From Candidatus Fervidifonticultor quintus (GTDB lineage: Bacteria > Sysuimicrobiota > Sysuimicrobiia > Sysuimicrobiales > Humicultoraceae), in the NCBI GenBank assembly GCA_031459535.1, contig JAVKIJ010000017.1, positions 1 through 43,061 of the forward strand: DNA of 43,061 bases, read 5' to 3'. The notes under the pieces are model-generated. The model worked only from the letters and a program-made list of their open reading frames with translations. It ran no database searches and was not told where the DNA came from. Below are positions 1 through 43,061 of the stretch, one piece after another. The position numbers and the translations under genes were made by a program. Every line of letters starts with the position of its first letter. Position 1 is the first letter of the stretch.

Positions 1-127
1 GCGAGGGCGGGAGGATCAGGAGCTGATGCGGACTGTAGGGACGGTACTCTTTGGTCGGCATGGACAACGATTCGACTTTAGCGCACTAAAGTCCTGTCCA
101 AGACCGATTTCTCGGACAGGCTCCTAG
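1..127 (-). mobile_element. Left end of an IS1182-family insertion sequence (continues off the window's left edge)
   Basis: Minus strand reads CTAG|GAGCCTGTCCGAGAA (CTAG at 124-127, terminal IR candidate at 109-123), followed by an ORF with an IS1182-like transposase N-terminus. The other end is outside the window. Confidence 0.75.
2..61 (-). CDS. IS1182-family transposase, N-terminal fragment (partial)
   Basis: ATG at 61 gives MPTKEYRPYSPHQLLILPPS, matching the RPYxPxQxxLLPPS start typical of IS1182 transposases. Not in the ORF track. Confidence 0.75.
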   Translation of the reverse strand, partial: MPTKEYRPYSPHQLLILPPS

Positions 128-138
128 CCGTCCGGTCG

Positions 139-828
139 TCAGGTGGCCGCAGGCGCCGGTGGCGAGGCCGCCTCGACCACGGCCCGGACGAACTCCGGCT
201 CGGGCAGCGCACCCACCACCTCCTTCGCGTCGTTGATCACGGTCTTGGGTACCGCGTACACGTTGTACTGTTGCGCGAGCGAGGGAAACTCGCTGACCTC
301 GACGATGTCGGCCCGCACGCGCGGCGAGGTGATCGCGAGGGCGGCAGCCAGCCTGGCCGCCTTCGGACAATGGGGTCAGGTGGGGGTGACGAACACCTGC
401 ACGTGCGCCTCACCCGGCAGCGCCGCCAGCGCCGCGGCGGTCTCGGCTGAGACCGGCGCGCGCCCCTTGGACGCGTCGAGAATCACATCCACCAGGGTGA
501 CGAACTCGTAGCCACCTGGCATCCCGTAGAAGCGCACCCCGAAGTCCTCGGCGCCCACGACGGCGACGGCCGGAGTGCGGGCGATCCCATACTGCTTTGC
601 CAGGTCGGGCTCACTCGCGGCGCTGTGTTCCTCCAGGACGATGCGGTCGGAGAGAGTCGCCACTTCCTTCAGGATCTGCCGCGTGTACTCCACCATCTCG
701 TAGTCCGCGCCCGGCAGCGCGATCCCTCCGAGGCTGGGCGCGAAGAAGACGAGCCGCACGTCATGGCTCATCTCCTCGGTGAACCGCTTGCGCAGGAACG
801 CGGCGTCCTGATCGTTGAGCAGCGGCAT
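139..828 (-). CDS. Selenocysteine-containing protein-disulfide oxidoreductase (PDO/AhpF-NTD-like, two thioredoxin folds), 229 aa with Sec at TGA 376-378
   Basis: The track ORF 376..828 ends at VFVTPT-TGA. Read-through gives U-PHC-PKAARLAAALAITSPRVRADIVEVSEFPSLAQQYNVYAVPKTVIND...AAT* (stop 139-141), i.e. a UxxC motif and the cis-Pro VP motif. The G(M)PGGYEF motif of the PDO family is also present. Confidence 0.9.
343..361 (-). promoter_or_regulatory. Putative bacterial SECIS hairpin
   Basis: GGCGGCCA-GGC-TGGCTGCC stem-loop starting 14 nt 3' of the in-frame UGA, with G in a small apical loop. Confidence 0.65.
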
Positions 829-861
829 GGTTGCTCCCTTCCCAGGAACCCTTCCCCTGCC

Positions 862-887
862 AACGCGGCCCTGCGGGGCGCTATTCC
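862..887 (-). promoter_or_regulatory. Putative ECF (SigR/SigH-type thiol-stress) promoter for the PDO gene
   Basis: Minus strand GGAAT (887-883)-N18-GTT (864-862), matching the actinobacterial sigmaR/SigH consensus, 33 nt before the ATG. Confidence 0.55.
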
Positions 888-910
888 GCCTCCCCGCCGC
901 GTCTGATGAT

Positions 911-938
911 GCAGGGGAGGCGCCCGCACTGAGGGAAA
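911..938 (+). promoter_or_regulatory. GCAGG-N19-GAA putative alternative-sigma promoter
   Basis: GCAGGG-N18-GAAA ending 11 nt before ATG 950; the motif recurs upstream of several other genes. Confidence 0.5.
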
Positions 939-949
939 CACCGCCTCCG

Positions 950-1327
950 ATGGACCAGACCGTCTTCGCAGAGGATCTCGCGGTCCTCGCGCACCTGCGC
1001 GGCTACCCCGAAGACCTCCGCCACTACAGCAACCTGATCAAGCAGGCCCACCCGCGCGGCCTCTCGGCCCTGGCCTTGGTGCTGAGGCGCCCCCAGGCTT
1101 CGGACTCATTGATCGCCGCCGTCTGCCGCTACATCGCCGAGGGCACGCCCATTGCCAGCGCGGTGGAGGCGGCTGAGCTGTTCGGTCTGCCACCGGCCCA
1201 GTTCCTCGACCAGGTGGCGAGTCGGGCGGATTTCCCCAGACCGCTCTTCGCCGTGGAGCACCGGCGGCTGTGGCGCCGGGCCGACCTCGAGGCGTACCGG
1301 GCACAGGGTGGTCCCGGAGGCGGCTGA
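950..1327 (+). CDS. Hypothetical protein with a C-terminal AlpA/excisionase-like winged HTH
   Basis: C-terminus SAVEAAELFGL...DFPRPL...RRLWRRADLEAY resembles the AlpA/MerR-like HTH. ATG 950 chosen; the track start at 815 overlaps the divergent gene. Confidence 0.6.
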   Translation: MDQTVFAEDLAVLAHLRGYPEDLRHYSNLIKQAHPRGLSALALVLRRPQASDSLIAAVCRYIAEGTPIASAVEAAELFGLPPAQFLDQVASRADFPRPLFAVEHRRLWRRADLEAYRAQGGPGGG

Positions 1328-1539
1328 TGGCTAAGGTGGCGCTGTGGGTGACCTGCCGTCACTGCGGGGACGCCTTCGACACCGGGTTGCGCATGGACGA
1401 GGGCTCGTTCCGGCGGGGTACCCTGGCGGCGAACTACCACACCTGTCCCCGCTGTGGCACCCGCCAGACGTATGGCAAGGACGCGTACGAACTGCGCGAG
1501 GCGCCAACAGGCCTGCGCCCTCCCCGCAAAGAAGAATAG
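1327..1539 (+). CDS. Small zinc-ribbon protein (70 aa)
   Basis: CRHC...CPRC motif; TGATG stop/start overlap with the upstream gene. Confidence 0.7.
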   Translation: MAKVALWVTCRHCGDAFDTGLRMDEGSFRRGTLAANYHTCPRCGTRQTYGKDAYELREAPTGLRPPRKEE

Positions 1540-1576
1540 CGTCGCAGGCACGGGCCCCGACAATCGGGAGGCGCGC

Positions 1577-2749
1577 ATGAGCACCCAGGCGGCCATTGTG
1601 GGCGTAGGATGGGCTGGCTTCCGGCCGGTCACGCCCGAGGCGTCGTACAAGGAGCTGATGTACGAGGCGGCCGAGGCGGCCTACGCCGATGCCGGCTTCG
1701 ATCCCCGCACCGACGTTGACTCGTTCGTCACCGTGGCCGAGGACTTCCACGAGGGCACCAGTATCTTCGACGAGTACGTGCCCGACCAGCTGGGCGCCGC
1801 AGGGCGGCCCGTGCACACCATCACCGGCGACGGCCTGCACGGTCTGGCTGCGGCAGTGATGCAGATCCTGACCGGCCGGTTCCGCATCGTGGTGGTCGAG
1901 GGTCACAGCAAGGCCAGCAACATCCTGACGCTGCCGGAGATCACCGCCTACGCGATGGACCCGGTCCTCAACCGGCCCCTTGGCGCGCATCCGCTGGCCC
2001 TGGCCGGGCTGGAGGCCAGCCGCTATCTCCACGAGACGGGTACTTCCCGCGCGCACTGCGCCGCGGTGGCGGCCAAGAATCGCCGCAACGCCCTGCGGCA
2101 CCCTTCGGCCGCCTACGGGGCAGACGTCAGCGCAGAGCAGGTGCTGGCCGCGGAAACCGTGGCGTCGCCCCTTGGGCGCCTCGAGATCAGCGAACCCGCC
2201 GACGGAGCGATCGTGATGGTGCTCGCCGCCGCAGAGGCGGCCCGGACGCTGTCGGCCCATCCGATCTGGGTGCGCGGCGTCGGGTGGGCCACCGACAGTC
2301 CGACCCTGGAGAGCCGTCAGTGGGCCCGCGCCCTCTACGCCGAGCGGGCCGCCGCCATGGCGTACAGGATGGCCGGCATCGCCGCCCCGGCGGACGCGAT
2401 CCAGTTCGCCGAAGTGGACGACACGTATGCCTACAAAGAGCTCCAGCACCTGGAAGCGCTGGGGTTGTGCCAGGCCGCGCAGGCCGGCCCCATGACCGCC
2501 GACGGCGCCACACAGCCGGGCGGCAGGCTGCCCGTGAACGTCTCGGGCGGGAGTCTGGGCGGCGGCCATCTGCTGGAGGCCGCGGGGCTGGCCCGGGCAC
2601 TGGAGGTGGTGCTGCAGCTCCGCGGCCAGGCTGGCGCACGACAGCTTCACCACATCACCACCGGGCTGGCGCAGTCGTGGCGCGGGGTGCCCACGGCTAG
2701 CGGCGCCGTCGCGGTGTTGAGCGCCTCACCGGACGGGAGGACGACATGA
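1577..2749 (+). CDS. Thiolase-fold (SCP-x/Ltp-like) protein 1, lacking the nucleophile Cys
   Basis: AIVGVG start, KNRRNA..HP, DGA..VL, EVDD, VNVSGG motifs; GGAGG RBS before ATG 1577. Confidence 0.9.
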   Translation: MSTQAAIVGVGWAGFRPVTPEASYKELMYEAAEAAYADAGFDPRTDVDSFVTVAEDFHEGTSIFDEYVPDQLGAAGRPVHTITGDGLHGLAAAVMQILTGRFRIVVVEGHSKASNILTLPEITAYAMDPVLNRPLGAHPLALAGLEASRYLHETGTSRAHCAAVAAKNRRNALRHPSAAYGADVSAEQVLAAETVASPLGRLEISEPADGAIVMVLAAAEAARTLSAHPIWVRGVGWATDSPTLESRQWARALYAERAAAMAYRMAGIAAPADAIQFAEVDDTYAYKELQHLEALGLCQAAQAGPMTADGATQPGGRLPVNVSGGSLGGGHLLEAAGLARALEVVLQLRGQAGARQLHHITTGLAQSWRGVPTASGAVAVLSASPDGRTT

Positions 2750-3924
2750 GCACGCGACGGGTGGCGGTGGTCGGCGCCGGGATGACCCGGTTCGTGCGGC
2801 GCGCGCTGGAGACGCCGAAGGAGCTGGCGTGGCAGGCCGCGCGGATGGCACTGGACTCCTGCGGGCTGACGCTGGCGGACGTGGACGCCGTCTGCATCGG
2901 CAGCGCGCCCGAGGCCTTCGACGGCGTGCACATGAAGGGCGAGTACCTGGCCGACGGGAGCGGCGCCTGGGGCAAGCCGGTCATGCGCTCCTACGTCGGA
3001 GGCGGCACCGGGGTGTTCCTGGGCGCGCACGGCTGGTACCACGTGGCCAGCGGGCTGTTCGACGTGGTGCTGGTGGTGGCCGAGGAGAAGATGTCCAGCT
3101 ACGTTCCGCATCCCCAGGCCGCGTTTCTCACCATCTTCGACCACACCACGGAGCGACCGCTGGGCCCCAACCTCCTGTGGATCTTCGCGCTGGAGATGAA
3201 CCGCTACATGCACACCTACGGCATCTCCAAGCGCGACATCGCCCAGGTCGCCGTGAAGAACAAACGCAACGCGGCCGACCATCCCGCCGCGCTGTTGGGG
3301 GATGCCAGCATCACCGTCGACGACGTGCTGAACTCGGAGGTGCTGGCCTGGCCGGTCCAGCGCCTGGATGTGAGCCCGGTGAGCGACGGTGCGGTTGCCG
3401 TCGTGATGGCCTCGGAGCGCGCCGCGCAGCGGATCACGGACAGGCCGGTGTGGGTCCAGGGCGTGGGCTGGAATCTCGACACGGCCTACTGGACGAACCG
3501 CGACCTGGCCTACCCCGAGTACGTCGAGCGGGCCGCCCGCATGGCCTACGACATGGCCGGGGTCAGGGAACCGCGGAAAGAGATCCACATCGTCGAGCCG
3601 TACGACCCGTTCGACTACAAGGAGTGCCACCACCTGGAGGGCCTGCTCCTCGCCGATCGCGGCAAGGCACCGGAGCTGGTGGCCCACGGCGTGACCCTGC
3701 GCCATGGCAGCATGCCCTCCTGCCCGTCGGGCGGGCTGCTCGGCGTCGGCAACCCCATCGCCGCCGCGGGTCTGATGAAGATCGCGGAGGTCTTCTGGCA
3801 GCTGCGTGGCGAGGCCGGCGCACGGCAGGTGCCGGGGCGGCCCGAACGCGGGCTCGCGCAGGCCTGGGGCGACCTGATGCAGGTGGGCACCGTCGTGATC
3901 CTCGGCACACAGAAGCCCGCGTGA
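2746..3924 (+). CDS. Thiolase-fold (SCP-x/Ltp3-like) protein 2, lacking the nucleophile Cys
   Basis: VAVVGAGMT, AEEKMS, KNKRNA..HP, SDGAVA, EPYDPF, PSGGLLGVGNPIAAAG motifs; ATGA overlap with the previous gene. Confidence 0.9.
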   Translation: MSTRRVAVVGAGMTRFVRRALETPKELAWQAARMALDSCGLTLADVDAVCIGSAPEAFDGVHMKGEYLADGSGAWGKPVMRSYVGGGTGVFLGAHGWYHVASGLFDVVLVVAEEKMSSYVPHPQAAFLTIFDHTTERPLGPNLLWIFALEMNRYMHTYGISKRDIAQVAVKNKRNAADHPAALLGDASITVDDVLNSEVLAWPVQRLDVSPVSDGAVAVVMASERAAQRITDRPVWVQGVGWNLDTAYWTNRDLAYPEYVERAARMAYDMAGVREPRKEIHIVEPYDPFDYKECHHLEGLLLADRGKAPELVAHGVTLRHGSMPSCPSGGLLGVGNPIAAAGLMKIAEVFWQLRGEAGARQVPGRPERGLAQAWGDLMQVGTVVILGTQKPA

Positions 3925-3941
3925 AGGAGGGGACCGGCGCC

Positions 3942-4457
3942 ATGACCAGACCCACCACCGCGTATCCGGGCACGGCCCTGCGCGAAGACGACATCACCGC
4001 CGGGCGCGTGCTCACGGTGCACGACCACCTCCGGGCCGAGTACGCCTGGGACGCCGGGCTGGCCATCGGCCGGTATCTGGAAGGGCTCAAGCAGGGGCAG
4101 ATCCTGGGCGTGCGCTGTCATCGCTGCCGGCGCACGGTGGTCCCGCCCCGGGCGTTCTGTGAGCGGTGCTTCTCGCCTATGGACGCGTTCGTCCCGCTCC
4201 CCGACACCGGGACCGTCAACACGTACTCGTTGTGCTACGTCACCTGGGACGTCAGGCGGATCACCGAGCCGCAGCTCCCGGCGGTGATCGACCTGGACGG
4301 CACCTCACCGCGCGCCGGCATCCTCCACCTGCTGGGGGAGATCCGGCCGGAAGCGGTGCGCGTGGGGCTGCGGGTGCAGGCGGCCTGGAAACCGGCAGCC
4401 CAGCGCCGCGGCGCGATCACCGACATCAGGTACTTCAAGCCGCTGCCGGGAGGGTAG
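3942..4457 (+). CDS. DUF35 Zn-ribbon/OB-fold protein 1 (thiolase/aldolase partner)
   Basis: CHRC...PPRAFCERC plus OB-fold (GTV.TY, G.RV.A.W); AAGGAGG RBS. Confidence 0.9.
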   Translation: MTRPTTAYPGTALREDDITAGRVLTVHDHLRAEYAWDAGLAIGRYLEGLKQGQILGVRCHRCRRTVVPPRAFCERCFSPMDAFVPLPDTGTVNTYSLCYVTWDVRRITEPQLPAVIDLDGTSPRAGILHLLGEIRPEAVRVGLRVQAAWKPAAQRRGAITDIRYFKPLPGG

Positions 4458-4459
4458 CC

Positions 4460-4930
4460 ATGCCGCTGGAACCGGTCCGAGAGGTGGAGCGCCTGCGCGC
4501 CTGGAGGGGCGAGCTTCCTGCCGCGCACCGCTATACGGTCGGCCCGGCCGGGGAGCGGTTCTTCCGCGAGCTCAAAGAGGGCGGCCGCATCCTGGGTACG
4601 CGTTGCGGCCGCTGCGGGATCACCTACGTGCCGGGACGGCTGTTCTGCGAGCGCTGCTTCGACGAGCTGAGCGACTGGACGGAGGTGGGGCCCGCCGGCA
4701 CCGTGGAGGCCGTGACAGCATTGCACCTCGCCGCCGACGGGACCAGGCTACCGCAGCCGGTGCTGCTGGCACTAATCAGGCTCGACGGCGCCGACACGGT
4801 CCTGCTCCACTACCTGGACGAGGTGCCCAGAGACGAGGCGCGCATTGGCCTGCGCGTGCACCCTGCGCTCAAGCCCGCCGCCCAGCGTACGGGTTCGATC
4901 CTCGACATCACGCACTTCAGACCGGTGTAG
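4460..4930 (+). CDS. DUF35 Zn-ribbon/OB-fold protein 2
   Basis: CGRC...PGRLFCERC plus OB-fold; paralogous C-terminus (RTGSILDI.HF.P versus RRGAITDI.YF.P). Confidence 0.9.
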   Translation: MPLEPVREVERLRAWRGELPAAHRYTVGPAGERFFRELKEGGRILGTRCGRCGITYVPGRLFCERCFDELSDWTEVGPAGTVEAVTALHLAADGTRLPQPVLLALIRLDGADTVLLHYLDEVPRDEARIGLRVHPALKPAAQRTGSILDITHFRPV

Positions 4931-4935
4931 GGCAG

Positions 4936-5439
4936 CTACCGCCGCCCGGGCGACTGGTCTTCCGCGATGCGGCGCATGTGCTCCAGCAGGTGGAGCGTTT
5001 CGGCCTCGAACGTCTCCTGGATGAGGGCAAACTTGGCCAGTTGCTCCGGTGCCAGGGCTTGAGCGATGAGCTCGAGCTCCCGCCGGCGCCGCGTCTCCAT
5101 CTGCGATCTCAACAGGTTCAGCTCATTAACCTTGAGGCGAATCGCCTCGTCGTCACGCACTGGAGCCGCACTGAGCCGGCGGATCTCGCGCAACAGTGGC
5201 GGCACGCGCCGCCCCATCTCGAGCCTGATGCTCTTCAGCGCCTTGACCCTGGGAAAGATGCGGGCGATCTGCCCCTCGGTGAGGTCGAGCTCGTCCACGA
5301 GGCGCCAGATGAGGAAAGCCTCGATGATGCGTTCGCCCCGCGGCGTGGGATGGGCCTCCTGCCCGACGGCGGGCAGGGTCACCGCCAGCAACACGAGCAG
5401 TACGCCCGCGGCAAAACGTCGCGCGGAGGACACCGTCAC
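4936..5439 (-). CDS. Exported helical protein, Spy/CpxP/ZraP-like
   Basis: Signal peptide, then LDLTEGQ and LAPEQ (LTxxQ-like) motifs in an all-helical domain; GTGA overlap with the anti-sigma gene. Confidence 0.7.
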   Translation of the reverse strand: MTVSSARRFAAGVLLVLLAVTLPAVGQEAHPTPRGERIIEAFLIWRLVDELDLTEGQIARIFPRVKALKSIRLEMGRRVPPLLREIRRLSAAPVRDDEAIRLKVNELNLLRSQMETRRRRELELIAQALAPEQLAKFALIQETFEAETLHLLEHMRRIAEDQSPGRR

Positions 5440-5948
5440 GGCCGCGACCGGTCGGACGCGAAGTCGGCGTCCGGTGTGATGCCCGCGCGCCAGGTCTCCA
5501 GCATCTCGCCCAGGGACGGCAGCGTGCTCGTCATGGTCTCGGTGAGCAGCGCGCGTGCCCTGATTTGCACCGGGTCCGGCTGAGACGGCGCTGGCGCGAG
5601 ACGGACCGCGGCCGTGATCGCCACCGCCACGGCCGCAGTGACTGCGGCGGTGCCGAGGGCGTGGCGCGGGGACGCCAGCCATCGCCATAGACGGGCCGCC
5701 GCCGGGGCGTTCTCACCCGCGGTGCGCTCGTGCAAGTGCTCCATGAACGCCGTCCAGAATCCCGGTGGCACGGCGAACTGCCCGGCCGCTCGCAGGCGCG
5801 CCACAGTGGCCTCGATGGCTGCGGCCTCGTCCCGGCAGCGCTGGCAGACCGCCAGGTGCTCCGCGACACCGACCCGCTGCTCCGGTGGGACCGATCCGGT
5901 CACGGCCTCGGCGAGACGCTCGAGGACCTCCTGGCAACGGTCCGTCAC
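5436..5948 (-). CDS. Zinc-finger (zf-HC2) membrane anti-sigma factor
   Basis: N-terminal C, then HLAVCQRC (HxxxCxxC) and one TM helix; directly downstream of the ECF sigma gene. Confidence 0.88.
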   Translation of the reverse strand: MTDRCQEVLERLAEAVTGSVPPEQRVGVAEHLAVCQRCRDEAAAIEATVARLRAAGQFAVPPGFWTAFMEHLHERTAGENAPAAARLWRWLASPRHALGTAAVTAAVAVAITAAVRLAPAPSQPDPVQIRARALLTETMTSTLPSLGEMLETWRAGITPDADFASDRSRP

Positions 5949-6499
5949 GGCGCCTCCACGCCCTCCTGGGCCAGGGTGCGGCGCAGCCGGCGCAGCGCCG
6001 CGAACATCGTGGCCTTCACCGTGCCCTCGGAACAGCCCATGATGCGCGCGATGTCCTGATAGGGTAGGTCCTGGTAGAGCCTCAGGACCACCATGGCGCG
6101 CTGCCGGGGTGGCAGGGCCGCCACTGCCCGGGCCACCATCCGGCCGGTCTCTCGGTCCTCCGCCACGTCCTCAATGGTCGCGCTGGTCGGGTGATCGCGT
6201 ATCGCCTCGCCGCCCACGACGAGCGGCATCTTCGCCAGCCGGTTGCGCAGGTCGAGACACAGGTTGACCGTGATCCGGTACAGCCAGGTGTAGAGCTGAG
6301 AACGGCCATCGAAGCGGGACAGGGCCCGGTGCGCGCGGACGAAGACTTCCTGGGTGACGTCCGCGGCGTCCTCGTGACTGCCCAGCATCCGGCGCGCCAC
6401 GCGGTAGACGCCGTCGCGGTACTTGATGACGAGCGCCGAAAAGGCGCTATCCTCCCCGCGCCGAAAGGCCTCGACGAGTGCGCGATCCTCGGCGTCCAC
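5945..6499 (-). CDS. ECF RNA polymerase sigma factor
   Basis: Region 2 (DAADVTQEVF, TWLYRITVN) and region 4 (LPPRQR...YQDIARIMGCSEGTVK). GTG 6499 follows AGAGGG. Confidence 0.93.
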   Translation of the reverse strand: MDAEDRALVEAFRRGEDSAFSALVIKYRDGVYRVARRMLGSHEDAADVTQEVFVRAHRALSRFDGRSQLYTWLYRITVNLCLDLRNRLAKMPLVVGGEAIRDHPTSATIEDVAEDRETGRMVARAVAALPPRQRAMVVLRLYQDLPYQDIARIMGCSEGTVKATMFAALRRLRRTLAQEGVEAP

Positions 6500-6520
6500 G
6501 TGGCATCCCTCTATGAATTG

Positions 6521-6546
6521 TAACACCGTCGGGCGCTCTTAGGTTT
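6521..6546 (-). promoter_or_regulatory. Putative ECF autoregulatory promoter AAAC-N18-GTTA
   Basis: Minus strand AAAC (6546-6543)-N18-GTTA (6524-6521); the same motif and spacing occur upstream of the M28 peptidase. Confidence 0.45.
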
Positions 6547-6632
6547 AGACCCCGCGCGGTTCGAATGCTGTGTGGAGTCCAGGGGGAACAGTCGCGGCGG
6601 CCATTGCCGTGGGCCCTCCTCGTGGCCGGACG

Positions 6633-6641
6633 TGGTATGAT
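6633..6641 (+). promoter_or_regulatory. Extended -10 element (TGGTATGAT) for sodA
   Basis: TGnTATGAT in the intergenic region upstream of sodA. Confidence 0.45.
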
Positions 6642-6727
6642 GACGTGGCACACCCCTACAACTGCCGTGTGCGGCGCGTGGAGGATTCCGCCTCCCTCGC
6701 CCACACATTGAAGGAGGAGAGAACGAA

Positions 6728-7345
6728 ATGCCGTTTGAGCTGCCACCGTTGCCATACCCGCACAACGCGCTGGAGCCCCACATTGATGAGATGACCATGC
6801 AGATCCATCACGGCAAGCACCATGCCGCCTACGTGACCAACCTCAACAAGGCCCTGGAGAGCGCGCCCGAGCTGGCGGGCAAGTCCATCGAGGACCTGCT
6901 CTCGCACCTGGACGCGGTGCCGGAGGCCATCCGCACCGCCGTGCGCAACAACGGCGGCGGCCACTACAACCACACCCTGTTCTGGGAGATCATGAAGCCC
7001 GGCGGGCCCGCGGCGCCGGGCGGCGCCCTTGCCGATGCGATCAACACCACCTTCGGCTCGATTGGCAAGCTGCAGGAGGCGGTGAATGCCGCCGGCCTGG
7101 GACGCTTTGGCAGCGGCTGGGCCTGGGTCGTCGTCGAGCCGGGCGGGAGGCTTGCCGTCACCAGCACCCCGAACCAGGACACGCCCATCATGGAAGGCAA
7201 GACGCCGGTCCTGGGCGTGGATGTTTGGGAGCACGCCTACTACCTCAAGTACCAGAACCGTCGGGCCGACTATCTGGCCGCTTGGTGGAACATCGTGAAC
7301 TGGGCCGAGGTGGCGGCGCGCTACGAGCAGGCACGGAGGGGCTGA
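6728..7345 (+). CDS. sodA: Superoxide dismutase, Mn-type
   Basis: [19 protein letters not shown] and DVWEHAYY; the GGG and Q positions favour Mn; AAGGAGG RBS. Confidence 0.95.
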
Positions 7346-7464
7346 GCCTCGTGCCGCCCGGGCCGCGCGAGGGGAAGGCTGCCGGGACGGTGATCCCCGG
7401 GAGGGAGGAAGCGTCAGAGCAGAAGACGAAGCCGGAAGGTGCGCACGCGAAAGGTGAGCAGCAT

Positions 7465-7641
7465 ATGGAAGAGCAGGAGCTCTGCTGTCCGTATTGCGAG
7501 ACGGTGATGGAGCAGCGCTTCCATCTCCACATGCCCGAGCACGTCTGGTTCGAGTGCCCGATCTGCGGCCACCGCGCCGTGCCTCGAGGGCGCGATTACG
7601 TCACCCCCGAGGACGAGGCGGAGTCGTCGCTGCACTACTAG
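7465..7641 (+). CDS. Small zinc-ribbon protein (58 aa)
   Basis: CPYC...CPIC; AAGGTG RBS; GGAGG-N19-GAA motif at 7404-7431 upstream. Confidence 0.65.
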   Translation: MEEQELCCPYCETVMEQRFHLHMPEHVWFECPICGHRAVPRGRDYVTPEDEAESSLHY

Positions 7642-7656
7642 GCGCGCCCCGGACCG

Positions 7657-8433
7657 TCACCGTCGTCCCGGCTCGAGCTGCCGACGCACGAAGTCGGCCA
7701 GGTCGCTGGCCAGCCGTTCGATCACCGCGTTGCCGATCTCGACGCTCGCCCGCCGGGGATCGCCGAAGATGCCGTTGGGCGTAATCGCCCGCATCCCGCG
7801 CGTGAAGATCTCGGTGGCGTCAACCCGGCCGAGATAGCCCGGCTCCAACCGATCGGTCGCCACCAGGTGTGGATAGCGCGCCAGCATGATGGACGTCTCG
7901 GTGACGTCGGCGTGAATGGCGTCCACGTCCTGCGGCGCGCCCAGCCCGGCCGCGGTCCCCACCATGACCCGCATCATCTCCTGCAGGGCGGCCATCCCGG
8001 CGAAGGTCACGATGCGCACGCCCTTTCCCCCAAACTCGTCCTCCAGCCGCTTCCCGGCAACCTCCAGCGGCGCGAAGTTGCCGCCGTGCGACGAGAACAG
8101 CACGAACGTGTCGAAGCCGTGGGGTGCCAGCGACCGAACGTAGGCCACCACGGTCTCGATGAAGACGTCCTGCGGCACCGAGAGGCTGCCGGGAAATGCT
8201 AGGTGGTGGTCCGAGCAGGCCGGGCGGATCGGCGGCGCGAGTAGGGCGTTGCCCAGCTTGCGCGCGAGCTGTTCGCCGACCACCTGGCCGATCGCCGTGT
8301 CGGTGACCATGGGCAGGTGGGGGCCGTGCTGCTCGATGGACGCGGCGACGATGACCACGGTCCGCACGCCCCGCTGGATCAGGTCGTGCACTTCGGGCCA
8401 GGTGAGCTCTTCGAGCAGGACGGTGTTCTTCAC
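7657..8433 (-). CDS. Creatininase/creatinine amidohydrolase family protein
   Basis: SIEQHGPHLP..TD, SDHH..FPG, SHGGN and HA...ETS motifs. Confidence 0.9.
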   Translation of the reverse strand: MKNTVLLEELTWPEVHDLIQRGVRTVVIVAASIEQHGPHLPMVTDTAIGQVVGEQLARKLGNALLAPPIRPACSDHHLAFPGSLSVPQDVFIETVVAYVRSLAPHGFDTFVLFSSHGGNFAPLEVAGKRLEDEFGGKGVRIVTFAGMAALQEMMRVMVGTAAGLGAPQDVDAIHADVTETSIMLARYPHLVATDRLEPGYLGRVDATEIFTRGMRAITPNGIFGDPRRASVEIGNAVIERLASDLADFVRRQLEPGRR

Positions 8434-10073
8434 GCGTAGGCTCCTTTATCAGGCGACCCAGCCAGCTCTGCCAGCTCGCCGGCCGCGTGCACGACGCGGC
8501 CGCCTAGAACCGTGGCCAGCACGTCGACACGCAGCAACTCCTCGGGCGGGCCGACGTACGGGTCGCGGTCGAGCACGATGAAGTCGGCCACCTTGCCCTC
8601 CTCCAGCGACCCCTGCCAGGTCTCCGTGCCCGCAGCGCGGGCGGCGCCCAGGGTGTACGCCTGAATCGCCTCGTGCAGGGACAGGCGTTCCTCGGGGTGC
8701 CATGCCGGGCGGTCGGGTTCGTCCTCGCGCTTCCGCGCCACTGCGGCGTACAGGCCCCGCCAGGGATCGGGGGTCTCGACCGGCGCATCCGACCCGAAGG
8801 CCAGGTTGACCCGGGTGGCAGCCAGCGAGCGGAAGGCGTACGCCAGCCGCGCGCGACAGCCCCAGTAGCGGTCGGCGATGTCGCGGTCGGCGGTGGCGTG
8901 AACCGGCTGCATGGACGCGGTCACGCCGAGCCTCGCCAGCCGCGGCAGGTCGTCGGGGTGCAGTACCTGGACGTGCTCGATGCGGTGCCGGCAACCAGCG
9001 CGCCGCGACGCCTCGTGGTGTCGCTCGAAGACGTCGAGCACGTCTCGGTTGGCTCGGTCACCGATGGCGTGAACCGCAGCCCACAGGCCGGCCTCGAGCG
9101 CCTGGCGAACCAGGCGATCGATCTCCTCCGGGGTGCGCACCTGAATGCCGTAGTTGCCCGGCTGGCCCTCGAACGGCTCCAGCATGCTGGCCGTCTGCGA
9201 GCCCAGCGTGCCGTCGGCGAAGATCTTGACGGGCCCGATCCGCAGCATCGCATCGCCCAGACCCGTCTGCATGCCGGCGGCGGCCGCCGCCTCAAGGTGG
9301 GTGTCCGGCACGCACGCGACAATTCGCACGGTAAGTGCGTCCCGCGCACGTAGCCGCTGGAACGTGGCGAAGTTGGCCGGGGTGTGCTCGGTCGTGCCGG
9401 TGAAGTTGTGGATGCCCGTGATGCCCAGGCAGTTGAGCGCCGCAGCCGCGGACAGCGTCGCCTGTTCGCGCATCTCGGCCGACGGGGCCGGCGCGGCCAG
9501 CCTGACCAGCGCCGTCGCCTGCTCCTTGAGCAGACCGTCGGGCTCTCCCGAGGTCTCGCGACCGATGGTTCCGCCCGGCGGGTCAGGGGTGTAGCGCGTG
9601 ACCCCGGCTGCGCGCAGCGCCGCGGTGTTGACCCAGAGCAGGTGCCCGTCCTTACTGGCCAGCGCCGCGGGCCGTCCGTCCGTGACCGGATCGAGATCGT
9701 GCCGGGTCGGAAAGCGGCCTTCAGCCCAGACGTTCTTGTCCCAGCCGTGGCCAACGAGCCATGTTCCTTCCGGTCGCATCGCGGCGGCCCCGGCGATAGT
9801 TTGCACCGCCTCCGCGATCGACCGGGTCTTGCGCAGATCGATCTCCAGCAGGCTAAGGCCGTAGCCCACGCAGTGGATGTGGGCGTCGATGAAGCCAGGG
9901 AAGACGGTGAGGCCCCGCAGGTCTACGCGCGCGGCTCCGGGGAACTCGGCCAGCAGGCGGGCCGTGCGCCCCACAGCCAGCAGGCGCCCCATGCCCACCG
10001 CCATGGCATCGGCCGTGGGGGCCGGGCCTCCGTCGGCGTGCACGCGGGCGTTGTGGTAGACGACGACAGACAC
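8430..10073 (-). CDS. Amidohydrolase (YtcJ-like, Amidohydro_3)
   Basis: PGFIDAHIH, KIFADG, HAIGD, RIEH, SMQP.H and GSDAP motifs. GTG 10073 preferred over 10091 because 10091 lies within the putative promoter motif. Confidence 0.9.
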   Translation of the reverse strand: MSVVVYHNARVHADGGPAPTADAMAVGMGRLLAVGRTARLLAEFPGAARVDLRGLTVFPGFIDAHIHCVGYGLSLLEIDLRKTRSIAEAVQTIAGAAAMRPEGTWLVGHGWDKNVWAEGRFPTRHDLDPVTDGRPAALASKDGHLLWVNTAALRAAGVTRYTPDPPGGTIGRETSGEPDGLLKEQATALVRLAAPAPSAEMREQATLSAAAALNCLGITGIHNFTGTTEHTPANFATFQRLRARDALTVRIVACVPDTHLEAAAAAGMQTGLGDAMLRIGPVKIFADGTLGSQTASMLEPFEGQPGNYGIQVRTPEEIDRLVRQALEAGLWAAVHAIGDRANRDVLDVFERHHEASRRAGCRHRIEHVQVLHPDDLPRLARLGVTASMQPVHATADRDIADRYWGCRARLAYAFRSLAATRVNLAFGSDAPVETPDPWRGLYAAVARKREDEPDRPAWHPEERLSLHEAIQAYTLGAARAAGTETWQGSLEEGKVADFIVLDRDPYVGPPEELLRVDVLATVLGGRVVHAAGELAELAGSPDKGAYA

Positions 10074-10085
10074 TCTGACGGCCGA

Positions 10086-10113
10086 CTTCACTCTGAGGTG
10101 CGGCGACTCCTGC
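10086..10113 (-). promoter_or_regulatory. GCAGG-N19-GAA putative alternative-sigma promoter
   Basis: GCAGGA-N18-GAAG ending 12 nt before GTG 10073. Confidence 0.5.
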
Positions 10114-10135
10114 GCCGCCAGGGGCGGTCAGTGCC

Positions 10136-10600
10136 TCAGGGACTGGGCAGCGAGCGCATGAGTGTCGCCATCCGGATCGCGGCGCGGGCGGCGTCCTCGC
10201 CGCGGTTGACCTTTCCCCCGGCCCGATCGGCGGCGTGGGCCGGATCGAACACGGCCAGCACCTCGTTGATCACCGGGACGCCGGTCTGCAGGGCCACCTG
10301 GGCCATGCCCGCCGCGGCGTTGTGGGCCACGAGATCGAAGTGCAGGGTCTCGCCCCGGATGACGCACCCAAGACAGATGATGGCGTCGTAGGCGCGCGTC
10401 TGGGCCAGCCTGCGCGCCGCCAGCGGGATCTCCAGCGCGCCCGGCACCCAGGCCACGTCCACGCGCGCGGCGCCCGCCGCCGCCAGGACGGCCTGCGCGC
10501 CGTCCAGCAGCCGCTGCGTGACGTACTCGTTGTAGCGGCTGACCACGACGGCGAATGACAGCCCCGATGCGTCATCGCTGCCCTGGAACACCGTGCCCAT
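10136..10600 (-). CDS. ribH: 6,7-dimethyl-8-ribityllumazine synthase
   Basis: VVSRYN, VPGALEIP, LGCVIRGET.HF; last gene of the rib operon. Confidence 0.95.
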   Translation of the reverse strand: MGTVFQGSDDASGLSFAVVVSRYNEYVTQRLLDGAQAVLAAAGAARVDVAWVPGALEIPLAARRLAQTRAYDAIICLGCVIRGETLHFDLVAHNAAAGMAQVALQTGVPVINEVLAVFDPAHAADRAGGKVNRGEDAARAAIRMATLMRSLPSP

Positions 10601-10617
10601 AGTGGCCTCGCCCTGCC

Positions 10618-11843
<1,226 letters not shown>

Positions 11844-11847
<4 letters not shown>

Positions 11848-12443
11848 GACCGCCCTCCCTCCAGCAGGCGCTCCACGTACTTGGCCAGGATGTCCACCTC
11901 GAGGTTGACGCCCTCGCCCGGCCCTTTGCGGCCCAGAGTGGTGACCGCCAGCGTGTGCGGGATCAACGCCACCGCGAACCGGCCGCCAGGCCCCGCGGCG
12001 GCCACGGTGAGGCTGACGCCGTCCACCGCGATTGACCCCTTCTCGGCGATGTAGCGCGCCAGCGGGCCGGGCGCGTCGATCTCCATCCAGACGCCGTCAC
12101 CCTCGGGTCGGACGGACGCGATCGTCCCCACGCCGTCTATATGACCCTGCACGAGATGCCCGCCCAGGCGTTGATCGAGGCGCACCGGCCGCTCCAGATT
12201 GACCGGATCGCCGGGCCGCAGCTCGCCCAGGGTGGTGCGGCGCAGCGTCTCGGCTGCCAGGTCGGCCGCAAATTCCCCTGAGCCGAGCTCGACCATCGTC
12301 AGGCACACGCCGTTGACCGCGATGCTCTCGCCGATGGTGGCGCCGTCGATCAGCGTGCCCGCCCGAATCCTGACCCGCGCGCCGTCGGGGCGCATCTCGA
12401 CCGACGTCACGTGACCCATGCCTTCGACGATACCGGTGAACAT
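11844..12443 (-). CDS. ribE: Riboflavin synthase (alpha chain)
   Basis: MFTGIVE N-terminus, [26 protein letters not shown]. Confidence 0.95.
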
Positions 12444-13534
12444 CACGCCTCCAGATATCCGGTGACCGCCACGTCGTCACCGAGGGCCACGATTTCCACG
12501 TGGTGCAGGCGGAGCGGTGCGGTGAGGGCGGCGGCACCCGCGCCGTCCAGGGGCGTCGGGGCCCGCTCCTCGCCCAGGAGGCAGGGCGCAACCAGCGCCA
12601 CGATCTTGTCCGCGACGCCCGCGGCCAGGGCCGCCGCGTGGACGGTCCCGCCCCCTTCGATGAGCACGTGGAGCAGGCCGCGGCGCCCCAGGACCTCTAA
12701 TAGCGCCCTGAGGTCCACCGGACCCCCGGGGCGGTCCTGCACCAGGACCTCGACCCCCTCCCGGCGCAGCGCCTCCACGCGGTCGGCCGGTGCCGCGCGC
12801 GTGGTCGCAATCAGGGTGGGCGCCTCGCCGACGGCCCTGACCACGCGTGCTGCGCTCGGCGTGCGCAGCCGGGAGTCCAGCACGACCCTCAGCGGGTTGC
12901 GAGGTGCCGGCACGGTCTCCGCCGGGAGTCGGCAGGTCAGGTGCGGGTCGTCAGCCAGCACCGTCCCCACGCCGACCAGCACCGCGTCGGAGACGTTCCG
13001 CAGGCGGTGCACGAACCGCCTCGCCTCCTCGCCGGTCAGCGTGGTCCGGCGGTCGCGCCGCGCGGCGGTCCTACCGTCGAGACTCATCGCCCACTTCAGC
13101 GTCACGAACGGCAGGCCAGTCCGCCGGTGCTTGATGAAGCCCTCGTTGGCGCGCCGCGCCCGGGCTTCAAGCAGGCCCACCTCGACCTCGATACCCGCCT
13201 CCCGCAACCGGACGATGCCCCTGCCGCTCACCGCGGGATCGGGGTCTATCATCGCGGCGACCACGCGCCGGACGCCGGCGGCGATCAGCGCCTCGGTGCA
13301 GGGCCCCGTCCGACCGGTGTGGTTGCAGGGCTCGAGGGTCACGTACACGGTCGCGCCCCTGGCGCGCTCGCCGGCCTCCCGCAGCGCCAGCACCTCGGCG
13401 TGAGGCTGCCCTGCTCCAGGATGGAACCCGCGGCCGACGATCTGACCATCGGCGACCACGACCGCACCCACGATGGGATTGGGGCTGGTGCGGCCCTCGG
13501 CTCGCCGAGCCAGCGCCAGCGCCTCTTCCATCAT
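12443..13534 (-). CDS. ribD: Bifunctional pyrimidine deaminase/reductase
   Basis: TSPNP.VG, HAE, TLEPC...GPC, K.AMSLDG, IEGG. The start may be a CTG at 13567. Confidence 0.96.
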   Translation of the reverse strand: MMEEALALARRAEGRTSPNPIVGAVVVADGQIVGRGFHPGAGQPHAEVLALREAGERARGATVYVTLEPCNHTGRTGPCTEALIAAGVRRVVAAMIDPDPAVSGRGIVRLREAGIEVEVGLLEARARRANEGFIKHRRTGLPFVTLKWAMSLDGRTAARRDRRTTLTGEEARRFVHRLRNVSDAVLVGVGTVLADDPHLTCRLPAETVPAPRNPLRVVLDSRLRTPSAARVVRAVGEAPTLIATTRAAPADRVEALRREGVEVLVQDRPGGPVDLRALLEVLGRRGLLHVLIEGGGTVHAAALAAGVADKIVALVAPCLLGEERAPTPLDGAGAAALTAPLRLHHVEIVALGDDVAVTGYLEA

Positions 13535-13580
13535 GGCGACATCGCCTGGTGCGGCAGTGTGCGTCAGTGGTCCTCACCCC

Positions 13581-13619
13581 AAAATACAGGCGCCCGGATC
13601 GCAACGAGCCTCCGGGCGC
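13581..13619 (-). terminator. Putative attenuator/terminator hairpin of the FMN riboswitch expression platform
   Basis: GCGCCCGGA...TCCGGGCGC 9-bp stem followed by CTGTATTTT, between the aptamer and ribD. Confidence 0.55.
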
Positions 13620-13707
13620 AGCAACGACGAAGCGACGGCCGGGCCGGAACCCGCGACACCGAACACAGGGTCGCGAGCCCCCTGTCCCAAAGCCAGGCTC
13701 CACCGGT

Positions 13708-13848
13708 GACCTTCTCCCATCCGGACTGTACCGTCGGCTCCGGAGTCTCACCGGATCCTGCCCTGCCGCTGGCGCGACGCAGGCTCGCGGGCTGTACCGC
13801 CGATCGGGAATTGCCGGCTCTGCGCCGGCTCACCCTGCCCCGAAGGTC
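13708..13848 (-). ncRNA. FMN riboswitch (RFN element)
   Basis: GACCTTC-GGGGCAGGGTGA..ATTCCC.ATCGGCGGT..AGCCCGCGA..GATCCGGTGAGACTCCGGAGCCGACGGT.CAGTCCGGATGGGA-GAAGGTC, upstream of ribD. Confidence 0.96.
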
Positions 13849-13872
13849 GCTATGCAATTCCTGCCAGCCTCA

Positions 13873-13881
13873 ATAGTACCA
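13873..13881 (-). promoter_or_regulatory. Extended -10 (TGGTACTAT) for the rib operon leader
   Basis: TGnTACTAT about 25 nt upstream of the riboswitch; the identical 9-mer occurs at 42264-42272. Confidence 0.55.
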
Positions 13882-13916
13882 TCCAGCGGCCGCCGCAGCC
13901 AGCCCGTCCCCGAGCA

Positions 13917-13944
13917 GCAGGCATCGGCCGGCCGCCGGGCGAAA
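13917..13944 (+). promoter_or_regulatory. GCAGG-N19-GAA putative alternative-sigma promoter
   Basis: GCAGGC-N18-GAAA ending 10 nt before GTG 13955. Confidence 0.5.
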
Positions 13945-13954
13945 ACTCGCCGGC

Positions 13955-14728
13955 GTGGCCGTCTACCACCCGCCGCCGCGTGAGGCCTTCACCCGCCGCG
14001 AACTCGCCGTCATTGACGGGCACCGGACGCCGGCCGCCGTCCAGCGCTTCCTGAACTTCGGGCTGCGGTACAACCACCACCTGGTGGGCACGCGGCTGGC
14101 GTCGTTTCGCGAGGTGCTGCGCAGCGGCCAGACCATGTGCATCGAAGCGGCGTTGGTGGCGGCGGTCATCCTGGAGCAGCACGGCTACCCGCCCCTGGTC
14201 GTGAGCCTGGAGTCACAGGACGACCTGGATCACGTGCTGTTCGTGTTCCGGCACCGGGGCCGGTGGGGCGCGGTGGCTCGCTCGCGCGACGCCGGGCTGC
14301 ACGGTCGGCGACCGGTCTATCGCTCGATCCGCGACCTGGTCTGGAGCTACTACGATCCCTACGTGGACTGGACGGGGCGCCTGACGGGGTACGCCCTGAT
14401 CGACCTGCGGACTGTAGCGCCCTACGACTGGCGCTTCAATCGGCGGAACATGTGGTGGCTGGAGCGCTACATGGTCCGGTTTCCCCACACACCGCTGCGG
14501 TCATCCGACGCCCGCTACCGATCGCTGCTGGCGCGCTACCGGGTCTTCCGCGCCCGGCATCCCCATGCGCCGGTGGACTACTACCCTACTCGCAGGTACT
14601 GGATGTGGCCCGGACGACGCCGATGGCACCAGAGCCAGGGCTCGATCACGTCCCCGGACGGGTGCCGGCCAGTTCCTGCAGCAGGCCCACCAGCAACCGC
14701 GCGGCCTCGTCGAGATGGTGGGGCGTGA
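13955..14728 (+). CDS. Conserved hypothetical protein with transglutaminase/papain-like Cys-His motifs
   Basis: MCIEAAL.AA..L...G and DHV.FVF...G.WGAV; aromatic-rich, protein-like composition. The 3' end overlaps the convergent gene by 83 nt. Confidence 0.65.
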   Translation: MAVYHPPPREAFTRRELAVIDGHRTPAAVQRFLNFGLRYNHHLVGTRLASFREVLRSGQTMCIEAALVAAVILEQHGYPPLVVSLESQDDLDHVLFVFRHRGRWGAVARSRDAGLHGRRPVYRSIRDLVWSYYDPYVDWTGRLTGYALIDLRTVAPYDWRFNRRNMWWLERYMVRFPHTPLRSSDARYRSLLARYRVFRARHPHAPVDYYPTRRYWMWPGRRRWHQSQGSITSPDGCRPVPAAGPPATARPRRDGGA

Positions 14729-15896
14729 TGTTGGCGGGCACGTCACCCGGCTGGTGGTAGTGCGGGTCCACGCCCCGGTGGAGAAAGACCGACGGGATGC
14801 CGTACCGCTCGAAGCTGACGTGGTCGCTGGCGCCCGAGCGGAACCTCGAAACCGGGATGTGCAGGCGTTGGGCGACGCGTTCTGCGACGCCGACCAAGCT
14901 ATCGTCGCGCCCGGGGGACGCGCCGATCATCAGCCGATCGCCCCAGCCGACCATGTCGAGATTGATCATCGCCACCACGCCGCCTCGTCGTTCGGCGGCG
15001 AAGGCGCCCGATCCATAGAGGCCGAGCTCCTCACCAGCGAAGAAGACGAACTGCACGGTCCGGGCGGCCGGCACGCCGGCCAGCACGCGGGCCGCCTCGA
15101 GCGTGGCGGCCACACCCGAGGCGTTGTCGTTGGCGCCGGGGCCGGCCGGGACCGTGTCGAAGTGAGCGCCGGCGACGATGACTTCTTCGGGTCGCGCCAG
15201 CCCCCACCTGGAGGCCACCACGTTGGACGCCGTCCGGGTCTCGAACAAGGTGTCAACCAGCAGGCGCACGCGCATCCGCCCCCGCTGTGCCGCTTCAACC
15301 AGTCGCCTCCCCTCATCCTGACCGATGGTGACCGCAGGGATCTCGGAGCGCTGTCCAAGCGTGCCGGCGACGATCCCGGCAGTGTTGTTGTAGATGATGG
15401 CCGCGACCGCCCCCCGCGAGGCGGCGTTGGCGACCTTCTCTCGGAAGGTGATGCTACCCCGCTCGGCCAGTACCACTGCGCCGGCGACGTCCTTGCCATC
15501 GAAGTCGGCGGGCCGACCCAGCCCCACGAACACTAGGTCGGCCTCCAGCCCGTCGGCTGGCGTGGCGGCGGAGAAGAAGAGGGCCTGGCTGGGGATCGGC
15601 TGCGTGGCCCCCACAGGTTGTACCTCCACGCGACGCGCCTCGAAGTACGGAAACTGGAATGCGTGCGCCTCCACCGGGTAGCCGTACTGGCGCAGCTGCG
15701 TCATGAGGTACTCCGCGGCCTGGCGCTCGCCAGACGTACCCGAGACCCGCGGCCCGATGGTCCCGGCCAGGTGCTGCACGTGTGCGAACGCCGCATCGGC
15801 TGACGTCGCGGGCTGGCCGAACGCCAGCGACGGCACCAGCGCCGCGAGCGCCACCACGAGCCACAGGCCCGCTGCCTGGAGCCACGAGTTCCGCAT
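14646..15896 (-). CDS. Secreted M28 aminopeptidase with PA domain
   Basis: Signal peptide; PA domain (RG.ITF.EK..NA...GA); GAHFD, GANDNASG, GEELGL.GS, NLDM, SDH..F, YHQ..D. Confidence 0.93.
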   Translation of the reverse strand: MRNSWLQAAGLWLVVALAALVPSLAFGQPATSADAAFAHVQHLAGTIGPRVSGTSGERQAAEYLMTQLRQYGYPVEAHAFQFPYFEARRVEVQPVGATQPIPSQALFFSAATPADGLEADLVFVGLGRPADFDGKDVAGAVVLAERGSITFREKVANAASRGAVAAIIYNNTAGIVAGTLGQRSEIPAVTIGQDEGRRLVEAAQRGRMRVRLLVDTLFETRTASNVVASRWGLARPEEVIVAGAHFDTVPAGPGANDNASGVAATLEAARVLAGVPAARTVQFVFFAGEELGLYGSGAFAAERRGGVVAMINLDMVGWGDRLMIGASPGRDDSLVGVAERVAQRLHIPVSRFRSGASDHVSFERYGIPSVFLHRGVDPHYHQPGDVPANITPHHLDEAARLLVGLLQELAGTRPGT

Positions 15897-15923
15897 CGGG
15901 TCACCTCCAGGGATTTGATGGGA

Positions 15924-15949
15924 TAACGCTGCGCCGGGCGGCCTTGTTT
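15924..15949 (-). promoter_or_regulatory. Putative ECF promoter AAAC-N18-GTTA for the M28 peptidase
   Basis: gAAAC (15949-15946)-N18-GTTA (15927-15924), same spacing as upstream of the ECF sigma gene. Confidence 0.45.
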
Positions 15950-15954
15950 CGTGG

Positions 15955-16428
15955 CTAGGACGGCTGCGCCAGGTCCACGACCCTGCCGTCCGTCACCCGC
16001 ACGAGGTCGGCGGGTGCTATGGGGAAGATCGCCGTGGGCGTCCCGGCCGCGGCATAGACAACCTGGTAGTGCAGCAGGTCTTCGTCAATGAAGGTGGTCA
16101 GCGGCGTGAGGTGACCGACCGGGGGAACGCCGCCGATCGCGAACCCGGTGGTCGAGCGTACCAGGTCTGCGTCGGCCCGCTCGATCCGTGCGGCGCCGGT
16201 AGCCCGGGCGAGCTTGCCGACGTCGACCCGATTCCTGCCGGATGCGAGCGCGAGCACCGGCCGGCCGTCGGCGACAAAGACCAGCGACTTCACGATCTGT
16301 CCCAGCGTGGTCCCAATCGCCCGTGCCGCATCCTCGGCCGTGCGTGTCCCCTGCGGGAACTCGGAGATCTCCACCTCCAGGCCGGCATCGGCCAGCGCTT
16401 GCTTGACGCGTTCGGTGGCAGATAACAT
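15955..16428 (-). CDS. YbaK/EbsC family aminoacyl-tRNA deacylase
   Basis: TRTAEDAA, QIVKSL, TGFAIGGVPPVGH, YAAAG motifs. Confidence 0.9.
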   Translation of the reverse strand: MLSATERVKQALADAGLEVEISEFPQGTRTAEDAARAIGTTLGQIVKSLVFVADGRPVLALASGRNRVDVGKLARATGAARIERADADLVRSTTGFAIGGVPPVGHLTPLTTFIDEDLLHYQVVYAAAGTPTAIFPIAPADLVRVTDGRVVDLAQPS

Positions 16429-16443
16429 GCCGGAGCGGACGTC

Positions 16444-17247
16444 CTACCTCGCGCGGTTGCGGTTGCGCACCGGAAACCTGCCCTGCAGCGCATCCACCAC
16501 GATGGCCTTCACTTCGGGCGAGAAGTCCTTGCGCAGGATCCACTCCAGGAAGCCACGGTCCTTCGCCGCCACCTCGCGTAGCGGCCGACCCTTGATCCCG
16601 TCCGGACCGAACGCGAACACCGCCTCTGCCCCCTGCCACAGGAAGCGCCCCTCAGGGTCCACGGCATCCGGCTCCCTCGGCGGCGAGAAATACTCGTGCA
16701 GCTGCTCGGGCGTACGGGGAAGATCGGGATACGTGGCCAGTTGCGCGTCCAGAATCTCGACGCAGGCCTCCACGTCGGCCGACGCGGAGTGCGGATCGCG
16801 CAGCTCCTTCCCGCAGTAATACCGGTAGGCGGCCGCCAGGTGGCGGGGTTCCCGGCGGTGGAAAATGATCTGGGAGTCCACCACGGCGCGACCGGTCAGG
16901 TCGAGGCGCTGCCCGGCTGCCGCCAGCTCGCGCACGAGCACTGGCAGGTCGAACCGCTGCACGTTGAACCCGGCCAGATCGGCATTCCCGATGAAGCGCA
17001 GCACGTCGGCGGCGATCGCCTCGAAACGCGGGGCATCCGCCACGTCGGCGTCGCCGATCCCGTGGATGCGGGTCGACTCCCGGGGGATCGGCATGCCGGG
17101 GTTCACCCGCCGGGTCAGCGACTCACGCCGGCCGTCGGGGTAGACCTTGACCAGGGCGATCTCGACGATCCGATCCACGGTGGGGTTGGGCCCGGTGGTC
17201 TCCAGATCGAGAAAGACGATGGGGTTACGCAGGACGAGGTGCTGCAC
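16444..17247 (-). CDS. DEDDh 3'-5' exonuclease (DnaQ-like)
   Basis: DLETTG, GFN..RFD, H.A.AD; C-terminal FG..KG..L..V...D..FL.W extension. Confidence 0.9.
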   Translation of the reverse strand: MQHLVLRNPIVFLDLETTGPNPTVDRIVEIALVKVYPDGRRESLTRRVNPGMPIPRESTRIHGIGDADVADAPRFEAIAADVLRFIGNADLAGFNVQRFDLPVLVRELAAAGQRLDLTGRAVVDSQIIFHRREPRHLAAAYRYYCGKELRDPHSASADVEACVEILDAQLATYPDLPRTPEQLHEYFSPPREPDAVDPEGRFLWQGAEAVFAFGPDGIKGRPLREVAAKDRGFLEWILRKDFSPEVKAIVVDALQGRFPVRNRNRAR

Positions 17248-17271
17248 GGACGCTCGACCGGTCAGCTCCGC

Positions 17272-18714
17272 TCAGTAGGCGCGGGCGTAGTAGACGGTGG
17301 CCGCAGACGACCTGCCGCACACCAGGCAGGCGCCCGCCGGCGCATCGTCGAGGGGAATCACCCGCGGTGAGGCGCCGGTGCGGTCCCGGATGGTATCTTC
17401 GCAGGCCTGATCGCCGCACCAGCGCGTCCGGACAAACCCGCGGCGCTCGCGGATGGCGGCCTCGACGGCCTCCAGCGTCTCGGCCTCGACCATGTGGCTG
17501 TCGCGGAAGGCCCGGGCCGCATCGAAGAACGCCCGTTGCACTTCGTCGAGGGCGGCCGCCACACGGGCCTCGATGCCGTCCAGCGAGGCGGTCTCCTTGG
17601 GACCGCCGCTGCGCCGCACCATGACCACCTGGCGGGCGGCCACGTCGCGGGGACCGATTTCCAGGCGCAGCGGCACGCCCCGCATCTCCCAGTCGTTGAA
17701 CTTCCAGCCGGGCGTATACTCGTCCCGGTCGTCCAGGCGCACCCGCGCCACCCGGTTCAGGCGGTCCGCCAGTGCCCGCGCCGCGGTCAGGACCTTCTCC
17801 CCTTCCTTCCCGGGGATCGGCACGATTACCACCTGAATGGGCGCGATACGCGGCGGCAGCGCCAGGCCCCGGTCGTCGCCGTGGGCCATGACCAGCGATC
17901 CGATGAGGCGCGTGGTCACCGCCCACGAGGTGGACCAGACGTACTTCTCGGTATTGTCGCGGTCGAGGAACTTCACGTTGAACGCCCTGGCGAAGTTCTG
18001 CCCCAGGAAATGACTCGTCCCCGCCTGGATCGCCTGCGCGTCCGGCATGAGCGCCTCGAGGGTGTAGGTCCAGTCGGCGCCCGCGAACTTCTCGGACGAC
18101 GGCTTCTTGCCCACCACCACCGGAATCGCCAGCACGTCCTCGAGCAGCTGTCGGTAGATCTCCAGGATCGTGCGGCACTCCTGGTCGGCTTCTTCCAGCG
18201 TGGCGTGCGCGGTGTGTCCTTCGTGCCACAGGAACTCGGCCGTACGAAGGAACAGCCGCGTCGCCTTTTCCCAGCGCACGACGCTGTTCCACTGGAGCAG
18301 CAGCACCGGCAGGTCGCGGTACGACTGGATCCACCGGGCGTACATGGGCAGGATGATCGCCTCGGACGTGGGCCGCACCGCCAGGCGCTCCGCCAGTTCC
18401 TCGTCGCCGCCGTGGGTGACCCAGGCCACCTGGGGGGCGAAGCCCTGCACGTGCTCGGCTTCCTTCTTGAGGAAACTCTCCGGCACGAACAGTGGGAAGT
18501 AGGCGTTCACGTGGCCGGTGGCCTTGAAGCGTTCGTCCAGCCACCGCTGGATGCCTTCCCACAGGGCGTAGCCGTACGGCCGGATGACCATGCACCCGCG
18601 AACTGGCGAGTAGTCGGCCAGCTCGGCTTTGAGGCAGACGGCCGTGTACCACTCCGAGAACTGCTCGGCCTTGCTGGGGATCTCCTTGACGAACACCTGT
18701 GACTCGGTGGACAT
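17272..18714 (-). CDS. proS: Proline--tRNA ligase, archaeal/eukaryote-like type (no INS editing domain)
   Basis: RPTSE, RWE..TRLFLRT.EFLW.EGH, QAGTSH.LGQNF, C-terminal Zn-like domain ending ARAY. Confidence 0.97.
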   Translation of the reverse strand: MSTESQVFVKEIPSKAEQFSEWYTAVCLKAELADYSPVRGCMVIRPYGYALWEGIQRWLDERFKATGHVNAYFPLFVPESFLKKEAEHVQGFAPQVAWVTHGGDEELAERLAVRPTSEAIILPMYARWIQSYRDLPVLLLQWNSVVRWEKATRLFLRTAEFLWHEGHTAHATLEEADQECRTILEIYRQLLEDVLAIPVVVGKKPSSEKFAGADWTYTLEALMPDAQAIQAGTSHFLGQNFARAFNVKFLDRDNTEKYVWSTSWAVTTRLIGSLVMAHGDDRGLALPPRIAPIQVVIVPIPGKEGEKVLTAARALADRLNRVARVRLDDRDEYTPGWKFNDWEMRGVPLRLEIGPRDVAARQVVMVRRSGGPKETASLDGIEARVAAALDEVQRAFFDAARAFRDSHMVEAETLEAVEAAIRERRGFVRTRWCGDQACEDTIRDRTGASPRVIPLDDAPAGACLVCGRSSAATVYYARAY

Positions 18715-18749
18715 GGTGAACGGGCCCCGCCAGCGCCGGGTGCACAGGG

Positions 18750-18779
18750 AGTCTAGCACGCCGCAGCGCAGCCCGACAA
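18750..18779 (-). promoter_or_regulatory. Sigma70-type promoter for proS
   Basis: TTGTCG-N18-TAGACT with a TGn extension. Confidence 0.5.
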
Positions 18780-18817
18780 GGCCGGGGATTTCGCTCGACC
18801 CCAGGGTGCGAAAGGCA

Positions 18818-18845
18818 GCAGGGGTGGCTCGCCCAGCCGTGGAAG
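18818..18845 (+). promoter_or_regulatory. GCAGG-N19-GAA putative alternative-sigma promoter
   Basis: GCAGGG-N18-GAAG upstream of the 635-aa membrane protein. Confidence 0.45.
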
Positions 18846-18879
18846 CCCCGCGGGGGAATAGATCCGGGGCACTCGCCGG

Positions 18880-20787
18880 GTGATGCGCGCCTCGGGAGCG
18901 AAGGCACCAGATGCCGCCGGGAGCGGCGCGCGGCCGCCAGGCCGCCTGACTCACAGGCTGGGCGCACTGGTCGTCGCCTTCCTCAGGTTTCGCCTCACCG
19001 ACGACATCGCGACGCTCCGGACGCACCTGCGCGGGCTCGTCCGCGACGAGCGGCGCGCCGTCTGCGCGGGTCTGGTCTTCAGCGCCCTGTTGGTGGTGAT
19101 CACGCCCGCACTCGCCGGTCTGGCCCCGCGCCTGGACGCACTGCCGTTCCCTGAGAGCTCTCGCCCCGGAGGGACGGCGACGGTCTCGACCCCGGCGCTT
19201 GCCGTGGCTCTCGCCGGTTTCGCCGTCGCTTGGAGCTATCTGCTCGCCGGCGCGGCGGCGGGGCCTGGCCTGTTGTGGATCGCGGCGAGCCTGCTCTACG
19301 CGTACCAGGTGTGGCCTATCGGTTTCCCGCTGGGACGGTCGGTTCTCCACCTCGTACCGCTGGGGCTGCCCGTGGCCATCGCCGCCCTGACACCCCACGG
19401 CTCTCGCTGGGGGAAGGTCGTCGCCGCGGTGCTCCTGGCCAGCATCGGCGCACGGAGTCTACCCGGCCCACCTGGGACGGCCCGGCTCCTGGCACTCCTG
19501 GCCGTGGTGGGCGCGGCGTTCCTTGGGCTCCAGGCCGTTCTGGCCAGGCGTCGGGCATCCGCGGGGTGGCGAGTTGCGCTGGGTACCTCCGTCCTCCTCG
19601 CCCATTTCCTCGTCGTCGCGGTGGTCTCGGGCGATCGCGCGGCCATGGCAGGCACCCTCAACGGTTCCCTGTTCCACTCGCTGTGGTTCCTCACGATCCT
19701 GTGGTTCTTGCTGGGTGCCTCGTTCGTGTCCGGTGCCGTGGCACTGGCGCGATTCGCCCGTGATGCCCTGGAGATCGCGATGCCCCACAGCTCTCCTGGG
19801 TGGATGCTCGCAACAGGCTGGGGGCTGCTGGCGGCTTGGGTGTGGGGCCTGCCAGCCGGCGACCATCCTCTGCCGCTGAGGCCCCTGTCCGCAGTGATCG
19901 CGGGCGCCGGGCTCGCCGCCGTGGTCGTGGTGTGGGTCCGCCGGGGCATGACGCGGCAACGGTTGAGCACGGTCTTCGTCGTGACCGCTGCGGCCCTGGT
20001 GATCCTGCGGGCCGCGCTGACACTCGACCTGGATCAGGCGATCGACCGCGGAGCTGGTGCCCTGGCGCTGCTGGCCTTTGTCTTCGCTCTGGTCTGGGAA
20101 GTCATCGGCCGCATCCCGCACATCCCACTCCAGACCCGGCACCTGTCGCGGCCGGCGCCCCTGCTGTTGTACATGGGTGCGATCCCCTTGGTCAGCGCCA
20201 GCATGCTGTTCGGCTTTGCGGCAGGTCTCGATACTTTTCAACGGCTGGCGCTGCTATCGCAGTTCAAGGGTGCCGCCGCCCTGTGGGTGCCCATCCTGCT
20301 GCTGATGCTGGCGCGGTCGTGGCCGGCGTTCCCCCCGCAGGCCGGGCGTCGCGTGGTCGCGGCGTTCGCGGCCGGCATGGTCATGGCGATCCCCGGCGTG
20401 CTCCTGCGGACGGCACTTCCCTCGGCCATGGTGGACGGCGGGCTGGTACTGGCCATCGCGGCGGCGGCAGCCGCTCTCGTCGTGCGCTGGCCCGATGCGC
20501 ACGCCTCAGTCCCGTCCATCGCCGTGGGCTATGCGCTCGCCTATGGATTCGCGGCCAGCTTGGCGCAGGTGGTCCTGATCCCGGTGCTGGCCGGCCTGTT
20601 GGAGGTGGTGGGAACGCTGTTCCCGCTGAACCCCGCGAGTACCCTGGCGGACGCCCTATTGGGCGCGGCCATGGCGGCCACATGGAGCGCCGTAGACCAG
20701 CAGCTCTTCTACGTGGTGACACCAGGTCTCGCAGGGCTCGCGGCCATGGCCGCGGCCCGGATCGCCGCCCGGATCACTCGGACGTGA
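18880..20787 (+). CDS. Uncharacterised polytopic membrane protein (635 aa)
   Basis: Many hydrophobic segments along its whole length; no family motif recognised; a paralogous fragment lies at about 24598-24956. Confidence 0.75.
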   Translation: MMRASGAKAPDAAGSGARPPGRLTHRLGALVVAFLRFRLTDDIATLRTHLRGLVRDERRAVCAGLVFSALLVVITPALAGLAPRLDALPFPESSRPGGTATVSTPALAVALAGFAVAWSYLLAGAAAGPGLLWIAASLLYAYQVWPIGFPLGRSVLHLVPLGLPVAIAALTPHGSRWGKVVAAVLLASIGARSLPGPPGTARLLALLAVVGAAFLGLQAVLARRRASAGWRVALGTSVLLAHFLVVAVVSGDRAAMAGTLNGSLFHSLWFLTILWFLLGASFVSGAVALARFARDALEIAMPHSSPGWMLATGWGLLAAWVWGLPAGDHPLPLRPLSAVIAGAGLAAVVVVWVRRGMTRQRLSTVFVVTAAALVILRAALTLDLDQAIDRGAGALALLAFVFALVWEVIGRIPHIPLQTRHLSRPAPLLLYMGAIPLVSASMLFGFAAGLDTFQRLALLSQFKGAAALWVPILLLMLARSWPAFPPQAGRRVVAAFAAGMVMAIPGVLLRTALPSAMVDGGLVLAIAAAAAALVVRWPDAHASVPSIAVGYALAYGFAASLAQVVLIPVLAGLLEVVGTLFPLNPASTLADALLGAAMAATWSAVDQQLFYVVTPGLAGLAAMAAARIAARITRT

Positions 20788-21985
20788 CGCCCATCGCTGC
20801 CAGCCGGTCGCGGATCCGGCCGATGCGCTGCCGGTACTCGTCCTCGGTCGTGGCCTGCTGGAAGGACGTCAGCTTCTCGCCCCGCGCAGCGTGCCACTTG
20901 CGGAAGGCAAGGTCTACCTGGAGTTCGTACAACTGGCGCAGCGCCATCCAGGCCCCGGGGCCCTGCCGTATCAGCGTACGCGTGAGCATGCTCGAGCGCG
21001 CTCGGGCGTCGCCGAGCACGGCGAGCTCGCCCTCCGTGACAACCTTCCGCCCGATCTCATCCCGAAGCTGCTCCCGGATGATGCGCACTTCCCGCTTCCA
21101 ACCCGCCACAGCCAGCCAGACGAGCAGCACCAGGGCTGGCAGGGCCAGGACCACTGACATGGCCGGCACGATGACGAAGACCGCCACCAGGGGATGAGGG
21201 CGGACTCCGGCCAGATCGAAGAGACTGGCGGTGGCGTTCCAGAGAGCGTGCCCCAGCATGCCGCAGGCGTATCCCAGGAGCGGTGCGCCCACCTTGGTGA
21301 GCGCCCCAGGCGCTTCCCGCGCATACCCCAACCCGGCACCGATGGCACCGGTGAACAGCGGGTGGATGAACCCGCTGAGGATCACGCGCATGATGAAAAT
21401 GAGCCCCAGACCCGCGATACCCCCCTGCGTGTAGGCTCGGGCGAAGTACAGCACGTTCTCGGTCATCGCGAAGCCCAGACCCACCAGGCCGCCGTACACG
21501 AGGCCATCGATGAGGTTGTTGAACTCGCCTCGCGCTGCGAGGAACAGCAGCAGCAGGGCGAGGCCCTTGGACGACTCTTCGACGACCGGCGCCACGATGG
21601 ACGGCGTGAGGACCGTGGCCCATCTGGGGCCCCACATCGCCCTGAGGATCACCCCCGCGCCGGTGTTGAGCAACAGGGAGATGAACGTGGCCACGATGGC
21701 GCCCCAGAAGAACGCGGCGAGCAGCAGGGAGGTCGGCTCCTTCTCGTGCCGGTCCAGCCACAGGATCACCGCCGCGTAGATCGGCACGGGCAGGATGGCG
21801 GCCACGGTACACAGCAGCAGCGCGCTGAGCGGTGCCGTGTGCAGGAAGACGATCAGTGTGCCCATGCCGAAGAAGAAGAACAGGACGCCGAGGCCGGCAT
21901 AGACCAGGTAGCGGAGACCGCGCTCCGAGATGTCGCCGCCTCGGCGCAGTTCCGTCGAGACAGCCGCTTCTCGTCCCTGTGCCAT
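20774..21985 (-). CDS. PrsW-family intramembrane metalloprotease (canonical motifs)
   Basis: DRHEKEP, VEESSK, GFAMTEN, HPLF and HALWN, plus a C-terminal cytoplasmic extension. Confidence 0.92.
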   Translation of the reverse strand: MAQGREAAVSTELRRGGDISERGLRYLVYAGLGVLFFFFGMGTLIVFLHTAPLSALLLCTVAAILPVPIYAAVILWLDRHEKEPTSLLLAAFFWGAIVATFISLLLNTGAGVILRAMWGPRWATVLTPSIVAPVVEESSKGLALLLLFLAARGEFNNLIDGLVYGGLVGLGFAMTENVLYFARAYTQGGIAGLGLIFIMRVILSGFIHPLFTGAIGAGLGYAREAPGALTKVGAPLLGYACGMLGHALWNATASLFDLAGVRPHPLVAVFVIVPAMSVVLALPALVLLVWLAVAGWKREVRIIREQLRDEIGRKVVTEGELAVLGDARARSSMLTRTLIRQGPGAWMALRQLYELQVDLAFRKWHAARGEKLTSFQQATTEDEYRQRIGRIRDRLAAMGVTSE

Positions 21986-22015
21986 CCAATCACCACCTTC
22001 ACGCTTCCCGCAGGT

Positions 22016-22654
22016 CTACTGCAGCCAGAACTGCCTGATGCTGACCGGCTGCCCCTGCTCTCCCACGAGCTTGATGATCCCAACCCTGTGTTCCCCGGGC
22101 GGGGCCTGCGCTGTGCCCGAGAGGGTGAACAGGGCTCGCCTCCCCTGGTCTGCGTCCGACACCCTGAGGTCACTGCGCGCGACCACGACCGGCCGCTCGC
22201 CTTCTATCCTGACCCAGACGATCAGGACGCTGTGCGCCCCGCGGATTGTGGCGAACACCCAGGAGAGGCCGACCGTCTCTCCACGGCTGAACGTCGTGGT
22301 CGGCTCGGCAGCAGTGACGTTGGGGGGCTCGCCCCGGACTCTGACCGTGCGCACCTCGGCCACCTTCAGGTCGTCCGGTCCCTCCAAGTCGCCCGGCTGG
22401 GGTTGCGGTACGGGCGGCGGAGCAGGCTGCGGTTGGGGCATCGGCCCGGGCTGCGGCGGCAGCGGGCCTGGCGGGGCAGGCTGCGGCGGAGGTGGTGAGG
22501 GGCCTGGCGGCGCGGGCTGCGGCTGGGGCGACGGGGGTCGGACAGCGGGCGGGCGCATGGTGGCGCCGACGACGAGAATGACGACCACCAAGCCGACGAT
22601 CAGCGACAGGCACCCGCATCCGGCGCCTATGCCATACAACAGGCCCTTGCTCAT
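22016..22654 (-). CDS. Membrane-anchored Pro/Gln-rich protein with a C-terminal beta-rich domain (paralog 1)
   Basis: KGLLYGIGAGCGCLSLIVGLVV anchor, P/Q-rich linker, ~120-aa domain ending IRQFWLQ; GAGGAG RBS. Confidence 0.85.
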   Translation of the reverse strand: MSKGLLYGIGAGCGCLSLIVGLVVVILVVGATMRPPAVRPPSPQPQPAPPGPSPPPPQPAPPGPLPPQPGPMPQPQPAPPPVPQPQPGDLEGPDDLKVAEVRTVRVRGEPPNVTAAEPTTTFSRGETVGLSWVFATIRGAHSVLIVWVRIEGERPVVVARSDLRVSDADQGRRALFTLSGTAQAPPGEHRVGIIKLVGEQGQPVSIRQFWLQ

Positions 22655-22714
22655 GGTGCTCACGCTCCTCGAACTGGGCTCGCACCACCTCCAGCAGGCC
22701 CGGCGTCCGCCGGC

Positions 22715-23419
22715 CTACTGCAACCAGAACTGCCGGATCACCACGGGCTGCGCCTGAGCGCCCATCATCTTGAACACGCCGACCCGATACTCACCAATCG
22801 GGTGGTTCGCGGTCGTCCCCAACCACATCAGAAACGGCTGCCCCTGGTGCTCTTCCGACACGCGTCCCGTCCACTTGCCGGCGACGACCGGCTTGTCGCC
22901 CTCCATCTTGACCCACACGACCGCGACTTCATGGGCGCCGCGAACCACGGCGACCGTCCCTTGCAGGCCGACCGTCTCCCCGCGGGCAAAGGTCGTAGCC
23001 GGCTCGCCCGGCGTGACGTTCGGGGGTTGCCCGTGAACCCTCACCGTGCGTACGTCAGAGACCTTCAGGTCGTCCGGCCCCTCCAGGCCGCCCGGCTGGG
23101 GTTGCGGTGCGGGCGGCGGAGCGGGTTGCGGTTGGGGAGCTGGCCCGGGCTGCGGTGGCAGCGGGCCCGGTGGAGCAGGCTGGGGCTGCGGTGGTAGCGG
23201 GCCCGGCGGGGCAGGCTGAGGCGCCGGCGGCGCGGGTTGGGGCTCCGGCGGTGGAGGACCCGGGGCGGGTTGGGGCTGCGGCTGCGGCTGGGACGGAGGA
23301 GGCTGCGCCACCGGCGGGCGAGAGATCGCGCCGATCACGAAGAGAACGACCACCAGGCCGACGATCAGTGACAGGCAGCCGCACCCGGCGCCGATACCAT
23401 ACAGGAGGCCCTTGCGCAT
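22715..23419 (-). CDS. Membrane-anchored Pro/Gln-rich protein (paralog 2)
   Basis: Identical N-terminal anchor, longer linker with duplicated QPAPPGPLPPQP, homologous C-domain ending IRQFWLQ. Confidence 0.85.
   Translation of the reverse strand: MRKGLLYGIGAGCGCLSLIVGLVVVLFVIGAISRPPVAQPPPSQPQPQPQPAPGPPPPEPQPAPPAPQPAPPGPLPPQPQPAPPGPLPPQPGPAPQPQPAPPPAPQPQPGGLEGPDDLKVSDVRTVRVHGQPPNVTPGEPATTFARGETVGLQGTVAVVRGAHEVAVVWVKMEGDKPVVAGKWTGRVSEEHQGQPFLMWLGTTANHPIGEYRVGVFKMMGAQAQPVVIRQFWLQ
23095..23292 (-). repeat. Pro/Gln-coding low-complexity tandem repeats
   Basis: QPQPQPQP tracts and two tandem QPAPPGPLPPQP units; a related tract lies at about 22395-22530. Confidence 0.7.
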
Positions 23420-23462
23420 GATGCTCACTCCCCTCTCTGGCGTCTGCGGCGGACGGCTGCCT

Positions 23463-24443
23463 TCACCGCCCGCTTCCGGCGTGGGCGCTACGGAGCTGCT
23501 TGACCCGCTCCCGCTGGCGGTCTACCTGCGCCTGGGTACCGAGGCCGCGTGAGAGGCGCCACTTGGCGAAGGCCATCTCGGCCAGCGCCTCGCGCAACGG
23601 CCGCTCCCAGGGCATGCGCCCCTGAGCCACCGCCGAGAGCTCGTCGGCGGTGAGCAGGCCGGAGCCGACCTCCTCGGCCAGGGCCCAGCGCAGAATGTGG
23701 CGCTCTCGCGACCATGCCCACAGCACGATAAGCCCCAGCAGAAGCAGCCCGGCCACGTCGGCCACGCGCCGGCCTAGGCCGATCAGCAACCCGGCGCTCC
23801 CACTGATGCCCGCCAGGCCCGCCGACCCGGCGGCCACATACGCCACGTGATAGATGAGGGCGGCGGCCAGCCCCACCAGAGGGATCACCAGGCGTCCGGC
23901 GCGGCTGGGCGCGGTCTCCCGCACATAGCCCAGCGCAGCGCCGAAGAGGGCGCTGAACACGCAATGGGTCAGTCCCGACAGGAAGAGGTCACCGAAGAAC
24001 CCTGGGGTGAGGTTGGCCGCGCCTGCGACCGAGACCAGGTCGCTCAGATACACGACGGCCTCCGCCAGGGCGAAGCCCGCCCCGACCGTGGCGCCGTAGA
24101 CAACGCCGTCGAGCGTGTTGTCGAACTCACCCCGCAGGATGACGTAGACGGCCAGGACGACGGCGGCCTTGGCGAGTTCCTCGACGATCGCGCCGCCCAT
24201 GTTGGGCGGCGTGATCGGATAGCGCTGGAAGAGGGCCGGGAACACGGACGTGGGGATGCCCGTCGCTCCCTCGACCAGCGAGGTCAGGATCGGCGCCACC
24301 ACCGCTCCACCGACGAGGGAAGCACCGAGGAGCGAGACCGGCTCCTTCTCGTAGCGGTCCACCCTCCAGAGCACCCAGACGTAAATGAGGACAGGCACGA
24401 CGGTGATCAAGACCGCCGCAACCAGCAGACTGCCTCCAGACAT
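23463..24443 (-). CDS. PrsW-family intramembrane protease, divergent paralog
   Basis: DRYEKEP, VEELAK, GFALAEA (EN to EA), HCVF, HVAYV (HxxWN degenerate); C-tail homologous to the other PrsW. Confidence 0.88.
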   Translation of the reverse strand: MSGGSLLVAAVLITVVPVLIYVWVLWRVDRYEKEPVSLLGASLVGGAVVAPILTSLVEGATGIPTSVFPALFQRYPITPPNMGGAIVEELAKAAVVLAVYVILRGEFDNTLDGVVYGATVGAGFALAEAVVYLSDLVSVAGAANLTPGFFGDLFLSGLTHCVFSALFGAALGYVRETAPSRAGRLVIPLVGLAAALIYHVAYVAAGSAGLAGISGSAGLLIGLGRRVADVAGLLLLGLIVLWAWSRERHILRWALAEEVGSGLLTADELSAVAQGRMPWERPLREALAEMAFAKWRLSRGLGTQAQVDRQRERVKQLRSAHAGSGR

Positions 24444-24597
24444 CGGCTCACCTCACTCTCAGGGGATTGGGCAGGATGTGGCGCGGGCGGTCCGGCTGCT
24501 GGCGGCACGGACACGCCGTGCCCACGAACTCCTGTCTAATCCCGCGTGAAGTACTTGCTCACGAACTGCTTGTCGTCCACCCGTCTCTATCCCCGGA

Positions 24598-24956
24598 CGA
24601 GAAGACATACACCAGAGCCGTGATGATCCACAGAAGCCGGGACCCTGCGCGGCCCCACTCAGGATGTACCCCCACGCGGCCGAGAGCGCGGCAAGGGTGA
24701 ACGCGACGGCGGCCCCGGGCACCGATTGTGGCCTGCCGCGCGCGTCTTCGAACACCGCCAGGGGAAGCTGGGGCGCAAGCCCCGCGATCAGCGGTGTAGC
24801 CACCACAACCGACGCCGCGCACGCCAATCCCACCCAGGCAATGCGTGACTCCGGCCGCGGCAGCTCCCTCAGGTACTTGCTCAGCTCGACGACGCCGCCG
24901 GTATACGCGAAGGCCACGCACTCTGCGAGAGCCCGGCCGATCTTCTCCACGGCCAT
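24598..24956 (-). pseudogene. Frameshifted, truncated paralog of the 18880-20787 membrane protein
   Basis: ATG 24956 with AGGAG. TPLIAGLAPQL...AWGYILSGAAQGPG aligns to TPALAGLAPRL...AWSYLLAGAAAGPG; after a 1-nt gap near 24638 it continues LLWIITALVYVF (versus LLWIAASLLYAY), then homology ends. Confidence 0.8.
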
Positions 24957-24998
24957 GGCGGAGAAGCTCCTGGCAGAGTACTGCGGAGTATTGGCGCA

Positions 24999-25026
24999 CT
25001 TCGAGCGATCGCGAGGGGATTCCTGC
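24999..25026 (-). promoter_or_regulatory. GCAGG-N19-GAA putative alternative-sigma promoter heading the pseudogene-PrsW operon
   Basis: GCAGGA-N18-GAAG on the minus strand, 42 nt before ATG 24956. Confidence 0.45.
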
Positions 25027-25038
25027 CGTCGGCCGCCG

Positions 25039-25068
25039 TTGACAACCAGCGACGGGGGGGCGTACCGT
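25039..25068 (+). promoter_or_regulatory. Sigma70-type promoter for the pilin cluster
   Basis: TTGACA-N18-TACCGT. Confidence 0.5.
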
Positions 25069-25166
25069 GACATGGAAGGCAGGCCGCTGGGCAACACCGC
25101 ACTGTGATCCGGCTGAATCGCCGGCGGGTTGGGCAGATGACTAGTACGATGCCCGGGGTCAGGCAG

Positions 25167-25331
25167 ATGCCGTACTATGCCCATCGCTCGGAGGGGTTCA
25201 GCACGCTCGAGCTGGTGGTCGCCGCGGCGATCATCGGCATTGCGCTGGTGATCCTCATCCCGCGCCTCTCCTCCCGGCCCCTCCATTTCACGGCCGATGT
25301 CCAGGAGTTTGTGCACCACCTCCCGGCCTGA
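25167..25331 (+). pseudogene. Truncated type IV prepilin (N-terminal duplicate of the next gene)
   Basis: G|FSTLELVVAAAIIGIALVILIPRLSSRPLHFTAD aligns to G|LSIVEVLVALALLGLLLALVLPRINPRPLDLLAD, but stops after 54 aa. Confidence 0.6.
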
Positions 25332-25347
25332 GGAGGAGAAGTGTAGG

Positions 25348-25851
25348 ATGGCGACCAGCCGAAGTGGGCTTGGGGAGAGGGCCGAAGGGCGTCGGGTGGC
25401 CACTTCCGGTCTATCAATCGTGGAGGTACTGGTAGCGCTGGCGCTGCTCGGCCTGCTGCTGGCGCTGGTCCTACCGCGGATCAACCCCCGGCCGCTGGAT
25501 TTGCTGGCCGACGCGCGGGAGCTGGCCGCCAATGCCAAAGCAGCGAGGGCGCGGGCTATCAGCCGCACGACCCGCTATCGGATCGTCGTGAGCGCACCCA
25601 CGACCTACCAAGTTGCGCGCGCTGACGGCGCATCGTGGACCACCGAGCGAACAGTAGAGCTGCGGCCGCAGGTACAGTTCGACGGGGTGGGGCCGACCTG
25701 CGCGGAATTCGACAGCCGCGGACGCTTGGTCAGTACCCCTGCGTGCCCCGCTGGTGGTGTCCAGCTGACGTTCACGCTTCGGGACGTGGGGCGCAACCTG
25801 ACCCGTCGGGTGATTATCCACGGCGCGGGGCTCGTGGAGGACACGCCGTGA
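25348..25851 (+). CDS. Type IV minor pilin, FimT/FimU (GspH)-like
   Basis: Class III signal G|LSIVE, AR..A motif, F.SRG in the C-domain, one Cys pair. Confidence 0.85.
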   Translation: MATSRSGLGERAEGRRVATSGLSIVEVLVALALLGLLLALVLPRINPRPLDLLADARELAANAKAARARAISRTTRYRIVVSAPTTYQVARADGASWTTERTVELRPQVQFDGVGPTCAEFDSRGRLVSTPACPAGGVQLTFTLRDVGRNLTRRVIIHGAGLVEDTP

Positions 25852-26237
25852 GGCGGGTGCCCGTTAACGCGCAGGGGTTCACCCTGCTGGAGGTCCTGCT
25901 GGCCATGCTGATCCTGGCTGGCGCGATCGCCGGTACGGCCGCCTTGCTCACGGCCGGCATCACCCAGGAGTATGTCGCCAGAAAGACCACGGCGGCTGCC
26001 GCGCTCGCTCAGCAGGAGGTCGAGCGAATGCGCGACCTGCCGTTTAACGACATTGCCTCATCGGGACCGCAAACCGTGACCGTGGACGGCCAGGCCTACC
26101 AGGTGTCGCGCGAGGTCACGCTCCTGGGCAGCCCGGAGTCCATGAAGCGCGTTCGGGTGGTCGTGACGTGGACGCACATGGGTTCGCGCTCGTACGAGAC
26201 CGAGGTCATCCTCACCGATCTGCTGCCGCCCCGGTGA
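25848..26237 (+). CDS. Type IV minor pilin, PilV (GspI)-like
   Basis: G|FTLLEVLLA, A..LAQ...E, K.V.V.V.W; GTGA overlap. Confidence 0.87.
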   Translation: MRRVPVNAQGFTLLEVLLAMLILAGAIAGTAALLTAGITQEYVARKTTAAAALAQQEVERMRDLPFNDIASSGPQTVTVDGQAYQVSREVTLLGSPESMKRVRVVVTWTHMGSRSYETEVILTDLLPPR

Positions 26238-26250
26238 TGAGGGAGGTGCT

Positions 26251-27228
26251 GTGATGACGGGCCGGGGCCGGAGGCACCTCCGCCAAGCGGGATATACATT
26301 GGTCGAAGTTCTTCTGGGCGTTGCGCTGGGCGCCTTGGTGGTTCTGGCCGTGGGGGCGGGGTACGTCTTCGTGACCCGGTCGTGGGGCGATGAGTCGGTG
26401 CGCCTCGACACCCAACAGGCCTTCCGGGCGACTGCCGAGCGCCTGGTGCGAGAATTGCGCCTGGCCGGGGTGTGTCTGCCTCTGACCATCGCCGATCTGC
26501 ATCCCGTGGTGGGGGCCAACGCGTTCCCTGATTCATCCCAGCCGGGGCTCGACGCGGTCACGGCGCGGATGAACCTGCGCTGCGCGTCCACCACCCTCCT
26601 GCAGCCCTGCAACAGCTGTACGACCCTGACCGTACAGGGGACCGACTCCTTCGTGGAGGGCGAGCAGGTTTACGTCGTAGACCCTGCCAGCAACACCGGT
26701 GAGTTTGCCCGCATTCAGACTATTAATGGGCCCGGATCGATGACCCTGGACAGGGCGCTGAGCAGGACCTATCCGGGCGATGGCCCGGGCGCGGGACCGG
26801 ACGCCAGCATCTACGCCGTCGAGACCCAGGACTACTTCACCACCCTGCAGGACGGTATTCCAGCGTTGATGCTGGCCGTAAACCGGCCCACTGGCGGGCA
26901 GGATCAACTCGTCGCGAGGGGGGTCGAGCAGTTCAACGTGCGCTACGTCCTGAACCGGCTCTGGGCGGCGGGGCAGTGCGACGATCGCTTCGACCTGAAG
27001 CGCACCTTCGGAAACCCCGACGACGACCTGTGCGTCAAGAACCAGCCGGTAGCGAGCCCGATTAACGAGTGGACGGAGGTGCGGTACCTGCTGATCGACC
27101 TGCGGGTTCGGTCTGTGCGGACCGTACGCGGTATCGGTGGTGACGGCATCCTGCGCCTGACCCAGACGCTGGAGATCAAACCCCGTAACCTGCTGCAACC
27201 GTTCCCCACCCCGACTCCGTCACCGTGA
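26251..27228 (+). CDS. Type IV minor pilin, PilW (GspJ)-like
   Basis: G|YTLVEVLL, RELRLAG, VARGVE...V.Y, C-terminal I.PRN. Confidence 0.87.
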   Translation: MMTGRGRRHLRQAGYTLVEVLLGVALGALVVLAVGAGYVFVTRSWGDESVRLDTQQAFRATAERLVRELRLAGVCLPLTIADLHPVVGANAFPDSSQPGLDAVTARMNLRCASTTLLQPCNSCTTLTVQGTDSFVEGEQVYVVDPASNTGEFARIQTINGPGSMTLDRALSRTYPGDGPGAGPDASIYAVETQDYFTTLQDGIPALMLAVNRPTGGQDQLVARGVEQFNVRYVLNRLWAAGQCDDRFDLKRTFGNPDDDLCVKNQPVASPINEWTEVRYLLIDLRVRSVRTVRGIGGDGILRLTQTLEIKPRNLLQPFPTPTPSP

Positions 27229-27256
27229 GAGAGCGAGCGAGAGGAGAGGAAGCGCC

Positions 27257-29626
27257 ATGAAGGTTCAGACTCCGCAGACCGGTGCGGCCATGGCCACGGT
27301 GCTGGTGATCATTCTGGTATTCCTGGCTGTGGGCCTCTACATCATGCTGGCGGTCGACCGGAACACCGAGATGCGCGCCTCCTACCAGCGCAGCGTCGCC
27401 GGATTTCACGCCGCCGAAGCGGCCGTAAACTACGGCGCAGGCGACGTGCGCAACGCTCTGCTGAGCTTCAGCGTCCCGTCCAACTGCAGCCCGCAGACGC
27501 TCTCCCCGGGCGTGTTGCCGTCCTATCCGGGAACCGTCACCTATCAGCTGCGGGTGCCGGGCAACGCACCCGGCGACTGCACGCCGCCCAACCCCGTGCC
27601 CCAGATTACCCTGCCGACAGGTTCGCCTTACCAGGGGCTGAACGCGCAGATCTACACCTACGACCTGCGGGCTGAAGCACAGAATGCCGGGGCGACAGAA
27701 GCGATTGTCAACCTGCGTTTCCAGGCCTTCCTGATCCCGATGTTCCAATTTGTGGGCTTCTACAAAGAAGACCTCGAGCTCACCGTGGGCCCGCCCATGG
27801 TCGTCAACGGACGGATGCACACCAACGGCAACCTCTATCTCAACACCGAGAACTGCGACCCGGGCCTGCGCATTCTGGGGCAGCTGACCATCGTGGGCGA
27901 CCTCTTTCGCGGCCGAAAGGACAGCAACCGCAACGACAACAAGGTGCGCATCTCGCTGGACGGAACACCGGGCAACATGCTGACTCTGGGCACCACGCCC
28001 GGCAGCGAGAGCTGCTCGCAGGTCTCCCGGCGGCTGGTGGCACAGGCGGAGCAGAGCCAGTGGGGTGGCCGTATCGACACGACCCTGTCGCAAATCGAGA
28101 TCCCGGGTCGCGACACCGTCTTGTGCGCCCGGCCCTGGAGCTGCCCGCCCGGTACCGACCTCACCCGCCTCCACTACTGGAACAACGCGGACGTGCGCAT
28201 CGCACTGGACGCGGATCCGAGCGACGGGGACGGGATGCGGCAGCTGTGCCCGCCGGGAGACCCGCTGCCGGCGTGTGCGGGGCGGGAGGGTGGACCGGCG
28301 CTGTGGCCGGTCAAAGTGTACAACGCGGATGGAACCGTGAACACCGCGCTCACCGACGTGCTCCGCACCCTCATGGTAGAGAAGCCCGGGGTCATCACGT
28401 ACACTGATGTACCCACTTCAGGATGGGACTGCGCTGCCGGCTCGTGCGAGTCAGACTACAGCAACAGGAACCGGTATAACCCGACCTTCGCACCTCGAGG
28501 CCCGCGCACGCCCATCAACGGGCTGCCCATGGGTGTCCCCGGCAGCAATTACGACAACGACTACCGTTACGGCGGCTTCTACAACTGGCGCGAGCGCAAG
28601 CCCATCCTGATGCTCAACGTGGACTGGACGGCGCTGGAGGAGTGGAACCGCCAGCAACCGCCGGGCCAGCGTCTGCTCGACCCTGGCAATACGACCCACG
28701 GCGGGCTGGTGATCTACCTGTCGGTCAAAGGCCCGAAGTCGCAGGGCGCCAACAACTACGGCGTCCGGGTCTACGACGCCCAGCGGGTGCGCCGCGACAC
28801 CGGAGCGCCCGGCGTTGCCTTCGCCAGCGACGTGGCGTTCTACGTGGCCGGCAACTTCAACTGCGCGGACCCGGCGGAAGGCATCCAGGACAGCGCCAGT
28901 CCCATGGCCTGCGGGACCGGCGGCAAGCGCCCAACGTCGGTGGCGGCGGACACCATCAACGTGTTGTCGTGCGCCTGGGTGAGCCAGGCCGGTGAGGGCG
29001 AGGGGTCAGGGGCCGATCCGTGGAACAGCAGCGGCCCGTGCCGCGATCGGGTGCCGACAGACCGCGACGTGCGCATGGATGGCACGTGGGGCGACACCCA
29101 GTGCACCGGAGCGGGTGAGTCGGGTAGCCGGCGCTGCCCCTACAGGCCCGTAGACGAACGAAGCACCCAGACGACCGCGCAGCCCCAGGCTAAGCGCACC
29201 GTGGTGAACGCGGCGTTCCTGGCCGGCAACGACCTGACGTGGTGCCCAGGCAACCCCGGTGGTGTGGATTGCGGCTACGACTGGTACAGCGGCGGCCTGG
29301 AGAACTACCCGCGGTTCCACGAGGACTGGACTGGCAGCAACGAACCTGACTGGAACTGGCGCTTCTGGTACGAAGGGTCTCTGGTGGCCATCGACTACGC
29401 CCGGCATACCTGCTGGGGCGTCGTGGCGGGCAGAGGCATAGCCAACGACCAGGAGTTCTCGTGCACCACCTACGTCCGACAGGGGTTCTGGCGGACGCAG
29501 CGCTACGACCCCCCGCAGCGCCGATGGTTCTACGACGTGTCATTCAACGACGCCCGGAACCTGCCGCCGCTGACACCGAGGTTCGTCTACCTGGTACAGC
29601 AGTTCTTCACCGAGGAGTTTCGCTAG
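27257..29626 (+). CDS. PilX (GspK)-like pilin with a large Cys-rich C-terminal domain, putative tip adhesin
   Basis: G|AAMAT (no Glu5), AAEAA motif, MHTNGN, and C-terminal GGLENYPRFHEDW...Y.PP.R.W.YD...LPP.TP; 20 Cys. Confidence 0.85.
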   Translation: MKVQTPQTGAAMATVLVIILVFLAVGLYIMLAVDRNTEMRASYQRSVAGFHAAEAAVNYGAGDVRNALLSFSVPSNCSPQTLSPGVLPSYPGTVTYQLRVPGNAPGDCTPPNPVPQITLPTGSPYQGLNAQIYTYDLRAEAQNAGATEAIVNLRFQAFLIPMFQFVGFYKEDLELTVGPPMVVNGRMHTNGNLYLNTENCDPGLRILGQLTIVGDLFRGRKDSNRNDNKVRISLDGTPGNMLTLGTTPGSESCSQVSRRLVAQAEQSQWGGRIDTTLSQIEIPGRDTVLCARPWSCPPGTDLTRLHYWNNADVRIALDADPSDGDGMRQLCPPGDPLPACAGREGGPALWPVKVYNADGTVNTALTDVLRTLMVEKPGVITYTDVPTSGWDCAAGSCESDYSNRNRYNPTFAPRGPRTPINGLPMGVPGSNYDNDYRYGGFYNWRERKPILMLNVDWTALEEWNRQQPPGQRLLDPGNTTHGGLVIYLSVKGPKSQGANNYGVRVYDAQRVRRDTGAPGVAFASDVAFYVAGNFNCADPAEGIQDSASPMACGTGGKRPTSVAADTINVLSCAWVSQAGEGEGSGADPWNSSGPCRDRVPTDRDVRMDGTWGDTQCTGAGESGSRRCPYRPVDERSTQTTAQPQAKRTVVNAAFLAGNDLTWCPGNPGGVDCGYDWYSGGLENYPRFHEDWTGSNEPDWNWRFWYEGSLVAIDYARHTCWGVVAGRGIANDQEFSCTTYVRQGFWRTQRYDPPQRRWFYDVSFNDARNLPPLTPRFVYLVQQFFTEEFR

Positions 29627-30251
29627 CGCCGGCGTCATGCTCCCGAATCCAGACCATCGCCCGCATGATAGCGGCCTCCTGCCCCTGGCGGGTCGCCGGA
29701 GGGGCGGGCACCGGAGGGCCGACGCGGACGGTCACCGGGTGCGGCCGCGGCAGGCGTGCGCCCAGTGGAAAGACGCGGCCGCTTCCGATCACGGCCACGG
29801 GGAGCAGCGACACCCCCGCGCGGGCGGCGATCAACCCCGCCCCGCGCCGGAGCGGCGCGGGCGTCGGGCTGACGTGACCCTCGGGGAAGAGACCGACCTT
29901 CAACCCGCCGGCCAGCGCATCCAGCGCCGCGCGCACGGCCGCGGCGTCCACCTCACCGCGGCGCACCGGGATGCACCCGTACGCGCGCATCGCCCAGCCC
30001 ACCAGCGGCATGCCGAGGTACTCGGCGGCCGCCACGAACACCACGCGCTCGGGAAGCGCCACCGCGATGAACAGGGGATCCAGCGCGCTGGGGTGATTGG
30101 CGACGATGACCGCCGGCCCGGCGGGATAGTGCTCGGCCCCCTCGATCCGGAATCGGAAGAGGAGACGAAACAGGGCCCGCAGGCACGCGCGAGCGACTCT
30201 GAGCAGCAGGGTATTGGCAGTCCAGAGAAGCCGCCGGCTAGACGCCTCCAT
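29607..30251 (-). CDS. Lysophospholipid acyltransferase (PlsC-like)
   Basis: NHPSALD (HxxxxD), IPVRR and FPEG motifs. Confidence 0.88.
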   Translation of the reverse strand: MEASSRRLLWTANTLLLRVARACLRALFRLLFRFRIEGAEHYPAGPAVIVANHPSALDPLFIAVALPERVVFVAAAEYLGMPLVGWAMRAYGCIPVRRGEVDAAAVRAALDALAGGLKVGLFPEGHVSPTPAPLRRGAGLIAARAGVSLLPVAVIGSGRVFPLGARLPRPHPVTVRVGPPVPAPPATRQGQEAAIMRAMVWIREHDAGASETPR

Positions 30252-31182
30252 CACTGCCCGGCACCGGCGGGTCGGAGGCGGGATCGGCGACGACCGAGGA
30301 GCGGCGGCCGCCAATGGCCGCGATGCCCATCCCCAGCAGGCGGATGGCGAGCCGCAGGGCCCACCGCAGCGGTGAAAAGGCGAACCGGACCAGGGCACTC
30401 CACCAGGCCAGCACGGTGAGGACCCAGCGCATTCGGCGTCCCGCCGCCTGCAGGACTGGGGTGTGCGCGTAGACCAGCGTCAGGATCAGAATGCCCGCGG
30501 AGATCCCGAACTTCATGGCGTGGCTGAAGTGGGCGTGAACGAGCTCCTCGGCGAACAACTCCAAGCCGATCGCAAAGACGAGCAGATAGGCAGCCGCTTC
30601 CAGCAGCGGCTCCCGCTCGATGAGCTTGACGAAGATGCCGGCCGCGAAGCGCATGGTCACGATCCCCAGGAAGACGCCGGTGAGCACCACCCACATCTCG
30701 CGTGACAGCGCCACTGCGGCCACGACGTTGTCGAGGCTGAAGGCCAGGTCCGCCAGCTCCACGTTGGCCACCACGCCCCAGAACCCCATCCCGGGACGCA
30801 CCCGGGGCCCCGCGTGCGCCGGGTCGTGACCGGCATCCTCCGCGCCAGCCGCGAAATGGGACAGAGCCAGGAAGATGAGATAGAACCCGCCCAGCAGCAG
30901 CAGCCACTGGTTGCGCACGACCCAGGCTGCTGCAAACAGCATGGATCCGCGGCCCACGTACGCACCCAGCAGGCCGATCTTGAGAGCGGACAGGCGCTGC
31001 CCTCCCAGCAGTCGGTGCACGGGCCGTCGCAGGAAGCGCAGCGGCCGCGGCCAGGGGATCGGCTCCTCGTGGGGCAGGTGGGCCACCATCGCGCCCAGCA
31101 CCGCCGCGTTGTCAATGGAAAGGATGCCCTCCAGGTAGATCAACTGGAGGACGATCAAGATTACGCCGAGGGCGCTGTCCAA
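30238..31182 (-). CDS. TerC-family membrane protein (YkoY/Alx-like metal exporter)
   Basis: LEGILSIDNA and DLAFSLDNVVA motifs; TTG 31182 follows GGGGG; TGTTACCAT extended -10 at 31201-31209. Confidence 0.9.
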   Translation of the reverse strand: MDSALGVILIVLQLIYLEGILSIDNAAVLGAMVAHLPHEEPIPWPRPLRFLRRPVHRLLGGQRLSALKIGLLGAYVGRGSMLFAAAWVVRNQWLLLLGGFYLIFLALSHFAAGAEDAGHDPAHAGPRVRPGMGFWGVVANVELADLAFSLDNVVAAVALSREMWVVLTGVFLGIVTMRFAAGIFVKLIEREPLLEAAAYLLVFAIGLELFAEELVHAHFSHAMKFGISAGILILTLVYAHTPVLQAAGRRMRWVLTVLAWWSALVRFAFSPLRWALRLAIRLLGMGIAAIGGRRSSVVADPASDPPVPGSDGGV

Positions 31183-31290
31183 TCGAACCCCCAAACTAGA
31201 ATGGTAACAGAAAATGGTTCCCCACCCACCGGGGGGGATACCTGTCGGCAGGAACCTCGGAAAGGCGCAGCGGGCCCTTCGCCCGCCGAA

Positions 31291-31319
31291 TTGCGGAGAC
31301 CGCCCCCGCCCGGCACAAT
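31291..31319 (+). promoter_or_regulatory. Sigma70-type promoter for gltA
   Basis: TTGCGG-N17-CACAAT. Confidence 0.45.
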
Positions 31320-31355
31320 AGGGGGGAAGCCACGATCTGGGGGGAGCGCCGGACC

Positions 31356-32672
31356 ATGGGCAAGGACACGCTGACCATCACCGACAACCGCACCGGGAAG
31401 ACCTACGAGATCCCGATCTTCTACGGCGCATACCCGGAAAACGGGGCGTACATCAGGACGACCGATCTGCGGCAGATCAAGGCTTCCGACGATGACTTCG
31501 GCCTGCTGGGGCACGACCCGTCGTTTGGCAACACGTCGTCGTGCCGGAGCCGCATCACCTTCATTGACGGTGACCGGGGCATCCTGCGGCACCTGGGCTA
31601 CCCTATCGAGCAACTGGCGGAGAAGTCCACCTACCTGGAGACGGCCTACCTGCTGCTGCACGGTGAACTGCCCACCCAGAGCCAGCTCGACAGGTGGATC
31701 ACGGAGATCACCCATCACACGCTGATCACCGAGTCCGTGAAGAAGTTCCTCGAAGGGTTCCACTGCAACGCGCACCCGATGGGCATGCTGATCGGCACGG
31801 TCGGGGCGCTCTCCACGTTTTACCCTGATGCCAAACACATCCAGGACCCGACCAACCGGCGGCTGCAGATCATCCGCCTGATCGCCAAGATGCCGACCAT
31901 CGCCGCCTTCATCTATCGCTTCAACAGGGACCTGCCCTACGCGTACCCGGACAACGATCTCTCGTACACGGGCAACTTCCTGAACATGCTCTTCAAGATG
32001 ACCGAGCTGAAATACCGCCCCAACCCGGCGCTGGAGCGGGCGCTGGAGGTCCTGTTCATCCTCCACGCCGACCACGAGCAGAACTGCAGCAGCACCGCCA
32101 TGCGGGTGATCGGCTCATCCCACCCCGATCCCTACTCGGCGCTGGCGGGCGCGATCGCGGCGCTCTACGGGCCGCTGCACGGGGGCGCCAATGAACAGGT
32201 GCTCCGCATGCTGACCGAGATCGGCTCCGCAGACCGGGTGCCGGCCTACATCAGGCGCGTGAAGGACGGCGAGGTGCGCCTGATGGGGTTCGGGCACCGG
32301 GTCTACAAGAACTACGACCCGCGGGCGACCATCATCAAGCGCGTCGCCTACGAGGTCTTCGAGGTGACGGGCAAGAACCCGCTGCTGGACATCGCCCTGG
32401 AACTGGAGCGCATCGCGCTCGAAGACGAGTACTTCGTGCGGCGCAAGCTCTACCCAAACGTGGACTTCTACTCGGGCATCATCTACCAGGCGATGGGCTT
32501 CCCCGTGGAGTTCTTCCCGGTGCTCTTCGCCATCCCCCGGACCTCGGGCTGGCTCGCGCAGTGGGAAGAGATGCTGACCGATCCCGAGCAGCGCATCAGC
32601 CGCCCACGCCAGATCTACACGGGCCCGGATGTCCGCGACTACGTGCCGATCGAGCGGCGGGGCAAACCGTAA
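31356..32672 (+). CDS. gltA: Citrate synthase
   Basis: ITFIDG..G.L, LHADHEQNCS, GPLHGGANE, MGFGHRVYKNYDPRA, YPNVDFYSG. Confidence 0.97.
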   Translation: MGKDTLTITDNRTGKTYEIPIFYGAYPENGAYIRTTDLRQIKASDDDFGLLGHDPSFGNTSSCRSRITFIDGDRGILRHLGYPIEQLAEKSTYLETAYLLLHGELPTQSQLDRWITEITHHTLITESVKKFLEGFHCNAHPMGMLIGTVGALSTFYPDAKHIQDPTNRRLQIIRLIAKMPTIAAFIYRFNRDLPYAYPDNDLSYTGNFLNMLFKMTELKYRPNPALERALEVLFILHADHEQNCSSTAMRVIGSSHPDPYSALAGAIAALYGPLHGGANEQVLRMLTEIGSADRVPAYIRRVKDGEVRLMGFGHRVYKNYDPRATIIKRVAYEVFEVTGKNPLLDIALELERIALEDEYFVRRKLYPNVDFYSGIIYQAMGFPVEFFPVLFAIPRTSGWLAQWEEMLTDPEQRISRPRQIYTGPDVRDYVPIERRGKP

Positions 32673-33889
32673 GCGCAGAGCGTGGCCACCAGCCCGCCGG
32701 CGCCCAGGGCCGAGAATGCCCACCCCCACACCGCGGGCGTGCTGCCCGGCGGGTTGGTCACGTCGAGGATTACCCCGAACACCAGCGGCGCCACGGCGCC
32801 CGCGCCGAACCCGAGAAATGACCGCAGGGCCAGCGCGGCACCCAGGTATCCAGGCCGCACCGCCTCGCTGAGCGCGGCGGAGAGCACGGGCGAGTCGCCC
32901 AGGCCAGAGAACCCGTAGAGCGCCCCTACGGCCGCCACCACCGCGATCGGCGCGGCGATCAGCCAGCCGAAGACCAGCGAGCAGGCCGTGCTGGTCGCGG
33001 CCAGGAGCATGAGCACCCGGCGGCGGCCGAGCCGGTCTGACAGCGCGCCCATGGACGAGGACGCCAGCAGGCCCATCACGTGCAGGGACGCGGCCACATA
33101 GGCGCCCACCTGCACGGACCGCAGCGCCGGCGTCCCCGCCGCCGCCAGGCTGGCCGCGAAGAACGCTGGCGTCCACGCCCACATCCCGAGCAGCTCCCAC
33201 GAGTGGAACGTGTAGCCCACCGTCAGCCGCATGGCGTCGGGGTTCTGGAGCACCTCGGTGCGCAGCCGCACCCCGCCACCCCGAGGGTGCACCACGTTCG
33301 GCGTGGACCGCAGGGCCGCCCACGCCAGGGTCGCCCCCAGTGCGGTCCCCGCCGCCGCGAGGGCGAACGCCATCGGGTAGCCACCTCGCGGCAGCGCCAG
33401 CCCGGCGATGGCCAGGGATGCGGCGTGGCTGAGCGACGAGCTCGCGATGAGCCAGCCCATGGCCGACCCCCGCCGGGCCGCATCGTAGCGGTCGGCGACC
33501 AGCATGAGCGCGCCCGAATACGTGCCGCCCTGCGCCAGGGCGACGAGCGTATAGAGCGCCAGGCCCGCGGCATACGACCGTGCCAGCAGGGCAAACGCCA
33601 CTGCGGCCGCCGCACTGGCGGCGGCCGAGGTCAGCAGCATCCGACGGGCTCCAAGGCGGTCCGCCAGCGTCGAGAACCCGAAGAGGGAGACGGCGTACCC
33701 GATCTGGAAGCCGGTAGCCACCGATCCCGCCTGGGTCGCGGACATCTGCCAGGCGGTCTTGAGCAGCGGCAGGCATGCCGCGTAGACCATTTGCACCAGC
33801 ACCATGAAGAAACGGGAGGCGCCCAGCGCCGCCAGCCACAGGTCGTCGCGCGGGCCGCCCTTCGGGCTGCTGGGGACGTCCGCGGCCAC
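32639..33889 (-). CDS. MFS transporter
   Basis: Motif A twice (LADRLGARR, LSDRLGRRR), about 12 TM; GTG 33889 follows AGGAG. Confidence 0.9.
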   Translation of the reverse strand: MAADVPSSPKGGPRDDLWLAALGASRFFMVLVQMVYAACLPLLKTAWQMSATQAGSVATGFQIGYAVSLFGFSTLADRLGARRMLLTSAAASAAAAVAFALLARSYAAGLALYTLVALAQGGTYSGALMLVADRYDAARRGSAMGWLIASSSLSHAASLAIAGLALPRGGYPMAFALAAAGTALGATLAWAALRSTPNVVHPRGGGVRLRTEVLQNPDAMRLTVGYTFHSWELLGMWAWTPAFFAASLAAAGTPALRSVQVGAYVAASLHVMGLLASSSMGALSDRLGRRRVLMLLAATSTACSLVFGWLIAAPIAVVAAVGALYGFSGLGDSPVLSAALSEAVRPGYLGAALALRSFLGFGAGAVAPLVFGVILDVTNPPGSTPAVWGWAFSALGAGGLVATLCAYGLPRRSIGT

Positions 33890-33897
33890 CCCTGCTC

Positions 33898-35172
33898 CTA
33901 GCGGCGCGCGACGAGCAGTGGCAGGACGTCCACCCCTCTCAGGTGACCCAGGGCACCCGCAGCCGCGCTGCGCTCGGTGTATCGTCCGGTACCATCGGGG
34001 GTGAGGCCGCCGCTGATGAGCAGCGGCACCGGATCGGCCGAGTGCCCGCGCACCTCGCACGGCGTGGCGTGATCGGCGGTCACCGCCACCAGCACGGCGG
34101 CGGGATCGCACCCGGGCAGCAGGGTCCCAAAGAAGTGCGCGTCAATCTCCTCGATCACCTGACGCTTGGCCTCTGCATCGCCGTCGTGGCCGGGTTCGTC
34201 CGGGCCCTTGATGTGAATGTAGAGACCGTCGTAGGCCGGCAGCACGGCCAGGGCCTGCCTCGCCCACGACCGGTAGGTCTCGGCCCGGCTCGCGGTCGCG
34301 CTGGGCGGGACCTCCACCACGCCCATCCCGAGGAAACGGGCGATCCCGCGCTCCACCGGCATCTCCACGAAACACCCGAGCGCGACGCCGAAACGCTCGC
34401 GCACAGACGGCACCCGGGGCAGGTGGTCACCGCCGTCTCTGAGCAGGATCAGGTTTCCCGGCAGCTTGCCCTCGGCCCGCCGACGGGCGTTAACGGGGTG
34501 CGCGTCGAGGATGGCGCGGGCTTTCCAGGTGAACTCGTTGACCAGCGCCGCAGCCGCCCGGGCCTCGGCCGACTCGTCGAGCGGCACGCAGTCCTCGACC
34601 TCGCCCTTGAAGGTGGCCTTCGCCACGCCCAGTCCGCCCACGCGGGCATAGGCGGGGTCGGTGTTGGAGACCTGGGCGCTCAGGCGCCCCTGCAAAGGAC
34701 GGAACACCACGGCGCAGCGGTGCGCGACGGACGCGGCCACGACCACGGTGGCCGGTGCGCTGTCCAGTCTCACCTCCCGCGTCACAGCCTCTGCCAGCGC
34801 CTGGGCCTCTTCTGAGGTGAGGTTGCGCCCCACGCGACGGTCCACGATGGTGCGTCCCTCCCCACCCGTCGCGAAGTTGCCGCGCATGGCCAGGTCGCCC
34901 GTGCGGAACTCGAGCCCGGCCCCCAGGGCCTCCAGCGGGCCCCGGCCCGCGTGGTAGACCGTGGGATCGTACCCCAGCATCGCGGTCACGGCCACGTCGG
35001 ACTCGGGGGCGATGCCCTCACCGACCGTGGTGACGAGGCCTTGCTGTCCGGCGGCGGCCAGGCGGTCGAGATGCGGCGTGCGCGCGGCCTCCAGGGGCGT
35101 GTGCCCGCCGAGCTGGGCCACGGGCCTGTCAGCAACACCATCGAGGATCACATAGAGGATCTTTCGGCTCAT
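33898..35172 (-). CDS. apgM: Cofactor-independent phosphoglycerate mutase, ApgM (archaeal-type) family
   Basis: DG.AD, TPLE.A.TP..D, APESD (Ser nucleophile), GRGPLEA, DEPGH, TADH.TP, HS.DPVP. Confidence 0.85.
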   Translation of the reverse strand: MSRKILYVILDGVADRPVAQLGGHTPLEAARTPHLDRLAAAGQQGLVTTVGEGIAPESDVAVTAMLGYDPTVYHAGRGPLEALGAGLEFRTGDLAMRGNFATGGEGRTIVDRRVGRNLTSEEAQALAEAVTREVRLDSAPATVVVAASVAHRCAVVFRPLQGRLSAQVSNTDPAYARVGGLGVAKATFKGEVEDCVPLDESAEARAAAALVNEFTWKARAILDAHPVNARRRAEGKLPGNLILLRDGGDHLPRVPSVRERFGVALGCFVEMPVERGIARFLGMGVVEVPPSATASRAETYRSWARQALAVLPAYDGLYIHIKGPDEPGHDGDAEAKRQVIEEIDAHFFGTLLPGCDPAAVLVAVTADHATPCEVRGHSADPVPLLISGGLTPDGTGRYTERSAAAGALGHLRGVDVLPLLVARR

Positions 35173-35188
35173 CGCATCGCTCCTCACA

Positions 35189-36073
35189 TCACCCGGCCAT
35201 GGCCGCCAGCGCCCCGACCAGATCGCTGCTCAACGTGCCCACGTACACCTCGCAGGCCGGGCCAGTCATTCGGATGCTCCAGTCGGTGCCCACGTTCAGG
35301 CGCAGATCACCGCCGGGCGCCGAGATGGTGACCTGCCGGTCTGTGCTCCCCCGGCGCACCGCGGCGGCGGCCACGGCGCTGGCGCTGGTCCCCGACGCCA
35401 GGGTCTCGCCCGCGCCGCGCTCCCAGATCAGGATCCGCACCCGGTCGCGCGCCACCGGCTGCGCGAACTGTACGTTGGCCCGGTTGGGAAAGATCGGGTG
35501 CGTCTCCAGCAGCGGCCCGAGTCGGTGCAGGTCAACCTGGGCCAGATCGGGGACGAAGACCACGCAGTGGGGGTTGCCAACGGACACGGCGGTGATTGCC
35601 AGCCGCTCGCCGCCGACCTCGATGACCTCGTCCACCACGTCGCGCGGCGGCCCGGCCACCGGGATCTCGGTGCTCCGAAACGTCGCCCGACCCACATCCA
35701 CGGTCATCTGTTCCACGCGCCCCCCGGCCAGGTGCAGCTCGATCCCCGCGACGCCTCCCGGCGTCTCGATCGTGAAGAGCGGCCTGGAGACGTAGCCGTG
35801 ATCGTGGAGGAACTTGGCGAAGATGCGCAGGCCGTTGCCGCTCTTCTCGGCCTCGCTGCCGTCAGGATTGTAGATGCGCAGGCCGAAGTCGGCCGCGGCG
35901 CTGGGCGCCAGGGCCAGGATGCCGTCCGAGCCCACCCCCAGATGGCGGTCACAGAGGCGACGGATGGTGGCCGGGGTCAGCGCAAAGTCCAGCGCCGCCG
36001 GATCCACCACGATGTAGTCGTTGCCCAGTGCGTGGGACTTGACGATCCAGTTCCGTCCCGACATCCTCGTCAC
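35189..36073 (-). CDS. dapF: Diaminopimelate epimerase family protein with Ser/Ser active site
   Basis: K.H.LGND, DRH.GVG.DG, YN.DGSEAEKSGNG, GNPH, N, WERG.GETLASGTS; both canonical Cys are Ser. Confidence 0.85.
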   Translation of the reverse strand: MTRMSGRNWIVKSHALGNDYIVVDPAALDFALTPATIRRLCDRHLGVGSDGILALAPSAAADFGLRIYNPDGSEAEKSGNGLRIFAKFLHDHGYVSRPLFTIETPGGVAGIELHLAGGRVEQMTVDVGRATFRSTEIPVAGPPRDVVDEVIEVGGERLAITAVSVGNPHCVVFVPDLAQVDLHRLGPLLETHPIFPNRANVQFAQPVARDRVRILIWERGAGETLASGTSASAVAAAAVRRGSTDRQVTISAPGGDLRLNVGTDWSIRMTGPACEVYVGTLSSDLVGALAAMAG

Positions 36074-37044
36074 GGCGTGCGAACCTCCTGGCGGTGACGG
36101 GCGGACCGGCGCAGTGCGGCGGCGATCAACCGGTCCACCAGCACCGGAAACTCGATCCCCGCGGCGCGCGCGGCCTTGGGAAACAGGCTGCCCTCGGTCA
36201 GTCCCGGAATCGTATTCACCTCGAGCACCACCACATCGGCCTCGCGCACGAACAGGTCCACGCGGGCGAAATCGGCGCAGCCGAGCACGCGGTAGGCACG
36301 CACCGCCGCGGCCTGCGCGCGCCAGACCGCCCCGGCCGGCACGCGGGCCGGACAGATCTCCTCGGCGGCGCCCGGTGTGTACTTGGCTTCATAGTTGAAG
36401 AACTCCCGCTTCGGCACGATCTCGACCAGCGGCAGCGGCAACGGGCTGCCGCCCTCGTCGTCGTCGAGAACGGCGCAGGTGAGCTCCGTGCCGCGCAGGT
36501 ACTCCTCGATCAACACCGCCCGGTCCAGCGCGAAGGCCGCCTCGAGCGCTGGCTCCAGTTCTCCGGCCTCGTGCACGATGCTGACGCCGATGCTACTGCC
36601 CTGGGCGTTGGGCTTGACGACGCAGGGGAATCCCAGCGCCTGCTGGATCTCGGCGGCCAAGGACCGGCTCCGCTCGGGGTACGCCTCGCGTTCGACCGCA
36701 AGATAGCCAGGTGTCGGCACGCCGTTGAACCCGAGGAGCTGTCGCGAGCGACGCTTGTCCATGGCGAGCGCGCTGGCCAGCACCCCGGAGCCCGTGTACG
36801 GGACGCCGGCAAACTCCAGCAGGCCCTGCAGGCAGCCGTCCTCGCCGTACGGGCCGTGCATGGCGATGAACGCCACGTCGAGGTCCGGCGGCGGGAACCA
36901 CGCCCCATCGCGCGGCACGACCAGCGGGACGGCGTCGTAGCGCGCGGGGTCCAGCGCCGCCAGGACGCGGCGGCCCGAGGCCAGCGAGATGTCGTGCTCG
37001 GGCGAAGGCCCGCCCATCAATACACCCACGCGGATCCGGCTCAC
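36070..37044 (-). CDS. ddl: D-alanine--D-alanine ligase
   Basis: GG.S.EH..S, HG..GEDG, MDK, KP...GSS.G, NYEAKY, RVD, EVNTIPG; AGGAGG RBS before GTG 37044. Confidence 0.92.
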   Translation of the reverse strand: MSRIRVGVLMGGPSPEHDISLASGRRVLAALDPARYDAVPLVVPRDGAWFPPPDLDVAFIAMHGPYGEDGCLQGLLEFAGVPYTGSGVLASALAMDKRRSRQLLGFNGVPTPGYLAVEREAYPERSRSLAAEIQQALGFPCVVKPNAQGSSIGVSIVHEAGELEPALEAAFALDRAVLIEEYLRGTELTCAVLDDDEGGSPLPLPLVEIVPKREFFNYEAKYTPGAAEEICPARVPAGAVWRAQAAAVRAYRVLGCADFARVDLFVREADVVVLEVNTIPGLTEGSLFPKAARAAGIEFPVLVDRLIAAALRRSARHRQEVRTP

Positions 37045-37078
37045 GGGGCACCTCCTGGGAGTCCGGCCTGATTGCGGT

Positions 37079-38026
37079 TCACGAAGACATCTCCGGCATC
37101 CGGCGTCGGGCCCGCCAGGCCGCGATGCGCTCGTGCAGCAGCGCCACCGCGCCCTCGCTGAGGACGCTGGCAAACGGAATGGCGCGCGCGCCGGGCGGGA
37201 GGCGGTCGCGGATGCGATCCAGCACCCGCGGCGCGGCCAGCACCACTTCGCTCCGGGCGAGTGTGGCGGCTAAGCCGACAGGGTCGTCGAGCGTCGCCGT
37301 CTGCAGCCGCGGTGTGCGCAGGCCGACCGACGCCAGCGACCGGGCCTTGCTGAGCACGCCCTCACGCGTGGCGCAGACCAGGGCGACGCTCTGTGTGCGC
37401 GGCAGCCGCGCGACCTGTTCCAGCGTGGCGAAGTCCGGCAATGCCATGAGCCCGACCACCTCGAGCCCACCTGACCGGGCCCGCGCCTCTTCCACGTGGA
37501 AAAACGTGGTCGCCACCAGGTCGACATCGGCCAAGTGAGCGGGGAGGTCCTGGAGCGGTATCGGGACCACCGGCACCTCCACGGCGTCGCGCACCAGGCG
37601 GGAGAAGTAGGCCAGGTCCACCGCGTTGCACTCAGCGAATCCCAGGCGTGGTCGATGGAGGCTGCGGCGCCGACCCGCACGAACCGTGATCGTCGCGATC
37701 AGGTCGTCGAGGGAGAGCCTGCTGGCGGCGGCCGAAGCCAGGAGCCGGTCGATCTGCGCCACCAGGACCTGCGGTGGCCGCGCGGGCGGCGCCCAGACGA
37801 CAAACGTGCCGCGCCCGGGCGTCGCCTCCAACACGCCCTCGCCCTCGAGTTCGGCGTAGGCGCGCGCCACCGTGTTGCGGTTGACGCGCAGGAAACCGGC
37901 CAGGGTGCGCACCGGCGGCAGCCGCGTGCCGACCGGCAGGTGCCCGGCGGCGATCTGGTGGCGGACCTGCGCTTTGAGCTGGTCGGTCAGGGAGACGGAG
38001 GTGTGACGGTCGAGGACCACGCGCAT
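37079..38026 (-). CDS. GntR (YtrA-like) transcriptional regulator with extended C-terminal domains
   Basis: G.RLPPVR.LA..L.VNRNTV.RAY..L...G....GRGTFV winged HTH. Confidence 0.9.
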   Translation of the reverse strand: MRVVLDRHTSVSLTDQLKAQVRHQIAAGHLPVGTRLPPVRTLAGFLRVNRNTVARAYAELEGEGVLEATPGRGTFVVWAPPARPPQVLVAQIDRLLASAAASRLSLDDLIATITVRAGRRRSLHRPRLGFAECNAVDLAYFSRLVRDAVEVPVVPIPLQDLPAHLADVDLVATTFFHVEEARARSGGLEVVGLMALPDFATLEQVARLPRTQSVALVCATREGVLSKARSLASVGLRTPRLQTATLDDPVGLAATLARSEVVLAAPRVLDRIRDRLPPGARAIPFASVLSEGAVALLHERIAAWRARRRMPEMSS

Positions 38027-38030
38027 GAGA

Positions 38031-38053
38031 TTGTCCCAGACGGACTAGGACAA
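38031..38053. promoter_or_regulatory. Palindromic operator, probable GntR/YtrA binding site
   Basis: TTGTCCCAG-ACGGA-CTAGGACAA near-perfect inverted repeat 4 nt upstream of the GntR ATG. Confidence 0.7.
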
Positions 38054-38082
38054 GTATGCAGGGGGCTGGTCGCAGCCGTCAA
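38053..38082 (-). promoter_or_regulatory. Sigma70-type promoter for the GntR operon
   Basis: TTGACG-N18-CATACT; the predicted start site falls inside the palindrome. Confidence 0.55.
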
Positions 38083-38173
38083 CCCCACAGGCGCGGCGTC
38101 GCGCCAGCAGGTGACAGTCTACGGCACCAGCGAAGACCCGTCGCGTGATTGGAGCGACTTGGGGGCACGGACC

Positions 38174-39280
38174 ATGCGGGTGACGCGGATCGAAGTCTAC
38201 GGGTACGACCTGCACTACATCGGGGTCGAGTATGTCATGTCCGGCGGCCGGGCGGTGCGGGCGCTGCCGTCCACCGTGGTACGCATCATGACCGACCAGG
38301 GCATCGACGGCTGGGGCGAGACGTGTCCCCTGGGGCAGACCTATCTGCCAGCTTTTGCCGAGGGCGCTCGCGCTGCGCTGCGCGAGTTGGCCCCCGCCCT
38401 CATTGGAACCGATCCGCGCAACCTGGCCATGGTCTGGGAGCGCCTCGACCGCACGCTGCGCGGCCACCTGTACGCCAAGAGTCCCCTCGACGTCGCGTGC
38501 TGGGATCTGCTCGGCAGGGCCACCGGACAGCCGCTGGCGACCCTGCTCGGCGGCCGACGCCAGGAGCGCTACCCACTCTACGTGGCAATCCCCCTGGGAT
38601 CCGCCGACGAGATGGCGGCGCACGTCCTGGCCCAGCGCGCGGCGGGAATCCACCGGTTCCAGCTCAAGATCGGCGCGGATCCCCGGGAGGACGCGGCGCG
38701 CGTGCGGCACGTCGTGGAGGTCACCGACGCGGACGACGTGGTCATCGCCGATGCCAACGGCGGCTGGCGCGTCCAGGACGCCATCACCGCCGCCCGTCTG
38801 CTCGAACCGCTGGAGCGCGTCTACCTGGAGCAACCGTGTCCGACCCTCGAGGAGTGCGCTGCGGTCCGCCGGACCACCACTTTGCCCATGATCTGCGACG
38901 AGATCGTCACCGACACGCCGTCGTTGCTGGCGGCGGTGCAACAGGCCGGCGCCAGCGGCGTCAACCTCAAGATCAGCCGCGTCGGAGGCCTGTCGGCAGC
39001 CCGGATCATCCGCGATGTCTGCGAAGCCCTGGGCACGTCGCTCACGATCGAGGACACCTGGGGCGGCGACCTGACCACGGCCGCCGTCAGCCATCTGGCT
39101 GCCACCGTGCGGCCGGAGTTGCTCTTCACGGTCTCGTTTATGAACGACTGGACCCGGGAACACATCGCTGGCTACCAGCCCCGCTCGCGCGACGGGTGGG
39201 GTGCGCCGCCGTCGGGATCGGGTCTGGGCGTGGAGGTCGACGTTGAGGCGCTCGGCCGCCCGCTCTTCATCGCAGAGTGA
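38174..39280 (+). CDS. Enolase-superfamily (MR/MLE) enzyme, cis-3-hydroxy-L-proline dehydratase-like
   Basis: GWGE.CP, FQLKIG (QxK), DAN, EQP, DE, NLK.S and IEDTWGG motifs. Confidence 0.8.
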   Translation: MRVTRIEVYGYDLHYIGVEYVMSGGRAVRALPSTVVRIMTDQGIDGWGETCPLGQTYLPAFAEGARAALRELAPALIGTDPRNLAMVWERLDRTLRGHLYAKSPLDVACWDLLGRATGQPLATLLGGRRQERYPLYVAIPLGSADEMAAHVLAQRAAGIHRFQLKIGADPREDAARVRHVVEVTDADDVVIADANGGWRVQDAITAARLLEPLERVYLEQPCPTLEECAAVRRTTTLPMICDEIVTDTPSLLAAVQQAGASGVNLKISRVGGLSAARIIRDVCEALGTSLTIEDTWGGDLTTAAVSHLAATVRPELLFTVSFMNDWTREHIAGYQPRSRDGWGAPPSGSGLGVEVDVEALGRPLFIAE

Positions 39281-39305
39281 CGTCCCGGGCGTGCGGAGGC
39301 ATCCC

Positions 39306-39700
39306 ATGGCACAGAAGGCGATCGAGGTCATCCTCATGCGTCACCTGGCAGGCTACCTCGCGCTCCCCATCTTCGTGGTTGACTCGGCGGGAACGCTGTT
39401 GTTCTACAACGAGCCCGCCGAGGCACTGCTGGGCCAGCACTATGACGAGGCCGGCGAGATGCCGTTCGAGGACTGGTCCACTGTGTTCGTCCCGCAGGAC
39501 GATGCGGGCGCGCCCGTGCCCCCAGAATCCCTGCCTCTCGCCGTCGCGCTCCGCGAGCGCCGACCGGCCCACGGGCGCCTGCGCATCGTCGGTCTGGACG
39601 GCGTGCGGCGGGCCATCGAGATCGTGGCCTTTCCCCTCGAAGGCCAGAGCGGCCGGCACGTGGGCGCCGTGGCGCTGTTCTGGGGGTTGGGGCGCCGTGA
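39306..39700 (+). CDS. Stand-alone PAS domain protein (stop codon displaced by an apparent 1-nt deletion near 39685)
   Basis: PIFVVD..G.LLFYN..AE.LLG ... GAVALFW; adding one base gives W-x-V-G-A-P-TGA overlapping the next GTG. Confidence 0.75.
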
Positions 39701-40553
39701 AGGTCAGCCTGTGGGGCACGCGGGGGCCACTGCCGTGCCCAGGTCCCGAAACCATCCGCTACGGCGGCAACACGCCATGCGTGGAGGTGCGCCAGGGGGC
39801 CTGCGGCCTGCTCGTCCTGGATGCGGGCTCCGGGATTCGCCGCCTCGGCTCGCACCTGGACCGCAGTATCACCCGACTCGACATCCTCCTCACGCACCTT
39901 CACATGGATCACATCCAGGGCCTGGGGTTCTTCGACCCGCTCTACTGGCCCGGCCTGGACGTCCACATCTGGGGCCCGGCGTCGCCGACCCGGGATCTCC
40001 GCACCCGGCTGTCGCAGTATCTGTCGCCGCCGCTGTTCCCCGTGCGCATCCGCGACCTGCCCTGCCGCCCCCATTTCCACGATGTACCCTTCCACCCGTT
40101 CGTCATCGGCGGGTTCGAGGTGCGAGCGGCATCGGTGTGCCACCCGGCCCCCCGATGGGGTACCGCGTGAGCGCGGGCCCGGTCTCAGTGACATACATTC
40201 CTGACCACGAACCGGTCCTGGGAGGACCATCGTTCCCGTCCGAGCCCGAGTGGATATCCGGCTGGGAGCTTGCTCGCGGCGCCGACCTGCTGATCCATGA
40301 TGCCCAGTACACCGCCGCCGAGTACGAGAACAGGGTCGGCTGGGGCCACTCCGCGATCTCAGACACCCTGGCCTTTGGGGAGGCGGCAGGCGTCGCGCGC
40401 CTGGTCCTCTTCCATCACGACCCGGCTCACTCCGATGAGGTGCTGGACGCCATGATGCGCGATGCCCGGACATCGGCGCCGGCAATGGACCTGATCCCGG
40501 CCAGGGAAGGCGAGAGCTTCGACCTCGACCCGGAGGCCCCAGCGCGCGCGTAG
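39697..40553 (+). pseudogene. MBL-fold metallo-hydrolase, frameshifted near 40147-40154 (pseudogene or sequencing indel)
   Basis: WGTRG...YGGNT.C, LDAGSG, HLHMDHIQG in one frame; GYR...DHE, LIHDAQY, WGHS, LFHHDP in the -1 frame. Confidence 0.8.
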
Positions 40554-40571
40554 AGCCGCTGGCGGGACCGG

Positions 40572-41462
40572 CTACCGCGCGGAGGCCGGCGCCGTGGCCA
40601 CCTCGCCCAGGCCGTCTGCCAGCACCGCCTTGCCGTCGGGGTTCAACGTCTCGAATCCGAACGTCGCGCGACCCTCGTGCTGACCCGCAGGCCAGATGTG
40701 CGTGGTGATGGTCTGGCCCGGGAATACGGGGCGGGCAAAGCGCACGGCCAGGCGCACGAGGCGGCGCGGGTCGTCCTCGCACGCGGTCCGGATGACCGCA
40801 CGGCTGGCGAACGCCATGGTGCACATGCCGTGGACGATGATTCCCGGCAGTCCGACCGAGCGAGCGAACGCCGGGTCGAGGTGAATGGGGTTGCGGTCGC
40901 CCGAGGCGTCAGCGTAGCGGTACGTCTGGTCGGGATCCACCGCATGGGTCACGGTGCGGACCCTGCCCTCGGATCTCGCCGAAGCCTTGAACACCGCCGG
41001 CAGCCGGTGGTCAGGAGCATCCTCTCCGGACCCCGGGCCGTTGAGCTTCCGGCGAAACAAGAGCGTCACATACTGCTCGACGAGCAGCTCGCCGTCGTCG
41101 TTGCGGGTCTGTGCCTTGATGACCACCGTCGCCCCCAGCGGCGTGGCTTGCACACCGATGGGTGCCGCGCGGGTGTGCAGGACTATGCCCGGGCTGATCG
41201 GCCGGTGGAAGCGCATGTCCTGGCCGGCGTGGAGGCCCCAGCGGCGATCTTCAACGGCCACCATGCCATCCAGCGCCCGCGCCACGTGCTCGCTGACCGG
41301 CACCACCGCGAACAGCGGGGGTGCCAGGACCCCGCGGGCGTAGAGGGGGTGGTCGTCGTTGGTCGCCGCGGCGAAAGCCCGTACCCGCTGTTCGGTGACC
41401 TGAAACCGTGTCTCGTCCGTCCAGCGGCCGATCCGTTCGAGGCCCACGTGCATAGTCGCCAT
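40572..41462 (-). CDS. MaoC-family double hot-dog dehydratase/hydratase
   Basis: FAAATND..P and YADASGDRNPIH.D..FA...GL...I.HG, RFARPV.PG. The start is uncertain (41453, 41462 or 41507). Confidence 0.88.
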   Translation of the reverse strand: MATMHVGLERIGRWTDETRFQVTEQRVRAFAAATNDDHPLYARGVLAPPLFAVVPVSEHVARALDGMVAVEDRRWGLHAGQDMRFHRPISPGIVLHTRAAPIGVQATPLGATVVIKAQTRNDDGELLVEQYVTLLFRRKLNGPGSGEDAPDHRLPAVFKASARSEGRVRTVTHAVDPDQTYRYADASGDRNPIHLDPAFARSVGLPGIIVHGMCTMAFASRAVIRTACEDDPRRLVRLAVRFARPVFPGQTITTHIWPAGQHEGRATFGFETLNPDGKAVLADGLGEVATAPASAR

Positions 41463-41531
41463 ATGTTCAACCGTTCGGGCGGTGTCGTATAATCCCTCCG
41501 TATGCACAGGGATCCGCAGGGCCCACCGCCG

Positions 41532-42248
41532 ATGGCCGGGGTGATCTTCGACATCGGCGGGACACTGATCTATCCCGGAACGTCAGACGAGGACTGCATC
41601 CGGAACCTGACCGCGTGGCTGATCGAGCAGGGTTGGCCCGAGCACGTCGAGGACGCCATCCGCGAAGCTCGCGGGTGGGTCCTGCGCAGCACCGCGCAGG
41701 CCGGCCGCCAGTTCACCATGCAGGAAGGCATCAGACGGGCGCTGTCGCGCTTCGACCGGGGTGCACCGGACGCCGGATTCATCGAGGCCGCGGAGTACGT
41801 GTTCTTCGAGCCCGAACTGGCCGGCTACCGGCCGTTTCCGGGCGCGGTGCGGCTCCTGCACAGTCTCAAGCGGGCCGGGCTGAACCTGGCGTGCATCTCG
41901 AACGCCACGTCCCACTGGCTCATCGAGCGCATCGTGGACCTGATGGGCTTCAGGCCGTTCTTCGACCCGGTCGTCTCGTCGGCCGGGTTCGGGCGCACCA
42001 AGCCCGACCCGCGCATCTTCCGTTACGTCCTGGAGACCTGGGGCCTGACCCCGGAACGGGCGGCCATGGTGGGCGACTCGCTCCTGGCAGACATCGCCGG
42101 CGGCAGGAGCGCCGGGCTGCGGACCCTCTACGTCACCATGCGACCCAGCCTCGACAATGCCCATCACCGTCACATCGTTGCGGACGCCGAGGCGGGCTCG
42201 CTGGCCGAGGCCCAGCGGATCCTCCTGGGCTGGGCCGGCGTGGAATAG
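41532..42248 (+). CDS. HAD-superfamily hydrolase
   Basis: FDIGGTL, ISN, KPDP.IF, MVGDSL.ADI.G; TATAAT at 41488-41493 upstream. Confidence 0.9.
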   Translation: MAGVIFDIGGTLIYPGTSDEDCIRNLTAWLIEQGWPEHVEDAIREARGWVLRSTAQAGRQFTMQEGIRRALSRFDRGAPDAGFIEAAEYVFFEPELAGYRPFPGAVRLLHSLKRAGLNLACISNATSHWLIERIVDLMGFRPFFDPVVSSAGFGRTKPDPRIFRYVLETWGLTPERAAMVGDSLLADIAGGRSAGLRTLYVTMRPSLDNAHHRHIVADAEAGSLAEAQRILLGWAGVE

Positions 42249-42263
42249 CCGGATCTCGGGAAA

Positions 42264-42272
42264 TGGTACTAT
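42264..42272 (+). promoter_or_regulatory. Extended -10 (TGGTACTAT) for the OMP gene
   Basis: Same 9-mer as the rib operon promoter. Confidence 0.5.
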
Positions 42273-42324
42273 GGACCACGGGGACGGTTCGTCCGGCCAA
42301 CACAACGAGAGCAGGGAGGACAGT

Positions 42325-43014
42325 ATGCGCAGTCTCCTCATCGCACTGACGATCGCCGCGGTCATTGCCGCAATGGCCGTGCCAGCCGAGGCGCAGACGA
42401 ACGGATATCAGAGTATTTTCCAGCTTCGCTACTGGGGCAGCGGTCTCGCATTCGGCAATCCGGCGCCGCCCTCCGCGACGGACTCGGGGTCCGGATGGGG
42501 CCTTACGCTCCGGGTGGATTCGAGGACCTCGCCGTGGTCGTTCAGCGCTCGCTATGACTCCCTGAGCATTACACCAACGAACTGGGTGTGGAACGGCGCC
42601 TCGATGTACGATGCCAATGTGCACTACCGGTTCGGGCCGAGCCTCGACCAGTACATCGGGATCTTCGCGGGGTACGGCTATGTCTCACCGGCAGACACGA
42701 CTGGGTTGGCCGTCAACATCGGGTCGGCGTCTGGTCTGCGGTATGGCGCCGAGTTCCTCTGGCGCCAGCCCTCCGGCCTGTACCTGACCGGGGATGTCGC
42801 TTTCGGGTCGTGGAGCACCACCGGTGGCGCCGGTTGGGGACCCAGCAGCATTACCGACTACCGCCTCGCCGTGGGATTCGAGTTCCAGGGCGGCTGGGGC
42901 GTCGAAGGCGGCTATCGGTACCTGTCCTGGCGGGTTGGGGCGGGCGGTGGATGCCCGGCTGGCTGCGAGTGGCAGTTCAGTGGCGTGACCGCGGCCCTGA
43001 CGTTCCGGCGGTAG
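42325..43014 (+). CDS. Outer-membrane beta-barrel protein
   Basis: GGAGG RBS, signal peptide ending AEA|Q, alternating amphipathic aromatic strands (GVEGGYRY), final strand ALTFRR. Confidence 0.75.
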   Translation: MRSLLIALTIAAVIAAMAVPAEAQTNGYQSIFQLRYWGSGLAFGNPAPPSATDSGSGWGLTLRVDSRTSPWSFSARYDSLSITPTNWVWNGASMYDANVHYRFGPSLDQYIGIFAGYGYVSPADTTGLAVNIGSASGLRYGAEFLWRQPSGLYLTGDVAFGSWSTTGGAGWGPSSITDYRLAVGFEFQGGWGVEGGYRYLSWRVGAGGGCPAGCEWQFSGVTAALTFRR

Positions 43015-43037
43015 GGCTGCCCACGACGGGGCCCTAC
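43011..43037 (+). terminator. Possible terminator hairpin after the OMP gene
   Basis: GTAGGGC...GCCCTAC stem, but no U-tract. Confidence 0.3.
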
Positions 43038-43061
43038 CCCGACGCCCGCAGCGCCTGATCG

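Follow-up and report, generated by a model that had tools for sequence, protein, structure and literature searches.

A probable selenocysteine-containing protein disulfide oxidoreductase interrupted by an in-frame UGA in Candidatus Fervidifonticultor quintus

What should be made of a TGA codon that falls exactly where a redox enzyme would be expected to carry its catalytic residue? The question is raised by a locus in a 43,061-nucleotide stretch of DNA from Candidatus Fervidifonticultor quintus (GCA_031459535.1 JAVKIJ010000017.1:1-43061), the whole of which is referred to here as the window. On the minus strand, a frame opens with an ATG at 828-826 and closes with a TGA at 141-139 (139..828, the complete proposed coding sequence of 229 residues). 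A Shine-Dalgarno-like AAGGGAG, read from the sequence and presumably functional, is located 5 nt upstream of the ATG (834..840, minus strand). Translation with TGA read as U reveals a single internal stop, the TGA at 376..378 (minus strand), which is codon 151. The frame reads VFVTPT up to this codon and PHCPKAARLAA...YAVPKTVIN after it. A standard table 11 ORF list stops at 376 and reports a product of 150 amino acids ending in VFVTPT, although 78 further codons are open beyond codon 151. The original prediction was that this TGA encodes selenocysteine (Sec), as the first residue of a U-P-H-C redox motif, and that a hairpin immediately downstream acts as the SECIS element. Its coordinates and counts were all correct (229 codons, TGA at 376-378, 78 further codons, and a hairpin at 343-361 that begins 14 nt on). 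The comparative evidence discussed below makes it very probable that UGA codon 151 is decoded as Sec and that this is a real selenoprotein gene.

The frame beyond the TGA has the features of an enzyme. The U151-P-H-C154 motif is followed by 75 more residues, including A-V-P-K at 192-195. Cys154 (codon 367..369, minus strand), the putative resolving residue of the UxxC motif, is the sole cysteine of the 229-residue protein and does not vary in our alignment A2 or among the 40 copies taken from related genomes (see below). Pro194 of the A-V-P-K motif (codon 247..249, minus strand) lies in the loop facing the active site, and is invariant in alignment A2 together with V193. We take Pro194 to be the cis-Pro of the thioredoxin fold. 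By eye, nothing resembling a signal peptide is evident at the N-terminus of the translated sequence. This supports a cytoplasmic location.

Two trivial explanations for the internal TGA can be dealt with first. One is a sequencing error. The codon would then be expected to appear as TGC or TGT in independent data, and these were looked for. However, three DNA runs of a single study described as a hot springs metagenome (X1, X2, and X3, with X1 possibly the source of the window) have contigs across this codon, and these contain no letter other than TGA at 376-378, so the TGA is not a sequencing error. A contig from an RNA library (X4, 395 nt with seven differences) spans 451-845. Its origin may be a related strain or DNA carried over into the library, and it stops short of the UGA. 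For these reasons it was counted neither for nor against transcription or translation. The other trivial explanation is genome-wide reassignment of TGA. This is ruled out because TGA terminates 21 of the 29 long, high-GC3 ORFs of the window. The genes for SOD, an ECF sigma factor and prolyl-tRNA synthetase, for example, end at a TGA just past their last Pfam domain. As to other selenoprotein genes in the window, there are 16 candidates with an in-frame TGA, and none of the six that were scanned has a Pfam domain spanning it.

Could the TGA at codon 151 simply be a genuine stop? The gene would then encode a 150-residue thioredoxin-like unit without an active site, with the 78 downstream codons as an untranslated remnant. 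TGA is, after all, the commonest stop codon in the window, and gene callers treat this one as a stop throughout the databases. Among the best 120 matches in a collection of 5.8 billion proteins, 90 are no longer than 152 amino acids. All 90 stop just short of the Sec codon, and 82 have VFVTPT as their ending. The original prediction had anticipated that standard annotation would truncate the protein, and these 150-residue stubs are what results when gene callers stop at a Sec codon. However, the part beyond the TGA completes both the fold and the family model. The full read-through product scores 221.3 bits against the NCBIfam model TIGR02187 (PDO_seleno_TRX, "protein disulfide oxidoreductase", curated cut-off 185 bits), with residues 6-220 aligned to profile positions 2-209 of 209. 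The stop-terminated product of 150 residues scores 111.9 bits, which is below the cut-off. In addition, the stub would lack any redox residue, because the only cysteine of the protein is Cys154. Finally, the position of the TGA is telling. In an alignment with the protein disulfide oxidoreductase (PDO) of Pyrococcus furiosus (PfPDO), residue 151 is exactly opposite the first, catalytic Cys of the CPYC motif in the C-terminal unit, and AVPK is opposite AVPK. Together with the conservation of the downstream part, which is described below, this makes a genuine stop extremely unlikely, and the reading of codon 151 as Sec is the one that the family evidence favours.

That family evidence is consistent across methods. 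Pfam recognizes Thioredoxin_3 at residues 142-218. The solved structures closest in sequence are the PDOs of P. furiosus, P. horikoshii and Aquifex, and PDB entry 1a8l (PfPDO) is matched over its full length (E 1.2e-33, residues 1-220 on 1-224). An AlphaFold model built from a 22-sequence alignment (pLDDT 93, pTM 0.90) places residue 151 between a strand (141-147) and a helix (154-167). When this model is compared with known folds using Foldseek, the top six entries are all PDOs (TMq 0.81-0.88; 1a8l has TM 0.88 and rmsd 1.7 A), and the next are the N-terminal domains of AhpF (TMq 0.75-0.83). Both the model and the alignment reveal two tandem thioredoxin-fold units in one chain, with UxxC at the N-terminus of a helix in the C-terminal unit and a conserved proline loop. 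This is the architecture and the motif that characterize TIGR02187. What is missing from the window protein is the second CxxC found in the N-terminal unit of the two-site Pyrococcus PDO. The CQYC of the PfPDO N-unit aligns with A-D-Y-E-M-V-E-Y, which is Cys-free. The window protein is therefore filed in TIGR02187, outside the two-site subtype. Because its first unit has no CxxC of its own, it resembles the AhpF N-terminal domain in being a single-site enzyme. However, it is not a member of the AhpF families. Its scores against TIGR03140 (59.4 versus a cut-off of 502.9) and TIGR03143 (86.4 versus 687.65) are far too low and cover only the N-terminal-domain part of those models, and a C-terminal FAD/NAD(P)H reductase module is absent, the protein ending at residue 229.

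Further evidence on codon 151 comes from related genomes. Forty-one genomes of the same genus, family and order were examined, and 36 of them have a match. From a total of 52 match rows, 40 copies were extracted; of the 12 rows not used, five were incomplete copies at contig ends (two of which have a TGA), two were full-length without stops, and five were weak matches. In the column of codon 151, 30 of the 40 copies have TGA and the other 10 have a Cys codon (TGT or TGC, giving CPYC). Two of the TGA copies are from unpublished genomes (L032 from G022 and L039 from G013), and without them the proportion is 28 of 38. The tallies given here for matches, selB and tRNA-Sec in related genomes, and for TGA across the phylum, also include unpublished genomes. 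Thus, both expectations of the original prediction are borne out: homologues have Cys opposite the TGA, and relatives retain the TGA itself. Looking more widely, the phylum is represented by 94 genomes, all of one order, and at E <= 1e-30 a match is present in 71 of them. Exactly one in-frame TGA occurs in 57 of the 81 match rows, with its column position checked for the 30 described above. These TGA rows are one per genome, and therefore 57 of the 94 genomes have the Sec form. A separate collection of named genomes contained six matching loci, the best at 60% identity.

Is the sequence downstream of the TGA maintained as protein? Mean identity to the window sequence among 29 orthologues is 70.6% past the TGA and 61.6% before it. 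Differences are concentrated at third codon positions (0.46, as opposed to 0.22 and 0.18 at the other two). A downstream part that is better conserved than the upstream part, and that varies mainly at third positions, is a translated part, and this is not what a remnant beyond a genuine stop would look like. However, translation of the downstream part could also be achieved with a split gene, in which residues 1-150 and a separate C-terminal piece restarting at an internal GTG (e.g., the one at 318) form a PDO-like heterodimer. An ORF of 59 amino acids from GTG 318 to 139 is present mechanically. Nevertheless, translation restarting at that GTG would begin past PHC and yield a piece with no part of the active site, and there is no start codon between the TGA and the PHC motif. 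Furthermore, the frame is continuous across the TGA in all 30 Sec forms. We attach next to no weight to a split gene, and a single polypeptide extending through U151 is the reading carried forward here.

A bacterial Sec codon needs a signal. The candidate is a hairpin at 343..361 (minus strand), GGCGGCCA-GGC-UGGCUGCC, with its 5' arm at 361-354, the loop GGC at 353-351 and its 3' arm at 350-343. It has an 8-bp stem, an A-GGC-U top, a spacer of 14 nt from the UGA and a distance of 22 nt from the UGA to the loop. On its own it has a predicted stability of -13.1 kcal/mol. The published model of bacterial SECIS elements, as set out in the legend to Fig. 2 of PMC13188914, has four constraints. A stem of 4-16 bp bears an apical loop of 3-9 nt; a G is required among the first two positions of the loop (the usual pattern being N1-G-[G/U]-N-N2, in which N1 pairs with N2); the loop is 16-37 nt from the UGA; and the minimum free energy is -7.5 kcal/mol or lower. 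The hairpin at 343-361 falls within all four of these constraints, in agreement with its original designation as a SECIS element. However, in a sequence of 70% GC, folding of the single sequence proves nothing. A 76-nt stretch is no more stable than its shuffles (z = 0.09, with 107 of 200 shuffles equally stable), and support has to come from comparison across relatives. A scan of positions 1-1500 with Rfam (E <= 10) found no family, only three chance matches to eukaryotic RNAs. Bacterial SECIS elements of this type are not modelled in Rfam.

The comparison across relatives does provide that support. In the 30 Sec forms, 95.8% of stem cells are paired, whereas controls in which the partner is shifted by one to three columns reach 18.8-57.1%, and none of 500 shuffles reaches 95.8%. 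In the 10 Cys forms, where the encoded peptide is much alike, 42.5% of cells in the same stem columns are paired. There is also variation that preserves pairing. The outermost pair (18-36), in which each base is the third of a different codon, is G-C in 13 sequences but C-G in nine, and pair 21-33 is G-C in 28, A-U in one and G-U in one (the window itself). The loop is similarly revealing. The Arg codon that provides the loop GG is AGG in 29 of the 30 Sec forms and in none of the 10 Cys forms, which have CGC, CGG, CGT or CAC at that position. These observations have to be read with some care. Both-sided variation is confined to two of the eight stem pairs, the 30 Sec sequences are kin, and part of the nucleotide conservation in the stem is due to its coding for the highly conserved peptide PRAARLAA. 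In addition, one Sec form (L046 from G029) has a different and weaker hairpin.

Sec insertion also depends on dedicated machinery, and the original prediction was that the organism would have selA, selB, selC and selD. This was upheld for two of the four and only partly for the others. The source assembly (138 contigs, 88.85% complete) contains a tRNA-Sec (66.1 bits versus a gathering score of 47, and called tRNA-SeC with anticodon TCA by ARAGORN) and selD (373.9 bits). The selD gene has an in-frame TGA of its own, in A-G-U-A-S-K, where the U presumably occupies the catalytic Cys/Sec position of SelD. In contrast, selA and selB are represented only by fragments at contig ends. The N-terminal 153 residues of SelA are encoded where the gene runs off the end of contig C40. 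Contig C130 opens with the codons for the C-terminal 71 residues of SelB, and the tRNA-Sec gene follows 2.6 kb downstream. For this reason, we infer an intact Sec pathway in the source genome from its relatives. There, selB is above the cut-off in 35 of 41 genomes and tRNA-Sec is present in 37 of 41, the two usually sharing a contig a few kb apart. Among genomes with the TGA form, G002 (84% complete) is alone in having neither selB nor tRNA-Sec. G028 (100% complete) also has neither, and its only strong PDO copy has no in-frame stop.

How are the Sec and Cys forms related? The genome that provided the window also encodes a canonical paralogue (G000:C1:72378-73040), which scores 242.1 bits against TIGR02187 and has both CPYC and the CxxC of the N-unit. 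In a quick maximum-likelihood tree (unrooted, with SH-aLRT support), 27 Sec forms and one Cys form (P0004, with CPHC) make up one clade with a support of 95. Branching within this main clade tracks the families of the genomes, and on these sequences it fits vertical inheritance with one replacement of Sec by Cys (P0004). Over the tree as a whole the Sec/Cys label changes at least three times, two of the placements being weak or long-branched. The N-unit CxxC is absent from all 27 Sec forms of the main clade. All 10 Cys paralogues keep it, as do three divergent Sec forms (L049, L053, and L059) that belong to one family. The active-site dipeptide is Pro-His in 28 of the 30 Sec forms and Pro-Tyr in all 10 genomic Cys forms. 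The 30 full-length proteins among the best 120 database matches all have Cys, with CPYC in 24, CPHC in five and CAYC in one.

The position of P0004 brings up a further alternative. What if the UGA is read through but the residue inserted is not, or not always, Sec? The protein would then be an ordinary CPHC thiol enzyme. Cys might be inserted via tRNA-Sec and SelB when selenium is scarce, or Trp or Cys might be inserted by near-cognate tRNAs. Insertion of Cys at Sec codons under selenium limitation is known in other systems. Selection on the downstream part would be explained by any kind of read-through, and a Cys relative with 65% identity nested in the Sec clade indicates that the enzyme tolerates Cys. 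However, non-specific read-through does not explain a dedicated hairpin with a SelB-type loop GG that is held through a particular Arg codon in Sec forms and not in Cys forms. Nor does it explain why these genomes also conserve the machinery for Sec insertion and a SelD that itself contains Sec. With Cys as the intended residue, the TGA would not be expected to persist in 57 genomes. Insertion of something other than Sec is therefore very unlikely, and Sec is preferred as the residue at position 151.

Is the main Sec clade a Sec copy of an ordinary PDO or something else? A tentative idea, which we consider possible but doubtful, is that it represents a functionally distinct subfamily found throughout the phylum. 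Three changes are seen together in the main clade (Cys to Sec, Tyr to His in the dipeptide, giving UPHC, and loss of the N-unit CxxC), and a two-site CPYC paralogue is retained beside it in these genomes. However, the main clade amounts to little more than a single event, so that the association of Sec, His and loss of the N-site is an observation and not a statistic. If the idea were correct, then these hot-spring bacteria would have a single-site selenoenzyme with a separate job. This might be as a fast, oxidation-resistant reductase for a peroxidase or for selenium or sulfur species, or as a DsbA-like oxidant, and the His would then be adapted specifically to the chemistry of the selenolate. 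Gene neighbourhoods do not point to a partner. In 20 loci, with flanks of 1.5 kb, there is no thioredoxin reductase, peroxiredoxin, ahpC or other redox partner. Two neighbours are conserved, each in 13 of 20 loci: a divergent small ORF and, downstream, a gene that by eye appears to encode a FabF-type ketoacyl synthase-like protein.

A catalytic cycle can be proposed by analogy with other thioredoxin-fold families. UGA codon 151 would be decoded by SelB and tRNA-Sec, recruited via the hairpin at 343-361 within the coding sequence. The outcome would be a U151-P-H-C154 redox centre where the first helix of the second unit begins. The selenolate of U151 would attack a substrate disulfide, or another oxidized sulfur or selenium species, and C154 would then resolve the mixed intermediate to leave an intramolecular selenenylsulfide. 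Re-reduction might be carried out by an NADPH-dependent reductase such as thioredoxin reductase. The choice of reductant is a guess, because no redox partner is encoded beside the gene. The substrates suggested here are likewise conjectural. PDOs are reduced by thioredoxin reductase.

Comparison with known enzymes puts these features in context. The PDOs of P. furiosus (1a8l), P. horikoshii, Aquifex aeolicus and Aeropyrum pernix share the two-unit thioredoxin-fold architecture of the window protein. In PfPDO the likeness extends to the C-unit motif, the flanking FVTPT and the AVPK loop. The difference is that PfPDO has CPYC and the N-unit CQYC, whereas the window protein has Sec-Pro-His-Cys and no N-unit site. 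The N-terminal domain of AhpF (1zyn, 1hyu, 4o5q, and 5h29) likewise combines two thioredoxin folds and, like the window protein, has its one redox-active site in the second unit, in this case as CxxC. However, AhpF continues into a FAD/NADH reductase domain that the window protein does not have, and the 20 loci are without an adjacent ahpC. A third likeness is to DsbA, the active site of which is CPHC, so that both proteins have Pro-His between their redox residues. DsbA, an oxidase of the periplasm, has a helical domain inserted into it, and there is no homology beyond the thioredoxin fold. The DsbA-type dipeptide is only a motif resemblance, although it is a lead on redox tuning.

How much of this is new? 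The original prediction overrated the novelty of the protein. Members of TIGR02187 with UxxC have been listed as selenoproteins since 2006, in the tables of PMC1794560, where the family first appears with Carboxydothermus hydrogenoformans and Symbiobacterium thermophilum. Entries in PMC9312934 and in a 2026 review (PMC13188914) describe TIGR02187 as a UxxC family with one Sec, "predicted with high confidence". Even the short name of the NCBIfam model contains "seleno". According to these listings, then, the selenoprotein family, the position of Sec and the mechanism of insertion are already known, and the window protein shares with the published members its HMM family and the UxxC Sec position. 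What differs is the lineage, a small phylum in which the relatives are metagenome-assembled genomes named "Armatimonadota bacterium" or simply "bacterium". In this phylum the Sec form is widespread, appears to be vertically inherited, lacks the N-unit CxxC and has UPHC; the comparison with the published members covered the HMM family and the position of Sec. A search under Armatimonadota, the NCBI label of the relatives, found no literature on Sec use in this lineage, only hydrogenases and HdrA. The novelty therefore resides in the lineage, in how far conservation extends, in the UPHC variant with its single site, and in how much mis-annotation there is.

The last of these has practical consequences. 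The truncated relatives are named "hypothetical protein [Armatimonadota bacterium]" or "[bacterium]" by NCBI and "alkyl hydroperoxide reductase subunit AhpF" by JGI. The "hypothetical" label would be explained by the score of the stub, which is under the family cut-off. This documents a systematic annotation error, with dozens of family entries being 150-residue stubs. Our knowledge of Sec insertion and of the families that use Sec is unchanged by the finding. For the organisms, however, it means that a poorly known and uncultured phylum of hot springs gains a well-supported selenoprotein and what is probably a working Sec-decoding trait. It also provides natural material for asking what Sec gives to a thioredoxin-fold enzyme. 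Sec and Cys paralogues coexist in the same genomes, a CPHC protein (P0004) is nested within the Sec clade, and single-site and two-site variants are available for comparison.

The Cys/Sec switch at residue 151 of the protein disulfide oxidoreductase (PDO) may have occurred more than once. Three Sec forms (PDO copies with a TGA codon at this residue) come from a single family of the order and retain the CxxC of the N-unit, making them two-site Sec PDOs. They are L049 of related genome G032, L053 of G035 and L059 of G038 (contig C141), and one of the three has UPYC. In the quick tree (unrooted, maximum-likelihood) they are not firmly placed with the main clade of Sec forms that do not have this N-unit motif. 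Such loose placement hints that there was more than one Cys/Sec switch. A database match, P0004, is a full-length Cys form (233 aa, CPHC, 65% identical). It falls inside the Sec clade, where it adjoins L035 (SH-aLRT 96). P0004 looks like a Sec-to-Cys replacement in which the His was kept.

The genome itself also encodes a canonical Cys paralogue (L056; contig C1, 72378-73040). This matches the PDO family model TIGR02187 with 242.1 bits and shares 45% identity with the Sec form of the window; its C-unit has CPYC and its N-unit CxxC. Sec and Cys forms are also found together in several relatives (G003, G004, G025, G031, and G038).

Only one Sec form, L046 (G029, contig C411), does not have the AGG codon that gives the loop GG of the SECIS-type hairpin. 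Its peptide continues A-A-R-V-A-Y after the TGA, and a shorter GGCC...GGCC hairpin takes the place of the standard 8-bp stem. The G029 genome, which is 72% complete, has a tRNA-Sec, and selB was not found in it.

The window opens with the terminal part of an insertion sequence (1-127, about 127 bases), which stops 11 nt past the stop codon of the PDO gene. This element has 11 copies in the genome (a control pattern gave 0) that are identical across the roughly 100 bases they have in common, with other copies on contigs C102, C4, C37, C73, C23, C69, C64, C47, C100, and C90. A contig end lies within about 100 bases of 10 of the 11. The C47 copy extends further and leads into a DUF772 transposase (E 1.3e-17). 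Run depth at window 100-130 is about 20- to 40-fold above that across the PDO gene. The contig breaks at the window start because the insertion sequence sits there.

On the other side, a small ORF (815-1327, plus strand, ...HLRGYPEDL...) diverges from the PDO gene; of 20 related loci, 13 conserve it. Next comes a small zinc-ribbon-like ORF (1270-1539, plus strand, CxxC...CxxC), conserved in nine. Neither has a Pfam match. These ORFs may have a regulatory tie to the PDO gene. An ECF sigma factor gene (about 5945-6526, minus strand) and an Fe/Mn superoxide dismutase gene (6728-7345, plus strand) are found some 6 kb away from PDO. Further along, at 16444-19398 (minus strand), the prolyl-tRNA synthetase gene ends at a TGA, and a gene for an RNase T-like exonuclease comes next without a change of frame. 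This TGA is in-frame only mechanically and is not a Sec site.

The Sec machinery genes lie on other contigs. selA (C40, 4799-5239) runs off its contig end, and the selB C-terminus (18-170) opens C130, 2.6 kb upstream of tRNA-Sec (2809-2900). Apparently, the selA-selB region is lost in the assembly gap between these two contigs. selD (L016; C46, 26773-27696) is a selenoprotein gene too: the U of its motif A-G-U-A-S-K is an in-frame TGA, at which gene callers would likewise truncate it.

Follow-up and report, generated by a model that had tools for sequence, protein, structure and literature searches.

A putative diaminopimelate epimerase with serine at both catalytic cysteine positions from Candidatus Fervidifonticultor quintus and its place in a Ser/Ser branch of the DapF family

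The window, by which we mean the whole 43,061-nucleotide stretch of Candidatus Fervidifonticultor quintus DNA analysed here, contains a dapF gene whose product has serine in place of both catalytic cysteines of the diaminopimelate (DAP) epimerase family. This gene probably encodes the housekeeping LL-/meso-DAP epimerase (EC 5.1.1.7) of a Ser/Ser branch of DapF. The original prediction, made from this DNA alone, cautioned that such variants may already be published, and this was right: Lamer, van Belkum, Chen et al. (J Mol Biol 437:169375, 2025), as cited in PMC13728532, are reported to have identified active natural DapFs with two catalytic serines and the same fold. The kind was therefore already described in 2025 and the window protein is a further example of it. 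What is added here is genomic evidence for the Ser/Ser branch as the only DapF of whole lineages, along with its links to dapL, lysA, murE-type ligases and ddl. Since PLP-independent amino-acid racemases are textbook thiol/thiolate enzymes, a pair of serines occurring naturally among them is remarkable in mechanistic terms, a point that was likewise in print in 2025.

Gene, fold and substrate pocket

The coordinates of dapF, of its two serine codons and of the neighbouring genes are given in Table 1. The database form of the protein (P0001) has 291 aa and starts from the ATG at 36064. In HMMER alignments against solved DapFs, Ser78 and Ser227 aligned with the Cys of EMCGNG and ACGTG in 9mro, 8qzy and 5ha4, with Lys preceding the first Ser, where Met is usual, and with ASGTS replacing ACGTG. 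The reading of the open reading frame and these alignments agree with the predicted serines at both catalytic Cys positions, for which the coordinates were exact. The window protein thus lacks the Cys/Cys (thiol-thiolate) catalytic pair that defines a classical DapF and is seen in DapF structures throughout the PDB copy, and carries the two serines in a DapF fold that define the natural Ser/Ser subgroup.

Table 1. Coordinates of dapF, its two serine codons and its neighbours in the window
Feature	Position	Strand	Description
dapF, Ser/Ser type, DapF-family	35189..36073	-	ORF, GTG start, 294 aa; full-length
Ser78 (Ser75 in 291-aa numbering), AGC	35840..35842	-	first catalytic Cys position, within EAEKSGNG
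Ser227 (Ser224 in 291-aa numbering), TCG	35393..35395	-	second catalytic Cys position, within ETLASGTS
ddl, D-alanine--D-alanine ligase	36070..37173	-	NF002378 333.1 bits vs cut-off 243; directly upstream of dapF
apgM-family, cofactor-independent phosphoglycerate mutase family	33898..35187	-	TIGR00306 405.5 bits vs 320; directly downstream of dapF
GntR-type regulator	37079..38026	-	GntR/MocR-type HTH families, below-cut-off matches only; upstream of ddl

PF01678 matched the protein in two stretches (two DAP_epimerase domains) with 189.9 bits, and its score with the DapF equivalog model TIGR00652 was 241.5 bits (cut-off 114.65), in a match that extends over residues 11-281 of the protein and over positions 4-268 of the 270 in the model. 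The model for a bifunctional DapF/glutamate racemase, NF038284, scored 88.8 bits, under its cut-off of 350, and the protein was not assigned to this type. Its closest solved relative was 9mro (E 7.6e-63). A protein atlas returned generic 'diaminopimelate epimerase' clusters only and has no structure for this protein. An AlphaFold model, for which the input was an alignment of 53 Ser/Ser sequences (A1), had a pLDDT of 97.4 and a pTM of 0.93, and places Ser75 and Ser224 (291-aa numbering) immediately N-terminal to helices 76-88 and 225-237. The catalytic cysteines of 9MRO are found at the N-termini of helices 2 and 4 (PMC12039745, cited throughout from the accessible part of its text). Foldseek returned DAP epimerases at all of ranks 1-26 except for 7vdy at rank 18, and superposition with 9mro_A gave a TM score of 0.88 and an rmsd of 2.1 A at 41% identity. 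Among the PDB copies covered by our sequence, profile and Foldseek searches there was no structure of a natural Ser/Ser DapF, the only serine forms being the engineered C73S and C217S.

In 9MRO, DAP is contacted by N13, N66, G76, N77, N164, N197, E215, R216, G225 and T226, according to the same partly accessible text (PMC12039745), and all ten have aligned, identical counterparts in the window protein. N15, N66, G76, N77, N164, N197, E215, R216 and G225 (291-aa numbering) are 93-99% conserved across the Ser/Ser representatives, and the tenth contact, position 226, is T in the window protein and S or T across the family. The GND, NxDGS, GNPH, N and ERG motifs, which had been described as intact, are indeed present and correspond to these DAP-contacting residues.

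Conservation and distribution of the Ser/Ser form

A check proposed with the original prediction was to collect homologs with KSGNG/ASG(T/S)S, and the best homologs listed were Ser/Ser and not Cys/Cys. EKSGNG and ASG[ST]S were present in all 120 of the best homologs listed (66-100% identity), and both Ser motifs were likewise found in 30/30 loci fetched from related genomes. The case already made against sequencing error or decay is upheld by these two sets. The probability that the serines stem from faulty sequencing or assembly, or from decay of the gene into a pseudogene, is close to nil, since the reading frame is intact, every one of these homologs and loci has both serines, and the first-site serine is encoded by five codons (AGC, AGT, TCC, TCG and TCA) in a different phylum, that of genome G095. 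This codon usage indicates selection on serine as an amino acid.

When 1.84 billion cluster representatives were searched in full with HMMER, 21,236 matched at E <= 0.001, and the best 150 of these (representatives of 50%-identity clusters) comprised 75 Ser/Ser, 63 Cys/Cys and 12 mixed or partial sequences. The two types differ beyond the catalytic positions, with Lys before the first site in Ser/Ser rows versus Met in Cys/Cys rows, Ser after the second-site G-[ST] versus Gly, Gln at column 199 versus Glu and, six residues past the first site, Ile in 96% of Ser/Ser rows versus Cys in 87% of Cys/Cys rows. After removal of 19 of 151 rows (the 150 representatives plus the query) that were unsuitable in length or gapped at the two sites, a quick, unrooted IQ-TREE tree was built from 132 near-full-length rows with both trait columns included. 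This tree was split by a branch with SH-aLRT 99, with 70 rows on one side (66 Ser/Ser, including the window protein, and 4 variants) and 62 on the other (57 Cys/Cys, 2 Ser/Ser rows whose motif differs, and 3 variants). With 66/68 Ser/Ser representatives on one side, most Ser/Ser DapFs form one clade. As far as these alignments tell, the Ser/Ser form is an old, widespread and largely single branch of the DapF family.

We examined 94 related genomes grouped as the same phylum, all of one order. A DapF match (58-100% identity) was present in 88/94, as a single match in 87 of the 88, and in 54/54 of the high-quality genomes, in each of which it is the only DapF; without two unpublished genomes (G016 and G024) these counts are 86/92 and 52/52. 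The lone second match, in a genome with 7% contamination (G020), is 33% identical and carries TAG. Further afield, a scan of species genomes with the pattern DGSEAExSGN identified at least 595 relatives, from which 80 diverse loci were retained; since they were selected by a Ser-containing motif, the Ser/Ser state in these loci is not a count. The records are labelled Methylomirabilota/Rokubacteria, Dadabacteria, Nitrospira, Prolixibacteraceae, Tangfeifania diversioriginum DSM 27063 and Sulfurihydrogenibium, and also Clostridium sp. LS, Latescibacterota, Gemmatimonadota, Verrucomicrobia, Pirellulales, Anaerolineae and Thermodesulfobacteriota. When five whole genomes from other phyla were tested, the Ser/Ser gene was the sole TIGR00652 match in four, and a Cys/Cys copy was present besides it in Clostridium sp. 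LS.

The phylum of G095, with records labelled Nitrospirales, was sampled with 81 genomes, of which 80 had a DapF-family match and 27 the exact Ser motif, a lower bound given the strictness of the motif. With the exception of one at a contig edge, all motif matches lay inside family matches. Among the 27 motif genomes, 21 had no other DapF-family match, four had an additional motif-less copy, one had two motif copies and one had the edge fragment. With most of these genomes (21/27) holding a single type, Ser/Ser and Cys/Cys DapFs appear mostly to replace one another. The Ser/Ser branch is the sole DapF in lineages that include the labelled Armatimonadota, part of the G095 phylum and Prolixibacteraceae-type Bacteroidota, although its mechanism and distribution may already be covered by Lamer et al. 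2025.

The original prediction proposed an oxidation-resistant enzyme, and it is possible, if somewhat doubtful, that selection favoured the two serines for being proof against oxidation and disulfide formation, which would be compatible with a housekeeping epimerase. The same idea was raised for Anabaena, in connection with redox-sensitive, half-oxidised Cys/Cys DapFs (5H2G); there, the Ser/Ser DapF may counter oxidative stress, with the physiological relevance described as awaiting validation (PMC13728532, accessible part). Loss of a third, family-typical Cys, in favour of the Ile noted above, and the presence of the Ser/Ser form in records labelled Nitrospira and Methylomirabilota would agree with such selection, but the form is also seen in records labelled Prolixibacteraceae, Thermodesulfobacteriota, Clostridium and Anaerolineae. 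These are largely anaerobic lineages, and their presence is a poor fit to a simple aerobe-only story. Furthermore, Cys38 is invariant across the Ser/Ser alignment, which indicates that cysteine as such is not avoided.

Gene context, pathway need and probable function

The TGA stop of ddl overlaps the GTG start of dapF (GTGA), and a ddl homolog adjoins dapF in 29/29 related loci, all of which carry only ~1.5 kb of flank and one of which is from unpublished G024. The family match of the window ddl starts at residue 47, so its listed start is probably too far upstream. On the other side, the listed apgM-family frame begins one base past the dapF stop; it scored 247.1 bits with TIGR02535, under the cut-off of 446.3, and an apgM-like homolog was present in 25/29 related loci, with three of the four misses being loci of <2.6 kb. 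A GntR homolog was found in 18/29, and the GntR gene is possibly part of the ddl-dapF unit. We conclude that dapF is probably co-transcribed with ddl, which would tie it to peptidoglycan precursor supply. An enolase-superfamily gene at 38201-39280 (+) was also considered as a dapF partner and was rejected, being absent from 29/29 related loci within their ~1.5 kb flanks.

Among the 80 diverse loci, lysA (TIGR01048, 304.5 bits vs 297.9) lay near the Ser/Ser gene in 12 and plant-type dapL (TIGR03542, 610.8 bits vs 364.7) in 13, although these neighbours are all from Bacteroidota and are therefore not independent. This neighbourhood clustering used crude longest-ORF calling, which recovered dapF in 65/80 loci and lost it in 15. 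Other neighbours were lineage-local (TsaC, UvrC, a glycosyltransferase and a polysaccharide deacetylase), so there is no pan-phylum operon beyond the lysA and dapL associations. Fusions were also observed, with Ser/Ser representatives joined to an Orn/DAP decarboxylase, LysA-like (P0139 and P0146, and partially in P0134), to Mur ligase domains (P0148) and to alanine racemase (P0232); these could include metagenome gene-calling artefacts.

The assembly from which the window derives (G000; 3.1 Mb in 138 contigs, 88.85% complete, 5.24% contamination) was examined for the remainder of the pathway. The window dapF is its only PF01678 locus, so the suggested check for a Cys-type dapF elsewhere in the genome returned none in this 88.85% complete assembly; the missing portion could hold another dapF or a ddh, against which only the related genomes speak. 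We detected lysA (450.2 bits vs a cut-off of 297.9), dapA (354.6 bits vs 206.15), dapB (252 bits vs 122) and a murE that passed the DAP-ligase model NF001126 (553.5 vs 373 bits) and failed the Lys-ligase model (297.5 vs 536 bits). A contig-end fragment matched positions 2-206 of the 383 in the DapL model TIGR03540 (293.9 bits), and plant-type DapL was not found in the assembly. Likewise, searches of the same incomplete assembly found no meso-DAP dehydrogenase (Ddh; best 22 bits vs 180.6), no match to succinyl-type dapD and no acetyl-type dapD (46.8 bits vs 231.75). Of the 61 genomes that are >=90% complete, a set in which G000 is included, 58 had a DapL-like gene, with scores of 541-588 bits that in each case fall just short of the curated 593.25, and none had Ddh; without the two unpublished genomes, these counts are 56/59 and 0/59. 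LL-DAP is thus predicted to be probably made directly in G000, and direct synthesis, with neither Ddh nor dapD found, would make an epimerase required.

As a housekeeping DAP epimerase, the window protein would catalyse a two-base 1,1-proton transfer at DAP, as in classical DapF, with a serine hydroxyl/alkoxide pair in place of the thiol/thiolate pair, and the meso-DAP product would be supplied to LysA and the DAP-type MurE. Engineered Cys-to-Ser forms of DapF and HisR are poor in catalysis (PMC12039745, accessible part; PMC11602996), which implies that serine needs a differently tuned site, and the branch-specific neighbours (Lys preceding the first Ser, Ser following the second-site G-[ST], and Ile for Cys) may tune the serine chemistry. 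The original prediction had offered either a Ser/Ser epimerase or an enzyme with a different substrate. The former is favoured by the family, the intact DAP pocket, the pathway gap, the gene context, the fusions and the report of active Ser/Ser DapFs cited in PMC13728532, and the change of substrate is disfavoured by the retained DAP contacts and by our finding no other route to meso-DAP.

An active PLP-independent racemase/epimerase with a main substrate other than DAP, such as lanthionine or some further diamino or D-amino acid used in the cell wall, is on these grounds improbable. The residues that hold the distal and proximal ends of DAP are all kept, the DapF equivalog model was passed at ~2x its cut-off, and the window protein scored far lower against the O-ureidoserine racemase 7vdy than against DapFs (145.7 vs 215.9 bits), even though 7vdy and HisR (PMC11602996) demonstrate that substrate switches do occur in PF01678 or among DapF relatives. 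Plant and cyanobacterial DapFs tolerate lanthionine (PMC12039745, accessible part), and the invariable adjacency of ddl in the related loci would also suit a D-amino acid substrate, but our searches revealed no alternative supply of meso-DAP to LysA and MurE. A further point for another substrate is the absence of alr from the G000 assembly, in which the Ala_racemase_N-fold proteins are only YggS and a 3-hydroxy-D-aspartate aldolase-like protein; against this, the alanine racemase fusion (P0232) argues for two separate functions. We also considered the window DapF as a general stand-in for alanine racemase and rejected this, since an alr-family gene (alanine racemase or PLP-type DapF2, which were not told apart) is present in 53/61 relatives and window-type dapF is therefore not a general replacement.

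Likewise, we regard it as very unlikely that the protein is a catalytically dead DapF relic with a binding or regulatory role, with meso-DAP coming from an unrecognised enzyme. The entire substrate pocket is conserved over a deep clade, whole lineages with lysA and DAP-type murE have no DapF-family gene besides this one, and a fusion to the next pathway enzyme exists. While the poor catalysis of Cys-to-Ser mutants of related enzymes (PMC12039745, accessible part; PMC11602996) and the moonlighting of E. coli DapF, which binds RppH (PMC13728532; PDB 6d13), could be read in favour of a relic, the work of Lamer et al., as cited in PMC13728532, is reported to have Ser/Ser DapFs using their serines catalytically.

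With a housekeeping DAP epimerase as the preferred function, the automatic label 'diaminopimelate epimerase' is probably correct despite the absent active-site cysteines, and annotation rules that require cysteine would generate a false gap in the lysine pathway. Cysteine-alkylating DapF inhibitors (aziDAP type) are not expected to act on Ser/Ser organisms. A bolder proposal, to which we give only a low probability, is that the Ser/Ser branch is the sole essential epimerase of whole phyla and that its serines are activated in a chemically distinct manner that depends on residues particular to the branch, one candidate being the conserved Lys ahead of the first Ser. If distinct activation were true, the branch would offer a natural model for alpha-proton removal by an alkoxide/hydroxyl pair, and if it were the sole essential epimerase it would not be a stress back-up beside a Cys/Cys enzyme.

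Comparison with known epimerases

A literature search found no text besides PMC13728532 that treats natural Ser/Ser DapFs. According to that text, which cites Lamer et al., the Ser/Ser DapF of Anabaena sp. YBS01 is inactivated by Ser-to-Cys replacement, and the genome of this organism encodes one Cys/Cys and one Ser/Ser DapF. The enzymes of Lamer et al. and the window protein have in common the DapF fold and serine at both catalytic positions, which the former are reported to use for epimerising DAP, and we infer that the Anabaena sp. YBS01 Ser/Ser DapF may belong to the same clade. However, Ser/Ser is the only DapF in the uncultured lineage of the window (labelled Armatimonadota in records), whereas Anabaena has both types.

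The canonical Cys/Cys DapFs, represented by 9MRO of Anabaena sp. YBS01 and by 1gqz and 2gke of H. influenzae, resemble the window protein in their DAP contacts and in the helix N-terminal location of the catalytic positions. Compared with 9MRO, Cys75 and Cys224 are replaced by Ser in the window protein, Met74 by Lys, Gly227 by Ser and Cys81 by Ile, and the Glu usual in Cys/Cys DapFs at column 199 is Gln. While 9MRO has no basic residue <4 A from the catalytic sulfurs, as stated in the accessible part of PMC12039745, the Ser/Ser branch has its conserved Lys beside the first Ser. For the best Cys/Cys representative (P0141), 9mro and B. anthracis 2otn gave the same score of 302.6 bits, so that it offered no cyanobacterial anchor. 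For DapF, the usual kcat/KM is ~1e4-1e6 per M per s (PMC12039745, Table 1). The C73S and C217S forms of H. influenzae DapF (2q9h and 2q9j) share the fold of the window protein and have serine at one catalytic position; however, these are single engineered changes that hinder catalysis (PMC12039745, accessible part), whereas the window protein has a natural double change with co-varying neighbours in a deep clade.

More distant comparisons are offered by DapF2 and by racemases of other amino acids. DapF2 is an alanine-racemase-like PLP enzyme that complements an E. coli dapF deletion, a strain with normal growth (PMC13759103, accessible part), and it provides a non-canonical route from LL-DAP to meso-DAP where a Cys/Cys DapF is absent, as the window protein is predicted to do, although with an unrelated fold and PLP chemistry. 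DcsC (the O-ureidoserine racemase 7vdy, of PF01678) and HisR (histidine racemase; PMC11602996) share the two-base layout with the window DapF but, unlike it, act on other substrates via changed pockets and retain Cys/Cys pairs.

Mixed-residue, fused and second-copy DapF proteins

In a few of the cluster representatives from our DapF-family search, the two catalytic positions hold a mixed or otherwise unusual pair of residues, and these proteins were split between the Ser/Ser and Cys/Cys sides of the tree. The pairs observed were Ser/Cys (P0127 and P0203), Cys/Ser (P0202), Thr/Cys (P0218), Arg/Ser (P0122), Tyr/Ser (P0243) and Asp/Ser (P0255), and such proteins may be intermediates linking the Ser/Ser and Cys/Cys types, inactive copies, or simply errors. 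Further representatives carry a Ser/Ser DapF domain joined to another domain within one predicted protein, the partner being an Orn/DAP decarboxylase in P0139, P0146 and P0134 (the last of these partial), Mur ligase M and C domains in P0148, a complete alanine racemase in P0232, and a GGACT domain in P0138; these six may be real fusions or merged gene calls. Within the lineage, the sole second DapF-family match was found in the related genome G020 (C218:4874-5683); it shares 33% identity, and a TAG codon breaks its reading frame. Contamination of this genome is 7%, and the match is probably foreign or a pseudogene.

Alanine racemase and the DapL step in the lineage

A whole-genome search of the source assembly (G000) did not find an alanine racemase, and the only proteins with the Ala_racemase_N fold were YggS and one resembling 3-hydroxy-D-aspartate aldolase. 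Likewise, alr was absent from all three genomes of genus g2 (G001-G003), which are 94-97% complete with one assembled in 4 contigs, and from the sole g4 genome (G013). It was present in 53 of 61 relatives. Examination of the DapL-like aminotransferase of the lineage, detected in 58 of the 61 genomes, gave TIGR03540 scores of 541-588 bits that were always slightly below the curated cut-off of 593.25, and therefore rule-based annotation would leave the DapL step unnamed. A second, weaker DapL-like copy (352-399 bits) was also present in all nine genomes of family f5.

Genes flanking dapF and the GntR regulator

Genes near dapF and their closest profiles
Gene	Position	Strand	Profile
Enolase-superfamily gene, divergent from GntR regulator	38201-39280	+	closest: NF043002
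Cofactor-independent phosphoglycerate mutase family gene, next after dapF	33898-35187	-	TIGR00306, 405.5 bits vs 320

The enolase-superfamily gene is most like cis-3-hydroxy-L-proline dehydratase, scoring 379.3 bits where the profile's cut-off is 500, and no homolog was seen in any of the 29 related dapF loci, which are short. In 25 of these loci, dapF is accompanied by a homolog of the mutase-family gene. The mutase-family gene also resembles TIGR02535, with a profile score of 247.1 bits, below the cut-off of 446.3; PMC13759103 shows this family to be the homoserine phosphotransferase HomK. Its product may be either a mutase of glycolysis or a HomK that has diverged, the latter belonging, as does DAP, to the aspartate-family pathway.
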